64,000 nucleotides of DNA from the NCBI GenBank assembly GCA_019636245.1, contig JAHBXX010000001.1, forward strand, positions 73,859-137,858, read 5' to 3'. Below are positions 1 to 64,000 of this stretch, in pieces (the stretch's first letter is position 1; the number at the start of each line of letters is the position of its first letter). The notes under the pieces are model-generated. The model did not search any database. It was not told the origin of the DNA and saw only the letters and a list, made by a program, of their open reading frames with translations. Made by a program: the position numbers and the translations under genes. This DNA comes from Planctomycetota bacterium (GTDB lineage Bacteria > Planctomycetota > UBA1135 > UBA2386).

Positions 1-560
1 CCGGCGGCATCTGCTACGACCGCACCGGCGCCGCCGCCGAGGCCGGCAGCGTGGGCCAGCCGGTCGACGGCGTGCAGGTGGAACTCGATGGCGACGGCCG
101 CGTGGTCGTGCGTTCGCCGGCGGTCGGCCGCGCTCTGGAACCGGATCCCGATCTCGCCGACGGCACCTACCGGGCCCCGGACCTCGGCGCCTTCCGCGCC
201 GGCGAACTGGTGCTGCTCGGCCGCATCGGCGACAGCTTCGACGTCGGCGGCCACAAGGTGCACCCGCGCGAGGTCGAAGCGGTGATCGCTGGCCTCGACG
301 GCGTGCGCGACGTCGCGGTGGTGCCGTGGCAGGACGCCGCCGGCCGGGCGGCGGCGGCGGCGCTGGTCGTCGCCACGGTCGCCGACGAGGTCGCGGTGCG
401 CCAGCACTGCGCGCGTGCCCTGCCGGCGGCGAAGGTGCCGCGCTGCATCCTGTTCCTGCCCGAACTGCCGCGCGACAGCCGCGGCAAGCTGCCGCGCGAG
501 GCCTGGCAGCGGCTCCTGGCCGCGGCGGCGCCGGCCGGCGACCCCTGGCGGGCCCCGTGA
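1..560 (+). CDS. AMP-dependent synthetase/ligase (adenylate-forming acyl ligase), C-terminal part; 5' end lies outside the window
   Basis: The frame is open to the window edge (GGICYDRTGAAAEAGSVGQPVDG...). It has the C-terminal subdomain pattern of adenylate-forming enzymes (GELVLLGRIGDSFDVGGHKVHPREVE ... RDSRGKLPR with the conserved Lys). Confidence 0.85.
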   Translation, partial: GGICYDRTGAAAEAGSVGQPVDGVQVELDGDGRVVVRSPAVGRALEPDPDLADGTYRAPDLGAFRAGELVLLGRIGDSFDVGGHKVHPREVEAVIAGLDGVRDVAVVPWQDAAGRAAAAALVVATVADEVAVRQHCARALPAAKVPRCILFLPELPRDSRGKLPREAWQRLLAAAAPAGDPWRAP

Positions 561-2926
561 CGGCGCCCGCGGGGGGGGGCTCGCTGCTCGACCTGCCGCT
601 GCGCCGGCCGCTCGCGACCCTGGTCGCGATCGTGCTGGTGACCGCGGCGGCGCTGCTGCTGTGGCCGGGCGTGCGCTTCCAGCCGGACGTCGCGCGCCTG
701 CTGCCGGCCGACCATCCCTACCTGCGCGTCGCCGAACTGCTCGACGAACGCGCGCGCCCGGCGCGCACCCTGTGGCTCCTGCTGCGCGGCCCCGACCTGC
801 CGGCGCGCGTGCCGGCGCTCGCCGCGGCGCTCGCCGCCTCGCCCTGGGTCGCCGCCGTCGAGACCACGCGCGACCAGCTGTTCGGCCCGTGGCTGGCCCG
901 GGGCGCCGCGGCGCCGCTGTGGTCGCTGCCGCCGCCGCAGCGCGAGGAGCTGACGGCGGCGCTGCAGCCGGCGGCGCGGGCAGCGGCGATCGAGGCGCTG
1001 CGCCTCGACCTCGCCGACGATCCGCTGGCCGGCGGCGAACTCGCGGTGCGCGACCCGCTCGGCCTGCGCTGGCTGCTGCAGGCCGCCGACCCGGCCGCGG
1101 CGCTCGGCCTCGACCAGGATTCCGACCTGGTGTCGTTCGAGCGCGGCGGCGAGGTGCTGCTGCGGCTCACCGGCACGACCGACGCCTACGACGCCGACGC
1201 CGCCCTGGCCCTGATGGGGCACGTCGAGACCGTGCTGCACGGCGTCGACGCCGCCGTGTTCGGCGGCTACGCGGTGGCCGCGGCCGACCAGCGCCGCATC
1301 CGCGCCGACTTCGAGCGCGCCAGTGGCTGGGCGCTGGTGGCGATCCTCGTCTACCTGTGCTGGACGATGCGCGGCGTGCGCCTGCCGCTGCTCGTGCAGC
1401 TGCCGGCGCTGCTGTCGATCACCTGGGCGATCCCGTTCGGCAGCGCGTGGTTCGGGCCGCTGCCGACGGTGGCGGTGGCGGCGGTGGCGGTGCTGTGCGG
1501 CCTTGGCGTCGACTTCGCGATCCACTATGCCGCGCGCTACCGCGCCGAGTGCCTCCTGCACGGCCACGCCGAGGCGGTGCGCCGCGTGCAGCGTACGACG
1601 GTGCCCGAACTGGCGATCGACATGGCGACCACGGCCGTCACCTTCCTCGCCGTCGGCAGCGGCGAACTCAGCGGCCTGCGCGCGTTCGGCCTGCTGCTGG
1701 CGCTCGGGCTGGTCGGCAGCCTCGTCGTCACCGTCACCGCGCTGCCGGTGCTGCTCGCCGCCGCCGGCCGCCGGCGGGATCCGGAGCGCAGCTGGCTCGC
1801 CGCCTTGGCCGACCGCTGGCTCGCGCAGCGCGCGGCGCGGCCGCTGGCGTGGTCGGTGATCGCCCTGGCCGCCGTGCTCGCCGTCGCCACGGCATGGCGC
1901 GGCGTGCCGCTGTCGGCCGAGCCGGAGGCCCTGCGCCCGGCGGGCGATCCGGTCGCCGCCGCGCGCGCGGCGATCGAGCGGCGGCTCGGCTTCCAGAGCG
2001 TGCCGGCGGTGCTGCTGCTGCCGGCGGCCGACGAGCCTTCGGCCGCGCGCGACGGCCTGCTGGCGCTGCAGGCGGCCGGCGTGGTCCGGTTCTGGTCCGG
2101 TCTCGAGGCGGTGGAGACCGAGGGCGCGCGGCAGGCGGTGACGGCGTGCCGCGCGCGCCTCGGCGCGTTCGTCGAACCGACCCTGCAGCAGTTCGCGGCG
2201 GCCGGCCTCGAGCCGGGGCCGTTCCGCCCGGCGCTGCAGGCGCTGCAGGCGCGGCTCGACGCCGACCCGCCGGCCGCGGCGCCGCGCTGGCTCGACCTCG
2301 ACGGCGAACGCTGGCGCGTGGTGCAGGCCTGGCCGGTCGAGCGCCTCGACGCCGACCGGCTGCCGGCGTTCGCCGGCGAGGTGCAGGCGAGGCTCGGTCC
2401 GCGCGTCCAGGTGCACGCCGGCGCGACCGTGGCCGCGGCGCTGGCGACCGTGCTGCAGCGCGACCTGGTGCGCGCGGTGCTGCTGGCGGTCGGGCTGGCG
2501 TTCGGCATGGTGCTGCTGTGGCTGCGCTCGTGGCGGCAGGGCCTCCTGGCGCTGCTGCCGAGCGCCATCGGCCTCGCGCTGACGCTCGCGTGGCTGGCCG
2601 CCGCCGGCATCGAGCTGTCGCTGGTCAGCTTCGTCGCCGTGCCGTTCGTGCTGGGCATCGGCGTCGACGAGGGCGTGCACACCGTCGGTCACTTCCGCCA
2701 CGGCGGGCGCACCACCGGCGCCACCGGCACCGGCGTGGTGCGCACCAGCCTCGGCACCGTGCTCGGCTTCGGCGCGCTGCTGTGGGCCGAGAGTCCGGGG
2801 CTGCAGGCGCTCGGCGGCATCGTCGCCATCGGCTCGCTGCTCTGCATGCTGTCCTGCCTGTTCGTGCTGGCGCCGCTGCTGGCGCCGCGCGCCGCTCACC
2901 AGAGCCGGGCCCAGCAGAACCAGTGA
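557..2926 (+). CDS. MMPL/RND-superfamily exporter (predicted lipid exporter)
   Basis: GTG 557 overlaps the ligase stop (GTGA). The protein has two bundles of hydrophobic helices and MMPL-type motifs GLGVDFAIHYAARY and GIGVDEGVH. The upstream part of track ORF 326..2926 is shadow sequence. Confidence 0.85.
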   Translation: MTAPAGGGSLLDLPLRRPLATLVAIVLVTAAALLLWPGVRFQPDVARLLPADHPYLRVAELLDERARPARTLWLLLRGPDLPARVPALAAALAASPWVAAVETTRDQLFGPWLARGAAAPLWSLPPPQREELTAALQPAARAAAIEALRLDLADDPLAGGELAVRDPLGLRWLLQAADPAAALGLDQDSDLVSFERGGEVLLRLTGTTDAYDADAALALMGHVETVLHGVDAAVFGGYAVAAADQRRIRADFERASGWALVAILVYLCWTMRGVRLPLLVQLPALLSITWAIPFGSAWFGPLPTVAVAAVAVLCGLGVDFAIHYAARYRAECLLHGHAEAVRRVQRTTVPELAIDMATTAVTFLAVGSGELSGLRAFGLLLALGLVGSLVVTVTALPVLLAAAGRRRDPERSWLAALADRWLAQRAARPLAWSVIALAAVLAVATAWRGVPLSAEPEALRPAGDPVAAARAAIERRLGFQSVPAVLLLPAADEPSAARDGLLALQAAGVVRFWSGLEAVETEGARQAVTACRARLGAFVEPTLQQFAAAGLEPGPFRPALQALQARLDADPPAAAPRWLDLDGERWRVVQAWPVERLDADRLPAFAGEVQARLGPRVQVHAGATVAAALATVLQRDLVRAVLLAVGLAFGMVLLWLRSWRQGLLALLPSAIGLALTLAWLAAAGIELSLVSFVAVPFVLGIGVDEGVHTVGHFRHGGRTTGATGTGVVRTSLGTVLGFGALLWAESPGLQALGGIVAIGSLLCMLSCLFVLAPLLAPRAAHQSRAQQNQ
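571..579 (+). repeat. G9 homopolymer inside codons 5-8 of the MMPL exporter gene
   Basis: The sequence reads gcg ggg ggg ggc: nine consecutive G. It is the longest homopolymer run I found by eye in the window. Confidence 0.95.
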
Positions 2927-3855
2927 TGCGGCCGTTCGCGGATCGCGCGCTCGCACTCGGCCGCCATGCGGTCGACGGCGCGCGCCACGTCGCGCGCCTT
3001 GTCGTCGGTGCGTTCGACCTCGATCGGCTCGCGCAGCTCGACGCGGTAGTGGCGCCGGCCCTCGCGGAACACGAACACCGGCACCAGCGGCGCGTTGGCG
3101 GCGCGCGCCAGCGCCGCCGGCCCGGGCGGCAGGTCCATCGGCCGGCCGAACATCGTCGACCGCTGCACGTCCATGCCGGCGCGCGGCCGGTCGCCGGGCA
3201 TCGCCACCACGTCGCCCTGGCGCAGCGCCATCAGCAGCCGCGCGCCGAGCGCGAGGTCGGCGCCGGCGTAGTGCACGACGAACTGGTCGCGCAGCGGGTG
3301 GCGTTCGAACAGCTCGGCGACGAAGCGCTGCGCCGCGCGCCCCATCTCCGGCTCGCGCACGACGTGGATCTTGCGCCCGCGCGGCACGTCGCGCACCAGC
3401 GGCCCCATCTCCCAGTTGCCGAAGTGGGCGGTGAAGAACACGAAGCCGCGCTCGGTCGCCTGCATGCGCGCGTAGGTCGCCTCGCCGGCGAAGTCGAACC
3501 GCATGCGGTCGGCGCGGTGGAACTGCTCGTAGCGCTCGGTCAGGCACCACGCGTACTCGTGGAAGGTGCGCCAGATGCGGCGCTGCCGCGTGAACCAGCC
3601 GCAGGGTCCGAGCACGGCCTCGAGGTTGTGCGCGACGGCCGAGCGGATCTGCCACAGCGTGGCCCAGAAGAACCACGTCGACAGGTGGATCACCAGCACG
3701 ATGAACCACTCGGGGAAGAACGTCGCCCAGTAGTGCAGCCGGTACCAGGCGATGCCGGTCACGTGCAGCGGGCCGAGCAGGCGGCGGCCCAGCGTGCGCG
3801 GCGGGCCGTGCGGCTTGTCGCGGATCGGTTCGACGCTTTGCGCGGGGCTCGTCAC
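2896..3855 (-). CDS. Lysophospholipid/lipid A-type acyltransferase (LpxL/HtrB-like LPLAT)
   Basis: N-terminal TM segment, an HFGNWE (HX4D/E-type) motif, and overall LpxL-family layout with normal composition. Confidence 0.85.
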   Translation of the reverse strand: MTSPAQSVEPIRDKPHGPPRTLGRRLLGPLHVTGIAWYRLHYWATFFPEWFIVLVIHLSTWFFWATLWQIRSAVAHNLEAVLGPCGWFTRQRRIWRTFHEYAWCLTERYEQFHRADRMRFDFAGEATYARMQATERGFVFFTAHFGNWEMGPLVRDVPRGRKIHVVREPEMGRAAQRFVAELFERHPLRDQFVVHYAGADLALGARLLMALRQGDVVAMPGDRPRAGMDVQRSTMFGRPMDLPPGPAALARAANAPLVPVFVFREGRRHYRVELREPIEVERTDDKARDVARAVDRMAAECERAIRERPHHWFCWARLW

Positions 3856-3883
3856 CAGTAGGCTTCTGGCCCGAGACTATCCG

Positions 3884-4504
3884 TTGCCGGGCCCACGACG
3901 CACGCTGTTCCGCGCCATCGCGCTCGCCGCCGCGGCGGCGGCCTCGACCGCCTGCACCGGCTTCGCGCCGCCGCGCCCGGCGACGCTGGCACGGCTGCGG
4001 CCGCTGCGGGCGGACCCCGTGCCGGCCCGGTTCGAGGTCGAGATCGAGTCGCCGGCCTTGACCGGCGTGTTCGACGCGGTGTTCGCGCCCCAGCCGCACG
4101 GCTTCGCGCTGCAGCTGTTCCCCGACATCGGCGCCAAGGTGCTCGACCTGACCGTCGCCGGCGGCGCCGTCGCCGCCGACACGCCGGCGGGCCCCTGGGC
4201 GGCGGCGGCGCCGTTCGCCGGCGCCGCGCCGCACCTGGCGCTGCTGCTGGCCGTCGCCCTGGCGGAACTGGGGGCGCCGGCCGCCGCCGAGCGTGTGCTC
4301 GGCGAACGGCCGCTGCCCGGCGGCCGGACCGAACTCGCGCTGCGGCCTGTGCTCGACGGCGTGACCGTGCGGGTCGAGCTGGCGGCGGACGGCGCGGTGG
4401 TGGCCTGCCAGCTCGAGGTGGCGGGGTTCGGCTGCCGGCTCGAGGCCGACGGCCTGACCGCGCCCTCCGTGCGGGTGCGGTTCCACTGGCCAGCCGAAGG
4501 TTGA
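3884..4504 (+). CDS. Hypothetical lipoprotein (start uncertain)
   Basis: TTG 3884 gives PGPRRTLFRAIALAAAAAASTAC, a signal peptide with a lipobox-like Cys. Longer starts would overlap the divergent acyltransferase. No recognisable domain. Confidence 0.5.
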   Translation: MPGPRRTLFRAIALAAAAAASTACTGFAPPRPATLARLRPLRADPVPARFEVEIESPALTGVFDAVFAPQPHGFALQLFPDIGAKVLDLTVAGGAVAADTPAGPWAAAAPFAGAAPHLALLLAVALAELGAPAAAERVLGERPLPGGRTELALRPVLDGVTVRVELAADGAVVACQLEVAGFGCRLEADGLTAPSVRVRFHWPAEG

Positions 4505-4556
4505 GCCGCGGACGGCTTTGTGTTCACCTGCCGGCGCGGGCCGTTGCGGCCCGGTG

Positions 4557-5840
4557 ATGGGCACCCGGATCGATCAGGACGTCGTCGTCGTCGGCGGCGG
4601 CCCGGCCGGCGCGGCGGCAGCCGCGCGGCTGGGCCGCCTGGGCCACCGCGTGCTCGTGCTGGAGAGCGAACGCTTCCCGCGCTTCCACATCGGCGAATCG
4701 CTGCTGCCGCTCGGCGACGCGGTGTTCCGCGAACTCGGCTGCCGCGACCGCCTGGCCGCCGCCGGCTTCGTGCAGAAGTACGGCGCCCGCCTGGTGTCGC
4801 CGTGCGGCCGCCGCACCGTGCTGTTCGACTTCGCCGAGGCGCGGCACCTGGAACTGCCGTGGACGTTCCAGGTCCATCGCGCCGAGTTCGACGCGCTGCT
4901 GCTCGAGCACGCGATCGCCTGCGGTGCGACCACGGTGCAGGGCCGCGCCCGCGACTACACGGTCGACGGCGACGGCGTCGCCGTCGACTACGAGGCCGCC
5001 GACGGCGCCCGCCACACGGTGCGGGCGCGGGCGCTGATCGACGCCAGCGGCCGCAGCGGCTTCGTCGCCCGCCGCGAGGGCGTGCGCATCGACGACCACG
5101 AACTGCGCAAGGCCGCCGTCTACGCCCATTTCCGCGGCGTCGAGACCGATCCGGGGCGCCGCGGCGGCGACACCCGCATCGTGTCGCTGCCGCGGCTCGG
5201 CTGGATGTGGTTCATCCCGCTGAAGGACGGCCAGACCAGCGTCGGCGCCGTGCTCGATCTCGACGACTACCGGCAGCAGGCGAAGGGCGAGCCGGCGGCG
5301 CTGTTCGCCGCCGCGGTGGCGGCGGCGCCGGCGGCGGCAAGGCTGCTGGCCGCGGCCGAGCGGCTCGGCGAGTTCCGGGTCGAGAGCGGCTTCAGCTACC
5401 GCGCCGCCCGCTACTGCGGCGACCGCTGGTTCCTGGCCGGCGACGCCGGTTCGTTCCTCGACCCGGTGTTCTCGACCGGCGTGCTGCTGGCGCTGCGCTC
5501 GGGCCTCGAGGCCGCCGACGCGGCGGCCGCCGCGTACCTCGGCCGTGGCCGCCGGCGCGCCGCCGTCCTGCAGCGCTTCGACCGGCGCCTGCAGCAGCGC
5601 TACTGGTTCGTGCGCCGGTTCGTCACCGGCTTCTACGACCCGAACACGCGCGACGTGTTCTTCGCGCCGCGCCCGCTGCTCGGCATGACCAGGGCGGTGA
5701 CCACCGTGCTGGCCGGCGGCTTCGACCTCGGCTGGCTCGACCGGCTGCGGCTGCAGCTGTTCTTCCTGATCGGCCGCCTGCAGGCGCGCTACGACCTGGT
5801 GCCGCGCCTGGCCGCGGCGACCGCGGGGGCGGGGTCGTGA
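4557..5840 (+). CDS. FAD-dependent oxidoreductase, flavin-dependent halogenase-like
   Basis: GxGxxG motif (VVVVGGGPAGAAAA), a WxWxIP-type motif (GWMWFIPL), and GDAGSFLDPVFSTG. Confidence 0.85.
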   Translation: MGTRIDQDVVVVGGGPAGAAAAARLGRLGHRVLVLESERFPRFHIGESLLPLGDAVFRELGCRDRLAAAGFVQKYGARLVSPCGRRTVLFDFAEARHLELPWTFQVHRAEFDALLLEHAIACGATTVQGRARDYTVDGDGVAVDYEAADGARHTVRARALIDASGRSGFVARREGVRIDDHELRKAAVYAHFRGVETDPGRRGGDTRIVSLPRLGWMWFIPLKDGQTSVGAVLDLDDYRQQAKGEPAALFAAAVAAAPAAARLLAAAERLGEFRVESGFSYRAARYCGDRWFLAGDAGSFLDPVFSTGVLLALRSGLEAADAAAAAYLGRGRRRAAVLQRFDRRLQQRYWFVRRFVTGFYDPNTRDVFFAPRPLLGMTRAVTTVLAGGFDLGWLDRLRLQLFFLIGRLQARYDLVPRLAAATAGAGS

Positions 5841-6559
5841 GGTCCCGGCTCGGGATGCTGCTGCTGGCGGCCGCCGCCCTGCCGGCGCAGGAGCCGCCGC
5901 CGGCGCCGCCGCCGGCGCCGCCGCCGGTCGACCCGGCCGTGGTGGCGGCGGGCGAGGCGCTGCTGCGCGCGCACGGCGAACGCAGCCGCGGCGTCGCGGT
6001 GCTGGCGGCCGACTACCGCCAGACCCGCACGACCCGGCTCGCGGCCACGCCGCTGCAGAGCAAGGGCACGTTCCTGTTCGTGCGCGAGCCGGCGTGCGTG
6101 CTGTTCCGCGCCACGGCGCCGCGGCCGTCGGTGGTGCGGGTGCGCCGCGACCTCTACGAGGTCTACCGGCCCCAGCAGCGGCGGCTCGAGCGTTTCCGCC
6201 TCGACGGTCCGGAGCTGGCGCAGGGCCTGTTCGCCGCGCTCGGCGGCGACGCCGACCTGCTGCTGCGCGAGTTCTCGATCGCCGCCTGCGGCGTCGATCC
6301 GGCCGACCGGGAGCGCACGCGCGTGGTGCTGGCGCCGCGCCGCGAGGCGGTGCGCGAGCGGTTGCCCGAGCTGCGCCTGTCGCTGCGCACGAGCAGCCGC
6401 GCGCTGGCGGCGGTGGCCTACCGCGACCACGCCGGCGACCTGATCGAGATCGAACTGGAGAACGTGGTGGGCGACCCGGACCCGGCGCCGAGCTGCGAGT
6501 TCGAGGTCGCCGAGGGCACGACGGTGGTCGAGCACGCGGCGCAGAAGCGCGGCGGCTAG
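5837..6559 (+). CDS. LolA-like outer-membrane lipoprotein carrier family protein (secreted)
   Basis: GTG 5837 overlaps the upstream stop (GTGA); ATG 5855 is an alternative start. The signal peptide ends ...AALPA|QEPP. Size and pattern match the LolA-like proteins of aryl-polyene-type clusters. The call is by pattern recall only. Confidence 0.65.
   Translation: MRSRLGMLLLAAAALPAQEPPPAPPPAPPPVDPAVVAAGEALLRAHGERSRGVAVLAADYRQTRTTRLAATPLQSKGTFLFVREPACVLFRATAPRPSVVRVRRDLYEVYRPQQRRLERFRLDGPELAQGLFAALGGDADLLLREFSIAACGVDPADRERTRVVLAPRREAVRERLPELRLSLRTSSRALAAVAYRDHAGDLIEIELENVVGDPDPAPSCEFEVAEGTTVVEHAAQKRGG
5894..5929 (+). repeat. In-frame 12-nt tandem repeat (CCGCCGCCGGCG x2 plus one imperfect copy) encoding PPPA-PPPA-PPPV
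   Basis: Read directly from the sequence. It sits just after the signal peptide of the LolA-like protein. Confidence 0.85.
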
Positions 6560-6690
6560 TCCAACTTCGTCGAGCCACCGGTGGCACCGGCGGCGTAGTT
6601 GCCCTAGCATGCGGCGGCGCGACGGGCGGTCATCCCGTCGTGCCGCAGCCGGCGCATCGGGCCGGCGCACAGCCAGGTTGGGAGGGTTTC

Positions 6691-7557
6691 ATGAAGCAGA
6701 ACGAGCGTCTGTTGGTCTACGCGGTGACCGGGTTCCTCGCGGTCATCCTAGTCGTCGCGGTGTGGTTCGGTCCGGGTGGGCGCGAGGCGGCCGGCGCCGC
6801 CAAGCCGGCGTCGCCGGCGGCCAAGGGGCTCGCCGAGCTGATCGGCCAGCAGGACCAGCCGTCGCCGGCCGGCGCCAGCGGCGCCGAGGTGCTGCCGGCG
6901 CCGGGCGAACTCACGCGGCAGCAGCCGCTGGTCGCCGTCGATGCGGCCGCCGTGGCCGCGGAACTGCTGGCGCAGCAGCTCGGCCCGAGCCAGCGCAGCT
7001 GGTCGACGCGCCTCGTGCGCGCGCGGCCGGGCGACTCGCTCGAACTGCTGGTGCGCCGCTGGTGCGGCGCCCGCGATCCGTTCCTCGCCGAGGCGAAGGC
7101 GATGAACGAGGACCTCGGGGTGCTGCGTGCCGGCCAGGAGGTCTGCCTGCCCTGGGTCGACGACGCCGTGCTGCTGGCGGCGCTCGAGGCCAACCAGCCG
7201 AAGCCGTTGGCGGCGGCGTCGGATGCCGGCGTGGCGCCGGCCGGCGGCGGCGTGGCGCCGATCGGTTCCCTGCAGCGCATGCTCGGCGTCGGCACGGCGG
7301 CGGCGGGCGACGGCGCGGCGCGCCCGGCCGAAGCGCCGGCGTTCGCCGAGCCGGGGCGCAGCGGCACGGCGCCGGCGGCCCGCCGGGCGGTCACGGAGTA
7401 CACCGTGCAGAGCGGCGACTCGCTGTGGAAGATCGCCGAGCGCAGCTACGGGCGCCAGCAGGCGGCCCGCATGGTGCGGGCGATCCTGGAGGCGAATCCG
7501 GGGCTGGACGAGCGCGTGAAGCCCGGCCAGAAGCTGGTGCTGCCGCCGGCGCCGTGA
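6691..7557 (+). CDS. LysM-domain protein with N-terminal membrane anchor
   Basis: GGAGGG lies upstream of ATG 6691. There is a TM helix (LLVYAVTGFLAVILVVAVWF) and a C-terminal LysM (YTVQSGDSLWKIAERSYG...PGQKLVLP), plus a degenerate internal LysM-like segment. Confidence 0.85.
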   Translation: MKQNERLLVYAVTGFLAVILVVAVWFGPGGREAAGAAKPASPAAKGLAELIGQQDQPSPAGASGAEVLPAPGELTRQQPLVAVDAAAVAAELLAQQLGPSQRSWSTRLVRARPGDSLELLVRRWCGARDPFLAEAKAMNEDLGVLRAGQEVCLPWVDDAVLLAALEANQPKPLAAASDAGVAPAGGGVAPIGSLQRMLGVGTAAAGDGAARPAEAPAFAEPGRSGTAPAARRAVTEYTVQSGDSLWKIAERSYGRQQAARMVRAILEANPGLDERVKPGQKLVLPPAP

Positions 7558-7576
7558 GCGCCGCGCGCCGCCGCCC

Positions 7577-8941
<1,365 letters not shown>

Positions 8942-9279
8942 GGGCGGCGAGGGTAGCGGTCGGATCGCCCAGGCCCAGGTGGGGGGGAGGCGATTCGCGC
9001 GCCGCAGGCCGCGATGGCAACGGCGGTCGGCGGCACGCGGGCGGCGCGGCCGCCGGCGCACGACCGCGGTTGGGGTATCCTTGCCGCGACCTTGGCGGTC
9101 CCCGCTCGCGTGCCCTTGACGGTCGTCGGTCGGAACATAGCATTCCACAGCCCTTTCCAGCCTTGCCCGGCTGGGGGGAGTGCCGGCACCGGAACGTCCG
9201 TATGCCCGCGGTGTGCCGCATCCCCTGTTCGCGCCCTCATCCCAGACCCCTACTGCTCTTCCCCAAGGAGTCCCGTTCC

Positions 9280-11391
9280 ATGGCCCGCTCGTTCCCTCAG
9301 TTTCTCCTGGCGGCTGCCGTTGCCGCCGTCGTCGGCGGATCGGTCCGGGCGCAGGACACGCCGCTGCAGGAAGCCGTCACGCTGTTGCGGTTGAGCAAGT
9401 CGGACGAAGCGGTCGCCAAGCTGCGCGAGATCCTGGCCTCGGACCCGTCGAACACCGAGGCGCTGAAGCTCTACCAGTCGGTGTCGCAGGACGAGTGGTA
9501 CATGCTGATGACCACGCGCGGCGAGGTGCAGCAGATCGCGCAGTCGATCCTCGAGCGCGCGCGGGTCGAGACGCGGCAGCGTTCGCGGGACGAGGCGGCG
9601 ATCGCGGAGCTGGTGGCCACGGCGACGGCGAAGGACAGCGACTACGGCACCCGCCAGGCGGCGATCAACAAGCTGGTCGCCAACCACGGTGAGTTCGCGG
9701 TGCCGGCGCTGGTGCAGAAGCTCGGCGATCCCGACGACGCCGAAGGGCAGATCCAGGCGATCTACGTGCTGTCGCAGCTGCGCTCGGCGGCCGTGCTGCC
9801 GCTGATCGAGGCGCTGCGGAGCAGCAACGAACTGGTGGCGCAGAACGCGGCCGCCGCGCTGCACCAGATCGGCGACGACCGGGCGGTGCCGGCGATGGTC
9901 TACCTGGCCGGCGACGAGCGCCCGAACGTCAGCGCGATCGCGCGCAAGTTCGTCGCCAAGAAGGGCGTCTCCGGCGGCGCCGTCGACCTGCTGCTGGCCC
10001 AGGCGCGCAACTACCTGCAGGGCGAGATCCCGATCGGCGGCCACAGCGACGTCGTCTGGCAGCTGGTCGACGACCGGCTGGTGGCGACCGACGTGCCGGC
10101 GCTGCTCTACCCGAGCGAACTGGCGAAGTCGGTGGCGGCCAGCGCGGTGCGCATCGCGCCGTCGAGCCTCGAGGCGCGCAGCATGCTGGCGCAGGCCAAC
10201 CTGGGCCAGGCCAACCTGATCGAGACCTCGCTCGCCCGCGGCGACGAGGCGCTGCGCCCGCTGGAGCCGGTCGCCGCCGAACTGAAGATCGCCGCGCTGG
10301 CGACCGGCGTCGACGCGCTGCGCTCGGCGCTCGACGCCGGCGTGCGGCAGGGCATGGCCCCGGTGGCGATCGGCGCCATCCAGGCGCTGGCCGCGGCCGA
10401 GAGCGTCGACACGATCGACCAGAGCACCTTGCTCGCCGCGCTGCAGAGCAGCGACAAGCGCATCCAGTACGCGGCCGCCGAGTCGCTGGTGGTCGCCAGC
10501 GGCGGCGCCCGCGTGCCGCAGCAGGAGCGGGTCGTCGCCGTGCTGGCCGATGCCGTCGGCGAGGAGGCGGTGCGCACGATCCACGTGATCGCGCCGTCGC
10601 TCGACTCCGCGGCCGCGGTGCAGGCTTCCAGCGGCGTGCGCGGCATGGCGGTCGAGGCCAACGCCAACGCCATCGGCGGCATGCGCAGCCTGCTGGTCAA
10701 CCCGAACGTCGACGTGGTGGTGATCAACGAGATCCTGCCCGACCGGATGCCGGAGGACGTGATCGGCAACATCAAGAAGGACCCGCGGCTGGCCAACACG
10801 CGCATCGTGGTGATCGCCAAGGACGTCGAGGCGGCGCAGGCGCGCTTCGGCGACGGCGTCGGCGTGGTGCAGGCGCCGCTGACCGGCGAGACGCTCGTGG
10901 CGGCCGTGAACACGGCGCTCGAGGGCGTGTCGAGCCCGGCCGGCGAGCGGGCCGAGGCGTATGCGACCAAGGCCAGCAATGCCCTGTTGGCGATCGCCCG
11001 GCAGAAGGGCAGCATCGCCGGCGCGTTGGGCAACCTCGCCAAGCAGCTCGACCGCGGCGACGCCGTTTCGGTGCCCGCGGCCCGTGCGCTCGGCCTCGCC
11101 GGTGGACCGGTCGAGCTCAGCAGCCTCGCGGTGGCGCTCGGCAACGGCGGCAGCGTCGAACGCCGCACGGCGGTCGCCGAGGCGATGGGCAACATCCTGG
11201 CCCGCATCGATGCGTGCCCGCAGGACGCCATCCAGGCCCTGGTCGCCGTCGTCGACAGCGACGCGGAGGTCGGTCTGCGCACGGCGGCGGCGGTGGCGCT
11301 GGGCAAGAGCAAGCTCGAGGCGCAGTGGCGCGCCGACATCCAGAAGAAGCTGCGTCGCGTCGCCGGCCACGCCGGCGGCGGCGAAGGCTGA
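9280..11391 (+). CDS. Secreted HEAT/armadillo-repeat protein with an internal receiver-like (degenerate) segment
   Basis: AAGGAG precedes ATG 9280. The signal peptide ends ...GGSVRA|QDTP. It has repeated HEAT-like units ([13 protein letters not shown]..., [22 protein letters not shown]...) and the segment [38 protein letters not shown]. Confidence 0.75.
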
Positions 11392-11397
11392 TCGCGG

Positions 11398-11417
11398 CGG
11401 GCGCCGGCAGGCGCCCG
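11398..11417 (+). terminator. GC-rich hairpin downstream of the HEAT-repeat gene
   Basis: cgggcgcc-ggca-ggcgcccg: an 8-bp stem and 4-nt loop, starting 7 nt after the stop. No T-tract. Confidence 0.4.
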
Positions 11418-11500
11418 ACGGCCGCGCGACTCCCCGGGCACCGCAGCCACTTCGCGCTGGATCCCCGCGGTTGGGCTCGCTACTCTCCCTCGCCCGCTGC

Positions 11501-11576
11501 GCCGATGTAGCTCAGCTGGTAGAGCAATGCTTTCGTAAAGCATAGGTCGCGGGTTCGAATCCCACCATCGGCTCCA
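11501..11576 (+). tRNA. tRNA-Thr: tRNA-Thr, anticodon CGU
   Basis: Cloverleaf read by hand. Acceptor GCCGATG/CATCGGC; D-arm GCTCAGCTGGTAGAGC; anticodon stem ATGCT/AGCAT with loop TTCGTAA; T-arm GCGGG-TTCGAAT-CCCAC with one mismatch; encoded CCA. Confidence 0.93.
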
Positions 11577-11579
11577 CTG

Positions 11580-11608
11580 CCCCGCCCGCGCCGCCGGCGC
11601 GGGCGGGG
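11580..11608 (+). terminator. Intrinsic terminator after tRNA-Thr
   Basis: Perfect 13-bp stem ccccgcccgcgcc / ggcgcgggcgggg with a 3-nt loop, followed by tgtgcttt. Confidence 0.7.
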
Positions 11609-11654
11609 TGTGCTTTCGCGGCGCGCGCCGCACGACCGACGGATGGAGAACGCG

Positions 11655-12200
11655 ATGGCGAGAACCCTGTGGACCCGCTTCCTGGCCGGCAGCCTGCTGC
11701 TGGCCGCGTGCAACACGCCGCCGCCGCGCCCGTGGCTGCGCTACCAGCAGAACGGGCCGACGAACTGGGGCACCAATGCGGAGGGACTGCACGCCGGCCG
11801 CCTGCACGGCGCCGAGGTGACGATCGACCTCGGCAAGAGGCAGACGCGCATCGAGGTGCAGGTGCAGAACACCGGCTCGGCGCCGGTCGAGTTCCGGGTC
11901 GGCCCCGAGGGCGGCCAGCCCCGGGCGGCGATCGGCGAAGTGCTGCTGCGGCCGATCGGCGGCGTGACGCCTGCCGCCGGCCCCGACATGCAGCCCTACG
12001 GCGCGATGACGCCGATCAAGGTCGAGCCCGGCTTCCGCGCCACCTTCTACCTCGACAGCCCGCTCGGCCGGGAGCCGGTGTTCGGCCAGTTCTTCGTGCT
12101 GGCCGTCGAGGCGCGCGACGCCGCGGGCGTGAACGAGCGGCGCACCCTGCCGCTCAAGGCCGTCAATGCCGGCACGATGCCGGCCGACGGCAGCGGCTAG
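11655..12200 (+). CDS. Hypothetical lipoprotein
   Basis: ATG 11655 is preceded by GGAGAA. Starts MARTLWTRFLAGSLLLAAC (lipobox). Normal composition, no recognisable domain. Confidence 0.7.
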   Translation: MARTLWTRFLAGSLLLAACNTPPPRPWLRYQQNGPTNWGTNAEGLHAGRLHGAEVTIDLGKRQTRIEVQVQNTGSAPVEFRVGPEGGQPRAAIGEVLLRPIGGVTPAAGPDMQPYGAMTPIKVEPGFRATFYLDSPLGREPVFGQFFVLAVEARDAAGVNERRTLPLKAVNAGTMPADGSG

Positions 12201-12244
12201 TCCGATCGGGCCGCCGTGCTCGCGGCGGCCCCCGGTACCGGACC

Positions 12245-13693
12245 GTGCTGACCGCCGCGTTCGCGATCGACACCGCCAACTCGTGGCAGGTCGTGGCCAT
12301 CGCCCTGCTGGGCGAACTGCTGGCGCTGGTGTTCGTGTACCGCGTGCTCGTCCGCGGCGGCTCGCCGTCGAGCACGCTGCTGTGGATGGCGGTGATCCTC
12401 GCCGCGCCCTGGGTCGGGCTCGCGCTGTACTACCTGCTGCCGCGGCGGCTGCAGTTGCGTCGCTTGCGGCGCCTGCGCGTGCGCGGCGAACGCGCGCGCG
12501 AAGGGCGGCGCGGCGGCGCCGAGGCGTCGCCGTCCGGTCGCTCCGGCCTGCGGGCGCTGCTGGCCGGCAGCGACGGCAGCGGCCTGGTCGGTGGTTCGTC
12601 GCTGCGGTGGCTGCCCGACGGGCAGGCGTTCTTCGCCGCCTGGGAGGCGGCGGTCGAGGCCGCGCGCCACCACGTGCACTGCGTCGTCTACATCCTGCGC
12701 CCGGACGCCACCGGCCGGCGCTTCCTGGACGCGCTGACCCGCGCCGCCGCGCGCGGCGTGGCCGTGCGGCTGCTCTACGACTCGTTCGGCAGCCTCGGTC
12801 TGAAGGCGCAGCACCTCGCGGCGCTGCGGGCCGCCGGCGGCCGCGCCGAGGCGTTCCTGCCGCTGCTGTGGAAGCGACGGCCGTTCACCGTCAACCTGCG
12901 CAACCACCGCAAGCTGCTGGTCGTCGATGGCCACACCGGCTTCGTCGGCGGTCGCAACGTCGGCGACGAGTACTTCACCGACCGGGTCGGCCGGTCGCGG
13001 CGCTGGCTGGACGCCATGCTCGAGGTGCGCGGTCCGGTCGTGGCCCGGCTCGAGGACGTGTTCGCCGAGGACTGGTGCACGGCGACCGACGAGGTCCTGG
13101 CCGATCTGGCGTCGCCGGCGGCGACGCCGCTGCCGACGGCCGGGATCGACGTCGGCGTCGTCTGCAGCGGCCCCGACCGCGAACTGTCCGATCTGTGGTT
13201 CGCGACCATCCAGGCGATCGGCGACGCCCAGGGCACCGTCGACCTGAGTTCGCCCTACCTGGTGCCGCCGCCGACGCTGCTGCTGGCGCTGCAGATGGCC
13301 GCCGCGCGCGGCGTGACGGTGCGGGTGTACACGAACGGTCCCAGGGTCGAGGCGGCGCTGCTCTACCACGCGCAGCGCCACCACTACGCGGCGATGCTGG
13401 CCGCGGGCATCGAGCTGTACGAGACGGTGCAGGAGTACAACCACGCCAAGCTGCTGGTGGTCGACGGTCGCCACGTCATGGTCGGCAGCGCCAACATGGA
13501 CCTGCGCAGCGCCAACCTGAACTTCGAGCTGGCGGTGATGGCGGTCGACGCGCCCGGACTCGCCGCCGAGGTGCTGCAGACGATCGAGCGGCGCCGCGTC
13601 GATTGCCGGCGGCTGTCCCTGGCCGACCTGCCGACCGAACCGCTGCGGCGGGCCGCCGACGGCTTCTGCGGCATGCTGTCGCCGCTGCTCTGA
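12245..13693 (+). CDS. cls: Cardiolipin synthase (PLD superfamily, two HKD motifs)
   Basis: GTG 12245. Two N-terminal TM helices. HKD motifs HRKLLVVDG...GGRNVGDEY and HAKLLVVDG...GSANMDLRS. Confidence 0.9.
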   Translation: MLTAAFAIDTANSWQVVAIALLGELLALVFVYRVLVRGGSPSSTLLWMAVILAAPWVGLALYYLLPRRLQLRRLRRLRVRGERAREGRRGGAEASPSGRSGLRALLAGSDGSGLVGGSSLRWLPDGQAFFAAWEAAVEAARHHVHCVVYILRPDATGRRFLDALTRAAARGVAVRLLYDSFGSLGLKAQHLAALRAAGGRAEAFLPLLWKRRPFTVNLRNHRKLLVVDGHTGFVGGRNVGDEYFTDRVGRSRRWLDAMLEVRGPVVARLEDVFAEDWCTATDEVLADLASPAATPLPTAGIDVGVVCSGPDRELSDLWFATIQAIGDAQGTVDLSSPYLVPPPTLLLALQMAAARGVTVRVYTNGPRVEAALLYHAQRHHYAAMLAAGIELYETVQEYNHAKLLVVDGRHVMVGSANMDLRSANLNFELAVMAVDAPGLAAEVLQTIERRRVDCRRLSLADLPTEPLRRAADGFCGMLSPLL

Positions 13694-13712
13694 CGCGTCG
13701 GCGGCGCGGGCG

Positions 13713-14282
13713 TCAGCCCCGGACGACGTCCCAGATCTCCTTGCCGAGGTAGTCCCAGGGCAGGCGGCCCTCGTCGCACTCGCCCGGCGTGCCGGAGAAG
13801 TGCAGGTCGACCATGTAGATGATGCGGCCGGTGCGTTGGCCGATGTTCGCCGCGCCGTGGGCGACGCCGGGCGGGATGCGCACCAGCCGGTCCTTGCCGT
13901 CGCCGAGCACGAACCGCATCGTCACCCCCTCGGTCTTGGAGCCTTCGCGGCAGTCGTGCAGCACCAGCAGCAGCTTGTCGCACGGCGGCACGTACCAGAC
14001 GTCGGTCTGGCGGTGGTGCATGTGGAAGGCCTTGACCGCGCCGGGCTCCATCTCCGAGTAGTTGACCTGCTTGCACTCGAAGCCCTCGAGCTGCGCGTGC
14101 CGGCCGGCGGTCAGGCGGCCGAGTTCGGTGATCGCGCCGCCGTCGTCGTTGAAACGCTTCAGCTCGACGATCTGCACGCCGTCGATGCGGGCGCTGGCGC
14201 CGTACTCCTGCACGAAGAACGCGGCCCTGGCCTTGGGATGGATGCGGACCCTGGCGTCAGGGTGGTGCTGCGGTTCGTTCAC
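13713..14282 (-). CDS. RmlC-like cupin (dTDP-4-dehydrorhamnose 3,5-epimerase-like), stand-alone
   Basis: GTG start. Cupin pattern (AFHMHHRQTDVWYVPPCDKLLLVLHD...RIPPGVAHGAANIG). No rmlABD neighbours. Confidence 0.75.
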   Translation of the reverse strand: MNEPQHHPDARVRIHPKARAAFFVQEYGASARIDGVQIVELKRFNDDGGAITELGRLTAGRHAQLEGFECKQVNYSEMEPGAVKAFHMHHRQTDVWYVPPCDKLLLVLHDCREGSKTEGVTMRFVLGDGKDRLVRIPPGVAHGAANIGQRTGRIIYMVDLHFSGTPGECDEGRLPWDYLGKEIWDVVRG

Positions 14283-14307
14283 GGCGGGGTCGGGCGGGTG
14301 GGGGTGG

Positions 14308-16260
14308 TCAGGAGCCGGGCAGGCGCCAGCCGTCGCCGGCGGCGGGGGCGGGGCGGTCGAGCGTGAAGTGCAGGCGCATGTCGACCACCCGCTTGGCGTT
14401 CGCGGCGCTCGCCGGCGCGCCGGCGCGCAGCTTCACCTGCATGCGGCCCTTGGCACAGGCCTCGACGGCGATCTCGGGCGCGAGCGGTCCCCCCAGCGCG
14501 AACTTGTGGTTGGGGGCCTGGGTGAAGGCCGCGACCTTGCCGTCGCTGCCGGACAGCAGCAGCAGGTCGTGCTCGATCGGCACCTCGAGCCCGTCGACGC
14601 GCACGAACTTCAGGCCGTTGGCGGCGTCCTTGCTGGCCACGTCGGCCTCGGTGAGGCCGTAGCGGGCGACGATCTCGCGCCAGCCGCCCTTGCCCGGCGC
14701 CGCCGCCTCGGTCTCGCCGTTCTTCGGCTTCTTCGCCGGCGCCGCGAGCTCCTTGTGGCCGACCTTGACCGCCTCGGTCAGCTCGCGCGGCACGCCCTGC
14801 TTGCGGAACAGCACCGCGTAGGCCCCGGCCGGCAGTTCGGGCGCCGCGAGCGGCACCGTCGTCACCAGCACGCCGACCAGCAGCGGCTGCTGCTGCGTCG
14901 CGTCGAGCAGCTTGCCGAGCTCGGGGTTCTTGTCGGCCGAGAGCCAGTTGACCGGCGCGAACGAGATGGCGTCGTAGGCGGTCGGGAAGCCGTCGGCGCC
15001 GAGTTCGTAGCGCTCGGCACCGACCTGCTGGCCGAGGTCGACGTCCTGCTGGGTGAGGAACACGTTGCGGTTGAAGGCGCCGCGCAGCGTCGAGAGCAGC
15101 AGGTCGTAGCCCGGCCGCAGGCTCTTCGCCAGCCGCACGCCGACCGAGGCCAGCACGTCGATGGTCTGCATCGGCGCCCGGGCGTCGATCAGCAGCGTGA
15201 TCGGCTCGCCGCCAGACAGGTAGGAGCCGCCCTTGGCGAGCGCGCGGTCGTCCTTCCACATCGGCGGCGACGACAGCAGCGCCCCGACCTTGTCCTTCTG
15301 CAGGCGCTTCCACTCGTCGGTGAACGGGTCCTCGCCGTTGATCGGCCGGTAGCCGGTGCCGGACACCAGCTGCCAGACCTGGCCGAACATGTCGGCATGG
15401 CCGAACGGGCCGGCCGCCGCGGCCACGGTCCCGACCGGTTTGCGGTCGCGATCGCTCGACTTCAGGATGCGCAGCTGCTCGAGCGCCGCCTCGGTGAAGA
15501 CGTCGTTCTTGGGCTCGCCGGCGCCCCACGGCCAGACGTGGTTGCCGTCGCCGCGGGCGGCGCGCGTCCACTCGGCCTCGGTCGGCAGCCGCATGCCGAG
15601 CGACGCGGCGAACGCGTTCGCCTCGCGGTAGTCGACGAAGGTCACCGGCCGGTCGGCGAACGACTTGCCGGCCTTGTCGGTGAGGCCGTACGGCAGTTCG
15701 GTGGCGTGCCGTTCCCAGTAGAGCAGCGGCCCCAGCTCCTCGCCGGGGAACTCCTTGGTGATCTCGGGCAGGCGCGCGGTGTAGTCGTCCTCGCGGCCGT
15801 AGCGCCACCAGTCGAACGGCGAGCGCACCGGCCCGGTCTTGCTCTTCTCCTTCAGGTAGCGCTCCCACTGGGCGCAGGTCACGGGCGTGCGGGCCAGCAG
15901 GAAGGGTTCGACGGCGACCTTGCGCGGCCCGAGCACGGAGGCGCTCTGCTTCAGCAGCAGCGAGACCTTGCTGGCCGAGATCTTGGCGGCGACGTCGGGC
16001 CGGGCCGGGCTCACCACCTGGCAGGTCGCCTGCACCAGCCGATCGGCGCCGAGACCGATCTCGACGGTGCCGCCTGGCACCGGCAGCAGGAAGGTCGGCA
16101 GGCCGGCGACGGCCGGCGCGGCCGGGGGCGTCGGGGCGGCGGAGCCAGCGGCCTGGGCGGTGATGGCCGCCGTCTGCGCGCAGGCCGCCGCCAGCAGGAG
16201 ACCGCAGGGCAGCATCGATCGGGTCACGGCGAGCAGCGAGTTCGGGTGCATGCAGCGCAT
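14308..16260 (-). CDS. Lipoprotein with formylglycine-generating-enzyme (SUMF1/EgtB-type) domain and a roughly 300-aa C-terminal extension of unknown function
   Basis: ATG 16260. Lipobox (LLLAAAC). FGE-type segment (FLLARTPVTCAQWERYL...VTFVDYREANAFAASLGMRLPTEAEWTRAARG...KGGSY). The rest of track ORF 14308..17667 is shadow. Confidence 0.8.
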   Translation of the reverse strand: MRCMHPNSLLAVTRSMLPCGLLLAAACAQTAAITAQAAGSAAPTPPAAPAVAGLPTFLLPVPGGTVEIGLGADRLVQATCQVVSPARPDVAAKISASKVSLLLKQSASVLGPRKVAVEPFLLARTPVTCAQWERYLKEKSKTGPVRSPFDWWRYGREDDYTARLPEITKEFPGEELGPLLYWERHATELPYGLTDKAGKSFADRPVTFVDYREANAFAASLGMRLPTEAEWTRAARGDGNHVWPWGAGEPKNDVFTEAALEQLRILKSSDRDRKPVGTVAAAAGPFGHADMFGQVWQLVSGTGYRPINGEDPFTDEWKRLQKDKVGALLSSPPMWKDDRALAKGGSYLSGGEPITLLIDARAPMQTIDVLASVGVRLAKSLRPGYDLLLSTLRGAFNRNVFLTQQDVDLGQQVGAERYELGADGFPTAYDAISFAPVNWLSADKNPELGKLLDATQQQPLLVGVLVTTVPLAAPELPAGAYAVLFRKQGVPRELTEAVKVGHKELAAPAKKPKNGETEAAAPGKGGWREIVARYGLTEADVASKDAANGLKFVRVDGLEVPIEHDLLLLSGSDGKVAAFTQAPNHKFALGGPLAPEIAVEACAKGRMQVKLRAGAPASAANAKRVVDMRLHFTLDRPAPAAGDGWRLPGS

Positions 16261-16394
16261 CCGGGAGGGGCAGCGGATGGCGGGGACCGAGGGGTGCGAT
16301 CCACCGCGGGGAACCGGGCGGGATCCTAGCCCGGGCAGAAGGGGTGTCGAGCCCGATTGTCGCGCGCCGGTCGCGGCTGCCAAGCCCTGGCCGC

Positions 16395-16418
16395 GGGGCG
16401 CCCTGGGCAGGGCGCCCC
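16395..16418 (-). terminator. Perfect 10-bp hairpin downstream of the HD-GYP regulator gene
   Basis: ggggcgccct-gggc-agggcgcccc, starting 10 nt after the stop at 16428. No U-tract. Confidence 0.5.
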
Positions 16419-16427
16419 CGGTCGAGG

Positions 16428-17522
16428 TCAGAACAACTGGCCGGCGGCGGCGGCGAAGAAGCGCTTGCCCTGCCGCTCGAGGCCGTCGGCCACCAGCCGG
16501 GCGAGGTCCGGATCGAAGTGCCGGCCGGCCTGCTCGCGGAACAGGGCGACGATCCGCTCGACCGGCCAGGCGGGCTTGTAGCTGCGTTCCTCGACCAGCG
16601 CGTCGTAGACCTCGGCCAGCACCAGGATGCGTCCGGGCAGGGCGACCTCCTCGCCGGCGAGGCCCTGCGGGTAGCCCTTGCCGTCCCAGCGCTCGTGGTG
16701 CTGGTAGACCCAGTCGCGCACGTCGCCGTGCTCGGCGAGCGGCGCCAGCACCTCGTAGCCCATCGCCGGGTGGCGCTTCACCACCTCCATCTCGTCCGGC
16801 GTCAGCGGCCCGGGCTTGCGCAGGATGCTGTCGGGCACGCCGATCTTGCCGATGTCGTGCAGCAGCGCCGCCAGCCGCAGCGAGGCCCGTTGCTCGGCAT
16901 CGACCCCGCAGCGAGCGGCCAGCGTGTCGGTGTAGCCGACGACCCGGGCGGCATGGCCGCTGGTGGTCGGGTCCTTCATCTCGATGGTGCGGGGCAGCAC
17001 CGAGGTCAGCACGCGGTTCGCCGACTCCAGCTCCTGGTTGCGGCGGGCCAGATCGGTGTCGCGGATCACCCGCCGGCAGGTGGCGATCAGGTGGTCGGGG
17101 TCGACCGGCTTGACGACGATGTCGTCGACCCGGTGGCGCAACGCGCCCTGGGCGGCGTCGAAGGTCGGTCGCCCCGTCATCACCACGACGGGGGTGTGCG
17201 GTCGGCGGCTGCGCGCCACCTCGGCGATCTGGTGGCCCAGTTCGGTGTCGCCGAGGTAGAGGTCGGTCAGCACCAGTTCGAAGGGCGCGCTGGAGAGGGC
17301 GCCCACCGCGCGTTCGAGGTTCGGCGCGCTGGTGACGGCGTAGCCGGCGCGTTCGAGGATGGTCCGCACCAGGCCGAGCACCTCCGGTTCGTCGTCGACC
17401 AGCAGCACGCGGGCCCCCCGGCGGTGGCCCAAGGCATCGATGGCATGGGGGCTGCGCAGACTGGCGTCGGCATCGGTCGCCGCGGGGCCGCGCCGGGACG
17501 GGAAGGCGTCGGAGAAGTGCAT
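16428..17522 (-). CDS. Response regulator with HD-GYP phosphodiesterase domain (RpfG-like)
   Basis: ATG 17522. REC segment (RVLLVDDEPEVLG...LVLTDLYL). HD-GYP motifs HDIGKIGVP and HHERWDGKGYP. Confidence 0.9.
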   Translation of the reverse strand: MHFSDAFPSRRGPAATDADASLRSPHAIDALGHRRGARVLLVDDEPEVLGLVRTILERAGYAVTSAPNLERAVGALSSAPFELVLTDLYLGDTELGHQIAEVARSRRPHTPVVVMTGRPTFDAAQGALRHRVDDIVVKPVDPDHLIATCRRVIRDTDLARRNQELESANRVLTSVLPRTIEMKDPTTSGHAARVVGYTDTLAARCGVDAEQRASLRLAALLHDIGKIGVPDSILRKPGPLTPDEMEVVKRHPAMGYEVLAPLAEHGDVRDWVYQHHERWDGKGYPQGLAGEEVALPGRILVLAEVYDALVEERSYKPAWPVERIVALFREQAGRHFDPDLARLVADGLERQGKRFFAAAAGQLF

Positions 17523-17577
17523 GGTGCGTCGACGAGTCGGACGGTGCCGCGTTCGCGGCGGACCGCATGTGGGGAGA

Positions 17578-17591
17578 AGTCTGCGCAGACT
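17578..17591. promoter_or_regulatory. Perfect 14-nt palindrome AGTCTGCGCAGACT in a divergent promoter region (candidate operator)
   Basis: Read directly from the sequence. It lies between the HD-GYP regulator start (17522, minus) and the rluD-like start (17679, plus). Confidence 0.35.
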
Positions 17592-17678
17592 CCCAACAGG
17601 CGCAAGCAGGCTCTGGGGAAAACTCTCCACGAGCGGGCGCCATTGCGCGGCGGCGCCGGGACCGCACAATCGCTGCGC

Positions 17679-18650
17679 GTGACCTCGGATTCGTTCACCC
17701 GCAGCGTCCCCGCCAGCGAGGCCGGCATGCGCCTGGACGCGTTCCTGGCCCGCCAGCCCGAGGTGCGCGGGCGCACCACGGCGCGGCGCCTGCTCGACCA
17801 GGGCTGCGTGACGGTGCCAGGCCAGGTGGCCCGGCCGGGGTTGTGCCTGCGGCCCGACATGGTGGTCGAGGTGCAGCTGCCGCCCGGCGCCGCCGAGGAT
17901 CCGCTGGCACCGGCGCTGCCGCTGCCGGCGGTGCCCGTGCTCTACGAGGACGCGTGGATGTGCGTGATCGACAAGCCGCCGGGCCTCGCCGCGCACCCGC
18001 CCGAGGACCGGCGGTCGCGGGCGCACACCGTGGCGAGCTGGGCCCTGGCCAGGTTCGGCGAACTGCCGACGGCGCCCGACACCGACCGGCCGGGCATCGT
18101 GCACCGGCTCGACCGCGACACCTCGGGCGTCATGGTCATAGCCCGCACCCAGGCGGCGCTCGACGCCCTGCGGGCGCAGTGGCGGGCCCGCACCGTGACC
18201 AAGGAGTACCGCTGCCTCGTGTTCGGCGTGCCGCGCTTCCACAGCGACTGGATCGAACGGCCGATCGCGCCCGACCCGCGCCACCCGGACCGCATGACCG
18301 TGGTCGACGACGGCGGCCGCGAGTCCCAGACCTACTACGAGGTGGTCGAGCGCTTCGACGGCTTCGCCGACGTGCGCTGCCGGCCGCACACCGGCCGCAC
18401 GCACCAGATCCGCGTGCACATGACCTCGATCGGCCACTCGCTGGTCGGCGACCGCACCTACCGTTCGCGCTCGCGCCAGCACGAGCGGCTGCCGGCCGGG
18501 GCGCCGGATCCCGGGCGCCAGTGCCTGCACGCGCAGCGGCTGGAACTGCAGCACCCGTTCACCGAGGAACGCCTCGTGTTCGCGGCCGACCTGCCGGCCG
18601 ACCTGCGGGCGCTGCGGGACTGGCTGCGCCGGTACCGACCGGGCCGCTGA
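17679..18650 (+). CDS. rluD: 23S rRNA pseudouridine synthase, RluA family (RluD-type with S4-like N-terminus)
   Basis: GTG 17679; ATG 17727 is an alternative start. S4-like MRLDAFLARQ...RRLLDQGCVTVPG, catalytic HRLDRDTSGVMV, and RTHQIRVHM. Confidence 0.88.
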   Translation: MTSDSFTRSVPASEAGMRLDAFLARQPEVRGRTTARRLLDQGCVTVPGQVARPGLCLRPDMVVEVQLPPGAAEDPLAPALPLPAVPVLYEDAWMCVIDKPPGLAAHPPEDRRSRAHTVASWALARFGELPTAPDTDRPGIVHRLDRDTSGVMVIARTQAALDALRAQWRARTVTKEYRCLVFGVPRFHSDWIERPIAPDPRHPDRMTVVDDGGRESQTYYEVVERFDGFADVRCRPHTGRTHQIRVHMTSIGHSLVGDRTYRSRSRQHERLPAGAPDPGRQCLHAQRLELQHPFTEERLVFAADLPADLRALRDWLRRYRPGR

Positions 18651-18710
18651 AAGGCATTCCCCGCCTCGTCGCGTCGGTTACGTTCGCGGCCCCCGTCGCG
18701 GGAGACCACC

Positions 18711-20810
18711 ATGCAGAGCCGTTGGCACGACGAGACCGCCCGCGACTACTGCCGTCGCCACGCCGACCTCGGCGAGGCGCTGGCGCTGCGGCTCTACACC
18801 TCGCACCTGCTCGGCGCGGACGCGTCGCTGGTGCTGCACGGCGGCGGCAACACGTCGGTGAAGACGACCCAGCGCGACTGGTGCGGCCGCGAGGTCGCGG
18901 TGCTGCGCGTCAAGGGCAGCGGCAGCGACCTCGCCACCGTCACCGCGGCCGGCCTGCCGGCGGTGCGCCTCGAACCGCTGCGCGAACTGCGCGCGCTCGA
19001 CCGGCTCGACGACCAGGCGATGGTCGATGCGGTGCGCGGCGCGCTGCTCGACAGCCGGGCGCCGAACCCGTCGGTCGAGACGCTGCTGCATGCGTTCCTG
19101 CCGCATGCGTTCGTCGACCATACCCATGCCGACGCGATCCTCGCGCTGACCGACCAGCCGGACCCGGCCGAGCACGTGCACGCGGCGTTCGGCGGCGACG
19201 TCGTGCTGCTGCCGTGGATCATGCCCGGCTTCGCGCTGGCGAAGGCGGTCGCCGACGCGGTCGAGCGGTCGCCGCGCTGCCTCGGCGTCGTGCTGGCGCG
19301 GCACGGCCTGCTGACGTTCGGCGCCGATGCGCGGCAGAGCTACGACCGCACGATCGCGCTGGTCGATCGCGCCGAGCGCTACCTCGCGCACCGCATCGGC
19401 GGCCGGCCGTCGATGCTCTGGGCCGACTGCGGCGCGCTGCCGCCGGCCGAGCGCCGCCAGTGGCTGCTGCGGGCGCTGCCGGTGCTGCGCGGCGACGTGG
19501 CGCGCGCGGTCGACACGCCGGTCGGACCGCAGTGGCTGCGCGTGGTCGCCGCGGCGCGCACGGACGACGACCTGGCGGCGTTCGCGGCCCACGGCGCCGC
19601 GCCGCAGCTCTGCGCCACCGGGCCGATCACGCCCGACCACGTGCTGCGCACGCGGCCGCACTACCTGTTCCTCGGCCGCGACGAGGCGGTCGCCGCCGAC
19701 CAGTGCCGCCGCGCCGTCGCCGCCCACGCCGCCGCCTACCAGCGCTACTTCGCCGCCAGCCGCCGCGACGCGGCCGTGCCGATGCTGTCGCCGCAGCCGA
19801 AGGTCGCGGTGATCGCCGGCATAGGCCTGGTGGCGCTGGAGGCGACGCCGGCCGCCGCCGCCGCCGTCGCCGACATCGCCGAGCACACGTTGCGGGTCAA
19901 GGCGCTGGCGCACGACCTCGACCGCTTCGAGGGCCTGCCCGACGCGGAGCTGGCGGCGATGGAGTACTGGCCGCTGGAACTGGCGAAGCTGCGGCCGGCG
20001 CCGGCGCCGCTGCTGCACGGCCAGGTCGCGTTCGTCACCGGCGCCGCCGGCGCGATCGGCGCCGGCATCGTCGCCGCGCTGCTCGAGCACGGCGCCTGCG
20101 TGCACGCCACCGACGTCGACGGCGACCGCCTGGCACGGGCGATGGCGCGCCTGGCCGCGCCCGGCGATCGCCTCGACACCAGCGTCGCCGACCTGCGCGA
20201 CCCGGCGGCCGTCGAGGCGGCGTTCGCGCAATGCGTGCTGCGCTTCGGCGGCGTCGACTGCGTGGTGCCGAACGCCGGCATCGCGCTCGCCGGCCGGCTC
20301 GAGGACCTCGATCCCGCCCGCTACGAGGAGGTGCAGGCGGTCAACGCCGGCGGCACGCTGCACGTGCTGCGGGCCGCGGCGCGCCTCCTGCGCGCCCAAG
20401 GCACCGGCGGCAGCATCGTCGTCCAGGTCAGCAAGAGCGCCTTCGCGCCGGGGGCCGGCTTCGGCGCCTATGCGGCGAGCAAGGCCGCGGCGCTGCAGCT
20501 GGCGCGCACCGCCGCGCTCGAGTTCGCCGAGTTCGGCGTGCGCGTCAACGCCGTCAACGCCGACGCGGTGTTCGGCGACGACGAGGTGCCGAGCCTGCTG
20601 TGGCAGCAGGTGGGCGCCGACCGCATGCGGGCGCGGGGGCTCGACGCCGCCGGGCTGCGGGCCTTCTACCGCGAGCGGTCGCTGCTGAAGACCGAGGTCC
20701 TGCCGCGGCACGTCGGCGAGGCGGTGGTGTTCTTCGCGGCGATGCGCACGCCGACCACCGGCGCCGTGCTGCCGGTCGACGGCGGTCTGCCGGAGGCGTT
20801 CCCGCGATGA
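18711..20810 (+). CDS. Bifunctional class II aldolase/adducin-domain + short-chain dehydrogenase fusion (rhamnulose-1-phosphate aldolase/SDR-like)
   Basis: N-terminal aldolase-like region (LVLHGGGNTSVK...VDHTHAD). C-terminal SDR (VTGAAGAIGAG ... YAASKAA). Confidence 0.85.
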   Translation: MQSRWHDETARDYCRRHADLGEALALRLYTSHLLGADASLVLHGGGNTSVKTTQRDWCGREVAVLRVKGSGSDLATVTAAGLPAVRLEPLRELRALDRLDDQAMVDAVRGALLDSRAPNPSVETLLHAFLPHAFVDHTHADAILALTDQPDPAEHVHAAFGGDVVLLPWIMPGFALAKAVADAVERSPRCLGVVLARHGLLTFGADARQSYDRTIALVDRAERYLAHRIGGRPSMLWADCGALPPAERRQWLLRALPVLRGDVARAVDTPVGPQWLRVVAAARTDDDLAAFAAHGAAPQLCATGPITPDHVLRTRPHYLFLGRDEAVAADQCRRAVAAHAAAYQRYFAASRRDAAVPMLSPQPKVAVIAGIGLVALEATPAAAAAVADIAEHTLRVKALAHDLDRFEGLPDAELAAMEYWPLELAKLRPAPAPLLHGQVAFVTGAAGAIGAGIVAALLEHGACVHATDVDGDRLARAMARLAAPGDRLDTSVADLRDPAAVEAAFAQCVLRFGGVDCVVPNAGIALAGRLEDLDPARYEEVQAVNAGGTLHVLRAAARLLRAQGTGGSIVVQVSKSAFAPGAGFGAYAASKAAALQLARTAALEFAEFGVRVNAVNADAVFGDDEVPSLLWQQVGADRMRARGLDAAGLRAFYRERSLLKTEVLPRHVGEAVVFFAAMRTPTTGAVLPVDGGLPEAFPR

Positions 20811-21784
20811 CCGCGGACGCGGCCGCGCCGCCGGCGATCGAACTGCGCGGCCTGCGCAAGGTCTACCGGCGCGGCGGCAAGCAGACCGTCGCCGTCGACG
20901 GCCTGGACCTCACGGTGCGCCGCGGCGAGGTGTTCGGTCTGCTGGGACCCAACGGGGCCGGCAAGACCACCACGGTCGAGATCTGCGAGGGCCTGCTGGC
21001 CCCGGATGCCGGCGAGGTGCGCATCCTCGGCCGGCAGTGGGGCCGCGGCGACGACCAGTCCCTGCGGCAGCGACTCGGCGTCTGCCTGCAGGAGACGAAG
21101 TTCCACGACAAGGCGACGGTGCGCGAGACCCTGCAGCTGTTCGCGGCGTTCTACCCCGGCGGCCGTTCGGTCGACGAGGCGCTGGCGCTGGTGTCGCTGC
21201 AGGAGAAGGCGACGGCGCGGCAGGCGGCGCTGTCGGGCGGCCAGCGGCAGCGGCTCGCCGTGGCGACGGCGCTGCTCGGCCGCCCGGAACTGCTGTTCCT
21301 CGACGAGCCGACGACCGGACTGGACCCGCAGTCGCGGCGGCAGCTGTGGGAGGTGGTGCGTCGCTTCCAGCGCGAGGGCGGCACCGTGGTGCTGACGACC
21401 CACTACATGGACGAGGCGCAGCAGCTCTGCGACCGAATCGCCATCGTCGACCACGGCACGGTGATCGCGCGCGGCACGCCGGCCGAACTGATCCGCTCGC
21501 TGGGCGCCGAGCACTTCCTGCACCTCGACCTCGAGCCGGCGGCGGCGCGCGAGCTGCTCGCGGCCGGCGACCTGGAGCGGCTGCCGGAGGTGCAGGCCCT
21601 GCAGGCCGACGGCGGACGCGTCGTGCTGACCGTCGCCTCGATCCACCGGGTGCTGCCGGCGGTGCTCGACCTGCTGACCGGGCGCGGCGTGGTGCTGCGC
21701 GACCTGGCGACGCGCCACGCCACCCTCGAGGACGTGTTCGTGCACCTGACCGGCCGCCACCTGCGCGACGAGGGCGCCGCATGA
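20807..21784 (+). CDS. ABC transporter ATP-binding protein (ABC-2/DrrA-like)
   Basis: ATGA overlap with the upstream stop. Walker A (GPNGAGKTT), signature (LSGGQRQRL), Walker B (LLFLDEPTTGLD). Confidence 0.93.
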   Translation: MTADAAAPPAIELRGLRKVYRRGGKQTVAVDGLDLTVRRGEVFGLLGPNGAGKTTTVEICEGLLAPDAGEVRILGRQWGRGDDQSLRQRLGVCLQETKFHDKATVRETLQLFAAFYPGGRSVDEALALVSLQEKATARQAALSGGQRQRLAVATALLGRPELLFLDEPTTGLDPQSRRQLWEVVRRFQREGGTVVLTTHYMDEAQQLCDRIAIVDHGTVIARGTPAELIRSLGAEHFLHLDLEPAAARELLAAGDLERLPEVQALQADGGRVVLTVASIHRVLPAVLDLLTGRGVVLRDLATRHATLEDVFVHLTGRHLRDEGAA

Positions 21785-22812
21785 AGCCGCGCATCGTGCG
21801 GGCGATCGCGGCGGTCACGTTCCGCGAGTTCTGGCGCAGCCCCGACGCGGTGTTCTGGACCTACGGCTTCCCGCTGCTGATGGCGCTGGTGCTCGGCTAC
21901 GCGTTCCAGACCCCGTCGCCACAGCCGTTGCCGGTCGCGGTGGTGGCGTCGGCCGAGGCCGAGGCGATCGTGGCCAGGCTGCAGCGGGACCCGCGGCTGC
22001 GCCCGGAGGTGCTGGCGGCGGACGCCGCCGACCGGTCGTTGGCGCGCGGCCGCACGGCGCTGCTGGTGCGCCCCACGGCCCAGGGGCCGGTGCTGCGCAG
22101 CGACCCGACGCGGCCCGACGCGGAACTGGCGCGGCTCCTGGTCGAACGCGCGCTGCGGCCGGCGGGCGCCGAGTCGCAGCCGGCGCTGGTCGGCGAGGTC
22201 GAGGACCGCCCCGGCTCGCGCTACATCGACTTCCTGATCCCGGGCCTGATCGGCCTCAACCTGCTGGGCGCCGGCATGTGGGGCATCGGCTTCAACCTCG
22301 TGCACCTGCGCACCCAGCGGCTGCTGCGGCGGCTGGTCGTCACGCCGATGCGGCCGCGCGAGTTCCTGCTCGGCTTCCTGCTCGGCCGCGGCGTGCTGGT
22401 CGTGCCGGAGGCGATCGCGATCGCGCTGTTCGGCGCGCTGGTGTGGGGCGTGCCCTTCCGCGGCAGCCTGCTCGCGTTCGCCCTGCTGGTGCTCGCCGGC
22501 GGCTTCGCCTTCATGGGGCTCGGCTGCCTCCTGGCGGCGCGACCGCGCACGATCGAGGCGATCGCCGGCCTGACGAACCTCTGCCAGCTGCCGATGTGGC
22601 TGCTCGGCGGCGTGTTCTTCAGCAACGAGCGCTTCGACGGCGCCCTGCAGTGGCTGGTCGAGGCGGTGCCGCTGACGCACCTGAACGGCGCGCTGCGCGA
22701 CGTGATGCTCGAGCCGGCCGGCCTGATCGACGTCGCGGCGCCGCTCGGCGGCCTGGTCGCGTTCGGCGCGCTGTGCTTCGTGCTGGCCGTGCGCTGGTTC
22801 CGCTGGACCTGA
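21781..22812 (+). CDS. ABC-2 type transporter permease
   Basis: ATGA overlap with the ATPase gene. One N-terminal TM, a large loop, then five further hydrophobic segments, which is typical ABC-2 topology. Confidence 0.85.
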   Translation: MKPRIVRAIAAVTFREFWRSPDAVFWTYGFPLLMALVLGYAFQTPSPQPLPVAVVASAEAEAIVARLQRDPRLRPEVLAADAADRSLARGRTALLVRPTAQGPVLRSDPTRPDAELARLLVERALRPAGAESQPALVGEVEDRPGSRYIDFLIPGLIGLNLLGAGMWGIGFNLVHLRTQRLLRRLVVTPMRPREFLLGFLLGRGVLVVPEAIAIALFGALVWGVPFRGSLLAFALLVLAGGFAFMGLGCLLAARPRTIEAIAGLTNLCQLPMWLLGGVFFSNERFDGALQWLVEAVPLTHLNGALRDVMLEPAGLIDVAAPLGGLVAFGALCFVLAVRWFRWT

Positions 22813-22818
22813 GCGGTT

Positions 22819-24396
22819 TCAGTCGACGACGCGCAGCACCGGGTGGTGCGCGCCGAGGTCGGCGTCGAAGAAGTTCCAGGTCGTCAGTGAATCCTCGCTC
22901 TCGGGCTCGAGCAGCGTCGCGGCCAGGCGCGCGAGCGGCTGCCGGGCGTCGATCCACAGGGTGCCGGCCGGCAGGTCGACCGCCTCGGCCGCGAGCCAGT
23001 CGCCTTCGAGCACCAGCTCCTGATGGCCCTGGAACGGGCGCTTGGGCCGCCGCTGCTTCGCCACCGCGAAGCGCTGCGCGCGCGCCGGCTGCGCCGCCGC
23101 CAGCGTGGTCGCCTGCACGCCGTGCCAATCCAGCCGCTCGCGCACCGCGGCGGGGGGCGAGGGGATCGCCCAGGCGGCCGGCAGCTCGCGGTGGCGCCCG
23201 GCCGCGAACGCGCGCACGACCGGCATGCGCTCGGGCACGCCGTCGCCGCGCCGCTGCAGGCGCAGCGGCCGGCCGTCGCGCGGTTCGATGCGTTCGACCG
23301 CGCCGACCAGCACGTCGAGCGGCTCGGCGGCCGCGAACGTGGTCGCGAAGCCGAACGCCACCGCGGCGTCGCGCTGCACCAGCCGGCGGTCGGCGGCGGC
23401 GCACGCGCGTTCGCAGTCGTCGCGCAGCGCCGCCAGCGCCTCGACCAGGCACAGCACGAACGCGCGCGTCGCCGCGATCCTGGTCGCGAAGTCGCAGTAG
23501 CTGTAGGCCTCCGCGAGCACCGCCAGCCGGTTGCGCAGGCCGTGGTAGTTGACGCCGTAGCGGGCGCGGTGGTCGTAGGTGTACCAGCCGCGCACGGAGG
23601 CCCCCGACTCCGGCGCGCCACCGCCGTCCCGGTCCCGCGTCTCGAAGTTGCCGTAGTCGAAGGTCGCGAAGCCGTGCCGATCGCGCATCGCCGCCTGGGC
23701 GCGGTCGAGCAGCGCGCGGTTGACTTGCGCCAGCTGCGCGTCGACGTTCGGCGACAGGCTCGGGGCGTAGGTCAGGTGGTAGCCGTGGTGCGAGCCGTTG
23801 GTCGTGTGCAGGTCGACGAACAGGTGCGGATCGAGCTCGCGGAACAGGGCCAGCAGCGCCCGCGTCTCCGGCGCCTCGGCCTTGACGAAGTCGCGGTTGA
23901 GGTCGAGACCCTGGCCGTTGCTGCGCTCGCCGACCGCGTCGGGCCCGTTCTGGCCCGGGCGGTTGCCGACGGCGATCGCCTCGTTGCCGTCGACGTTGTA
24001 GATCGGCACCAGGCACAGCTCGACCTGCCGCAGCAGCTCGGTGTGCTCGCCGAGCGCGAACTCGCGCACCAGCTGTTGCAGGGCCTCCTTGCCCTCGATC
24101 TCCCCGCCATGGATGGCGCCGATCACCAGCACCCGCAGGCGGGGCGCAGGCGCCGCCTCGCGCAGCGCCACGTGCACGAGCTGCAGCTCGCGATCCTGGT
24201 GCGAGGCCCGGCGCTCGAGGCGCAGGCGGTCGCCGTGCGGCAGTGCGGCGGCGGCGCGGCAGAAGCGCTCGACGTCGGCCGCGCGGGAGGTGGCCGCGTG
24301 GGCGCTCGACTCGGCCACGGTCTGCGGGAGCGGCGGCGGCAGCGGCGGCGGGGGCGACTGCGGCGCCAGCAACAGACCGAGCAGCACCGACGGCAT
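22819..24396 (-). CDS. M14-family zinc carboxypeptidase (secreted)
   Basis: ATG 24396. HxxE zinc motif (IHGGEIEG), NVDGNE, NRDF, and the third ligand context (FVDLHTTNG). The upstream part of track ORF 22819..25152 is shadow. Confidence 0.85.
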   Translation of the reverse strand: MPSVLLGLLLAPQSPPPPLPPPLPQTVAESSAHAATSRAADVERFCRAAAALPHGDRLRLERRASHQDRELQLVHVALREAAPAPRLRVLVIGAIHGGEIEGKEALQQLVREFALGEHTELLRQVELCLVPIYNVDGNEAIAVGNRPGQNGPDAVGERSNGQGLDLNRDFVKAEAPETRALLALFRELDPHLFVDLHTTNGSHHGYHLTYAPSLSPNVDAQLAQVNRALLDRAQAAMRDRHGFATFDYGNFETRDRDGGGAPESGASVRGWYTYDHRARYGVNYHGLRNRLAVLAEAYSYCDFATRIAATRAFVLCLVEALAALRDDCERACAAADRRLVQRDAAVAFGFATTFAAAEPLDVLVGAVERIEPRDGRPLRLQRRGDGVPERMPVVRAFAAGRHRELPAAWAIPSPPAAVRERLDWHGVQATTLAAAQPARAQRFAVAKQRRPKRPFQGHQELVLEGDWLAAEAVDLPAGTLWIDARQPLARLAATLLEPESEDSLTTWNFFDADLGAHHPVLRVVD

Positions 24397-24406
24397 CGGC
24401 GCCCGG

Positions 24407-25309
24407 TCACTGGCCGATGGCCGGCGGCGCCTGGCTGACGGTCGCGGTCGGCGCGGTCCGTGGGCCCAAGGCCGTGCCGTGCCGCGGCGGTCGCACCGCC
24501 GCCGGCAGCTCCGACGGCGCGAGCGCACCATCCCCATCGCGATCGAGCGCCCGCAGCAGGTGCGGCGCCCAGCGCACCAGCGCCGGATCCAGCCGGCGCA
24601 GCAAGGCGGCGAGTTCGCTGGCCTCGAGGCGACCGTTGCCGTCGGCATCGGCGGATTGCCACGGCGGCGGCAGCGTGCTGGCGCCGGCCATCGCCTCCTT
24701 GCCGACCCCGGGCACCAGGCTGCGCACCAGCTCGAACCACGGCGCCAGCTCGGCCTCCTCGATGCGCCCCGAGCGATCGAGGTCGAGCGCGCGCAGCTGG
24801 GTGGCGATCGGCGGCGGCAGGCTGGCCGCGCGCACCATCGCCTCGACCTCGTCGGCGTCGAGGCCGCCGTTGCCGTTCTTGTCGAAGAGGCGCAGGAAGG
24901 CCTGCAGCGGCGAGGCCGGGCGCGCCTCCTGCCGCTCCGGGGCCGACTCGACCAGCTGCCGGCACGGCCGGACGTGGAACGGGTCGCCGCGCTGCACCAC
25001 GGTCCAGAAGTAGCGGTCGAACTCCGGCCAGGACACGAAGCCGTCCCGGTCGAGGTCGAGGCGCTGGAAGCCCTGGCTGTCGCGCGGCGAGTCGATGCAG
25101 TCGAGCGCGTCGGCGGCCTCGAACACGTCGAGGCGGTCGTCGCTGTCGGCATCGCACGCGGCGAACAGGTCGCGGCTCACCGACTCCGAGTAGGAGGGCA
25201 CGCCGCCGCGGGGCGCCCGCGGCGCCGCGCGCCCGGCGTCCTGCGCCAGGCCAGGCGGCGCGGCCGCGAGCACGGCCACGGCCAGGGCGGATCGGAGTCG
25301 GAGAGACAT
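24407..25309 (-). CDS. Secreted calcium-binding protein with six EF-hand loops
   Basis: The signal peptide ends ...PPGLA|QDAG. Loops: DADSDDRLDVFE, DLDRDGFVSWPE, DKNGNGGLDADE, DLDRSGRIEEAE, DADGNGRLEASE, DRDGDGALAPSE. Confidence 0.85.
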   Translation of the reverse strand: MSLRLRSALAVAVLAAAPPGLAQDAGRAAPRAPRGGVPSYSESVSRDLFAACDADSDDRLDVFEAADALDCIDSPRDSQGFQRLDLDRDGFVSWPEFDRYFWTVVQRGDPFHVRPCRQLVESAPERQEARPASPLQAFLRLFDKNGNGGLDADEVEAMVRAASLPPPIATQLRALDLDRSGRIEEAELAPWFELVRSLVPGVGKEAMAGASTLPPPWQSADADGNGRLEASELAALLRRLDPALVRWAPHLLRALDRDGDGALAPSELPAAVRPPRHGTALGPRTAPTATVSQAPPAIGQ

Positions 25310-25469
25310 CGGGGAGGATCTGGCGAAGACCGGCCGGCGAGGCCCGGATGGTCGGGTTCTTCGGCGGGCGCGGGCCTCGACTATAGCGTCCGCCGCCGGC
25401 GTGGCCGGGTGCTGCCCCGGCGGGCCCTGGCGAGGTCCGGTGCCGCGGCGGGCCCAGGCGGCGTCGGGG

Positions 25470-26273
25470 TCACGGCACGAACAGGCAATCGCGACCCAGG
25501 CGCCGCACCCCGGCGGCCGGGTCAGCCTGCAGTCCGGCCAGTTCGACCGTATGGCCGCCCTGCCGCAGGGCCTGGGCGAGCGCGAGGATCGCGGGGGTCG
25601 CCGGGGCCAGCACCAGGCAGCCGGCGCCGGCCAGCAGTTCGCAGGCCTTGGCCGCGAACTGGACGCCGGCGGCGAACCCGCCGTCGGCCGGCAGCGGTTC
25701 GAAGCCGCTCGGCGCCTTGGCATCGCCGGCCACGGCGGCCACGGCGCGGGCCACCGACCGCTGCTGGGCGATGCCGTTGCGCAGCTTGTGCTGGGCCAGC
25801 TCGGCGCCCTGGCGGTGGGCTTCCTCGCGCAGGGCCGCCAGGTCCACGAGCACGGCCACGCGGGTCGCTGCGGCCGGCCGCGCCGGCCCGGCCGGAGCGG
25901 GCACCGGCGCGGCGCGGCCGGCTCCGGTGGGCAGCGGGGGTTCGGCGGCGGCCGGGGAGCGCGGTGCGGCCGGCGGCGCCTGCCGTGGCGGGTGGTGGGG
26001 GCGGGCCGCCGGCTCGTCGCCGCGCCGATCGGGGTACGGGCGGCCATGCTGCCGCGACGGTGCCTGCGGCGGTCGTTCGTCGTCTCGGCGGTCGGCCTCG
26101 CGTCGCGCGCGGTCGGGACGCTCGGTCGCGTGGCGTCGGGGCGCCGGTGCGGGCGGCGCGGCCGCCGGAGCCGGCGGCGGCGCCGGCGCGGGGGCGGGCA
26201 CCGGGGCCTTCGGCCGCCGGGGCGGCGGCGGAGAATCGTCGGGGCCGAAGATGTTCGCGCCGAAATCGCTCAT
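25470..26273 (-). CDS. Hypothetical protein: Pro/Ala/Arg-rich N-terminal half plus NYN/LabA-like C-terminal domain (tentative)
   Basis: ATG 26273 (MSDFGANIFGPDD). The C-terminal roughly 130 aa (RVAVLVDLAAL...CLVLAPATPAILALAQALRQGGHTVELAG) resembles the NYN/LabA fold pattern but lacks the usual acidic residues. The low-complexity N-terminus makes the call weaker. Confidence 0.5.
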   Translation of the reverse strand: MSDFGANIFGPDDSPPPPRRPKAPVPAPAPAPPPAPAAAPPAPAPRRHATERPDRARREADRRDDERPPQAPSRQHGRPYPDRRGDEPAARPHHPPRQAPPAAPRSPAAAEPPLPTGAGRAAPVPAPAGPARPAAATRVAVLVDLAALREEAHRQGAELAQHKLRNGIAQQRSVARAVAAVAGDAKAPSGFEPLPADGGFAAGVQFAAKACELLAGAGCLVLAPATPAILALAQALRQGGHTVELAGLQADPAAGVRRLGRDCLFVP

Positions 26274-26465
26274 CGCCGCAGACGGTAGCAAACGCCGACG
26301 CAAGCCACCACGGCGTCGGGTTTTTGCGCCTCCGGGCTTGTCGTCGGACCGGCCGGCGGCTTGCATCTCGCCCCGACAGCCCCCTTTCGAATCCCCGACC
26401 GCTGCCGCGCCGGGTCCAGGACGGACCGGTGTCCGGGAGCCGCGGTCCCGACCGAGGAATCACGA

Positions 26466-26885
26466 GTGAACGTTCGCCACGCTCTCCTGTCCCTCTCCGC
26501 CCTGGCCGCGACCACGCTCGCTTCGTGCGGCACCCTGAACCGCGCCGGCAAGGATCTGATGCTCGGCGTCGGCACGCCGGTGCTGATGGTCTACGGCGGG
26601 GCGACCGACGGCTACACCTCGGCGAAGTCCGCCCGCACCGGCCTGGAGAGCGGGCCGGTGATCGAGGTGCTGGCGTTCCCCTTCACCTTCCTGTTCCACG
26701 CCATCGAGCACGGCGTCTACGGCATCATCCACCTGATCGACTTCCCGCTGTGCCTGTTCTACGGCGCCGCGGAGTTGCACCCGTACGGCCCGGACATCAA
26801 GCCGCTCGACTTCTACCAGGGCACCTGGTTCGACTCGTGGGCCAAGAGCGGGACCGACGCCGAGAGCGGCGAAGCGTCGCGCTGA
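26466..26885 (+). CDS. Small lipoprotein, YceK-like (DUF1375-like), tentative
   Basis: GAGGA lies 7 nt upstream of GTG 26466. Lipobox (TTLASC). The segment VLAFPFTFLFHAIEHGVYGIIHLIDFPL...PYGP recalls YceK-type lipoproteins. Confidence 0.65.
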   Translation: MNVRHALLSLSALAATTLASCGTLNRAGKDLMLGVGTPVLMVYGGATDGYTSAKSARTGLESGPVIEVLAFPFTFLFHAIEHGVYGIIHLIDFPLCLFYGAAELHPYGPDIKPLDFYQGTWFDSWAKSGTDAESGEASR

Positions 26886-26925
26886 GAGCGGACGCGCCCG
26901 AGCGCCCGGCTGCGTCGGGGCCCGC

Positions 26926-27789
26926 TCAGCGGCGCCCGGCCGGTTCGTCCTGCAGCAGGCGTTCGGCGTAGAGGGGCAGCCGCTGCACCAGGGCCCATGC
27001 GGCCGCGGGGTCGACCGCCGCGCGCTGGTCGATCGCAGCGGCGAGGTCGCGCAGCAGCGCGGCCTGCGGCGGCGGCAGCTCCTCGTCGCGCAACGCCGCG
27101 TCCAGGTTGCGTCGCACGCGCGCGAGGCCGGTCGCCAGGTCGCCGGCGACCACCGGCGGCCGCCAGTCGGCGAAGTAGAGCGTGCGCAGCGCGTCGGCCT
27201 GGGCCGTCTCGCCCTGCAGCTCGGCGCGCAGGATGTCGGCGGCGTAGACGCGCTCGCTGGCGCGCGCCACGTCGGCGCTGCGGCCGCGGCTGTTCGCCGT
27301 CGCCATGCGCTGGCGCCAGCGGTCGCGCAGGCTCGGCCCGACCTGTCGCATGATCCAGTCCTCGGCGGCCGCCACCACGGGACGCAGCGGCGGCAGATGG
27401 CCGGCCTCGGTGGCCAGCGCCGGCAGCACCGTCCTGGGCTCGCCCCGGACGCGGGCCAGCAGTTCGGTGGCGGGCAGGCGGGCCGCGGCCGCGGCGAACG
27501 CGGCGCGCAACGGCGGCGGCGCGTCGGCCAGGTCGCTCGCCGGCGCCGGCACGACCTGCAGCCGCGCGAGTTCACAGAGCCGCGCCGCCGCCACCCAGCG
27601 TTCGAGGTGGCCCGGTCGGGTGTCCGCGGCGACCTGCCGGTAGCCGGCGGCGGCAGCTGCCGGATCGAGGTCGAGGACTTCCCGCAGCCAGGCGTCGTGC
27701 AGCGTCGTCGCCGCCGGGTCCTGGCCCGGCATGGCGACGGCCAGGAGCCCCGTGGCCAGCCACCGGAGCACCGTGGAGCGAGCGCTCAC
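26926..27789 (-). CDS. Hypothetical secreted protein, translationally coupled to the response regulator
   Basis: The GTG start overlaps the regulator stop (GTGA). The signal peptide ends ...LLAVAMPG|QDPA. No recognisable domain. Confidence 0.6.
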   Translation of the reverse strand: MSARSTVLRWLATGLLAVAMPGQDPAATTLHDAWLREVLDLDPAAAAAGYRQVAADTRPGHLERWVAAARLCELARLQVVPAPASDLADAPPPLRAAFAAAAARLPATELLARVRGEPRTVLPALATEAGHLPPLRPVVAAAEDWIMRQVGPSLRDRWRQRMATANSRGRSADVARASERVYAADILRAELQGETAQADALRTLYFADWRPPVVAGDLATGLARVRRNLDAALRDEELPPPQAALLRDLAAAIDQRAAVDPAAAWALVQRLPLYAERLLQDEPAGRR

Positions 27790-28523
27790 GACGGCTCCCG
27801 CAGCGGCGACTCGAACCGGTAGCCGAGGCCGTGCACCGTGACCACGTGCACCGGGTTCTCGACGTCGCGTTCGATCTTCTTGCGCAACCGCGCGATGTGG
27901 TTGTCGACCGTGCGCGTGGTCGGCAGGTGCACGTAGCCCCAGACCTTGCGCAGCAGATCCTGGCGGCTGACCACCTCGCCGCGGTGCTCGACGAGCATGC
28001 GCAGGATCTCGGCCTCGTAGCGCGACAGCTGGGTCTCGACGCCGTCGCGCAGCACCGAGAAGCGCCGCCAGTCGATCGTCAGGTCCGGGAACTGCATCAC
28101 GCCTGCCACGGCGGGCCGGTCGCCGGCCGCGGCCTTGGCGCCGGTCTGGGTGCGGCGCAGCACCGCGCGGATGCGGGCCGTCAGTTCACCGAGACCGAAC
28201 GGCTTGGTCAGGTAGTCGTCGGCGCCGAGCTCGAGCCCCTGCACCTTGTCGCGGTCCTGGCCCTTGGCGGAGACGATGATGATCGGCATCTCGTGGCCGG
28301 TCTCGCGCAGGTGCCGCAGCACCTCGAGCCCGCTCATGCCGGGCAGCATCAGGTCGAGCAGCACCAGCGCCGGATGGCCGTCGCGGGCCTTGCGCAGGCC
28401 CTCGCGGCCATCGGCGGCCGTGTCGACCTTGTAGCCCTCGAGTTCGAGGTTGTGCTGCAGGCCGCGGCGCAGGTCCGGTTCGTCCTCGACGACGAGGATG
28501 TGGGAGTCGGCGAGCTGGTTCAT
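27786..28523 (-). CDS. OmpR/PhoB-family response regulator
   Basis: REC segment (HILVVEDEPDLRRGL...LVLLDLMLPGMSG...DDYLTKPF) and a winged-helix C-terminus (TRTVDNHIARLRKKIE...VHGLGYRF). Confidence 0.93.
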   Translation of the reverse strand: MNQLADSHILVVEDEPDLRRGLQHNLELEGYKVDTAADGREGLRKARDGHPALVLLDLMLPGMSGLEVLRHLRETGHEMPIIIVSAKGQDRDKVQGLELGADDYLTKPFGLGELTARIRAVLRRTQTGAKAAAGDRPAVAGVMQFPDLTIDWRRFSVLRDGVETQLSRYEAEILRMLVEHRGEVVSRQDLLRKVWGYVHLPTTRTVDNHIARLRKKIERDVENPVHVVTVHGLGYRFESPLREPS

Positions 28524-30685
28524 GGTGGGTCCGTTCGGGCGGGCAGATCGCCGCCGGGGTCGGTGCCGGCGCGCGGCAGACGCAGGCGCAGCACGGTGCC
28601 GCCGCCCTCGCGGGCATGGGCCGTGACCGTGCCGCCGTGGGCTTCGGCGAAGTGCCGTACCAGGCTGAGGCCGAGGCCGGCGCCGCGCACCTCGCCGGCG
28701 TTGCTGGCGCGATGGAAGCTGTCGAACACGCGTTCGAGCTCGTCGGGCGGGATGCCGCGGCCGCGGTCGCGCACCTCGACGACCGCGTAGCCGGGCTCGG
28801 TGCGCAGTTCGAGCTCGACCTCGTGCTCGCTGTCGCCGTCGCGCGCGTACTTGGCCGCGTTCTCGAGCAGGTTGACGATCGCGCTCTCGCCGGCGTTGCG
28901 GTCGCAGTGCACGTGGATGCCGAGCGGCAGGGTGTCGACCAGGATCGCGCCGCGCGCCTCCAGGTGCGGCGTGTAGGCGTCGCACACCGTGCGCAGCAGC
29001 GCCCCGAGGTCGACGCGGGTCGGCTCGTAGGTCAGCGTCCCGGCCTGCTGGCGCGAGAAGTCGAGGATGCGCTGGATCAGCAGCGTCAGCCGCTCCGATT
29101 CGCGGGCGATGATGCCGCCGAACGACGCGGCCTGTTCCGGGTCGCGGGCCCGGCCCATGCCGAGGGTCTCGCCGTACATGCGGATCAGCGCCAGCGGCGT
29201 CTTCAGCTCGTGCGAGACGCGCGAGACGAGGTCGATCTTCAACGCCGCCAGCTCCGCCTCGCGCGACGCCGAGCGCCACAGCCACAGGCCGCCGCCGAAG
29301 GCCGCCGCGAACAGCGCCAGCATCAGGGCCGTGCGGTTCCGCGCCGCCGCGTCGGCCTCGGCGATGATGCGCTCGGCGTTGGCCGGGAACGCACGCAGCG
29401 TGAGGCCATGGCGTTCGCGGCCGGGCGGCACGAAATCGGCCGGCACGGCGGCCGGCGGCGGCAGCATCGGCGCTCCCGTCTCGTCGTGGATCGCCAGCGC
29501 GAACGTGGCGCCGTCGCCCGCGAGCGGCGCGATCGCCGGCGCCAGCAGCGTCTCCAGGTCGAGGTGCACGCCGACGCGGGTGCAGCGCAGGCGCTGGCGT
29601 TCGCCGGCCGTCGCCGGCCGCACGGCCAGCAGCGTGGTGCGGCCGGACAGAGTCGACACCAGCCGCTGCTCGTCGTCGCCGTCCGGGTCGGCCTCCTCCG
29701 GCGGGACGGCGCGCATGCGGCGCAGCCGCAGGCCGAACTTCAACACGAGGTCGTAGGCGCCGGCGAAGGCCCGCGACTGCGCCCGCTGGTGCTCCTCGGT
29801 CAGCAGCGTGTCGACCTCGGGGCGTTCGGCAGCCGCCTCGGCGATGCCGGCGGCGAGGCGCCGCGCGATCGCCGACAAGAGCCCGTCGGCGAGGAAGTCG
29901 CGCCGGCTCTCGGCGATCGCCCGCAGCAGCTTGATGCGCTCGGCGACCGAACCGAGTTCCGCCAGCGCGGCCTCGGCCAGCACGGCCACGGCCCAGGCGT
30001 CGGGGTCGAGCCGCCCCGGCCGGCTGCCGGGCGTGGCCGCGCGCACCACGGCCTCGAACTCCGTGCGCGCGGCGTCGCGGTCGCCGAGCCGCCGGTGCAC
30101 GGTGGCGAGGCGGAACCTGGCCATCAGTTCGGCCTCGTCGAGGTCGGGCCGGCGGCCGCCGCGCGCCTGGGGGGTGGCGGCCTCGAGCTGGGCCAGCAGG
30201 TGCTGCAGCATCGCCTTCGCCGCTTCGCCCTCGCCGTGCGCCAGCAACAGGTCGATGGCCTGCAGGGCCGCCGCCGCCGTGCCGTCGCCGCGCGGCCGCT
30301 CTTCGCGGGCGAACGGCAGGCCGAGGTTGCCCGGCGGTGGCGTCGGCCACACCAGCGCGAACTGCTCGTCGAGCAGCAGCAGGTCCAGCAGGCCCGCCTG
30401 CGGCATGGCCTGGCGCAGGCGCAGCGTCGCGCGCACCGGGCCGTGTTCGCCCAGTTCGGCCTCGGTCGCCGCCAGGAGCGCGGGCAGGCGCTGCTCGAAC
30501 TGCTGGTCGATCGCCTGCGCGGCGCGGTGCAGGAACTGGCGCGCCTCGCGCGCGAGCGCTGCCTGGGCCTCGGCGCCGCTGCGCTGCAGCTCGCTCCAGC
30601 CGAGCACGGCCAGCACCGCCAGCGGCACCAGGAACGTGCACAGCGCGAGCAGGTGGCGGTGGCTGATGCGCGACGGCGAGGTCAT
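28520..30685 (-). CDS. Sensor histidine kinase with a large periplasmic sensor domain
   Basis: Two TM segments flank a roughly 400-aa domain. H-box (SHELKTPL), N-box (LLENAAKYA), G-boxes (DRGRGI, GAGLGLS). ATGA overlap with the regulator. Confidence 0.9.
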   Translation of the reverse strand: MTSPSRISHRHLLALCTFLVPLAVLAVLGWSELQRSGAEAQAALAREARQFLHRAAQAIDQQFEQRLPALLAATEAELGEHGPVRATLRLRQAMPQAGLLDLLLLDEQFALVWPTPPPGNLGLPFAREERPRGDGTAAAALQAIDLLLAHGEGEAAKAMLQHLLAQLEAATPQARGGRRPDLDEAELMARFRLATVHRRLGDRDAARTEFEAVVRAATPGSRPGRLDPDAWAVAVLAEAALAELGSVAERIKLLRAIAESRRDFLADGLLSAIARRLAAGIAEAAAERPEVDTLLTEEHQRAQSRAFAGAYDLVLKFGLRLRRMRAVPPEEADPDGDDEQRLVSTLSGRTTLLAVRPATAGERQRLRCTRVGVHLDLETLLAPAIAPLAGDGATFALAIHDETGAPMLPPPAAVPADFVPPGRERHGLTLRAFPANAERIIAEADAAARNRTALMLALFAAAFGGGLWLWRSASREAELAALKIDLVSRVSHELKTPLALIRMYGETLGMGRARDPEQAASFGGIIARESERLTLLIQRILDFSRQQAGTLTYEPTRVDLGALLRTVCDAYTPHLEARGAILVDTLPLGIHVHCDRNAGESAIVNLLENAAKYARDGDSEHEVELELRTEPGYAVVEVRDRGRGIPPDELERVFDSFHRASNAGEVRGAGLGLSLVRHFAEAHGGTVTAHAREGGGTVLRLRLPRAGTDPGGDLPARTDPP

Positions 30686-30840
30686 GGGGGCCGCGGGGCT
30701 GTCCGCAGGCCCGCACAGTAGCCGGGCCGCCAGCCGGCCGACAGCCGGGCGCGCCGCCCATGCCCGTACGGGCCGCGGGCCGCGCCCGGCGCGGCCCGCC
30801 CCTTCGGCGCGCGGCCGTCACGGCCGCGTGCCCTCGCCGC

Positions 30841-32307
30841 TCACTGCACGACGAACGAGAACGTGTCGGTCAGCGTCAGGTCCAGCAGGTCCGGGCACGG
30901 TCCGCCCGGCGGCGTGAACAGGTCGATGCCCTGCATGAACACCGGCAGGCCGAGCGTCGCCCACGACGGCAGGATGTTCAGCGTGAAGGTGTTGCCGGAG
31001 ACCAGCAGCACCGGGCTCGGGCTGGTGCCGAGCGTGCAGGCGCAGTTCGCGAACACGAAGCCCAGCGGGAAGCCGGTGAACACCACGTCGAGCGCGATCA
31101 GCTGGGCGAAGCCCTGGGTGTCGACGACCTTGGTGAACACCTGGGTGCCGAGGTCGGCGTTGCCGGTGGCGACGAGGTTGGCCGGGCCGCAGGCCATCGG
31201 GATGCGCTGCAGGGTCGACGGCTTGGGCAGGAACCGGATGCCGCGGTAGGCGGTGTTGGCCGGGGCCGTGATCAGCGGCGTGGCGATCGAGGTGGGACCG
31301 GTGTCGACCACGGTGAGGATCTGCGTCGAGCTGCCCGAGCTGCCGGTCGCCCACAGCGTGGTGACGCCGTTCTGCGCGTAGCCGGTGACGGCGCGGCAGA
31401 GCACCGGCGTGGCCAGCGTGTAGGCGAGGCTCCACGTGCCGCCGGACTGCACCCACTTCTGGATGCCGGCGGGGCTGCCGACCTGGTTCTGGTCGTTGGC
31501 GACGTAGAGCGTGTCGGGGTCGGCCCAGAACATGTCGTAGTTCGACGGGCCGGTGAGGGTGGGGAAGCCGTTCAGCAGCGACACAGCGGCCGGGCCGGTC
31601 GGCAGACCGCCGAGGCCGACCTTCGCCACGCCCTGCACGCTGCCGGAGGACTGGGTCACGTAGAGGTCGCCATGGAAGATGGAGACGAAGCGCATGTTCC
31701 CGGCGGCGATCGAGGTCGACGTCAGGTCGCCGAGGTTGGCGACGAAGCGCACGCCGCCGCCGGCGGTGCTGAACACCGGGCTCGTGGTCCAGAAGCGGTT
31801 GCCGTCGTCGCTGACGACACCGCGGATGTTGGCGTTCGCCCCGGCCGCCAGCGAGCCGTAGGCGTCGGTCAACGCGGTGCTGGTGTCGATCGTGCCCGTC
31901 AGGATGTCGAAGCGGCCGATCACGCGCGCCGTCGGCGGGTTGGCGGTCTGCGGGACGGCCAGCGTGCCGGGCGCGGCGTCGTAGCCGCCCCACGTCAGGT
32001 AGAGGCCGTTGGCCGACAGGTTGAGCTGGCCTTCACTGTTGGCCGTGCCCGAGTTCGTGCAGGCGAACTGCAGGCCGGCGGGCGCCGTCGGCACCGCAAC
32101 CGTCTGCACCGGCGTGGTGAAGGAGCCGGTCGGATCCCATTCCTCGAGGAACGCGGGCGTCGCCGCCGACGACAACGCGGCAGCGCCGTCGCCGACACGC
32201 AGCACGACGAGGTTGCCGATCTGCATCGGCGCCTGGGCCAGGGCCGTGGAGACGAGGATCGCCGGAGCGGCGAGGAGCAGGAGGCGGGAGGAAGACAGTG
32301 GATTCAT
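30841..32307 (-). CDS. Secreted protein of unknown function (beta-rich, Gly/Thr/Ser-rich; Cys-containing C-terminal module)
   Basis: ATG 32307. The signal peptide ends ...VSTALA|QAPM. Non-shadow composition (NLVVLRVGDG...SEGQLNLSANGLYLTWGGY...). Confidence 0.75.
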   Translation of the reverse strand: MNPLSSSRLLLLAAPAILVSTALAQAPMQIGNLVVLRVGDGAAALSSAATPAFLEEWDPTGSFTTPVQTVAVPTAPAGLQFACTNSGTANSEGQLNLSANGLYLTWGGYDAAPGTLAVPQTANPPTARVIGRFDILTGTIDTSTALTDAYGSLAAGANANIRGVVSDDGNRFWTTSPVFSTAGGGVRFVANLGDLTSTSIAAGNMRFVSIFHGDLYVTQSSGSVQGVAKVGLGGLPTGPAAVSLLNGFPTLTGPSNYDMFWADPDTLYVANDQNQVGSPAGIQKWVQSGGTWSLAYTLATPVLCRAVTGYAQNGVTTLWATGSSGSSTQILTVVDTGPTSIATPLITAPANTAYRGIRFLPKPSTLQRIPMACGPANLVATGNADLGTQVFTKVVDTQGFAQLIALDVVFTGFPLGFVFANCACTLGTSPSPVLLVSGNTFTLNILPSWATLGLPVFMQGIDLFTPPGGPCPDLLDLTLTDTFSFVVQ

Positions 32308-32513
32308 GGTGGGCACGCGGGGAAGGGAGCATGCAACCCGATCGGGTGCGCGGAGTCGACCACTCCGGCCGGGAGCGCGCCGGATCCGGTGCGTTGCGCC
32401 GCACCGACATCGAGCGCCCCAGGATCATGCAAGCCCGCATGCAGCGAGGAGGAGGCTGCCGTGAAGGCTCGGCGAATTCGGTCCGCCGTTCGCCCGCGCG
32501 GCGGGGCCCGCGC

Positions 32514-34574
32514 TCACGGGCCTGCGCGCTGCAGCACGACGCCCTGCAGCCGCGCCGGCCGCGGAGTGCCCGGTGCCACCGTGAGCTCGAGGGGCACCTC
32601 CTGGTCGCGGTCGAACGTGACGAGCCCACCCGCGGCCGGCGCCTCGCCGGCGACGCGGACCTGCACGCCGGCTGCCGCCGGCACCGTGGCCAGGCGCCAG
32701 GTGCCGCGCGGCACCGGCCACGCGAAGGCGGCGCCGCCCTGGTGGAGTTCGAGTTCGACCCCGCCGGAGGCCTGCGGCACCACCGTGGCGGCGCGGGCGG
32801 CATGCCAGGCCCCGACCGTGCGCAGGCCGTCGGCGATCGCCGCCGCGGCGGGATCGTCGGGCGGCGGCGGCAGGCGCCGCCGCAGCAACGGCCCGGGGTA
32901 GCGCAGCGAGCCGAACCAGAGCGCCGGGATCTCGATGCGGTCGGGTGCGGCGACGGGGCCGAAGCGGCCGCGCACGTGCACCCACAGCGGCGCCACGATC
33001 GCCTCGACGCGGTCGCTGCCCGGCGGGATCGGCGCCGTGCCGGCGGCGAAGTGCACGCAGCGGTAGCCGTCGAGGAAGCGTGGGTCGTCCTCGAACTCGA
33101 GCGCGCTGACGAACACCGGCACCGGCAGACCCGGCGGCGGCCCGAACAGCATCAGGTCGGGGGCGCGCGCCATCGCGTAGGCGCCGTTGCCGCGCAGGTG
33201 CCCCGGCGGCAAGGGCACGTCGCCGCGCGCCTTCACCTGGTGCAGCCAGTCGCGGTAGGGCGTGGTCGCGATCGTGCGGTCGCACAGCCCGAGCAGGTCG
33301 AGCGCCGGCAGGCGGGAATAGAACGGCACCGCGCCGGCGGCGTCGACGGCGAGCAGCGGCCGGGCGTCGGCGAAGGCGGTGGCGAGCGCCTCGCCGACCG
33401 CCTTGCCGCGCCACTCCCAGACCTCGGCGCGCAGTTCGTGGCTCTGGGCGTCGCTGCGGGCCACGAGCGCGCCCCAGAGCGCCGCGCCGCCGCCGAGCAG
33501 CACCGCCAGCAGCGTTCGCGACCATGCCGTACCGGCGACCGCGCGCAGGCCCGCGGCCGCGAGCAACCCGAGCGGCGCCAGCGCGCCGTGCAGCAGGCGA
33601 CGGCCGGGGAAGTGGTCGCCGCCGATGGCCATCAGGTAGGCGGCCCACAGCGCCAGCGGCACCAGCAGCACGGCGCCGAGGAGCCGCGTGCGCCGCGCGG
33701 CCAGCAGCACGAGGCCGCCGCCGAGCGCCGGCCAGGCGAGTCCGGGCAGCGCCGTCCATGCCCCGAGCACGTAGTCGACGCCGGCGCCGCCGTGCCCGGG
33801 ATCGAACTCGGCCTTCACGTGCGCGGTGTTGGGCACCGTGTCGCCGTAGTAGGCGAGGCGGCAGGCGAGCTGCAGCAGCACGGCTGCGGCCGGCAGGGCC
33901 GCGAAGGCCGCCGCGCGCCGCAGCGCCAGCCCGAAGCCGCCGCCCCGCGCCGCGAGCCCGAGCCCGAGCGCGATGCCGGCGACCCACAGCGGGCTGTCCG
34001 GCCGCGTCCAGCACGCCAGCGCGAACGGCACGCCGGGGCCGAGCAGCGCGCGCGGGCCGGCGGCGGCGAGGTCGGGCGCACGGCCGAGCGCGCCGAAGCC
34101 CCACGCCAGCCACAGCAGCAGCATCGGCCCTTCGAGCCCGCCGAGCGTCCACGCCAGCACCGGCTGGCTGGTCGCGACCAGCAGCGGCGCCAACGCCGCG
34201 AGGCATGCGGTGCGGGCATCGTGCGGCCGCTGGGCGCGCGCCAGCAGCAGCAGCGCGCCGGCGGTGCAGGCGGCGCCCAGCAGGCGCGCGGCCGCGACGA
34301 GGTCGAGGCCGAGCGCGCCGAGCGCCGCGCTGGCCAGCACCCACGCCAGGTTGCTGTAGCCCTCGACGCGTTCGCCGTCGGTCCAGGTGAGGCCGTGCCC
34401 GTGCAGCAGGCGTTCGGCGTAGCGCAGCGACACGAAGGCGTCGTCGGAGACGAACGGCCACGGCCACGCCGCCTGCACCGCGGCGACGGCGAGCGCCGGC
34501 AGCGCGGCGAACAGCCACCAACGCGCCGGCGGTGCCCACGCGGTCGCGGCGGCGGCGGTCGTTCGCGGCGGCAT
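32514..34574 (-). CDS. Polytopic membrane protein, GT-C-like glycosyltransferase (arabinofuranosyltransferase-like), tentative
   Basis: N-terminal motif DDAFVSLRYAERLLHGHGLTWTDGERVEGYSN, followed by about 10 TM helices and a soluble C-terminal domain of roughly 280 aa. Confidence 0.7.
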   Translation of the reverse strand: MPPRTTAAAATAWAPPARWWLFAALPALAVAAVQAAWPWPFVSDDAFVSLRYAERLLHGHGLTWTDGERVEGYSNLAWVLASAALGALGLDLVAAARLLGAACTAGALLLLARAQRPHDARTACLAALAPLLVATSQPVLAWTLGGLEGPMLLLWLAWGFGALGRAPDLAAAGPRALLGPGVPFALACWTRPDSPLWVAGIALGLGLAARGGGFGLALRRAAAFAALPAAAVLLQLACRLAYYGDTVPNTAHVKAEFDPGHGGAGVDYVLGAWTALPGLAWPALGGGLVLLAARRTRLLGAVLLVPLALWAAYLMAIGGDHFPGRRLLHGALAPLGLLAAAGLRAVAGTAWSRTLLAVLLGGGAALWGALVARSDAQSHELRAEVWEWRGKAVGEALATAFADARPLLAVDAAGAVPFYSRLPALDLLGLCDRTIATTPYRDWLHQVKARGDVPLPPGHLRGNGAYAMARAPDLMLFGPPPGLPVPVFVSALEFEDDPRFLDGYRCVHFAAGTAPIPPGSDRVEAIVAPLWVHVRGRFGPVAAPDRIEIPALWFGSLRYPGPLLRRRLPPPPDDPAAAAIADGLRTVGAWHAARAATVVPQASGGVELELHQGGAAFAWPVPRGTWRLATVPAAAGVQVRVAGEAPAAGGLVTFDRDQEVPLELTVAPGTPRPARLQGVVLQRAGP

Positions 34575-34584
34575 CGTCGCGATG

Positions 34585-36054
34585 CTAGCCGACCGGCGCC
34601 GGGCGGCACCACCGGCGCGCCACGGCCCCGCAGGCGAGCGTCGCCAGCGCGCCGACCGCGCCGAACCAGAGGCCGGCGACGCGGTCGGCGGCCGCGAACC
34701 AGAGACCGGCCGTGCCCAGCGCGCCGCCGACCAGCGCGGTCACGGCCGCGGCCGGCGGCGTCGGGCCCGGCAGCCGCGCCAGCGCGAACAGTCCGAGCAG
34801 GATCCCGGTCGTGAACGAGGCGATCGCCAGCACCCGGTCGACGACGCTGCCGCCGCCGAGGCCGCTGAGGCCGACCGCGATCTGCAGCGCGCCGAACAGC
34901 AGGGTCGCGGCGCGCGCCATCGGCAGCGCGCGGGCGTCGGCGGCGGTGCGGCGCTGCAGCGGCAACAGCACGTCGTTGACCAGCGCCGACGCCGAGCTGT
35001 TCAGCGAGCCCGACAGCGTCGACATCGCCGCCGCGAACACGGCGCCCAGCGCCAGGCCGCGCACGCCGGTCGGCATGTGGTGCACGAGGTAGTCGACGAA
35101 CACCGCGTCGCCCTTGCCGAACGGCGCCGCCGGCGGCGTCTGCCGGTAGAAGGCCCACAGCAGCAGCCCGATGCCGAGGAAGAACGCGAACTGCAGCAGC
35201 ACGACGACGCCGCTGCTGACCAGCGCCCGCCGGGCGTCGCGCAGCGAGCGCGCGCACAGGTAGCGCTGCACGATCAGCTGGTCGACGCCGTGCGTGCCGA
35301 GCGACAGCGCCGCGCCGGCGATCAGGCCGGCCCACAGCGTGTGCGGATCGCGCAGCGTCGGCTCCAGCGACAGCACGCGCAGGTGCGCCGCGGCGGTGCC
35401 GTCGGCGACCAGGGCGGCGAGCGACGGGCCGGCGGCGAGCCACAGCGAGCCGGCCGCGAACGCCGCCCCGAGCATGTAGACGGCGAACTGCAGCACGTCG
35501 GTCCAGACCACGGCGCGCACGCCGCCGAAGAACGTGTAGACGAGCGTCGTGGCGCCGACGAGCAGCACGGCGGGGGCGGGCCCGAGGCCGGCCAGCTCCT
35601 GCAGCACCAGCGCCGTCAGGTAGAGCCGCAGCCCGTCGGCGAGCGTGCGCATGACCAGGAACACGCCGCTGGCGAGGCCGCGCAGCAGCGGGCCGAAGCG
35701 CACCTGCAGCACCTCGTAGGCGGTGAACAGTTCGCCGCGGAAGTAGAGCGGCAGGAGCCAGCGGGCGGCCAGCACGCGCCCCAGCACGAAGCCCACCGGC
35801 AGCTGCAGGAAGCGCAGGTCGCCGGGGCTGCCGGCGAGGCCGTCGCCGTGCACGAGTCCCGGCACGCTGAGGAACGTGATCGTGCTGGTCTCGGTGGCGA
35901 CGATCGACACCAGCAGCGCCCACCACGGCAGGTCGCGGCCGCCGAGCAGGTAGTCCTTCGCGGTGCGCTGGCCGCGGCCCAGCCACACGCCGAGCGCGAC
36001 CATGCCCACGAGGTAGGCGATCACGATCGCGAGGTCGAGCGGGCCGATGCGCAT
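34585..36054 (-). CDS. Sodium:solute symporter (SSS) family transporter
   Basis: ATG 36054. Typical SSS N-terminus (IVIAYLVGMVALGVWLGRGQRTAKDYLLGGRDLPWWALLVSIVATETS) and about 13 TM segments. Confidence 0.88.
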   Translation of the reverse strand: MRIGPLDLAIVIAYLVGMVALGVWLGRGQRTAKDYLLGGRDLPWWALLVSIVATETSTITFLSVPGLVHGDGLAGSPGDLRFLQLPVGFVLGRVLAARWLLPLYFRGELFTAYEVLQVRFGPLLRGLASGVFLVMRTLADGLRLYLTALVLQELAGLGPAPAVLLVGATTLVYTFFGGVRAVVWTDVLQFAVYMLGAAFAAGSLWLAAGPSLAALVADGTAAAHLRVLSLEPTLRDPHTLWAGLIAGAALSLGTHGVDQLIVQRYLCARSLRDARRALVSSGVVVLLQFAFFLGIGLLLWAFYRQTPPAAPFGKGDAVFVDYLVHHMPTGVRGLALGAVFAAAMSTLSGSLNSSASALVNDVLLPLQRRTAADARALPMARAATLLFGALQIAVGLSGLGGGSVVDRVLAIASFTTGILLGLFALARLPGPTPPAAAVTALVGGALGTAGLWFAAADRVAGLWFGAVGALATLACGAVARRWCRPAPVG

Positions 36055-36077
36055 GACGGGCGGCGGGCGGCGGCAGC

Positions 36078-36083
36078 TATACT
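36078..36083 (+). promoter_or_regulatory. TATACT -10-like hexamer in the 42-bp divergent intergenic region
   Basis: This is the only AT-rich hexamer between the SSS start (36054, minus) and the murQ start (36097, plus). ATGACG lies 19 nt upstream. The hexamer is only 13 nt from the murQ ATG, which implies a near-leaderless mRNA. Confidence 0.3.
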
Positions 36084-36096
36084 GACGCATCCGGCG

Positions 36097-37008
36097 ATGA
36101 CCAAACCCGATCTCACCTCGTTGACGACCGAAGCGCGGCACCCGCGCACCGAGGCGCTCGACGCGATGCCGACGCTCGAGCTGGTGACGGTCATGAACGA
36201 CGAGGACCGGACCGTCGCCGACGCCGTGCGGGCGGCGCTGCCGCGCATCGCCGAGGTGGTCGACGCGACCGCCGAACGCCTGCGCAAGGGCGGGCGGCTG
36301 GTCTATTGCGGCGCCGGCACCTCGGGCCGGCTCGGCGTGCTCGACGCGGCCGAGTGCCCGCCGACGTTCTCGGCAAAGCCGGACTGCGTGATCGGCCTGA
36401 TCGCCGGCGGGCCGGCCGCCTTCGAGCAGTCGATCGAGGGCGCGGAGGACAGCGAAGGGCAGGGCGCGGCCGACCTGCGGGCGCGCCACGTGGGCGCCAA
36501 GGACGTCGTGGTCGGCATCGCCGCCAGCGGCCGCACGCCGTACGTGCTCGGCGCGCTGCGCGAGGCCGCGGCGGCGGGCGCGCTGACGGCGGCGATCGTC
36601 TGCAATCCGGGCAGCCCGGTCGCCGCCGCGGCGACGCTGCCGATCGAACTCGCGACCGGCCCCGAGGTGCTGACCGGCAGCACGCGGCTGAAGGCCGGCA
36701 CGGCCACCAAGATGGTGCTGAACATGCTCAGCACCGGGGCGTTCGTGCGGCTCGGCAAGACCTACGGCAACCTGATGGTCGACCTGCAGGCGACCAACCG
36801 CAAGCTGGTGGCGCGCAGCGCTCGCATCGTCGCGCAGGCGACCGGCTGCGACCAGGCGACCGCCGAGCGGACCCTGGCGGCGTGCGACGGCGAGGCCAAG
36901 GTGGCGATCGTGGTGCTGGCGCACCGCGTCGACCCGCCGACCGCGCGCACGGTGCTGCTGACCCACGACGGCTGCGTGCGGCGCGCGCTCGAGGCGCTCG
37001 ACGCGTGA
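36097..37008 (+). CDS. murQ: N-acetylmuramic acid 6-phosphate etherase
   Basis: SIS-domain protein with MurQ pattern (TEARHPRTEALD..., GAGTSGRLGVLDAAECPPTF, TGSTRLKAGTATKMVLNMLST). Confidence 0.9.
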   Translation: MTKPDLTSLTTEARHPRTEALDAMPTLELVTVMNDEDRTVADAVRAALPRIAEVVDATAERLRKGGRLVYCGAGTSGRLGVLDAAECPPTFSAKPDCVIGLIAGGPAAFEQSIEGAEDSEGQGAADLRARHVGAKDVVVGIAASGRTPYVLGALREAAAAGALTAAIVCNPGSPVAAAATLPIELATGPEVLTGSTRLKAGTATKMVLNMLSTGAFVRLGKTYGNLMVDLQATNRKLVARSARIVAQATGCDQATAERTLAACDGEAKVAIVVLAHRVDPPTARTVLLTHDGCVRRALEALDA

Positions 37009-37106
37009 GCCGGCCGGGTGCGCCGGTCGCGTCGGCGCCGCCGCGACGGTAGGGTCCGCGGCATGGTGCTGCCCTCGCTGCCGTGGCTGCTGCTGGAGGC
37101 GCGTCC

Positions 37107-37868
37107 ATGAGTCCGGGTGCGCGTCCGCGGGTGCACGTGGTGGCGACGCCGACGGCCGCGCTGCCGCTCCTGTTCGAGGAGCTGCGGCGGGTGCTGGTCC
37201 CGGGCGGGCTGCCGCTGGTCGGCTTCGCCACCGGCGCCACCTACGCGCCATTCCTGGCCGGACTGGCGGAGCGGCTGCGGCGCGGCGAGCTGCCGGGCGG
37301 GTTCGCGGCGACGCACCTCGACGAGTACGTCGGCTACCCGCCGGACCGCCCCGGCGGCATGGTGCACGAACTGCTGACCGCGTGCCCGCCGCTGCGGGAG
37401 CGGCTGCAGCGCGGCGCGTTCCTGCCGGTGCCTTGCGCCGACGACCCGGAAGCGATCGCCGCCCACGCGGCGCGGCTCGAGCGCGCCGGCGGCATCGCGC
37501 TGCAGTTCGTCGGCATCGGCCGCAACGGCCACATCGGCTTCAACGAACCCGGCACGCCGTTCGAGGTCGGCTTCCACGTGGCGACGCTCGCCGCCGCGAC
37601 GCGCGACGACGCGCGCGCCCGGTTCGCGCCCGACGAGCCGCCGCTCCGCGCGGTGACCGCCGGGCCGGCGACGATCCTGGCGGCGCGGCGCGTCGTGCTG
37701 TGCGCGTTCGGCGCCGCCAAGGCGCCGGCGGTGGCCGCCGCGCTCGAAGGCGATCTCTCGCCCTTGTGCCCGGCGTCGGTGCTGCGGCGCCACCCGGACC
37801 GGGTGGTGGTGCTCGACGCCGCCGCGGCCGCGGCCCTCGCGGCGCCGCCGCGCGGGGAGGACGCGTGA
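37107..37868 (+). CDS. Glucosamine-6-phosphate deaminase/isomerase family protein (NagB-like)
   Basis: GGAGG lies 7 nt upstream of ATG 37107. Motifs GFATGATYAPF, THLDEYVG, GIGRNGHIGFNEPG. Confidence 0.8.
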   Translation: MSPGARPRVHVVATPTAALPLLFEELRRVLVPGGLPLVGFATGATYAPFLAGLAERLRRGELPGGFAATHLDEYVGYPPDRPGGMVHELLTACPPLRERLQRGAFLPVPCADDPEAIAAHAARLERAGGIALQFVGIGRNGHIGFNEPGTPFEVGFHVATLAAATRDDARARFAPDEPPLRAVTAGPATILAARRVVLCAFGAAKAPAVAAALEGDLSPLCPASVLRRHPDRVVVLDAAAAAALAAPPRGEDA

Positions 37869-40567
37869 GGCGCCGCGTGGGCCTGGGCCTGCTGGCGAGC
37901 GCCGCGCTGGCCGCGCAGGATCCGGTGGCGGAGCGGCTCGCCGCGCTGACGCTCGAACAGAAGGCGGGGCAGCTGTTCGTCGCCTGGACGCTGTCGCGCG
38001 CCGAGGGCGACCACCACGAACGGCTGCTGGCCGCGGTGGGCGAGGCCGGCCTCGGCGGCGTCGTCCTCAGCCTCGGCACCGTCGCCGACGCGGCGGCGCT
38101 GGTGCCGCGCCTGCAGGCCGCGGCGGCGGTGCCGCTGCTGGTCGCCGGCGACTTCGAGGGCGGCGTCTGGTTCCGGCTGGCCGGCGCCACCGAACTCGGC
38201 AACCAGATGCTGGTCGGCGCGACCGGCTCGGCCGCGCTGGCCGAGGCGATGGGGCGGGTCACCGCCCGCGAGGCGGGCGCGCTCGGCTGCCACTGGGTGT
38301 TCGCGCCGGTGCTGGACGTGAACAGCAACCCCGACAACCCGATCATCAACACGCGCAGCTTCGGCGAGGATCCCGACCTGGTCGCACGGCTCGGCAGCGC
38401 GTTCGCGCGCGGCGTGCAGCAGGAAGGGCTGCTCGCCTGCGGCAAGCACTTCCCCGGCCACGGCGACGTCGATGCCGACTCGCACCTCTCGTTGCCGACG
38501 GTGCCCGGCGACGCCGCCCGGCTGCGCGCGGTCGAACTGCGGCCGTTCGCGGCGGCGGCGCGCGCCGGCCTCGGCGCGGTGATGACCGGCCACCTGGCGG
38601 TGCCGGGGCTCGGCGAGAGCCCGGACGTGCCGGCGACGCTGAGCCCGCGCCTCCTCGGCGGCGTGCTGCGCGGCGAACTCGGCTTCCAGGGCCTGGTCGT
38701 CACCGATGCGCTCGACATGGGCGGCGTGCGCGGCGCCCTGCCGCCCGGCGAGGTCGCGGTGCGCGCGTTGCTGGCCGGCGCCGACGTGCTGCTGATGCCG
38801 CCCGATCCGCTGGCGGCGCGCGCGGCCGTGGTCGAGGCGGTGCGGTCGGGCCGCGTGCCGGCGGCACGGCTCGACGAGGCCGTGGCGCGGATCCTCGCCG
38901 CGAAGGCGCGCGCCGGCTTGTTCGCCGGCGGCGGTCGCGTCGCCGCCGACTGGCCGGCGCGGCTGCGCACGCCCGAGGCCGAGCGCGTGGCCGACGCGAT
39001 CGCGGCGCGCGGGCTGACGCTGGCGTTCGCGCGCGACGGCGCGCTGCCGCTGGCGCGTGACGCGGCCCCGCTGCTGGTGACGCTGCTCGACCACGACGAG
39101 GGCCAGCTCGGCGCGTTCGCGGAGGCGCTCGGCGTCGGCGAAGGCGACCGGTTGCGGGTCTCGGCCGGCAGCGGCGAGGAGGCGATCGCCGCCGCCTCGG
39201 CGCGCGTCGCGGCCGCGGCCCACGTGGTGCTCGCGCTCGACGTGCGCGTGCGGGAGTACTCGGGCCAGCTCGGCCTGCCGCCGCGGCTGCAGCCCGTGCT
39301 CGACGCGCTGCGCCACGACCAGCGCGTGGTCGCGGTGTCGTTCGGGGATCCCTACGTCGCGCGTCGCCTGCCGCACGCCGATGCCTGCTTGTGCGCCTAC
39401 GTCGGGACCGAGCGGCTGCAGCGCCGCGCGGCGGCGGCGCTGCGCGGCGAGGTCGCGGTCACCGGCCGGCTGCCGGTCGGCATCCCGGGCGCCGCCGAAC
39501 CAGGCGCCGGCTGCACGCAGTTGCCCGGCGTCGAGGTGCCGGGCGCCGAGCCCGCGGACCACGACCTGGTGCCCGACCTCGCCGAACGCATCCGCCGCCG
39601 GCTCGAACGCGCGGTGGCCGAGCGCGTGTTCCCCGGCGGCGTCTGTCTGGTCGCCCGCCGTGGCGAGCGGGTGGTCGAGGTCGCGGTCGGCCGCGAGAGC
39701 TACGCCGACGACGCCGCCGCGGTCACGCCGGCCCTGGTCTACGACCTGGCCTCGCTGACGAAGGTCGTCGCGACGCTGCCGGCGGTGCTGCGGCTGGCGG
39801 CCCGGGGCACGCTGTCGCTCGACGATCCGGTCGGTCGTTGGCTGCCGGAGTTCCGTGCCGGGGGCCAGGCGGCCGTCACCGTCGCCGACCTGTTGCGGCA
39901 CCGCGGCGGCCTGCCCGCCTTCCGGCCCTGGTTCCGCACCCTGCAGGGCCGCGACGCGATCGTCGCCGCCGCGGCCGCCGAGCCGGTGGCGGACGGGCCG
40001 TTCGTGCGCGTCTACAGCGACGTCGGCTACGTGCTGCTCGGCGCCGTCGTCGAGGCGGCGAGCGGCGAATCGCTGGCGGCGTTCGCCGCGCGCGAGGTGT
40101 TCGTGCCGCTGGGCATGCAGGGCGCGTGCTTCGTGCCGGTGGCCGCGGCGCCGCTCGCGGCGGCGCCGACCGAGTCCGATCCGGCCCGCGGCGGCGTCGT
40201 GCGCGGCCACGTGCACGACGAGAACGCGTTCGCGATGGGCGGCGTCGCCGGCCACGCGGGGCTGTTCGCCCGCGCCGACGACGTGCTGCGGCTGGGCATC
40301 GCCATGCTGGCCGGCGGCCGCGGCGTGCTGCCGCGCGAGCTGGTGGCGCTGGCGACCACGGGGCCGGAACCGCTGGGTTTCGCCCCAGCCGCCGGCGGCG
40401 CCTTCGGCCACACGGGCTTCACCGGCACCTCGCTGTGGTGCCATCCGCGCCACGACCTGTGCGTCGTGCTGCTGACCAACCGGGTGCACCCGCGGCGCGG
40501 CGACGGCACCGGCATCGCCGCGGTGCGCGCCGACGTGCACGAACTGGTGCTCGCCGCGCTACGCTGA
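37865..40567 (+). CDS. Secreted fusion protein: GH3 beta-N-acetylglucosaminidase (NagZ-type) + beta-lactamase-fold serine hydrolase (AmiE/class C-like)
   Basis: GTGA overlap with the upstream gene. The signal peptide ends ...SAALAA|QDPV. GH3 motif KHFPGHGDVDADSH. C-terminal domain with SxxK (ASLTK), YSD and HTG boxes. Confidence 0.88.
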   Translation: MRRRVGLGLLASAALAAQDPVAERLAALTLEQKAGQLFVAWTLSRAEGDHHERLLAAVGEAGLGGVVLSLGTVADAAALVPRLQAAAAVPLLVAGDFEGGVWFRLAGATELGNQMLVGATGSAALAEAMGRVTAREAGALGCHWVFAPVLDVNSNPDNPIINTRSFGEDPDLVARLGSAFARGVQQEGLLACGKHFPGHGDVDADSHLSLPTVPGDAARLRAVELRPFAAAARAGLGAVMTGHLAVPGLGESPDVPATLSPRLLGGVLRGELGFQGLVVTDALDMGGVRGALPPGEVAVRALLAGADVLLMPPDPLAARAAVVEAVRSGRVPAARLDEAVARILAAKARAGLFAGGGRVAADWPARLRTPEAERVADAIAARGLTLAFARDGALPLARDAAPLLVTLLDHDEGQLGAFAEALGVGEGDRLRVSAGSGEEAIAAASARVAAAAHVVLALDVRVREYSGQLGLPPRLQPVLDALRHDQRVVAVSFGDPYVARRLPHADACLCAYVGTERLQRRAAAALRGEVAVTGRLPVGIPGAAEPGAGCTQLPGVEVPGAEPADHDLVPDLAERIRRRLERAVAERVFPGGVCLVARRGERVVEVAVGRESYADDAAAVTPALVYDLASLTKVVATLPAVLRLAARGTLSLDDPVGRWLPEFRAGGQAAVTVADLLRHRGGLPAFRPWFRTLQGRDAIVAAAAAEPVADGPFVRVYSDVGYVLLGAVVEAASGESLAAFAAREVFVPLGMQGACFVPVAAAPLAAAPTESDPARGGVVRGHVHDENAFAMGGVAGHAGLFARADDVLRLGIAMLAGGRGVLPRELVALATTGPEPLGFAPAAGGAFGHTGFTGTSLWCHPRHDLCVVLLTNRVHPRRGDGTGIAAVRADVHELVLAALR

Positions 40568-40584
40568 CGGCCCTGAGGTTGCCC

Positions 40585-41451
40585 ATGCTGCGTGCCACGA
40601 TCGTCGGTCTGTCGTTCCTCTGTGCCGCGCTGCCCGCACAGGACGCGGCGCCTGTGCCGGCGAGCCTGCGCGTGCGCGTGATCGGCGCCAGCGTCAGCGG
40701 CGGCTTCCGCGACGGGCCGATGTTCGGCGCCGAGGAGCAGGGCGATTCGGTGACGATGCAGCATGTGCTGCGGCGCTGGGCCGGCGAGCACGCGGTGGTG
40801 AGCACGCACAGCACGGTCGACATGCTGGCGATGTTCACCGATCCGCTGCGCATCGGCCGCGAGCAGATCGCCGGCGTGCGCAAGGCGAAGGCGGACCTGG
40901 TGGTCGCCGTCGACTTCCCGTTCTGGTTCGCCTACGGCTACGTGGACGGCGACGAGGCGGCGGCGCGCAAGGAACGGCTCGCCGCCGGACTGGCGCTGCT
41001 CGGGGACCTCTCGATGCCGGTGCTGATCGGCGACCTGCCCGACATGACGGGTGCTGCGCGGCGCATGCTGAACCCGCGGCAGATCCCGCCGCCCGAACTG
41101 CTGGCAGCGCTGAACGCCCAGCTGGCCGAGTTCGTGGCGGCGCACGAGCACGTGCGGCTGCTGCCGCTGGCCGGAGCGGTCAAGGCGATGCGCGACGAGG
41201 GCGTGACGCTGCCGCTCGAACGCGGTGGTCTGGCGACGGCGCCCGGCGCGCTGCAGCAGGGCGACCGGCTGCACGCGAACAGGCTCGGCATGGCCTACCT
41301 CGGCTGGCTGCTGCAGCCGGCGCTGCGGCAGATGTTCCCGGCCGAGCACCCGCTGCGCGCCCAGCAGTGGACCTTCGAGCGGTTCGTCGAGGCCGCCGGC
41401 GCCGAGGGCGACCTCGAGCTGCAGCGCGCGGCGGCGGCGCGGGCGCGGTGA
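40585..41451 (+). CDS. Secreted SGNH/GDSL-like hydrolase (tentative)
   Basis: GAGG lies upstream of ATG 40585. The signal peptide ends ...CAALPA|QDAA. Block I-like VIGASVSGG and block V-like DRLHANRLG. Confidence 0.6.
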   Translation: MLRATIVGLSFLCAALPAQDAAPVPASLRVRVIGASVSGGFRDGPMFGAEEQGDSVTMQHVLRRWAGEHAVVSTHSTVDMLAMFTDPLRIGREQIAGVRKAKADLVVAVDFPFWFAYGYVDGDEAAARKERLAAGLALLGDLSMPVLIGDLPDMTGAARRMLNPRQIPPPELLAALNAQLAEFVAAHEHVRLLPLAGAVKAMRDEGVTLPLERGGLATAPGALQQGDRLHANRLGMAYLGWLLQPALRQMFPAEHPLRAQQWTFERFVEAAGAEGDLELQRAAAARAR

Positions 41452-41494
41452 CGGCGCCGGCCGACGCGCGGCTCGCGGCGCGCCGGAACCGGCG

Positions 41495-43582
41495 TCAGCG
41501 GCCGAGCACCGGCTGCCAGTCCGGCACGGCGCGCAGCGGCGCCAGCTTGTCGCCGAGCAGGGCCTGCTGCCACGGCAGCAGCCGGACGCCGAGCTGGGTC
41601 GCGTCCTCACCGAGCCGGATCGCCGTGTCGGGCTGGCCGAGGTCGAGCGCGTGCAGCGCGCCGACGACGTGGCCGCGGCAGTCGCGCCGCAGCATGCCGG
41701 CGCCGCGCATCGCCTGCAGCAGCTCCCGCAGGTGCTCGCCGGTCGCCGCCAGCGCCCCTGGCGACGGCACGCCGAGCGTGTCGATCGCCTGCACGAAGTG
41801 CTGCTCGGCGCGGTAGCGGGCGGCGCCGGCCTCGTCGCCCTTCTGCTGCGCCCGGTCGGCGAGGCCGGCGAACGCTTCGGCGAGCCGCGCGCGCAGCCGC
41901 GGGTGCGGTGCGACGGCCAGCGCTTCGACGGCGGCGTCCTGGGCGCCGCGACCGGCCAGCACGGTGCCGAGCAGGAGCCGCAGCTCCGGGTTCGGCGGGT
42001 CGAGCCGCAGCGCGTGGCGCGCCACCTGCTCGGCCTCGGCCGGGCGGTTGCCGCGCGCCAGGATCTCGCCGAGCAGCACGTGCAGCTGCGGGTCGTAGGG
42101 CCGCAGCCGCAGCGCCCGCGCCGCCGAGGTCGCGGCCGCGGCCAGGTCGCCCCGGAACATCTGCTCCTGCGCCAGCAGCTGGTGCCAGGATGGTTCGAAC
42201 GGCATCACCGCGCGGACCTGCTCCAGCGACGCGACCGGCGCCAGTCCGCCCTGCGCGCGCGCCCGCTGGTAGGGGACGAAGAACGTGTTCGCCAGCAGCG
42301 GCAGTGCGCCGAGCGCGAGCAGCGCCAGCGCCAGCGCGCCGCGCAGCAGCACGCGCCAGGTCCGCGCGGCGGCGGGCGGCGCCGGCGCGGGCCGGCCCGC
42401 GAGCAGCAGCGCGGCGGCGACCGCCGGCGCGTTCCACAGCGGCGAGCGGGCGAGCATCAGCAGCAGCAGCACGAACAGCGGCACCAGCCGCGCGCGGTCC
42501 CCGGCGCCGCGCTGCAGCGCGAACAGGAGCCAGGTGAACAGGCCGAGCGCCAGCAGACCGCCGTCGACCAGCAGCTCGAGCCAGTCGTCGTGCGCCGTGC
42601 GCACCGCGGCGGCGAACTGGCGGCCCTGCGTCGAGGCCTCGATCTCGGCCTGGCTGCGCACGCGCGGGTAGACGACCGCGAACTGGCCCGGGCCATGGCC
42701 GAACAGCGGCGCCTCGCCGACGAGGCGGGTGCCGCCCTTGGCGATCTCGAGCCGCACCGCGAGCGTCTTCGCCGCCCGCCCGGCGGCGGCCTGCGCCGCC
42801 GCGGCGTCGGCCGGCGCGGAGCGCGGCGCCAACGCCTCGATGGCGAGACCACCCAGGGCGCCGGCGGCGGCGACGGCCAGCGGCAGCCACGGACGGGCGG
42901 CGCGGCGGCGCAGGATGGCGAGCAGCAGCAGCCCGAGCGGCAGCGCCACGAGGCCCGAGCGCGAGCCGTCGACGACCAGGTAGGCCGCGGCGCCGGCGAG
43001 CGCCGCGGCCGGCAGCCAGCGTGGCCGTGGCGCCAGCGCGGCGGTGGCGGCGGCGGCGACCGCGGTCCATTCGGCGGCGACGTTGAGGTTGCCGAACACC
43101 GACACCGGCTCGGCGGGCAGACCGTAGCCGGCGACCTCGGCGAGGCCGAGGCGCTGCAGCAGGCCGTACAGCGACGTCACCAGCAGCGTGCCGGCCAGCG
43201 GCAGCGCGAAGGCGTGCGGCGCGGCGGCGCCGAGCCGCAGCACGACGCCGAGCGCGAGCCAGTGGGCGAGCCGGTAGAGGGCGTCCCAGGGCTGGAACGA
43301 CACCGGCACCGCCTCGGTGGCGGCGAGCGCCTGGCCGCCGAGGTTGACCAGCGCGGCGAGGGCCAGCGCGCCGAGGAACCAGAGCCCCTGGCGTTCGCCG
43401 GCCGCGGGCCCCAGGCGCGGCGCCAGCAGCAGCACGGCGCCGGCGAGCGCGAGCAGCAGCCCGCGCCGCACCTGCTCGAAGTCGAGCCAGAACGGCTGGA
43501 ACGGCAGCACCAGCAGCAGCACGAACGCCCACGGCAGCCAGCGCGGCAGCGACCCCGACGGCGGCGCGATGGCGGCGGTCAT
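41495..43582 (-). CDS. O-antigen ligase (Wzy_C)-like polytopic membrane protein with C-terminal TPR repeats
   Basis: Multiple TM segments, Wzy_C-type motif TAHDDWLELLVDGG, and TPR-like repeats in the last roughly 250 aa. ATGA overlap with the ftsY stop. Confidence 0.8.
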   Translation of the reverse strand: MTAAIAPPSGSLPRWLPWAFVLLLVLPFQPFWLDFEQVRRGLLLALAGAVLLLAPRLGPAAGERQGLWFLGALALAALVNLGGQALAATEAVPVSFQPWDALYRLAHWLALGVVLRLGAAAPHAFALPLAGTLLVTSLYGLLQRLGLAEVAGYGLPAEPVSVFGNLNVAAEWTAVAAAATAALAPRPRWLPAAALAGAAAYLVVDGSRSGLVALPLGLLLLAILRRRAARPWLPLAVAAAGALGGLAIEALAPRSAPADAAAAQAAAGRAAKTLAVRLEIAKGGTRLVGEAPLFGHGPGQFAVVYPRVRSQAEIEASTQGRQFAAAVRTAHDDWLELLVDGGLLALGLFTWLLFALQRGAGDRARLVPLFVLLLLMLARSPLWNAPAVAAALLLAGRPAPAPPAAARTWRVLLRGALALALLALGALPLLANTFFVPYQRARAQGGLAPVASLEQVRAVMPFEPSWHQLLAQEQMFRGDLAAAATSAARALRLRPYDPQLHVLLGEILARGNRPAEAEQVARHALRLDPPNPELRLLLGTVLAGRGAQDAAVEALAVAPHPRLRARLAEAFAGLADRAQQKGDEAGAARYRAEQHFVQAIDTLGVPSPGALAATGEHLRELLQAMRGAGMLRRDCRGHVVGALHALDLGQPDTAIRLGEDATQLGVRLLPWQQALLGDKLAPLRAVPDWQPVLGR

Positions 43583-44520
43583 GCCGGCGTCGGCTGGCCC
43601 TGGTCGCGCGCGCCGAAGTCGAGGATCGCGTCGACGAAGGCCTCGACGCGGAACGGCTCGAGGTCGTCGAGACCCTCGCCGGTGCCGACGAACTTGACCG
43701 GCACCGGCAGCACCGAGCGGATGCCGAACACGGCGCCGCCCTTGGCGGTGCCGTCCATCTTCGCCAGGATCAGGCCGGTGACCGGCGCGCTGCGCGCGAA
43801 CTCGCTGGCCTGCCGGATCGCGTTCTGGCCGGTGGTCGCGTCGAGCACCAGCAGCGTCTCGTGCGGCGCCTCCGGCAGCTGCTTCTTGACCACGCGCACG
43901 ATCTTCTCGAGCTCGGTCATCAGGTTCTTCTGCGTGTGCAGCCGGCCGGCGGTGTCGAGGATCAGGTAGTCGACCTTGCGCGCGATCGCCGCCGCGACCG
44001 CGTCGAAGGCGACCGCGGCCGGGTCGGCGCCGGTGGCCTGCTTGACGATCGGGATCCGCATGCGCTCGGCCCAGAGCGTCAGCTGCTCGACGGCGGCGGC
44101 GCGGAAGGTGTCGCCGGCGCCGAGCAGCACCGAGCGACCCTGCTGCTGCAGGTGCCGCGCCAGCTTCGCGATCGAGGTGGTCTTGCCGGCGCCGTTGACG
44201 CCGACGACGAGCACCACGGTCGGCGGCGCGGCAGCGTGCTGCAGCGGCGCCTCGCTGCCGCGCAATCGTTCGATCAGCTGCTGGCGCAGGAAGGCCGGTA
44301 CCGCGGCGGCGTCGCGGATCTGGCGCTGCCGGAAGGCGCTCTTCAGCCGCTCGACGACCTCGGTGCCGACCGGGCCCAGATCGCCTTCGTAGAGCAGCTG
44401 CTCGAGTTCGTCGAGGAACGCCTCGTCGAGCGCGCGGCCGAACGAGAACAGCCGGCCGAGGCCGGCCGCGAGCTTGTCGCGGGTGCGCTTCAGGGCGCCG
44501 AACAGCTTGCCGAGCACCAT
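43579..44520 (-). CDS. ftsY: Signal recognition particle receptor FtsY
   Basis: SRP-GTPase motifs GVNGAGKTTSIAKLA, DTAGR, TKMDGTAKGG-like (AKMDGTAKGG). Confidence 0.95.
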   Translation of the reverse strand: MVLGKLFGALKRTRDKLAAGLGRLFSFGRALDEAFLDELEQLLYEGDLGPVGTEVVERLKSAFRQRQIRDAAAVPAFLRQQLIERLRGSEAPLQHAAAPPTVVLVVGVNGAGKTTSIAKLARHLQQQGRSVLLGAGDTFRAAAVEQLTLWAERMRIPIVKQATGADPAAVAFDAVAAAIARKVDYLILDTAGRLHTQKNLMTELEKIVRVVKKQLPEAPHETLLVLDATTGQNAIRQASEFARSAPVTGLILAKMDGTAKGGAVFGIRSVLPVPVKFVGTGEGLDDLEPFRVEAFVDAILDFGARDQGQPTPA

Positions 44521-44543
44521 GGGTCCTGCCGGCGGGGCTCAGG

Positions 44544-45005
44544 TCACTCGGCCGCTTGGGCGGGTTTCGCCTGCGCCTCGAGGTCGATGCGGATGCGGTC
44601 GAGGATGCCGTTGACGAAGCCGCCCGAGTTGGCGGTCGAGAACTTCTTCGCCAGCTCGATCGCCTCGTTGATCACCACCTTCGGCGGCACGTCGCGGCAG
44701 TGCATCAGTTCGTAGATCGCCATGCGCAGCACGTTGCGGTCGACGTTCGCCATGCGCCGCAGGTCCCAGTTGCGCGTCACGGCCTGCAGCCGCTGGTCGA
44801 TCTGCTCGCGGTGCTGGAGCGTGCCGTCGACCAGCCGGGCCGCGTAGTCGGTCACCTCCGCCGGGCCCTCGCCTTCGTCGGCGCACAGCTGCGCCGTCGT
44901 CCGGCCGAGCTCCTGCGCGTAGTCGGCGCCGCGCAGGTCGAACTGGAACAGCACCTGCAGGGCGACCTCGCGGGCGCGCGTGCGGCGGCGGATGGGGGCG
45001 GTCAT
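44544..45005 (-). CDS. nusB: Transcription antitermination factor NusB
   Basis: ATG 45005. RRRTRAREVALQVLFQFD..., NVDRNVLRMAIYEL..., VVINEAIELAKKF. Confidence 0.92.
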   Translation of the reverse strand: MTAPIRRRTRAREVALQVLFQFDLRGADYAQELGRTTAQLCADEGEGPAEVTDYAARLVDGTLQHREQIDQRLQAVTRNWDLRRMANVDRNVLRMAIYELMHCRDVPPKVVINEAIELAKKFSTANSGGFVNGILDRIRIDLEAQAKPAQAAE

Positions 45006-45080
45006 CGAAGGAGCGGTTTCCAGGGGAAACGAAGCCCCGCACTCTAGCGGCGGTCCGGCGTCGATCAACCCGGTCGGCCG

Positions 45081-45554
45081 TCACGCCAGAGCGCAGTGGC
45101 GGCGCAGGTCGCGCATCGACAGCGCCGCCATCACGGCGTCGGCGCCCTTGTTGCCGGCGTCACCGCCGGCGCGGGCCAGCGCCTGGTCGATCGCCGCGCA
45201 GGTCAGGACGCCGAAGCCGAGCGGCACGCCGGTGTCGAGTTCGACCCGCATCGCCCCGTCGGTGACCCCGCGGCACACGTACTCGTAGTGGTCGGTGCCG
45301 CCGCGCACGACGGCGCCGAGCATCACCACGGCGTCGAAGCGGCCGCTCTGGGCGAACCAGCGGCAGGCCAGCGGCAGTTCGAACGCGCCCGGCACCCAGG
45401 CGACCTCGACGTCGGCGTCGGCGGTGCCGCAGTCGCGCAGCGCCTGCAGCGCGCCGGCCAGCAGCCGCTCGGTGACGATCTCGTTGAAGCGCGCCACCGC
45501 GATCGCCACGCGGGCGCCCTTGCCGTCGGGGTTGCCGTGCCGCACGTTCACCAT
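45081..45554 (-). CDS. ribH: 6,7-dimethyl-8-ribityllumazine synthase
   Basis: ATG 45554. VAIAVARFNEIVTERLLAGA..., VPGAFELP, GAVVRGGTDHYEYV, NKGADA. Confidence 0.93.
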   Translation of the reverse strand: MVNVRHGNPDGKGARVAIAVARFNEIVTERLLAGALQALRDCGTADADVEVAWVPGAFELPLACRWFAQSGRFDAVVMLGAVVRGGTDHYEYVCRGVTDGAMRVELDTGVPLGFGVLTCAAIDQALARAGGDAGNKGADAVMAALSMRDLRRHCALA

Positions 45555-45671
45555 GCGCGGCACCGTAGCGAGGGCCGGCGGACGGGGGAAGCGCGGCGCC
45601 GCCGGCGGGCGCGGCCTTGCTGTTTTGGCGATTCCCTTCGTGGTGCCGGGTGCGCACCATGCACGCCCCTC

Positions 45672-46061
45672 ATGCCGCCCACCCTCCTGTTCTGGATCGG
45701 TTTCACAGCCACCGTGCTGCTGCTGGTGGTGGCGCTCTACACCGGCCTCCGCCGCCGCCGTCGGCTGCACCTCTGGCTGGGGCCGCTGACGATGGTGTCG
45801 CTCGCGCTGACGATCGTGTGGACCGAACAGCTCGTGCGCCGCTACGACTTCCCGCCCGACGTCGTGCGCACCCACCTGGGCTTCGCCAAGGCCGGCGGCC
45901 TGCTGGCGCTGCCGGTGGTGATCACGGGTTTGTGGTTGTGGCGGCAGCCGCGCGCGCGGCGCTGGCACCGCATCGCCGTGGTGGTCTGGCTGCTCAGCGT
46001 TCTCACCGCGACCGGCACGGGGCTGTGGATGTTCGCGCAGGGCACGCCGAAGCCGATGTGA
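45672..46061 (+). CDS. Small integral membrane protein (four hydrophobic segments), unknown function
   Basis: ATG 45672. Non-shadow composition (LLFWIGFTATVLLLVVALYTGL..., WLLSVLTATGTGLWMF). Confidence 0.65.
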   Translation: MPPTLLFWIGFTATVLLLVVALYTGLRRRRRLHLWLGPLTMVSLALTIVWTEQLVRRYDFPPDVVRTHLGFAKAGGLLALPVVITGLWLWRQPRARRWHRIAVVVWLLSVLTATGTGLWMFAQGTPKPM

Positions 46062-46086
46062 GGTCCGGCGAGGGAGGGCCCGACCG

Positions 46087-46875
46087 TCAGCCGCGCAGGA
46101 ACGCCACCACCCGGTCGAACGCCGCGGCGCTCTCCAGCAGCAGGCTGTGGCCGGCGCCGGCGACGCAGGCGTGCTCGGCGCCCGCGATGCGCGCCGCGGT
46201 CGCCGCGACCTCGCTCGCCGGCGTCAGGACGTCCTCGGCGCCGGCGAGGCACAGGGTCGGCCAGCGCACCTGGGCGCAGAGCCGTTCGCCGTCGAACGCC
46301 TGCAGCGCCTGCGCCTGCGCCCGCATGAACGTGCGCGACGCGTCGCTCGGCTTGGTGCTGCGCACGATGTCGTCGACGACGCCCGGCTTCTGGTTCAGGA
46401 ACGTCTCGCCGAACAGGAACGGCGCCGTCAGGTCGCCGAGCAGGCGGCCGTCGACCTCGGTGCACAGGAGTTCGAACCAGCGGTAGACGCGGCGGCTGCG
46501 CGGCGTCGTCAGCGCCGAACTGCACAGCAGCACCAGCCGGGCCGCGTGCGGGCTGCCGGTCGCGGCGGCGCACAGCGCGACCTTGCCGCCGAGGGAGGTG
46601 CCGACCAACGCGACCGGCGGCGGCAGCTGGGCGGCGACCGCGAGCACGTCGTGCGCGGCCTGGACGAAGTCGTAGACGCCGCCGGGCAGCGGCCCCGACG
46701 GTTCGAGACCGACCGGATCGACCGCGGCGCAGGTGAAGCCGGCGCGCGCGAACCGCCGCGGCAGCGTGCCGAACAGCCGCGCGCCGGAGCCGAGGCCGGG
46801 CACCAGCACGACGCCGGGGCCGGAGCCGTCGCGGGTGAAGTGCACGGTGCGGCCGTTGCGGTCGATCGTCGGCAT
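46087..46875 (-). CDS. Alpha/beta-fold hydrolase
   Basis: ATG 46875. HFTRDGSGPGVVLVPGLG, nucleophile elbow GTSLGG, C-terminal GAGHSLLLE. Confidence 0.85.
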   Translation of the reverse strand: MPTIDRNGRTVHFTRDGSGPGVVLVPGLGSGARLFGTLPRRFARAGFTCAAVDPVGLEPSGPLPGGVYDFVQAAHDVLAVAAQLPPPVALVGTSLGGKVALCAAATGSPHAARLVLLCSSALTTPRSRRVYRWFELLCTEVDGRLLGDLTAPFLFGETFLNQKPGVVDDIVRSTKPSDASRTFMRAQAQALQAFDGERLCAQVRWPTLCLAGAEDVLTPASEVAATAARIAGAEHACVAGAGHSLLLESAAAFDRVVAFLRG

Positions 46876-46984
46876 GGCGGCGCAGTCTAGGTCGGGCCCG
46901 CCGCGACGCGAGGGCGGGCCGCGCGGGCGCGGGCGCCGGCCGTCCGGCATGATGCGCGGCCGGCGACGGCCGGCCCGACGACCC

Positions 46985-48193
46985 ATGCTCCGCTGCACGA
47001 CGATCTGGTTCCTGTCCTGGTTTGGCACGGCCCTCGCGGCGCAGGCGCCCGCGACCACCGCCAGCCGGCCGCTGCCGGCCGCGAACGGCTGGTCGGCCCG
47101 CGAGGTGCATCGCGCCGACGCCGGGGTCTGGTACGCGCGCATCGAGTCCGTCGTCGAGGCGAACGGCCAGCGCGAGATCGTGCTCGGCGACGACAAGGGG
47201 CGCCTCGTGCTGCTGACCGGCTACAGCGGCCAGTGGACCGCGCGCGACGTCGTCTGCGACGGCCAGTGGGTGGCGCCGACGGCGCCGGCCGACGTCGACC
47301 CGCGGGTGCCCGGCCGCGAACTCTACGCCGCCGGCCGCGCCGGCTCCGTGCACCAGGTCACGCTGCGGCGGCAGCCGTTCGGGCAGTTCCGGCTCGAGAG
47401 CCGCGAGATCGGCCATGCGGCGGGCGAGGAATTCCACGCCGTGCTGGCTGCCGACCTGGTGCCCGGCGGGGCCAGCGAACTGCTGGCCTTCGGCGTCAGC
47501 GGCGCCGTGTGGGCGCTCGCCGCCGAGGGCGCCGAGGGGGCGTTCGGAATGCGGCGGGTGGCGACGCTGCCCGGCCGCGTGCGCGACACGATCGTGGTGC
47601 CCGGTGGCGGGGCGGCGTTGCCGCACGTGCTCGCGGTGACGCGCTCGGGCCACCTGCTGCGCCTGCAACTGGCCGGCGACGGCGCGCCGCACCGCGTGCT
47701 GCTGCACGAGGACTGCGGGCTCGGCCGCATCGCCGCGGCGCCCGACCGGCCGGAGGTCGTCTACGTCGCCCGCGACGACGGCGTGCTGCTGCGGCTCGAA
47801 CTCGACGGCGACGGCCTGGCGCGCCGGGAGGTGGTGTTCGTCGGGCCCGAAGGGCTGCGCGGCGTCGCCGCGGGCCGGTTCTTCGCCGACGGCCGCGAGG
47901 CGGTCGCGGTGTACGGCTACGGCCGCACGGTGCATCTGCTGTCGCGGACGGACGGCGGCGCGTTCACGGCCGAGGCGGTGTTCACGGGCGCGCAGCGCGG
48001 CCATTGGCTGGCGGTCGGCGAACTCGACGGTCGCAACGGCACCGACGAACTGGTCGCCGCCGGCTTCGACGGCCAGGTCGTGCTGCTGGCGCGGGTGCCC
48101 GGCCACGGGTTGCCTGGGGTGGCGGTCGCGCCGGACACGGCGGCGACGGGGTCGGTGCCGGCGCGCGCGCGGCGCGCGCATCGGCGTCGCTGA
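46985..48193 (+). CDS. Secreted beta-propeller-like protein (FG-GAP/VCBS-like repeats), unknown function
   Basis: ATG 46985; ATG 46949 is an alternative start. The signal peptide ends ...FGTALAA|QAPA. Repeated ...GD/GE...G...VV/LL... strands ending ELDGRNGTDELVAAGFDGQVVLL. Confidence 0.7.
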   Translation: MLRCTTIWFLSWFGTALAAQAPATTASRPLPAANGWSAREVHRADAGVWYARIESVVEANGQREIVLGDDKGRLVLLTGYSGQWTARDVVCDGQWVAPTAPADVDPRVPGRELYAAGRAGSVHQVTLRRQPFGQFRLESREIGHAAGEEFHAVLAADLVPGGASELLAFGVSGAVWALAAEGAEGAFGMRRVATLPGRVRDTIVVPGGGAALPHVLAVTRSGHLLRLQLAGDGAPHRVLLHEDCGLGRIAAAPDRPEVVYVARDDGVLLRLELDGDGLARREVVFVGPEGLRGVAAGRFFADGREAVAVYGYGRTVHLLSRTDGGAFTAEAVFTGAQRGHWLAVGELDGRNGTDELVAAGFDGQVVLLARVPGHGLPGVAVAPDTAATGSVPARARRAHRRR

Positions 48194-48241
48194 GCGGGCC
48201 ATCCTGTCCGCGTTCGGTGTACAACGCGAGCGAGGTCGACC

Positions 48242-48949
48242 ATGGTACGCCGCCACGTTGCCACCACCGTTGGCGCCGCGCTGCTGCTCGCGGCGGGCGC
48301 CGTTCGCGCGCAGCACTGCGCGCCGCTCTACGACTGCTACCTGAGCCAGTCTTGGGTGCAGAAGCTGCCGGCCGAGCCGGAGTCCGCCGACCGGCTGCGG
48401 ATCCGCGCGCAGTTCGCCAAGGAAGGGGGCGCTGGCGACAAGCCGGCCTACCAGGGCTACCTGGTGGCGTACCTCGATCGGAACGCGGACAGGGTCCCAG
48501 CCGCCGCGCCCGCGGACCTGCTGGACCCGAAGGCCGCGGTGGTGCTGCACACGCAGTTGATGCGGCGCAACGAGAAGGAAGGCGTCCCCGGGCCTTGGAC
48601 CTACGACCTCGAGTTCACGATCCGCGGCGAGGACCTCGTCGACAGGCTGATCGCGCACGCCGGCCTCGGTGCCGAGGACCGCGAGGACCGGGGCCACTGG
48701 CACCACTACGTGGACCGCATCCGCTTCGCGGTGTTCGTGCCGTGGCTCGCCGACGCGAAGTACTCCGTGCTCGGCGGGCTGCCCGACGATCGGCACGAGT
48801 GCAACTACGAGCACGCCCGTGCTCTCCTGTTCCAGGAGCTGCCCTTCCGGGTGCAGTTCTCCGTGAGCCGGTCGACCGACCCGCGGGCCTTCGTGTGGAT
48901 CCGCGTGCGCAGCGAGCGGGCCGGGCCCGACGCCCCGCAGGCGAAGTAG
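48242..48949 (+). CDS. Hypothetical secreted protein
   Basis: The signal peptide ends ...AAGAVRA|QHCA. Normal composition (YLVAYLDRNADRV..., HWHHYVDRIRFAVFVPW...). No recognisable domain. Confidence 0.7.
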   Translation: MVRRHVATTVGAALLLAAGAVRAQHCAPLYDCYLSQSWVQKLPAEPESADRLRIRAQFAKEGGAGDKPAYQGYLVAYLDRNADRVPAAAPADLLDPKAAVVLHTQLMRRNEKEGVPGPWTYDLEFTIRGEDLVDRLIAHAGLGAEDREDRGHWHHYVDRIRFAVFVPWLADAKYSVLGGLPDDRHECNYEHARALLFQELPFRVQFSVSRSTDPRAFVWIRVRSERAGPDAPQAK

Positions 48950-48960
48950 CCCGCGAACCA

Positions 48961-49006
48961 CCGCCGGCAGGGACCCCGCACGGCCGCGGGGCGCGGGGCC
49001 CGGCGG
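48961..49006. terminator. GC-rich imperfect inverted repeat between convergent genes (candidate bidirectional terminator)
   Basis: Outer arms ccgccgg/ccggcgg and an inner hairpin ccccgc-acggcc-gcgggg. No T-tract. Confidence 0.35.
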
Positions 49007-49048
49007 CGGACCGACCGTGCCTGCCCTGCCCAGGCGGACGCCGCCGGT

Positions 49049-50620
49049 TCAGTCCATCAGGTGCGGGAAGTCGTCGAACATCGAGTGCAACTCGCCGCGC
49101 CCGGCGCGGTCGGCGTGGGTCTCCATGTCGAGCACGTCGCGGGTGCGCTGGTAGAGGTCGTCGGCCTCCTGCGCGCTGTCGGCGATGCAGATCACGCCCA
49201 GCTTCCCGAATTGCGACAGCGCGCCGATCATGTGGAACAGCACGCCGGTCTCGGTCTGCGGGCTCCAGTGCAGGCCGTGGCCGATCACGATCTCGAGGAA
49301 GTCCTGCGGCAAGAGGCCGCGGTACGACGGCGACACCAGCGCGTCGGTGGCGAAGTAGTACTTGCGCACCCCGGTGCGCGAGCGGTAGTCGCCGGCGCCG
49401 CCGATGGCGCCGCCGGTGAGGAAGTCGAGCGCCGTGAACGGGAACGTCGTGCCGCCCATGCGCAGGTTGATCTCGATCGCGGCGCAGCGCCAGTCGGCGC
49501 CCGTCCTGCGGTAGACGAGGAAGTCGATCGCGAAGCGGCCGAGCACGCCGCGGGCGCGCAGCACCTCGCCGACGTAGTGGGCGCGCTCCGTGATCAGGCT
49601 CCGGTAGTCCGCGTTGGCCGGGAAGCGGCAGCCGAGGTAGACCTGCCCGGAGTCGCCGCCGAGCGCCTGGTCGTGCGTCGAGATGATCTGCAGCTGGCCG
49701 GTCGGCGTGATGCGCAGCTGCACGCTCGGGGAGTGCACCTCGTCGGCCTCGAGGAACTCCTCGACGATGCCGCCCATCTGCGCGTACTTGGCGAAGAACT
49801 CGCTCCGGGAATGGTCCGGAGCCGAGAACTTCATCCGGTCGAGCGCTCCGCGGATGGCGGCGTGCCGTGCGGGCTCGTCGCCGGGCATCGGACTCGGGTA
49901 GGTGAACAGGGCGTTGCCCTCGCCCGAGAAGCCGTCGTTGATCTTGACCACCGCGCGCCGCAGCTGCGGCTTGTCGCGCTTGAGGCGGTCGAGGGCTGCC
50001 ACCGCGGCGGCCTCGTCCGGCAGGTGCTCGAAGCCGTCGGGCAGCTCGATGCCGGCCTCGCGGAAAGTCTCGCGCGAGCCCGACTTGCTGCCCAGGTGCA
50101 GCAGGGCCGGGTCGGCGCCGTTCAGCGGGATGCCGAGCTGCACCGCGAGCGTGCGTTCGAGCGGCGACGTCGTGAAGCAGCTCATGTAGGCGCGGTCGCG
50201 GTCGCCGATCCACTGCCGGATGCGTTCGATCACGCGCGGCCGCTCGAGGATCTTCTCGGTCAATGCGCGCGGGCTGGCGTCCTGCACGCAGAGCATCGTC
50301 AGGCGGCGCTTGGCGTGCAGCGGCGGGATGCCGACCAGGAGCTGCAGGTAGTAGTCGACGATGTCCTCTTCGACCGGCTGGCTGGTGACGTACATGATGC
50401 GCACGCCCGGTCGCCGCAGCCGCATCAGCATGAACATCAGGCGCTCCTCGTAGAACGGCACGCCCTTGACCTTCTGCAGCTCCTCCTGGTCGAAGCTCAG
50501 GGAGGGCACGATCAGGCAGGAGTGCGGTTGGCGCGGCTGCTCGTGCACCTCCGACCAGATGGCGGGCAGCCTGGCCTGCAGCCGCGCGAAGGCCTCGATT
50601 TCGTCGGTGGCTGGAGTCAC
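49049..50620 (-). CDS. ATP-grasp-type ligase, PGM1-like peptide ligase family (tentative)
   Basis: GTG 50620 is the only start downstream of the shadow part of track ORF 49049..53404. The pattern CLIVPSLSFDQEELQKVKGVPFYEERLMF...VTSQPVEEDIVDYYLQLL...KSGSRETFREAGIELPDG...AVVKINDGFSGEGN... matches pre-ATP-grasp plus ATP-grasp ligases as I recall them. Confidence 0.6.
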   Translation of the reverse strand: MTPATDEIEAFARLQARLPAIWSEVHEQPRQPHSCLIVPSLSFDQEELQKVKGVPFYEERLMFMLMRLRRPGVRIMYVTSQPVEEDIVDYYLQLLVGIPPLHAKRRLTMLCVQDASPRALTEKILERPRVIERIRQWIGDRDRAYMSCFTTSPLERTLAVQLGIPLNGADPALLHLGSKSGSRETFREAGIELPDGFEHLPDEAAAVAALDRLKRDKPQLRRAVVKINDGFSGEGNALFTYPSPMPGDEPARHAAIRGALDRMKFSAPDHSRSEFFAKYAQMGGIVEEFLEADEVHSPSVQLRITPTGQLQIISTHDQALGGDSGQVYLGCRFPANADYRSLITERAHYVGEVLRARGVLGRFAIDFLVYRRTGADWRCAAIEINLRMGGTTFPFTALDFLTGGAIGGAGDYRSRTGVRKYYFATDALVSPSYRGLLPQDFLEIVIGHGLHWSPQTETGVLFHMIGALSQFGKLGVICIADSAQEADDLYQRTRDVLDMETHADRAGRGELHSMFDDFPHLMD

Positions 50621-50922
50621 TGGGCGTGCAGCGTTGCGCGGCGGCGGTAGGGGACAAGGGGCGACCCGGGAATCGCCGGCGTGCGGTGGGCCGATGGCGG
50701 CGTTCGCCCCACCCGCTGTCGGCGGCCGCCACCGGCACCGACGTCCAGCGGCGATGTCCGGGGCGCGGATCCGGCGGTCGGCGGCAGCGCTTTCGCCCTG
50801 TTTCGGCCGGGATGCGCAGTGGGGGGCTCCTCCCTTCGGGGCTGGGTCCGTAGCATCGGTGACTTGGCGTGTTGGGGCGCGTCCCCTCGGCGCGGCTCGA
50901 TCGTCAGCACCCCTTTCTGGAA

Positions 50923-50934
50923 GAGGTTTCCATG
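50923..50934 (+). promoter_or_regulatory. Shine-Dalgarno (GAGG) plus ATG 50932: probable natural translation start of the galactose-oxidase-like gene
   Basis: The sequence is gaGAGGtttccATG, with 5-nt spacing. The ATG is in frame +1 relative to the long downstream ORF because of the repeat length. Confidence 0.6.
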
Positions 50935-50941
50935 CGCACGC

Positions 50942-50985
50942 GGAAGGAAGGAAGGAAGGAAGGAAGGAAGGAAGGAAGGAAGGAA
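50942..50985 (+). repeat. Perfect tetranucleotide microsatellite (GGAA)11
   Basis: Counted directly: 11 uninterrupted GGAA units, followed by an imperfect GGGA. It lies 7 nt after the ATG codon at 50932-50934 and 22 nt before ATG 51008. Confidence 0.97.
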
Positions 50986-51007
50986 GGGAGGCGCGCTCGT
51001 CGCGCTG

Positions 51008-52690
51008 ATGCTGTCCGCCCTCGGTGGGGAATCGATGCCGGCGCAGAGCTGGAGCAACCCGTTCCAACACAATCAGCCGCATGCCGGCACCGGCGGCTTC
51101 ACGAGCCCCTATTCGCCGTGGAGCCTGCTGCCGGGGTCGAACGCTCCGGCGCCGAGCAGCATCTTCACGGCCCCCGCCACGGTGCCGGCGCAGGTGGCAT
51201 GGTCGGGTGGCGGCGTGTTCGTGAAGGGCTGGCCGCAGCCGGAGCCGCTGCACAACGGACGTAGCTTCAACGCCGTGCACATGGCGCTGATTCCGAAGGG
51301 ACCCTACCGCGGCCACGTGCTGGTCTGGAACCACGTCGAGTGCTACGCGCTCGTGAATCCTCCCGGCGTTCCACCGCTCTCCACGCCGCAGCCCGGCGAG
51401 ATCGTGACGCAGGGATACCAAGCCTATGCGATCGTCGATCCGGCCGATGCCCCACTGCACGGCATCCGCTACCGCAACTTCCTGGTGCCGACGGGCGACG
51501 AGCTGCGCCTGCCGGAGTCCTGGCCGGTGATCGCGAAGAACATGTTCTGCGCCGGCCACGCGTGGTCGCCATACGGCGACCTGATCGTGCCGGGTGCGAC
51601 TGAGTTCGAACTGGTGATCCCGCCGCCACCGGCCGCACCCTCCGTCGCCTACGGGGGCGGCAGCCTGGTCTACGTGTTCAATCCTCGCCGCACGTGCCAG
51701 TGGCCGGGCACGCCGACCGAGTACTACCCGTCGACGGTCGCCGCGGGCAGCCCGAGCGCCGACGACTACCGTGGCCTGTGGGCGCGCGCCGCCGACCTCG
51801 CCGTGCCGCGCTGGTACCCGACCGCGACGCTGACGCACCGGCTCCTGCGGCAGGCGATCCATCCGCAGACCGGGCCGATTCCCGGCACGGCGAACCGGGA
51901 GCGCATGGTATTCCTCGGCGGCAGCGTGACGGTGCCGGCGCTGCCCGGCGACCACGCGAACTTCAGCTACGAGGCCTACGTGATCCTCGGCGAGTGCGAC
52001 AACCAGCCCCCGAACCGCAGCAAACTGGTGCCGGACTACGCCAGCGGTCCGGCGCCGTTCGTACCGACGTCCCTGCAGCAGGACCGGATCTGGAACGGGC
52101 CAGGCATCAGCCCGGTGCTCGGCTCGCTGCCGCAGGATTGGCTCTACGAGTACCCGCGCACGTTCCTGCTCTCGTCCGGCGAGCTGTTCTTCAGCGGTTA
52201 CGCGCCGCGTGGGGCATGGCTGGAGCATGATGGCGCGCCGGGGCTGTGGGCGCAGGCCGCGGCCCAGCCTGGGGCACCCGGCACCTACAGCAGCAACTGG
52301 CCGGAGATCCGGCACGATGGCAGCGCCGTGCTCTTCCCCAACCTCGGCGGCAATGCCGACGTCGTGCTGCGCCTGGGGGGCGCGAAGGGCCACGGCGGCG
52401 CGGCCACCGACACGATGGAGTCGATCGCCGCTGGCAGCACTGCCAGCACGTGGACTGCCGCGCCGTCGATGCCATCCGAGGACGTTTCGATCGATGGTGG
52501 CCGGTTGTTCGCCAACACGGTGATCCTGCCGACCGGCGGGCTGTTGATCCTGGGCGGGCTGTGGCAGGACGGCGGCGGCGCCGAGCAACCGCTCTACCAC
52601 CCGCTGCTGTTCGAGGGCGGCCAGTGGCACAAGATGCGGGTGTTCCTCGGCGGGGGGCCGTCCGAGCCGATCTGGGTGGTGCTGCGATGA
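51008..52690 (+). CDS. Galactose oxidase/glyoxal oxidase-like kelch-propeller protein (body of a putatively phase-variable gene; first in-frame ATG shown)
   Basis: Family motifs NMFCAGHAW (Cys of the Tyr-Cys cofactor context), PRWYPTATL, PLYHPLL. The frame stays open upstream through the repeat. The ATG at 51008 sits inside what would be the signal-peptide h-region (ALVALMLSALGGESMPA|QSW). Confidence 0.75.
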   Translation: MLSALGGESMPAQSWSNPFQHNQPHAGTGGFTSPYSPWSLLPGSNAPAPSSIFTAPATVPAQVAWSGGGVFVKGWPQPEPLHNGRSFNAVHMALIPKGPYRGHVLVWNHVECYALVNPPGVPPLSTPQPGEIVTQGYQAYAIVDPADAPLHGIRYRNFLVPTGDELRLPESWPVIAKNMFCAGHAWSPYGDLIVPGATEFELVIPPPPAAPSVAYGGGSLVYVFNPRRTCQWPGTPTEYYPSTVAAGSPSADDYRGLWARAADLAVPRWYPTATLTHRLLRQAIHPQTGPIPGTANRERMVFLGGSVTVPALPGDHANFSYEAYVILGECDNQPPNRSKLVPDYASGPAPFVPTSLQQDRIWNGPGISPVLGSLPQDWLYEYPRTFLLSSGELFFSGYAPRGAWLEHDGAPGLWAQAAAQPGAPGTYSSNWPEIRHDGSAVLFPNLGGNADVVLRLGGAKGHGGAATDTMESIAAGSTASTWTAAPSMPSEDVSIDGGRLFANTVILPTGGLLILGGLWQDGGGAEQPLYHPLLFEGGQWHKMRVFLGGGPSEPIWVVLR

Positions 52691-54294
52691 TCCGCCTGCG
52701 CGCAATCCCGGTCGCTCTCCTGGTCGCGGTGGGAGCGCTGCCGGCGCAGCAGTTGCTCTGGCAGGCGCCCGCAGTAGCCGCGCCACCGCTGCTCGAAACC
52801 AACTGGATGAAGGGCTTCGCCGACTACGACGGCGATGGCTGCCTCGACTTCGTGCGGGCGATCTACGACCCCCTGACACCCTACCTCGACATCGTCTCGG
52901 GCCGCGACGGCTCGCTGCTGCTGCGGCAGTGGCATTGGCTCGGCTTCTTCGGCGACGTGGCGCACGCCGGCGACTTCGACGGCGATGGCGTGCCGGACAT
53001 GATCGCGGTGCGCGGCCAGGGCACGGCGAGCGCGCAGATGCTGGAGGTCTACTCGCCGAGCCGCAACGTGGTGTTCTGGCAGTACACAGGCCAGGGCCTG
53101 TCGTTCGGCAGCGAGGTGCTCGGCAACCTCGACACCGACGGCGACGGCCTGCCCGACGTGGTGACGAAGGTGTTCGAGGCCGCGCTGGCGGAGGTCTACG
53201 TGTTCGACCACTACGGTGCGCTGCGCTACACGATCCCGTGCCTGGCGCAGGGTCGGCGGCCGGCGAGCCTCGCCGACATGGGCGACATGGATGGCGACGG
53301 CTGCGCCGACATCCTGATCGGCTGCCTCGAGCCCACGGGGAGGGGCCTGCAGTGGCTGGTGTCCGGCCGGACCGGCGCGACGATCCGCGAGACCTACGGT
53401 CCATTGCCGGGCGCGCCGCTGGCCCTGAACGTCTGCAACCTCGGCGACATCGACGGCGACGGCGTCAACGACTATGCGGCGTTCCCGTGGTACTCGTCGA
53501 CCGGCCTCCTGGCGGCGGCATACTCGGGGGCCTCGGGCGCGGTGATCCGCACCTGGGCCGATGGTCCGAACTCGGTGGTCGCCGGCGAGGACTTCGACCA
53601 GGACGGCGTGCCCGACCTGGTGACGGGTGCGGACTGGTACCTGTGGGGCAACCTGTATGGCCGCACCCACTGCTGGAGCGGCCGCGACGGCAGCGAGCTG
53701 TGGCGGGTGGAGGCGGTGCTGTATCCCCAGGGCACCGGCTTCCACGGCACCAGCGGCTGGATGATGTACTCGGCCAGCCTCGGCGTGCAGCCGGGCAATC
53801 CGTACCCCGTGGTTGCCTGGCTGAACACGGAGGAGATGGCCAGCAACTACTCGGGTCTGATCCGCGTCTACGGCGGCGCCCGCGCCGGCCAGGGCCCGGT
53901 GACCGGCACCGCCTGCACGAGTGCGGGCCCGCTGCCGCGGATCGGCGTGCGCAAGCTCGGTCAAGGAGCCGCGAACACCGGCTTCCGTACCACGGTGGCG
54001 AAGACGCACGCCGACGCGCTGGCGGCGTTGCACTTCGCGTTCGCGCCGCTGGCGGCGCCGGTCGACCTGTCCCCGTACGGCTTCCCCGGCTGCACCGCCT
54101 ACGTCGATCCGGCCGCCGCCTTCCTGCGCCTCACCGGCACGGCGGGCATCGACCGCGGCTACGCGGCGGTCGACCTGCCGCACCCGCTGTCGGCCGCCGC
54201 CGCCGGCACCGACGTCCAGGCGCAGTGGTTCGTGCTGGAGCCGGTCACCGGCGCCTACGCGGCGACGCAACGGCACACGATCCGGCTGCCGTGA
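52687..54294 (+). CDS. Secreted FG-GAP (integrin-alpha-like) repeat propeller protein with Cys-containing C-terminal module
   Basis: ATGA overlap with the upstream stop. The signal peptide ends ...AVGALPA|QQLL. Repeated DxDGDG loops (DYDGDGCLD, DFDGDGVPD, DTDGDGLPD, DMDGDGCAD, DIDGDGVND, DFDQDGVPD). Confidence 0.88.
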   Translation: MIRLRAIPVALLVAVGALPAQQLLWQAPAVAAPPLLETNWMKGFADYDGDGCLDFVRAIYDPLTPYLDIVSGRDGSLLLRQWHWLGFFGDVAHAGDFDGDGVPDMIAVRGQGTASAQMLEVYSPSRNVVFWQYTGQGLSFGSEVLGNLDTDGDGLPDVVTKVFEAALAEVYVFDHYGALRYTIPCLAQGRRPASLADMGDMDGDGCADILIGCLEPTGRGLQWLVSGRTGATIRETYGPLPGAPLALNVCNLGDIDGDGVNDYAAFPWYSSTGLLAAAYSGASGAVIRTWADGPNSVVAGEDFDQDGVPDLVTGADWYLWGNLYGRTHCWSGRDGSELWRVEAVLYPQGTGFHGTSGWMMYSASLGVQPGNPYPVVAWLNTEEMASNYSGLIRVYGGARAGQGPVTGTACTSAGPLPRIGVRKLGQGAANTGFRTTVAKTHADALAALHFAFAPLAAPVDLSPYGFPGCTAYVDPAAAFLRLTGTAGIDRGYAAVDLPHPLSAAAAGTDVQAQWFVLEPVTGAYAATQRHTIRLP

Positions 54295-54333
54295 GCGACG
54301 CGCGGCCGCGGCGTCCGGCACGCGGCCAGTCGT

Positions 54334-54621
54334 TCAGCGGCGCACGGTGAACGCGCCGCCGGCCGGGGCGTACGCCACTTCCGCCACGTCGACTGAGTCG
54401 ACGCTCGCCAGGGGCGGCCCCTGTCCGAGCCAGCGCACGAACGCGGCCACGCCGTCGGCGGCGCCCTGCGCCTCGCCCGCGACGGCGCCATCGGCCCGGT
54501 TCTGCACGAACCCCGACAGGCCGCACCGTCGCGCCTCGGCGGCGGCGCTGGCCCGGAAGCCGACTCCCTGCACGCGGCCGCGGACCAGGAACGTGATGCG
54601 CCGCATCGGCGGCCCCGCCAT
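54334..54621 (-). CDS. acyP: Acylphosphatase
   Basis: The VRGRVQGVGFR signature. ATG 54621 shares one nt with the upstream stop (TGATG). ATG 54606 is an alternative start. Confidence 0.85.
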   Translation of the reverse strand: MAGPPMRRITFLVRGRVQGVGFRASAAAEARRCGLSGFVQNRADGAVAGEAQGAADGVAAFVRWLGQGPPLASVDSVDVAEVAYAPAGGAFTVRR

Positions 54622-55643
54622 CAGCGGCCGGCGAGCACGTAGACCCGCTCGACCTCGGGCAGCATCGTCAGCACGACGTCGGCCGTGATCTGCAGGCTCG
54701 CGGGCGCCATGTGCTCGATCGTGTCCTGCTCCGTGTGCCAGTAGGGGTTGCCGTTCAGGTCGATCAGGTCGACGGCGGGGATGCCGACGTCGAGGAACGG
54801 CTTGTGGTCGTCGCTGGCCGCTTCGGCGCGCTGGTAGAAGTGCCGCTGGTGGCCGCAGGCGACCGCCGCCGACCAGACGATCTGCCGCAGCCGCTCGGTC
54901 GAGTACAGCTCCTCCTGGATGTGCAGGTCGGCGCGGCCGACCATGTCGAGCAGGATCAGGGCCTCGATGCGCGCCTCCTGGCCGAGCAACAGGGCGTCGC
55001 GGTGGCGCTGCACGAAGCGCTTGCTGCCGAACAGCGCGCGCACGCCCTCGTTCCAGGCCCAGTCGAGGCTCTCCTCGCCGTCGAAGAAGACCAGCTCCAG
55101 CGTCGCCTCACGTTCGGCCCGCTGCAGCACCGGCGCCAGGGCCAGCAGCAGCGCCACCGCGCTGGCGCCGTCGTTGGCGCCGACGAAGTGGAAGTTGTGC
55201 GCCGGGTCGGCGTGGCCCTGCATGCACTTGGTGTCGTGGTGGCAGGCGAGCACGATGCGCTCGGGTCGTCGGCCCGGGATCACCGCGCTCAGGTTGGTGA
55301 ACGTCAGCAGCTCCTTGCGGTCCGTCCAGGTGTCGCGCCGCACCTCGAGACCAAGCGCCCGCAGGTGGCGTTCGATGTAGTCGAGCTGCTGCGACCAGCC
55401 GGGCGTGCCGCTGTGGCGCGGGCCGAAGCCCGTCAGCGCCCGCACGTGCGCGAACGCCTCGTCGCCGAGGTCTGCCGGCGCCCGCACCGGCGGCAGCGGC
55501 GTCGTCGCCCGCTTGTCGATCGTCTGCTGCGCCGCGGGGCGCTCCGGGGCCGGGGTGGCGGCGAAGCCGCCGCCGGCGACGGCCGCGCCGATGCAGGCGA
55601 CGAGGCCGATCGCGCAGCAGCCGAGGGCCGAGGAGGCGCGCAT
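54621..55643 (-). CDS. M28-fold lipoprotein, glutaminyl-peptide cyclotransferase (type II QC)-like, copy 2
   Basis: ATG 55643. Lipobox (GLVAC). Blocks LACHHDTK, FVGANDGASAVA, FFDGEESLDWAW...LFGSKRF, LLDMVG, SDDHKPFLDVGIPAVDLIDL...YWHTEQD. Confidence 0.8.
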   Translation of the reverse strand: MRASSALGCCAIGLVACIGAAVAGGGFAATPAPERPAAQQTIDKRATTPLPPVRAPADLGDEAFAHVRALTGFGPRHSGTPGWSQQLDYIERHLRALGLEVRRDTWTDRKELLTFTNLSAVIPGRRPERIVLACHHDTKCMQGHADPAHNFHFVGANDGASAVALLLALAPVLQRAEREATLELVFFDGEESLDWAWNEGVRALFGSKRFVQRHRDALLLGQEARIEALILLDMVGRADLHIQEELYSTERLRQIVWSAAVACGHQRHFYQRAEAASDDHKPFLDVGIPAVDLIDLNGNPYWHTEQDTIEHMAPASLQITADVVLTMLPEVERVYVLAGR

Positions 55644-55651
55644 CGTCCGGT

Positions 55652-56683
55652 TCACTTGCGGCCGAGCACGAAGGCCTCGAGGTCGGGCAGCGCCTGCAGC
55701 ACCAGGTTGCCGGCAAACGCCAGCGCGCGCGGGTCGGTGGCCGGCAGGTCGTCGTCGGCGGTGTGCCACCACTGCTCGTAGCGCGGGTCCTTGGCGGCGC
55801 CCGGGATGCGGCGGTCGAAGTCGATCAGCAGCACGCTCGGCACGCCGTAGCGGCTGAAGGTCGCGTGGTCGTCGACGATGCCCCACTTCTGGCCGCGGCG
55901 CTGCAGCTCGGCGATCTCCTGGGGCTTGGGGAACTCGTAGAGGCGCTTCGATTCGCCCATCGCCTTGGCGGCGCGCTCGAACAGGTCCTGCAGGCGGCCG
56001 TCCGAGTTGCCGTCGCGGTCGATCTTCCAGTCCTTGCTGCCGATCAGGTCGAGCAGCACGAACGCCTTGACGCGCGCCAGCGTCTTCGACTCCGACAGCC
56101 ACTTGCAGAACGCCTTGCTGCCGAGCAGCGCGCGTTCGTCGTTCCAGGTCCAGTCCAGGGACTCCTCGGCGTCGATCCAGTAGAGCCAGATGTTGACCTT
56201 GGGCCGCTGGGGCCGCTGGGCGAGCACGCGCGCCAGCTCCAGCAGCACCGCCGGGCCGCCGCCGCCGTCGATCGCGCCGACGAACGGGAAGTTGTGCGCC
56301 GCATCCTGGTGGCCGGAGGCCAGCTTGGTGTCGTAGTGCGCGCCGAGGATCAGGATCGGCCCCTGCGCCGGGTCCTCGCCGTCGATCTGCACCCACAGGT
56401 TGCGGATCATCTTCTTCTCGGTCGCGTGCTCGACTTCCTGCCGCTGCGGCGACAGGCCGAGCCGCGTCAGTTCGCCGGTGATGTAGTCGGCGGCCTTGGC
56501 GAGCGCCTCGGACCCGAACGGACGCGGGCCGAGGGCGACGAGGCGCTCGAGGTGTGCGTGCGCGCGGGCGCCGTCGACCGGGCCCTGCGCGCCGCCGCAG
56601 CCGGCGGTGGGCAGGACCAGCAGGACCGCGGCGACGACGGCCGCAGCGGCGAACGTGGGGGTGCGCGAGGGGCCGACGTGCAT
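55652..56683 (-). CDS. M28-fold lipoprotein, glutaminyl-peptide cyclotransferase (type II QC)-like, copy 1
   Basis: Lipobox (LPTAGC). Blocks LGAHYDTK, FVGAIDGGGGPA, IDAEESLDWTW...LLGSKAF, LLDLIG, VDDHATFSRYGVPSVLLID...WWHTADD. Confidence 0.8.
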   Translation of the reverse strand: MHVGPSRTPTFAAAAVVAAVLLVLPTAGCGGAQGPVDGARAHAHLERLVALGPRPFGSEALAKAADYITGELTRLGLSPQRQEVEHATEKKMIRNLWVQIDGEDPAQGPILILGAHYDTKLASGHQDAAHNFPFVGAIDGGGGPAVLLELARVLAQRPQRPKVNIWLYWIDAEESLDWTWNDERALLGSKAFCKWLSESKTLARVKAFVLLDLIGSKDWKIDRDGNSDGRLQDLFERAAKAMGESKRLYEFPKPQEIAELQRRGQKWGIVDDHATFSRYGVPSVLLIDFDRRIPGAAKDPRYEQWWHTADDDLPATDPRALAFAGNLVLQALPDLEAFVLGRK

Positions 56684-56812
56684 CGCCGCACGTTAGCACC
56701 GGCCGGCGCGCGGGGTCAAAAGCCTCATGGCACGGGGTGCTCGCGTCGATAGCATGGCGTGGGCCGCTGCTGCGGTTTCACGCACAGGCCGGGGCTCGGC
56801 GAGGCGCACGTC

Positions 56813-58840
<2,028 letters not shown>

Positions 58841-58847
58841 GGCGCAC

Positions 58848-59954
58848 GTGTCCGTCCGACGGATCGACCAGGACCACACACGGTTCCGCCAGATCGTGCG
58901 CGGCAGGATCAAGCAGGACCTGAAGCGCTTCGTCAGCTCCGGCGAACTGATCGGCAAGCAGGGGCAGCGCTACGTCACGATCCCGTTGCCGCAGATCACG
59001 CTGCCGCGGTTCCGCTACGGCTCGAACCAGAAGCAGGGCGTCGGCCAGGGCGAGGGCGAGAACGGCCAGCCGGTGCCCGGGCAGGACGGCGACGGCCAGG
59101 GGCAGGCCGGCGAGGAGGCGGGTCGGCACACGCTCGAGGTCGAGGTGCCGCTCGACGAGCTGGCGAAGATCCTCGGCGAGGAACTCGAACTGCCGAACAT
59201 CGAGCCGCGCGGGCGCCGCAACCTGCGCGCCAGCGCCGGCCGCTACACCGGCATATCGCGTTCGGGCCCGATGTCGCTGCGGCACTTCAAGCGCACCTTC
59301 CGCGAGGCGCTGAAGCGCCAGATCGCCTCGGGCACCTACGACGCCCGCAACCCGGTGATCGTGCCGATCCGCGACGACCTGCGCTTCCGCGCCCTGCAGA
59401 CCCGCGAGGTGCCGCAGGCCAGCGCCGCGATCGTCTACATGATGGACGTGTCGGGCTCGATGGGCCGCGAGCAGAAGGACATCGTGCGCATCGAGGCGTT
59501 CTGGATCGACACCTGGCTCCGGCACCAATACAAGAACCTGCAGGTGCACTACATCGTGCACGACGCGGTCGCGCACGAGGTCGACCAGCACACGTTCTTC
59601 CATCTGCGCGAGAGCGGCGGCACCAAGATCAGCTCGGCCTACGAGCTGTGCCTGCAGCTGGTGCGCGATCGCTACCCGGCGCAGGAATGGAACGTCTACC
59701 CGTTCCACTTCAGCGACGGCGACAACTGGAGCACGCGCGACACCGAGCACTGCGTCGCCCTGCTGCGCGACAGCCTGCTGCCGGTCTGCAACCAGTTCTG
59801 CTACGGCCAGGTCAAGAGCGCCTATGGTTCCGGCCAGTTCAAGAAGGACCTCGACGTGGCGTTCCGTGGCGACGACAAGGTCGTGACGACGGACATCCAG
59901 GATCGCGAGGGCATCCTGCCGTCGATCAAGGCGTTCCTGGGCAAGGGCAGATGA
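58848..59954 (+). CDS. YeaH/YhbH-family protein (DUF444, vWA-like)
   Basis: GTG 58848. [17 protein letters not shown]..., a Gly/Gln/Glu-rich linker, and a MIDAS-like DVSGSM. Confidence 0.9.
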
Positions 59955-60009
59955 GGCGCCATCCCGCCGACCGCGGCGCGGGCGCGCCGCCGCACCCGAG
60001 ACTCCCGAC

Positions 60010-61542
60010 ATGGGCAACCTGACCCCCGAACTCGCGGCCCTGCGCGACGAGACGCGCGACCTGGCGAAGAGCTACGGTCTCGACTTCTACGAGGTGATCT
60101 TCGAGCTCGTCGACCACGACGAGCTGAACATGATCGCCAGCTACGGCGGCTTCCCGACCCGCTATCCGCACTGGCGCTTCGGCATGGAGTACGAGCACCT
60201 GACGAAGTCGTATGCCTACGGCCTGTCGAAGATCTACGAGCTGGTCGTCAACAACGACCCCTGCTACGCGTACCTGATGCGCAGCAACTCGATCACCGAG
60301 CAGAAGCTGGTGATGGCGCACGTCTACGGCCACTGCGACTTCTTCAAGAACAACGCGTGGTTCGCGCACACCTCGCGCAAGATGATGGACGTGCTGGCCA
60401 ACCACGGCGCGCGCATCCGGCGCTACATGGACCGGCACGGCCAGGAGCGGGTCGAGAACTTCATCGACGTCGTGCACTCGCTCGACAACCTGATCGACCC
60501 CTACTCGCCCTACATCGACCGGGGCACCGAGCCGCGCGCGACGAGGCGCCGCGAAACCGAGGCGGCGCCGCGCGAGGTGCGCAAGATCGCCGCCAAGGAC
60601 TACATGGACCGCTACATCAACCCGCCCGAGTTCCTGCGGCGGGAGCAGCAGCGGCTGGCGGCGGAGGAGCAGCAGGAACGCCACTTCCCGGCCCGGCCGG
60701 TGCGCGACGTGCTGAAGTTCCTGCTCGACCACGCGCCGCTCGAGACCTGGCAGCAGGACGTGCTCGCGATGCTGCGCGACGAGGCCTACTACTTCGCGCC
60801 GCAGGGCATGACGAAGATCATGAACGAGGGCTGGGCGGTCTACTGGCACAGCCGGCTGATGACGCGGCACCTCTGCGACGCCAGCGAGGTCGTGCAGTAC
60901 TGCGACACGCACAGCGGCACGCTGTCGACCCGGCCGGGGCAGGTCAATCCCTACAAGCTCGGCGTCGAGCTGTTCCGCCACATCGAGGAGCGCTGGGACC
61001 ACGGCCGCTTCGGCGCCGAGTACCAGGCCTGCGACGACCCCGAGGTTCGCAAGCGCTGGAGCCGGCCGACGCAGCAGGGTCGGGCCAAGATCTTCGAGGT
61101 GCGGGCGATCTACAACGACGTCACCTTCATCGACGAGTTCGTGACGCCGGAGTTCGCCGAGGAGCAGAAGATGTTCGTCTACGGCCAGGATCCGCAGACC
61201 GGACAGCTGGTGATCGTCGACCGCGACTACCGGAAGGTGAAGGAGCAGCTGCTGGCCGCGTTGACCAACTTCGGCAACCCGATCATCAAGGTCGTCGACG
61301 GCAACCACCGCAACCGCGGCGAGCTCTACCTGGTGCACGAGTGGGTCGGCGGCGACCTGCAGCTCGAGCAGGCGCAGCTGACGTTGCAGGGCCTGCAGCG
61401 GTTGTGGGGCCGGCCGGTGCACATCGAGACGATCGAGAACGGCAAGGGCCGCCTGCTGAGCTTCGACGGCGAGACGGCCAGTTCGACCGAGGTCGCCGCC
61501 AGCCATCCGGCGGTGGGCAGGGTGGGCAGCGGATCCGCATGA
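60010..61542 (+). CDS. SpoVR/YcgB-family protein
   Basis: The pattern FYEVIFELVDHDELNMIASYGGFPTRYPHWRFGMEYE..., VMAHVYGHCDFFKNN. Confidence 0.93.
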   Translation: MGNLTPELAALRDETRDLAKSYGLDFYEVIFELVDHDELNMIASYGGFPTRYPHWRFGMEYEHLTKSYAYGLSKIYELVVNNDPCYAYLMRSNSITEQKLVMAHVYGHCDFFKNNAWFAHTSRKMMDVLANHGARIRRYMDRHGQERVENFIDVVHSLDNLIDPYSPYIDRGTEPRATRRRETEAAPREVRKIAAKDYMDRYINPPEFLRREQQRLAAEEQQERHFPARPVRDVLKFLLDHAPLETWQQDVLAMLRDEAYYFAPQGMTKIMNEGWAVYWHSRLMTRHLCDASEVVQYCDTHSGTLSTRPGQVNPYKLGVELFRHIEERWDHGRFGAEYQACDDPEVRKRWSRPTQQGRAKIFEVRAIYNDVTFIDEFVTPEFAEEQKMFVYGQDPQTGQLVIVDRDYRKVKEQLLAALTNFGNPIIKVVDGNHRNRGELYLVHEWVGGDLQLEQAQLTLQGLQRLWGRPVHIETIENGKGRLLSFDGETASSTEVAASHPAVGRVGSGSA

Positions 61543-62456
61543 CGCCGCAGCCGACCCTGGAACGGGTCTGGTACGCCTACCTGCTCGCGGTGGCCGTGGT
61601 GGGGCTGGCGGCGGGCGGCGACCACGTGCCGCGCGCCGACCTCGCCGCGCACCTCGCGCTGCACGGCGGCGTGCTGGCGGTCGTCGTGGTCGTGCACACG
61701 ATCGCCGTGCGGCGCTCGGCGGCGGCCGCCCGGCCCTGGCGGGTGGCGCTCGGCATCGCCGGCCTGCCGGTGGTGTTCTCGGCGATGAGCTGGCTGCTGC
61801 CGCACGTGCACCCGGAGCCGTACGAGTACCGGTGGCTCGAGCTCGACCGGCGGTGGTTCGGCGGCGACCTCGGCGACGTCGTGGCGCCGTGGCTGCCGGC
61901 GTGGTCGGTCGAACTGCTGCAGCTCGTCTACGCCGGCTTCTACGCCGTGCCGATCCTGGCCGGCATCGGCGCCGGGCGCGGCCGGGGTGCGGCTGCGTTC
62001 GACCGCGCGATGCTGGCGCTGGTGTCGGGCTTCCTGGCCAGCTACCTGGGCTACCTGCTGGTGCCGACGCTGGGGCCGAAGGTCGTGCTGCCGTTCGCGA
62101 CCGCGGTCGAGGGGCTGTGGGCGACCGCGCCGCTGCGGGCGTGGATCGACGCCGCCGAGGCGAATCCGTGGGACTGCTTCCCGAGCGGCCACACGATGCT
62201 CACGGTGTTGAGCCTCTGCCTGCTGTGGCGCTGGCACCGGCCGTGGTTCTGGCGCCTGCTCCCGCCGGCGCTGCTGCTGATCGCCAGCACGATGCTGCTG
62301 CGCTACCACTGGGCGATCGACGTGCTGGTCGGCGCCGCCGTCGCCTGGCCCTGGCTGCGGCTGTGCGACTGGCTCGCCGACCGCGACCACTGGCCGCGGG
62401 TCACGGCAGCAGGAAGCGCTGTCCGTCCGGCGACTGCAGCAGCGGATCGCTGCTGA
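61539..62456 (+). CDS. PAP2-superfamily membrane phosphatase
   Basis: ATGA overlap with the spoVR-like stop. Multiple TM segments. PAP2 motifs PSGHT and RYHWAIDV. The last 56 nt overlap the convergent gene. Confidence 0.75.
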   Translation: MTPQPTLERVWYAYLLAVAVVGLAAGGDHVPRADLAAHLALHGGVLAVVVVVHTIAVRRSAAAARPWRVALGIAGLPVVFSAMSWLLPHVHPEPYEYRWLELDRRWFGGDLGDVVAPWLPAWSVELLQLVYAGFYAVPILAGIGAGRGRGAAAFDRAMLALVSGFLASYLGYLLVPTLGPKVVLPFATAVEGLWATAPLRAWIDAAEANPWDCFPSGHTMLTVLSLCLLWRWHRPWFWRLLPPALLLIASTMLLRYHWAIDVLVGAAVAWPWLRLCDWLADRDHWPRVTAAGSAVRPATAAADRC

Positions 62457-64000
62457 CGAGGTCGTGCAGGCAGGCCGCGAACTCGGACAGTTCGGGCCGC
62501 GCCGCCAGGATCTCGTCGACCGTCAGCGGCACGCCGGCGGCGCGCAGCGCCTGGCGCACCGTGCGCAGCAGGGACGCCGGCAGCTGCAGTTCCCGGCGGC
62601 AGACGATGTCGTGCCCCAGCAGGTCGAACGGCCCGTGGCGCCGCAGCAGATCGGCGAGCAGCGTCGGCGACAGCCAGGCGCCGCCGAGGTCGGTGCCGTC
62701 GAGCACGCTCTTCAGGTCGGCGATCGCGGCGCGGCCGGCGCGCTGGTCGAGCTGGTGCCCGACGAGGTTCACCAGCCGCCGCATGCGTTCGCGGTTGAAC
62801 GGGTAGTTCGTCAGCACGTCGATGCGGTCGGCGGCCGGGGACACGAAGGCGCGGTTGTGGCGCAGCAGACGCCCGACCAGCCGGCGCCGCTCCGGGGGCT
62901 GGTTGTGCACGAACAGGCTCTCGACCACGTCGCCGGCCGCCCGGCGGAAGTCGGCCAGCAGCTGCGACAGCACCCGCGATTCCCGGTGCGTCGCCGCGCA
63001 CACCTCGCCGCGGCCGAGCAGGCGCACGCGGGGGTCGGCGGCGAGGCGGTCGAGCACCAGGTACAGGACCTGGTCGTCGGTGCGGTCGCCGTCCAGCAGG
63101 TCGGCGACGCGCTGGCGGCGATCGCCGGCGGCGACCTGTCGCGCGACGCGGTCGACCAGCGGGGCGACGTTCGCCAGCTCGTCGAGGTGCCAGCGCCGCA
63201 GCGACCACAGCGACGGACCGAGCTGCACGAAGGCCGGGTTCTGGCGCAGGCGCTGTTCGATGCGGCGCCGCGACGCGCGGCGGAAGCGCTCGCGGTAGGC
63301 GTAGACCAGTTCGTCGAGCGGGGTCGGTCGGGCGAGGTCGAGCAGCAGGTCGACGAGCCGCGCCGACGGCGAGCGCGGGTCGGCGACGATCGTCTCCCTG
63401 CCATCGGCCGCGTTCTCCACCTCGAGCCGGAGCTCGGTGCGCAGCAGGTGGAGCAGCAGACCGCGCGGCAGCGGCAGGTTGGCGCCCTGCAGTTCGGCCT
63501 GCAGCGCGGCGACCGGCAGCGGCAGGCGCTGCGGCGGCAGCAGCTCCGGCAACGCGCGCACGAGGCGGCGCAGGTAGCGCGCCGGCAGGGCGCACAGGCA
63601 GTCGCCGTGCAGCGTGAACTCGCGCGGGAAGCAGAACGCGACCAGGCGCGGGCCGAGCCGCGCGTCGCCGCTGCCCGCGGCCAGGACCTGCAGCAGCGAA
63701 CCCTGCACGAGCCGGGTGGCCGGCAACACGCCGTCGCCGCTGGCGAGGTCGCGGCCGACTTCGTAGCGCAGGCGGCCGAGCAGCGCGGGCGCGGTCTGGT
63801 GCAGGCGGGCGCGGGCCTGTTCGGCGCGATCCTCGAGCTCCGGCACCGCGAGCGACCGCCGGCGCGCCGCGGCCAGGCGGGACAGCGGGGCCGCACCCAG
63901 ACCGGTGAGCTCGCACACCAGCTGGCGCTGGTCGGGGTCGAGTCCGGCGAGCAGTTCGTCGCGCAGTCCGTCGTGGCCGACATCGGCCGCGGCGGCGGTC
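62401..64000 (-). CDS. Hypothetical protein, 5' end probably outside the window; possible repeated winged-helix (HARE-HTH-like) segments
   Basis: The frame stays open upstream of the first start (GTG 63918) to the window edge. Segments such as PLDELVYAYRERF...RLRQNPAFVQLGPSLWSLRRW and PLTVDEILAARPEL... resemble HARE-HTH-type modules. The call is weak and by eye only. Confidence 0.5.
   Translation of the reverse strand, partial: TAAAADVGHDGLRDELLAGLDPDQRQLVCELTGLGAAPLSRLAAARRRSLAVPELEDRAEQARARLHQTAPALLGRLRYEVGRDLASGDGVLPATRLVQGSLLQVLAAGSGDARLGPRLVAFCFPREFTLHGDCLCALPARYLRRLVRALPELLPPQRLPLPVAALQAELQGANLPLPRGLLLHLLRTELRLEVENAADGRETIVADPRSPSARLVDLLLDLARPTPLDELVYAYRERFRRASRRRIEQRLRQNPAFVQLGPSLWSLRRWHLDELANVAPLVDRVARQVAAGDRRQRVADLLDGDRTDDQVLYLVLDRLAADPRVRLLGRGEVCAATHRESRVLSQLLADFRRAAGDVVESLFVHNQPPERRRLVGRLLRHNRAFVSPAADRIDVLTNYPFNRERMRRLVNLVGHQLDQRAGRAAIADLKSVLDGTDLGGAWLSPTLLADLLRRHGPFDLLGHDIVCRRELQLPASLLRTVRQALRAAGVPLTVDEILAARPELSEFAACLHDLVSSDPLLQSPDGQRFLLP

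Follow-up and report, generated by a model that had tools for sequence, protein, structure and literature searches.

A (GGAA)n tract as the probable slipped-strand switch of a secreted-protein cassette in Planctomycetota

Phase variation driven by simple sequence repeats (SSRs) is mostly seen as a trait of host-adapted pathogens and commensals. The opa genes of Neisseria carry a (CTCTT)n coding repeat in the signal-peptide region, which gives rise to slipped-strand translational phase variation with one length class in three in frame. Haemophilus influenzae has tetranucleotide contingency loci such as lic1 (CAAT), hgp (CCAA) and mod (AGTC/AGCC). To our knowledge, no phase variation is known in the radical copper oxidase family, of which the Streptomyces member GlxA has a cslA-type glycan synthase as its partner. 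A search of the literature for SSR phase variation in Planctomycetes or in galactose-oxidase-like genes found no earlier description. PMC11868660 lists the phase variation of Opa and cites De Bolle et al. (2000) for the setting of switching rate by tract length, and PMC2651432 names tetranucleotide SSRs as the chief mediators of phase variation in H. influenzae. The locus described here lies in a stretch of 64 000 nucleotides of planctomycete DNA (the window; GC content 74.3%). Its (GGAA)n tract is likely, judging from sequence comparison, to be a conserved slipped-strand ON/OFF switch of a secreted-protein cassette in Planctomycetota; the mechanism is an established one, whose extension to this phylum and gene family would be new.

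The start site and the tract were found where a preliminary description had placed them (Table 1). The tract, (GGAA)11, begins 10 nt after ATG 50932, and the core of the signal peptide follows it immediately. It had been singled out as the sole such microsatellite in GC-rich surroundings and, in a scan of the whole window, no perfect microsatellite is longer than its 44 nt, the runner-up measuring 18 nt; (GGAA)5 with up to two mismatches matches one site in the window and none in 100 dinucleotide-preserving shuffles. In an alignment of leaders, the orthologues share GGAG/GAGG and then TTCC(C)ATG, and the ON orthologues L001, L032, L037 and L013 have the counterpart of ATG 50932 in frame, with a peptide that begins M-L-F-T-Q/R or similar. 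In the window the gene-body ORF is at +1 relative to this ATG, as had been calculated, so that the in-frame unit numbers are 1, 4, 7, 10 and 13. Recomputation of the product of a 10-unit allele gave MRTRKEGRKEGRKEGRKGGALVALMLSALGGESMPA↓QSWSNPF, in agreement with the signal peptide proposed earlier. The 131 codons assigned to the shadow ORF are correct only when counted from GTG 50869, the frame of ATG 50932 being open for 110 codons. ATG 51008, the first in-frame ATG and the NCBI-annotated start of KF830_00490, does lie inside a hydrophobic segment. The block (A/S)LAAL...AQ↓SWSxPFNHN (also PF(N/Q)HN) follows right after the tract, in the gene-body frame, in all orthologues.

Table 1. Features of the repeat-gated locus; positions are those of the window.
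Feature	Position	Strand	Remarks
Leader motif GCGTC-N5-GGCGC	50879-50893	+	Some 40-55 nt before the start codon; alignment of 15 orthologous leaders
Shine-Dalgarno-like GAGG	50923-50926	+	5-nt spacer to ATG; read from the sequence
Native ATG of the secreted copper-oxidase-like gene	50932-50934	+	Out of frame with the gene body here
Out-of-frame product of the 11-unit allele	50932-51264	+	110 codons, MRTRKEGRKEGRKEGRKEGRRARRADAV...; stop 51262-51264
Perfect (GGAA)11	50942-50985	+	Followed by a degenerate GGGA unit to 50989; frame-setting, putative hypermutable element
Signal-peptide h- and c-regions, gene-body frame	50987-51043	+	GGALVALMLSALGGESMPA; predicted cleavage before Q 51044-51046
ORF KF830_00490	51008-52690	+	560 aa; Glyoxal_oxid_N/DUF1929-family (galactose-oxidase-like) body, internally deleted in this genome
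Two in-frame deletion junctions	52634-52660	+	Alignment with homologues, tblastn with P0002, P0004 versus galactose oxidase 1gof/1t2x, sequence
FG-GAP repeat protein gene	52687-54294	+	535 aa, own signal peptide; ATG overlaps the upstream stop (ATGA)

The codons that make up the tract are rare in the window's genome (AGG, three of 107 Arg codons; GGA, eight of 193 Gly codons; GAA, eight of 71 Glu codons), which argues for upkeep of the repeat at the DNA level and not for the sake of the peptide. The encoded peptide is identical in whichever frame the repeat is read, (GRKE)n for GGAA and (LS)n for the CT repeats described below. Further upstream, the sequence GCGTCnTnTCGGCGC, the leader motif of Table 1, is present in most of the 15 aligned orthologous leaders and may serve as an operator or promoter element or belong to the 5' UTR. 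The motif and the leader-tract region gave no Rfam match (E ≤ 1) and no σ70-like match, and a scan of positions 50550-51300 for σ70 promoters and intrinsic terminators found neither. An RNA element in the leader and tract was considered and rejected on the absence of such an Rfam match and on a predicted fold no better than that of shuffled sequence (z = +1.2); the idea of pairing between CCCTTC/TTCC in the 5' UTR and the repeat was dropped.

The mechanism that we favour would operate as follows. The tract would be a hypermutable repeat, set between the true start a few codons upstream and the adjoining hydrophobic core of the signal peptide, at the head of a two-gene cassette in which a secreted Glyoxal_oxid_N + DUF1929 protein comes first and an FG-GAP β-propeller protein second. 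Slipped-strand mispairing during replication would add or remove 4-nt units, and each such change would shift the gene body reversibly into or out of the frame of the ATG, so that translation would be phase-variable between ON and OFF. Of every three successive lengths one would be ON; the 11 units of the window would be an OFF state, and 10 or 13 units an ON state. As in the H. influenzae loci, a perfect tetranucleotide tract stands a few codons past the start and its frame would set the ON or OFF state. With opa the locus shares a repeat of non-triplet units within the part of a secreted or surface protein gene that encodes the leader peptide. The hosts are very different: an uncultured environmental planctomycete of about 74% GC takes the place of a host-restricted pathogen, and the locus is set apart from those of H. 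influenzae by phylum, GC content, ecology and gene family, the planctomycete case being known from sequence alone.

According to the gene tables, all loci of sufficient length have an FG-GAP homologue after the oxidase-like gene. The ATGA overlap noted earlier between the two genes is present at 52687-52690, and an overlap of 4 nt is also seen in most of the gene tables read; it is larger at some loci and absent in L025. From this overlap, the FG-GAP gene is probably switched together with the oxidase-like gene, and it would be turned off through lost translational coupling or polarity. The product thus differs from that of opa, an enzyme-like β-propeller with an FG-GAP partner standing in place of an adhesin porin, and the FG-GAP partner distinguishes the cassette from that of Streptomyces GlxA.

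The galactose-oxidase-like ORF of roughly 560 codons in the preliminary description is indeed 560 residues long, but its product has no Pfam match at E < 0.01 and is best described as related to Glyoxal_oxid_N + DUF1929 proteins, with internal deletions. Full-length homologues match Glyoxal_oxid_N (PF07250) and the GO-like E-set domain (PF09118), and in this architecture and in being secreted they resemble the radical copper oxidases (fungal galactose oxidase, PDB code 1gof; Streptomyces GlxA, PDB code 4unm). They also keep the positions of Tyr495-His496 and His581 (galactose oxidase numbering; present in homologue P0004 aligned to 1t2x/6xlt) and have an FC(A/S)GH motif at the position of Cys228. 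The similarity is nevertheless distant (E about 1e-16, over the C-terminal half only), and the NCBIfam GlxA model gives 19.7 bits where its cut-off is 800. The window copy departs further. A first deletion has removed about 21 codons after ...HKM (between 52636 and 52637), including the YHS Tyr-His copper ligands, and a second has removed about 120 codons after RVFLGGG (between 52657 and 52658), a stretch that spans the E-set domain together with the third His ligand; beyond it only the final ten codons, PSEPIWVVLR, remain. In total, about 140 codons, three of four copper ligands and the E-set domain are gone, the ligand segments ..NYHSTAVLLPDG and ..THHSDMHQRY.. being absent from the ORF. Relocation of the missing C-terminal domain within the window was considered, and tblastn found no trace of it there. 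Given these losses, any switch in the window's genome would act on a crippled gene and perhaps on its FG-GAP partner as well.

The comparison with relatives drew on consensus contigs from Planctomycetota MAGs and metagenomes, counted at the species level. A perfect non-triplet repeat in the 5' coding region, with the same anatomy around it, occurs in 18 species-level loci. In 15 species-level orthologous loci the repeat is (GGAA)3-12, always perfect and 10-24 nt after the conserved SD-ATG, and in the first set of loci fetched (GGAA)≥3 occurs only once per locus. Tract length varies between lineages and with it the frame: the orthologues carry 3, 3, 4, 5, 5, 6, 6, 7, 7, 7, 8, 9, 11 and 12 units, with six in a more distant member. 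This range, roughly three to more than 12 units and varying between lineages, is reminiscent of the H. influenzae loci. Paralogues have other repeats at the same site, namely (CT)21 in L009, (CT)12 in L018, (CT)15 in L011, (CT)21 in L048 and (AGCAGGCA)6 in L036, which indicates that the conserved property is non-triplet repetitiveness and not the GGAA sequence. Such replacement of one motif by another at a single site separates the planctomycete family from the H. influenzae loci, and the motifs themselves (GGAA, CT and AGCAGGCA) from that of opa. In the (CT)n paralogues the repeat, read as (LS)n, supplies the hydrophobic portion of the leader, a feature shared with opa, and so is the presence of several paralogues with independent tracts in one genome: there are two to three cassettes in single MAGs (GGAA7, GGAA6 and CT21 in MAG_AAO_AS.17; GGAA5 and CT15 in 'new MAG-23'). 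The tract site has been kept over a much deeper divergence than in opa, down to about 31-35% amino-acid identity. The N-termini of some further proteins (RGEERRGEER and FSLSLSLSLC, among P0073, P0081 and P0082) suggest additional repeat types at the level of the proteins alone. L015/L016 contain one more candidate non-triplet SSR downstream of an SD-ATG.

Closely related contigs bear on the rate of change. L009 and L018 share 99.3% identity across 4152 nt, and their sole indel is (CT)21 versus (CT)12. Same-clone contigs from different samples (at least 99.9% identity) have equal GGAA numbers (L002/3, L023/24, L025/26, L027-29 and L032-35), as do L007 and the strain of P0044 (n = 5; proteins at least 90% identical). 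No within-species difference in GGAA length was seen among the same-clone contigs reached via P0002, P0007, P0008 and P0006 and their cluster members, a set that includes no GGAA pair of intermediate divergence, and the equal numbers imply that any GGAA switching is too slow for consensus alleles to differ between related samples. Two contigs (L030 and L031) break off 27-40 nt past the tract and say nothing about length differences; the nine contigs retrieved for P0023 all have n = 6, although their selection by N-terminus makes this set uninformative on polymorphism.

Among the 18 species-level loci, four are ON, eight are at -1 and six at +1. An ordinary coding repeat would be in frame throughout and a programmed frameshift would have one direction; these near-random thirds resemble neither. 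At every OFF locus, adding or removing one unit brings back a complete signal peptide together with AQ↓SWSxPFNHN. That ON alleles make up only four of the 18 counts against the switch. The main rival explanation is translational recoding: the out-of-frame alleles would be expressed by slippage of the ribosome (or RNA polymerase) on the repeat, which would then be an attenuator or rheostat and not a DNA switch. A shift of one unit (4 nt of GGAA or 2 nt of CU) lets the P-site tRNA re-pair perfectly, slippage within the tract would be silent in the protein because the peptide is the same in any frame, and the rare codons AGG, GGA and GAA could pause the ribosome; 14 of the 18 consensus alleles are out of frame and yet purifying selection acts on the gene. 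Related CT pairs, moreover, differ by multiples of three units (21 versus 12; 21 versus 15), so that both keep the same OFF frame, which could hint at selection for that frame. As at the programmed frameshift sites of prfB (+1) and dnaX (-1), start and body are in different frames and the shift region has SD-like and rare-codon content. However, the shift needed is +1 in six loci, -1 in eight and none in four, and the orthologues share neither one direction nor a conserved slippery site or stimulator such as prfB and dnaX possess. There is no classical slippery heptamer, the leader-tract region lacks the fold and Rfam match discussed above, and tract length is free to vary, as a process at the DNA level predicts. 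We know of no established bacterial precedent for efficient frameshifting on GGAA/CU repeats or for transcriptional slippage on non-homopolymeric repeats. Recoding in place of a DNA switch is therefore considered unlikely. A rheostat layered on phase variation, in which OFF alleles would still be made at a low, length-dependent level by ribosome re-pairing, is also improbable; it would explain both the strong purifying selection on consensus-OFF genes and the shared OFF frame of the CT alleles.

A second alternative is that the out-of-frame copies are pseudogenes and that the repeat is a neutral, expanding microsatellite with no switching role. The losses of the window copy are those expected of a decaying gene; frameshifts add further lesions in L008, L013, L025 and L016, so that some copies may be decaying or the assemblies imperfect, and the two longest tracts, of 11 and 12 units, both sit in damaged genes. 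Nonetheless, the gene body is full-length in a single frame in ten of the 14 OFF loci (tblastn; 630-700 codons), and in two OFF/OFF pairs dN/dS is 0.21 (L011/L048) and 0.31 (L005/L023): OFF genes of the family are under purifying selection and are not dead. The tract is perfect and at the equivalent codon position in orthologues of only 31-62% amino-acid identity, ON alleles included, and a neutral microsatellite would not persist in this way, nor give way to another non-triplet repeat at the same site. Decay as an explanation for the family is accordingly quite improbable, the dN/dS values already arguing against it. For the window's own copy it is much likelier, a serious if somewhat disfavoured possibility: at the family level the gene is under selection, whereas this copy has lost most of its copper ligands.

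Starts independent of the repeat were listed for every OFF locus and dismissed as a general account. Five of these loci (L004, L005, L006, L023 and L011) have no ATG, GTG or TTG in the ORF frame upstream of the tract, and the upstream in-frame candidates of the window (GTG 50681, GTG 50819 and TTG 50864) have no SD-like sequence; in L009 and L018 an in-frame TTG stands 4 nt past the ATG. Downstream of the tract, the first in-frame start at OFF loci falls inside or beyond the signal peptide: it lies past the cleavage site in L002 (GTG 3259), L011 (GTG 2908) and L036 (GTG 494), and L007 has none within 150 nt. A real start downstream of an untranslated tract (for example ATG 51008), with the repeat as a 5'-UTR or promoter-proximal element (an SD-like array, H-DNA or a regulator site), would suit the seemingly unconstrained frame states, the habit of NCBI and other gene callers of beginning the gene past the tract, the SD-like character of GGAAGG and the homopurine-homopyrimidine nature of both GGAA and CT tracts (H-DNA from a mirror repeat), but is very unlikely in view of these downstream starts, of a hydrophobic core and AQ↓SWS cleavage motif that start directly past the tract in the gene-body frame, of ON alleles that read without a break from SD-ATG through the tract into the signal peptide, of a (AGCAGGCA)6 repeat that is neither SD-like nor homopurine, and of the 19 nt from the end of the window tract to ATG 51008, too far for an SD role.

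The preferred reading thus remains that of a slipped-strand switch. The earlier proposal of a contingency locus, OFF in the window allele, is supported by the comparative data, and none of the checks that were run went against it: repeat length is not fixed among relatives, the tract or another non-triplet repeat is found at the same place after the SD-ATG, and a start independent of the repeat offers no general explanation.

For annotation, the consequence is that gene callers put wrong starts on these genes or start them within the signal peptide, and OFF alleles are liable to be taken for pseudogenes. For biology, the case is one of deeply conserved, multi-paralogue, repeat-gated secreted-protein cassettes in free-living, uncultured, high-GC Planctomycetota, and the repeat-gated arrangement would be an old, selected property of the gene family. 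Replacement of the repeat motif with retention of its position points to long-term selection for local mutability, by which environmental bacteria would hedge their bets on a function outside the cell or at its surface.

Inspection of the sequence bore out the anatomy given in the preliminary description, namely a Shine-Dalgarno sequence and a start codon followed by a perfect (GGAA)11 tract. The tract (44 nt) is the longest perfect microsatellite of the window, the GC content of which is 74.3%; the second longest measures 18 nt. A search for (GGAA)5 that allowed two mismatches at most gave no second site in the window and none in 100 shuffles. This genome seldom uses the codons spelled by the tract (AGG 3/107, GGA 8/193, GAA 8/71). 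ATG 50932 is indeed out of frame with the long ORF: the gene body lies at +1 and extends to 52690, and 1, 4, 7, 10 or 13 units would place it in frame. With 10 units the product begins with the proposed signal peptide, reading MRTRKEGRKEGRKEGRKGGALVALMLSALGGESMPA|QSWSNPF. The shadow ORF from ATG 50932 comprises 110 codons; the 131 codons reported previously are the count from GTG 50869. The oxidase-like gene is annotated as KF830_00490 (560 aa) from ATG 51008, a start that falls within the hydrophobic core.

Features of the window and of related loci (L numbers denote loci of Planctomycetota MAGs or metagenomes)
Locus	Position	Strand	Feature
Window	49049-50620	-	divergently transcribed upstream gene
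Window	50879-50893	+	leader motif GCGTC-N5-6-GGCGC (leader alignment A2)
Window	50923-50926	+	Shine-Dalgarno GAGG, 5-nt spacer before ATG
Window	50932	+	start codon ATG, then CGCACGC, then tract
Window	50942-50985	+	perfect (GGAA)11, degenerate GGGA unit directly after
Window	52634-52660	+	two in-frame deletions relative to all full-length homologues (protein alignment A1, tblastn)
L009	2773-2814		(CT)21
L018	569-592		(CT)12
L011	2838-2867		(CT)15
L048	1419-1460		(CT)21
L036	325-399		at the tract site, degenerate GGAA remnant (GGAAGAAGGAAGG) then octanucleotide (AGCAGGCA)6
L015; L016	1240-1283; 74-117		second SD-ATG-(CT)9, GGAGG..ATG CGT GCG TTG GCA AAA GGC GTA A(CT)9
L008; L013; L025; L016	~3461; ~3510; ~2900; ~2460-2524		extra frameshifts in the oxidase-like gene body

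The earliest hints of a family-wide tract were EGRK motifs in the N-termini of homologues and the many gene calls starting inside the signal peptide. Orthologue DNA carries a perfect (GGAA)n at the same site, which in each locus of the first scan was the sole run of at least three units, even though the encoded proteins are just 31-62% identical to that of the window. The repeat-number polymorphism that the preliminary description had proposed seeking among orthologues is present across 15 loci including the window, with 3 (L001, L032), 4 (L027), 5 (L002, L007), 6 (L006, L008, L037), 7 (L005, L013, L046), 8 (L023), 9 (L004), 11 (window) and 12 (L025) units. An alignment of the 15 leaders shows a conserved ...CCCTTC.GGAG(A/G)G.TTCC(C)ATGCTGTTCACGC-(GGAA)n, and the gene-body frame immediately past the tract encodes a conserved (A/S)LAAL... 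hydrophobic core and AQ|SWSxPFNHN. In most GGAA-type orthologues the start codon is preceded at ~40-55 nt by the motif GCGTC-N5-6-GGCGC, a possible operator or promoter element that forms a perfect palindrome in L032 (GCGTCACATCGACGC). Relative to the conserved ATG, the gene body is in frame (ON) in four of 18 species-level loci and out of frame (OFF) in the others, at -1 in eight and at +1 in six, a split indistinguishable from random thirds. Gain or loss of one unit gives a complete signal peptide again in every OFF locus.

A paralogous subfamily (~34% identical) carries instead (CT)n within the signal peptide, encoding (LS)n. In L036 the arrangement at the tract site looks like motif turnover. 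None of the GGAA, CT and AGCAGGCA units is a multiple of three, and the conserved trait is a frame-shifting repeat at a fixed position rather than the sequence GGAA. This speaks against a sequence-specific role for the tract (as SD pad, protein-binding site or peptide motif). The homologues P0030 and P0064, orthologues without a perfect repeat (N-terminus MSxRRxxAASxAA..), show the SD-ATG frame to be the native one. More distant members, with N-termini ..RRGEERRRA.. (P0073), ..RGEERRGEER.. (P0081) and ..FSLSLSLSLC.. (P0082), suggest additional repeats, some purine-rich (possibly pentanucleotide) and some of CT. The second SD-ATG-(CT)9 of L015 and L016, ~950 nt upstream of the oxidase-like gene, just precedes a short ORF (L015 1320-2003) with the RWYPT and SYHG motifs of the family and may mark another repeat-gated gene fragment. 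The GGAA and the CT tracts, which have opposite strand polarity, both consist of homopurine-homopyrimidine mirror repeats of a kind that can adopt H-DNA; a survey describes homopurine-homopyrimidine stretches as over-represented in the planctomycete Isosphaera (PMC4060949).

Direct evidence of CT-tract instability comes from L009, a MAG contig, and L018, a contig of an unrelated JGI metagenome, which are 99.3% identical over 4152 nt (11 mismatches) and differ by a single indel, the tract itself (21 versus 12 units). For GGAA, unit numbers are so far shown to differ from species to species but not inside a single one; the contigs available for comparison were of the same clone (at least 99.9% identity), and n is identical within each clone. 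The contigs of L001, L030 and L031 terminate 17-40 nt from the tract, which is weak evidence that assembly graphs may break there. All four CT unit numbers (21, 12, 15 and 21) are divisible by three, and therefore both related CT pairs stay in the same OFF frame relative to the SD-ATG. Such agreement would arise by chance with a probability of ~1/9 and is a hint, as yet unexplained, that bears on non-programmed ribosomal slippage by one repeat unit, a reading that we consider unlikely. L009 and L018 each have a TTG that is positioned 4 nt after the ATG and reads in the gene-body frame.

Selection bears on the possibility that out-of-frame copies are pseudogenes. Nei-Gojobori dN/dS is 0.21 for L011 versus L048 (dS 0.46, 644 codons) and 0.31 for L005 versus L023, all four OFF, and thus lineages with an OFF consensus seem to have kept the protein under purifying selection. 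This fits reversible switching rather than pseudogenes and is at odds with decay across the family, making that reading improbable, although decay suits the window's own copy. In tblastn searches with full-length P0004, most loci matched over the full length in a single frame, the exceptions being L008, L013, L025, L016 and the window. The extra frameshifts in the first four may stem from decay or from errors of sequencing or assembly; the damaged genes hold both of the longest GGAA tracts (window 11, L025 12).

Homologues of KF830_00490 (620-730 aa, all from Planctomycetota MAGs or metagenomes) contain Glyoxal_oxid_N (PF07250) and the galactose-oxidase E-set domain (PF09118), and alignment of a full-length member with fungal galactose oxidase shows conservation of the Tyr495-His496 and His581 copper-ligand positions. 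A Pfam search with the window's protein gave no match. Its first deletion removes ~21 codons, including ..NYHSTAVLLPDG with the Tyr-His copper ligands, and its second ~120 codons, which include the E-set domain and the third His. After these gaps the gene keeps no more than its final 10 codons, along with the ATGA overlap that joins it to the FG-GAP gene. The deletions reflect real decay or else arose in assembly; in the former case the gene could not encode an active radical copper oxidase. The OFF configuration proposed for this assembly (11 units, gene body at +1) stands, in a gene also crippled by deletions.

A repeat-independent in-frame start, an alternative raised in the preliminary description, was sought across the OFF loci. 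No ATG, GTG or TTG in the gene-body frame lies 5' of the tract in L004, L005, L006, L023 or L011, and the first one 3' of it falls inside the signal peptide or, in L002, L011 and L036, past the cleavage site. These positions argue that the tract is translated and that its length would determine whether the protein is made. The signal-peptide core is conserved and suitable starts are lacking, both of which contradict a true start downstream of an untranslated tract, a reading that is very improbable. Expression of out-of-frame alleles by programmed frameshifting or recoding is disfavoured, as the shift needed differs among orthologues (0, +1 or -1) and searches of the leader and tract revealed neither structure nor a known RNA element.

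An FG-GAP beta-propeller gene is next downstream in every locus that reaches far enough, so that the pair forms a conserved cassette. The two genes overlap by 4 nt in the window and most gene tables, by more in L023 and L027-L029 and not at all in L025 and L026; the FG-GAP partner would probably be co-switched through lost translational coupling or polarity. MAG_AAO_AS.17 has three cassettes with independent tracts (GGAA7, GGAA6, CT21) and 'New MAG-23' has two (GGAA5, CT15), which recalls the repertoires of several loci seen in known phase-variable families. The divergently transcribed gene upstream of the window's cassette encodes an ATP-grasp ligase resembling BesA (L-propargylglycine--L-glutamate ligase), with an NCBIfam match (E = 1e-49) that falls well short of the equivalog cut-off and with PGM1_C and IQCH-like ATP-grasp Pfam domains.

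The conserved site, varying length, frame states and OFF/OFF dN/dS support the contingency-switch interpretation for the gene family as a whole, and the proposed mechanism matches classical slipped-strand translational phase variation. One of the two closest cases is that of the Neisseria opa genes, which have a CTCTT repeat in the leader-peptide region and exist as many paralogues. Phase variation of opa is listed in PMC11868660. The other is the tetranucleotide loci of Haemophilus, such repeats being described as the chief mediators of phase variation in H. influenzae (PMC2651432). Our literature search found no report of simple-sequence-repeat phase variation for Planctomycetes or for the galactose-oxidase-like family. 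What is new is the phylum (uncultured, environmental Planctomycetota of ~74% GC) and the gene family (the galactose-oxidase-like plus FG-GAP cassette), together with the depth of site conservation and the turnover of motifs at a fixed position.

Follow-up and report, generated by a model that had tools for sequence, protein, structure and literature searches.

The closest described system to the one considered here is the Q-rule of Bacteroidetes, in which most substrates of signal peptidase I likewise carry Gln at position +1. The associated glutaminyl cyclase of Porphyromonas gingivalis, PgQC (PG2157), is a type II enzyme of the M28 fold and a predicted lipoprotein facing the periplasm, and its proposed role is to cap the new N-terminus with pyroglutamate against aminopeptidases (Bochtler et al. 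2018, PMC5837995; Szczesniak et al. 2023, PMC10653852). Those who defined the Q-rule regard it as restricted to Bacteroidetes and attribute it to the proteolytic lifestyle of these bacteria (PMC10653852). High Q-values have also been given for bacteria outside that phylum, namely 77% for Ignavibacterium and 40-67% for some cyanobacteria, and the Q-rule enzyme of Flavobacteriia is a type I cyclase of the plant or β-propeller kind, which catalyzes the same reaction with an unrelated fold (PMC5837995).

Type II cyclases have been described in other settings as well. Human QC (QPCT) and the Golgi isoQC (QPCTL) have the same fold and act on selected hormone and chemokine substrates. Two bacterial enzymes from outside Bacteroidetes, those of the planctomycete Fimbriiglobus ruber (7d1b) and of an Acidobacteriales bacterium (7d18), are represented in the PDB. 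The di-zinc M28 aminopeptidases, such as those of Vibrio/Aeromonas proteolytica (AAP, 1amp) and Streptomyces griseus (SGAP, 1cp7) and YwaD of B. subtilis (6hc6), share the Pfam family, the fold and all five metal-ligand positions with these cyclases. A literature search for Planctomycetes in connection with glutaminyl cyclase, pyroglutamate or the Q-rule found nothing relevant.

The window analyzed here is a stretch of 64 kb at 74% G+C from a MAG of Planctomycetota. The Q-rule of Bacteroidetes belongs to the FCB group, whereas this lineage belongs to the PVC group, so that the earlier suggestion of a system outside Bacteroidetes holds as to the organism. The window encodes two adjacent M28 paralogues, referred to here as QC1 and QC2.

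Gln after signal peptides in the window

All of the ~60 called genes were inspected for signal peptidase I substrates. Gln occupies +1 after an AxA-type site in 10/10 canonical substrates and also in two to three ambiguous signal peptides (Table 1), and no substrate with a residue other than Gln at +1 was seen among the ~60 genes. The canonical ten have a positively charged n-region, a hydrophobic region of 10-18 residues and, at -1, a small residue; a CAG codon for Gln comes directly after it. The remaining hydrophobic N-termini of the window belong either to six lipoproteins (genes at 3884, 11643, 14308 and 26466, QC1 and QC2) or to membrane proteins. Gln makes up 3.4% of the residues of the window, and 2.6% of those that follow AxA-like triplets inside mature proteins; the chance of ten out of ten is ~2e-15 by composition and ~1e-7 with an assumed baseline of 20%.

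The first-pass annotation had listed twelve N-termini in which Gln follows the predicted cleavage site. All twelve are present in the sequence, ten of them canonical and two, at 24396 and 51008, weaker. The signal peptide of gene 51008 gains a start codon and an n-region only if the (GGAA)12.5 repeat (50942-50991) changes length. The tandem M28 paralogues and every motif block quoted for them are likewise present.

Table 1. Signal peptides followed by Gln and the two M28 paralogues of the window (a slash marks the predicted cleavage site)
Feature	Position	Strand	Sequence and remarks
LolA-like protein, signal peptide and Gln codon	5837..5890	+	MRSRLGMLLLAAAALPA/QEPP (ALPA/QEPP)
HEAT/TPR-like protein, signal peptide and Gln codon	9280..9354	+	...VVGGSVRA/QDTP
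EF-hand-like protein, signal peptide and Gln codon	25241..25309	-	...AAAPPGLA/QDAG
Gene 27789, signal peptide and Gln codon	27721..27789	-	...GLLAVAMPG/QDPA; Gly at -1
491-aa secreted protein, signal peptide and Gln codon	32233..32316	-	...ILVSTALA/QAPM
NagZ-like fusion, signal peptide and Gln codon	37865..37918	+	MRRRVGLGLLASAALAA/QDPV (LAA/QDPV)
SGNH-like hydrolase, signal peptide and Gln codon	40585..40641	+	...SFLCAALPA/QDAA
Propeller protein, signal peptide and Gln codon	46985..47044	+	...SWFGTALAA/QAPA
Gene 48242, signal peptide and Gln codon	48242..48313	+	...LLAAGAVRA/QHCA
FG-GAP protein, signal peptide and Gln codon	52687..52749	+	...LVAVGALPA/QQLL
Ambiguous signal peptide	24358..24396	-	MPSVLLGLLLAP/QSPPPP; short and without charge, with Pro at -1 and no other start codon upstream
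Ambiguous, kelch-like gene 51008-52690	50932..51046	+	ATG at 50932, (GGAA)12.5, then out-of-frame ...GGALVALMLSALGGESMPA/QSWS (MPA/QSWS)
Ambiguous	16174..16251	-	LLLAAAC lipobox; alternative reading ACA/QTAA
QC1, 343-aa lipoprotein, MBX3461627.1	55652..56683	-	Lipobox LPTAG/C; putative type II (M28-fold) glutaminyl-cyclase paralogue
QC2, 340-aa membrane-tethered paralogue, MBX3461626.1	54621..55643	-	AAC lipobox Cys

Gln at +1 in related and control genomes

The analysis was extended to ~680 kb from 44 related genomes; together with the window, the sequence covered amounts to ~0.75 Mb in 45 genomes and lies mainly near the QC locus. Cleavage sites are the predictions of a home-made heuristic, and a blind site scorer often shifted by one to three residues in Ala-rich peptides; cleavage-free tests were therefore relied upon instead. 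In a strict set of 55 signal peptides, selected without regard to Gln from 40 loci of related MAGs, Gln is the first polar residue to follow the h-region in 34, against an expected share of 0.11 (p=2e-19), in a test that uses neither Gln nor a cleavage model. The pair [AGSCT]-Q occurs in 38 of the same 55 peptides; with E, D, R, K, N, H, S or T in place of Q, the count is 1-8 per residue. A cleavage-blind index with looser filters, applied to the window and 44 loci, gave 96 raw candidates, of which 58 have [AGSCT]-Q where the hydrophobic region ends, and the 38 misses are mostly QC lipoproteins, membrane proteins and cytoplasmic false positives. When these 58 peptides are aligned on Gln, L, A or V is seen at -3, Ala at -1 in 47/58 and Pro at +3 and +5.

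Two versions of the blind scorer, neither of which read +1 and the second of which additionally used the polarity of +2 to +6, also return Gln as the commonest +1 residue by far (24/55 and 20/55, the latter with p=1e-15); the second count is as low as it is owing to the many possible AxA sites in Ala-rich h-regions. By hand curation, Gln takes ~90% of the credible signal peptides of the relatives, and these apparent Q-values, ~90% there and 100% in the window, match or exceed the mean of 71% in Bacteroidetes. The majority of the signal peptidase I substrates sampled in this lineage are predicted to carry Gln at +1. Conservation of the residue by orthologue could be followed in only two orthologue pairs within the loci sampled; the SGNH-like hydrolase (40585) has LPA/QDAE in its L001 orthologue.

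Gemmatales and Isosphaerales, sampled as the genomic contexts of F. ruber-type cyclases and run through the same pipeline, have [AGSCT]-Q in 6/30 peptides and E in 7 (Fisher versus the clade, p=1.3e-4). These hosts of a cyclase show no dominance of Gln at +1, Glu being as frequent. The enrichment noticed in the window is thus shared by the 44 related genomes, while other Planctomycetota put through this pipeline show it far less strongly. The other controls are less informative: a Ralstonia megaplasmid (raw index 8/23; strict set 6/11) is itself fairly Gln-rich and cannot serve as a clean negative, the 100 kb of E. coli sampled (raw index 4/17) contain too few signal peptides, Isosphaera and Singulisphaera plasmids encode very few secreted proteins, and a DUF1501 protein used as tblastn query against PLSDB found only one planctomycete plasmid. 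Gln at +1 is a continuum across bacteria and is not rare outside the clade; its dominance, among the Planctomycetota sampled, is confined to this lineage.

Given that Gemmatales have a proven cyclase without the Q-rule, possession of a cyclase alone does not imply the rule. This separability of a crystallized cyclase from Gln dominance, together with the moderately Gln-rich +1 of the Ralstonia and E. coli samples, would suit a different reading, in which Gln at +1 reflects a preference of signal peptidase I or Sec, or a sorting signal for another system, and the M28 pair is unrelated. That reading is improbable, however, given that N-terminal Gln cyclizes even spontaneously and that two enzymes predicted to face the periplasm, with a full cyclase active site, are conserved in exactly the clade that has Gln at +1. 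In Bacteroidetes the same combination was shown to mean cyclization, and the work there argued against any connection with secretion sorting (PMC5837995).

QC1 and QC2 as putative glutaminyl cyclases

QC1 and QC2 are labeled by NCBI as 'Zn-dependent exopeptidase M28' and 'M28 family peptidase', respectively, and are 34% identical to each other. The QC1-QC2 tandem lies beside prkA in 39/40 loci and is also kept in deeper relatives that are only 44-47% identical; Bacteroidetes have one cyclase, whereas this lineage has two ancient tandem paralogues. The lipobox Cys of QC1 is kept in relatives ahead of GP[IV]DG. The conserved Cys of the QC2 lipobox lies within an apolar stretch of 26 residues, and a QC2 relative without this Cys (P0122) suggests that a signal-anchor can serve as an alternative to the lipobox. 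Both paralogues are predicted to be exported and anchored at the periplasmic face, as is the Q-rule enzyme of P. gingivalis, and QC2 resembles isoQC in that both are tethered to the membrane via the N-terminus. The F. ruber-type gene differs in being single, in its genomic context and in encoding a signal-anchor instead of a lipobox.

The best matches to both proteins are cyclases. By phmmer against the PDB, QC1 is closest to 7d18, 6qro, 3tc8 and 6qql, all cyclases, and QC2 matches 7d18 at 7e-31, 7d1b at 2e-26, PgQC at 3e-24 and human QC at 4e-13, with aminopeptidases at 1e-9 or weaker; for the pair, the di-zinc aminopeptidases score E values of 1e-9 to 7e-3, compared to 1e-31 to 1e-14 for cyclases. 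AF2 models (pLDDT 87.9 for QC1 and 82.6 for QC2) reach a target-normalized TM of ~0.8 to solved cyclases, and the top 15 (QC1) and top 16 (QC2) Foldseek matches in the PDB are all glutaminyl cyclases. The best match by both sequence and structure, for QC1 as well as QC2, is 7d18. Identity is low throughout, at only ~24-29% to PgQC, 24-29% to 7d1b and 7d18 and 21-29% to human QC and isoQC.

The active site was compared in hQC numbering, with the reference sequence verified against the PDB. In 38 orthologues each of QC1 and QC2, no variation was seen at H140, D142, K144, D159, E201, E202, W207, D248, D305, D306, H307, W329 and H330. These positions hold the zinc ligands Asp159, Glu202 and His330 and the catalytic Glu201, which are kept in the window proteins too, as well as the carboxylate network Glu201-Asp305-Asp248 and the pocket residues Lys144, Trp207 and Trp329, all shared with human QC and isoQC. 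What separates cyclases from aminopeptidases is reportedly this carboxylate network (Huang et al. 2021, J Mol Biol). Unlike the di-zinc aminopeptidases, QC1 and QC2 have Asp305, Lys144, Trp207 and Trp329 of the cyclase type and a Gly after the bridging Asp: Gly occupies position 160 in every one of the 76 orthologues, as in PgQC, where the aminopeptidases have Asp. Asp118 of ApAP, which follows the bridging Asp, has been proposed to allow the second zinc site, and Ser160/Pro163 of hQC have been contrasted with Asp118/Gly121 of ApAP (PMC11312887). The metal and catalytic pair is Glu-Glu in QC1 and QC2, as in animals, 7d1b and 7d18, but Glu-Asp in ~91% of Bacteroidetes enzymes ('TEDY' in PgQC). 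The hQC pocket residues Gln304, His319 and Phe325 are replaced by T/K, L and R/Q in QC1 and by S/A, D and G in QC2, in a comparison made with hQC only and not treated as family-defining.

M28 cyclases and aminopeptidases share the fold and metal ligands, so activity is not certain from such comparisons, and QC1 and/or QC2 could be ordinary M28 aminopeptidases whose resemblance to cyclases is at the family level only. In keeping with this, domain searches yield Peptidase_M28 (PF04389; E=1.6e-31 for QC1 and 8.8e-35 for QC2) and, in NCBIfam, only sub-threshold aminopeptidase or deacylase matches; the S. griseus aminopeptidase follows at Foldseek rank 16-17 with an E value only ~7 orders weaker, human QC and YwaD score about equal against QC1 by sequence, and the three hQC pocket residues are lost. 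This explanation is nonetheless quite unlikely, and slightly more so than a signal peptidase preference, because the leading structural and sequence matches are without exception cyclases whose QC function is either shown or deposited, the cyclase-specific Asp305 and pocket residues do not vary in either family, and Gly replaces the aminopeptidase Asp. Fold, active site and closeness to proven cyclases support the assignment of both proteins as putative type II glutaminyl cyclases, of which QC2 is the more canonical. The motifs had been described in the first-pass annotation as cyclase-type, which agrees with the far better matches to solved type II cyclases than to aminopeptidases and with the retained hQC active-site residues. 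The window shows no type I glutaminyl cyclase. At E<=1e-10 there are about 2,000 database proteins, most of which bear the label 'M28 family peptidase' and would merit re-annotation.

Proposed capping of exported proteins

The Gln(+1) pattern and the cyclase-type paralogues together point to the N-terminal capping system originally proposed for this DNA, and it is probable that this planctomycete lineage runs a Bacteroidetes-style Q-rule, with pyroglutamate capping via the tandem cyclases. Pre-proteins would be exported by Sec and cut by signal peptidase I after L/A/V-x-A, which would leave Gln at the N-terminus of almost all soluble exported proteins. QC1 and/or QC2, as membrane-tethered, periplasm-facing, mono-zinc enzymes of the M28 fold, would then convert this Gln to pyroglutamate. 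With the free α-amino group gone, the capped proteins would be shielded from aminopeptidases, by analogy with the protective role described in the P. gingivalis work (PMC10653852). In contrast to the selected substrates of the human enzymes, the substrate here would be the bulk secretome.

The earlier idea of two specialized cyclases stands to the extent that both paralogues have been retained long-term with intact active sites; specialization itself found no other support. QC1 and QC2 may divide the labor, and possible divisions are by membrane location, by Gln versus Glu substrates or by +2/+3 contexts. A fuller version of the capping model, in which an independently evolved and essentially obligatory pyroglutamate cap covers the whole Sec/SPI secretome, with a penetrance at least that of Bacteroidetes and an ancient cyclase pair splitting the job, is advanced tentatively, as a conjecture rather more doubtful than the Q-rule itself.

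The least credible alternative is that Gln appears enriched only through sampling or composition, given an Ala-rich genome at 74% G+C and a biased heuristic. It is largely refuted, for although AxA is common enough in Ala-rich h-regions that some A/Q pairs could be picked by eye, and the crude blind predictor often chose adjacent sites, only 2.6-3.6% of the AxA-like triplets within mature proteins of these genomes are followed by Gln, the first-polar-residue test is free of any cleavage model, and the pattern is present in relatives at 55-65% G+C and absent from the equally G+C-rich Gemmatales and Isosphaerales.

The principle of the Q-rule is already known; what is new is the lineage and the near-total penetrance, with a duplicated cyclase, and the novelty is qualified by the planctomycete cyclase that has already been crystallized. 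If the fuller version of the capping model is true, the Q-rule would have evolved convergently in the superphyla FCB and PVC and would not be a peculiarity of Bacteroidetes. A second, remote clade would allow an independent test of the explanation by proteolytic lifestyle. Because Gemmatales have a cyclase without the rule, the trait may arise or be lost within a phylum. Gln at +1, with its mass shift of -17 Da, would be a simple marker to map the planctomycete proteins that truly cross the cytoplasmic membrane, which bears on the long-standing debate about cell compartments in planctomycetes, and signal-peptide predictors could adopt lineage-specific priors for +1. The clade is uncultured and is distributed in wastewater, freshwater and soil.

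Glutamine after signal peptides

The window, with a G+C content of 74% and its closest relatives among MAGs labelled Planctomycetota, was called into about 60 genes by a self-trained codon model, and each N-terminus was then inspected. Ten textbook signal peptides end in a small residue followed directly by Gln, and no signal-peptidase-I substrate with a +1 residue other than Gln was found among all N-termini of these genes. The remaining hydrophobic N-termini belong to six lipoproteins and several membrane proteins. Given that Gln accounts for 3.4% of residues, and for 2.6% of residues after AxA-like triplets inside mature proteins, chance is excluded as the source of this pattern. The first-pass annotation had placed Gln at +1 of every non-lipoprotein signal peptide, which holds for the textbook cases and is weaker for two others: one peptide is short, lacks charge and has Pro at -1, and the kelch-like gene gains a start codon only on a length change of its (GGAA)12.5 repeat. 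One further N-terminus is ambiguous between a lipoprotein (LAAA|C) and a signal-peptidase-I site (ACA|QTAA).

The GGAA repeat directly follows an ATG whose reading frame does not match that of the kelch/galactose-oxidase-like ORF, and adding or losing repeat units would bring back a frame that bears a signal peptide. Judged from sequence, the ORF product is a candidate slipped-strand phase-variable secreted protein.

Features of the window; vertical bars mark predicted cleavage sites
Feature	Position	Strand	Detail
Signal peptide	5837		ALPA|QEPP
Signal peptide	9280		VRA|QDTP
Signal peptide	25309	minus	GLA|QDAG
Signal peptide	27789	minus	MPG|QDPA
Signal peptide	32316	minus	ALA|QAPM
Signal peptide	37865		LAA|QDPV
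Signal peptide	40585		LPA|QDAA
Signal peptide	46985		LAA|QAPA
Signal peptide	48242		VRA|QHCA
Signal peptide	52687		LPA|QQLL
Short uncharged peptide	24396	minus	
Ambiguous N-terminus	14308-16251	minus	...CGLLLAAACAQTAAITAQ
Candidate phase-variable region	50932-51046		
(GGAA)x12.5 repeat	50942-50991		preceded by ATG (MRTRKEGRKEGR...)
Kelch/galactose-oxidase-like ORF	51008-52690		
QC2	54621-55643	minus	MBX3461626.1
QC1	55652-56683	minus	MBX3461627.1
prkA/DUF444 (yeaH)/spoVR operon	56759-61542	plus	

A tandem pair of probable glutaminyl cyclases

The tandem paralogs QC1 and QC2 are 34% identical and lie on a 207-kb contig of a 'Planctomycetes bacterium' MAG, where they are annotated merely as M28 peptidases; the Pfam match for both is Peptidase_M28 alone. 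The top matches of both among PDB sequences are glutaminyl cyclases throughout. QC2 matches the Acidobacteriales enzyme 7d18 (7e-31), the Fimbriiglobus ruber enzyme 7d1b (2e-26), Porphyromonas gingivalis PgQC (3e-24) and human QC (4e-13), with true aminopeptidases at 1e-9 or weaker. When AlphaFold models of QC1 (pLDDT 87.9) and QC2 (82.6) were compared to the PDB by Foldseek, the best 15-16 matches of each were cyclases, from Acidobacteriales, P. gingivalis, F. ruber, T. forsythia, B. thetaiotaomicron and Drosophila, and a Streptomyces aminopeptidase ranked below all of them. Residues were aligned to human QC, its sequence verified against the PDB. His140, Asp142, Lys144, Asp159, Glu201, Glu202, Trp207, Asp248, Asp305, Asp306, His307, Trp329 and His330 are invariant in QC1, QC2 and 38 orthologues of each. 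Sequence, fold and active site concur with the earlier proposal that these tandem lipoproteins resemble type II glutaminyl cyclases rather than M28 aminopeptidases. Both share Gly with PgQC at position 160. At pocket positions 304, 319 and 325, QC1, QC2 and human QC differ from one another, and near the DDH and WH motifs QC1 has two insertions.

The N-terminus of QC1 shows a clear lipobox. QC2 and its relatives have a conserved AAC[IFL]GAA within an apolar stretch of about 26 residues, which would suit QC2 either as a lipoprotein or as a signal-anchor protein. Because one relative in its 50% cluster wholly lacks Cys, the tether may be a signal-anchor in some members, like that of human Golgi isoQC.

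Conservation across the lineage

A single scan of GTDB genomes with QC2 yielded 40 loci, each 3-21 kb long, in related MAGs with a G+C of 55-74%. QC1 and QC2 are adjacent in 39 of the 40, usually divergent from prkA-DUF444-spoVR, and adjacency holds in deeper relatives too, so the duplication is ancient and selection acts on both copies. Distant relatives, with QC2 just 44-47% identical, retain both the gene order and the A|Q peptides.

The identity of the first polar residue past the hydrophobic core served as a test blind to Gln and to cleavage. This residue is Gln in 34/55 strict signal peptides from related loci (compositional expectation 0.11, p=2e-19). In 38/55 of this set, [AGSCT]-Q lies no more than six residues from where the core ends; the count for every other polar residue is 1-8. 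With looser filters, the motif is found in 58/96 raw candidates from the window and 44 loci. Most of the 38 candidates that lack it turn out to be QC lipoproteins, membrane anchors or cytoplasmic proteins picked up in error; a manual count leaves about six or seven credible signal peptides with a residue other than Gln, which puts the clade's Q-value, the share with Gln at +1, near 90%. The aligned motif has L/A/V at -3, P/L/A at -2, Ala at -1 (47/58), Gln at +1 and often Pro at +3 and +5.

Small control samples were put through the same pipeline, giving a raw [AGSCT]-Q index of 4/17 in 100 kb of E. coli and 6/30 (Glu 7, Asp 4) in 226 kb of Gemmatales/Isosphaerales, comprising surroundings of the Fimbriiglobus-type cyclase and two plasmids; clade and Planctomycetia differ by Fisher test (p=1.3e-4, raw index). 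Genomes of these orders have one Fimbriiglobus-type cyclase gene, most often located downstream of a sigma-70 gene, and their signal peptides are followed by Glu as often as by Gln (for example VAA|EKMD, LPA|EPIP). Since Glu is a slow substrate for cyclases, mixed Q/E usage might occur there.

The Ralstonia pseudosolanacearum GMI1000 megaplasmid (NC_003296), chosen for its high G+C, was unexpectedly Gln-rich, with 8/23 in 300 kb and an A|Q end in 6/11 strict signal peptides. In this betaproteobacterium, Gln at +1 may thus be common, despite the Q-rule being called Bacteroidetes-exclusive. The Gln richness fits the 'continuum of Q-values' that Bochtler et al. (PMC5837995) describe outside Bacteroidetes, and also nine pyroGlu-bearing periplasmic proteins of Novosphingobium (PMC3608174). 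What sets the clade apart is therefore near-total penetrance rather than mere occurrence of Gln(+1).

Relation to the Q-rule

The simplest interpretation is that a PVC lineage follows the Q-rule of Bacteroidetes. After Sec export, signal peptidase I would expose Gln, one or both membrane-tethered cyclases would convert it to pyroglutamate, and the blocked N-terminus would withstand aminopeptidases, as it has been shown to do in P. gingivalis (PMC10653852). The sequence pattern, enzyme family and conservation are directly observed, and the cleavage positions, cyclase activity, pyroglutamate modification and a possible specialisation of the two paralogs are inferred. Unlike the Bacteroidetes system, this one lies in Planctomycetota, has a tandem duplication of the cyclase and bears a Glu-Glu motif where Bacteroidetes enzymes mostly have Glu-Asp.

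The papers that state the rule to be exclusive to Bacteroidetes tested Bacteroidetes, Chlorobi, Spirochaetes, Chlamydiae and Cyanobacteria only (PMC5837995, PMC10653852). A literature search found no paper tying Planctomycetes to pyroglutamate, the Q-rule or cyclases. With F. ruber 7d1b already in the PDB, a type II cyclase in Planctomycetota is not new.

The prkA operon has a G+C of 0.67, lower than elsewhere in the window, and shares 83-97% identity over the 40 loci; its linkage to the cyclases persists even in distant relatives, with no functional connection evident. Several contigs clearly of this clade (L028, JBERSB010000328.1; L005/L021/L027; L020) are deposited as Luminiphilus sp., candidatus Brocadiaceae or Kuenenia stuttgartiensis, probably through mis-binning or mislabelling.
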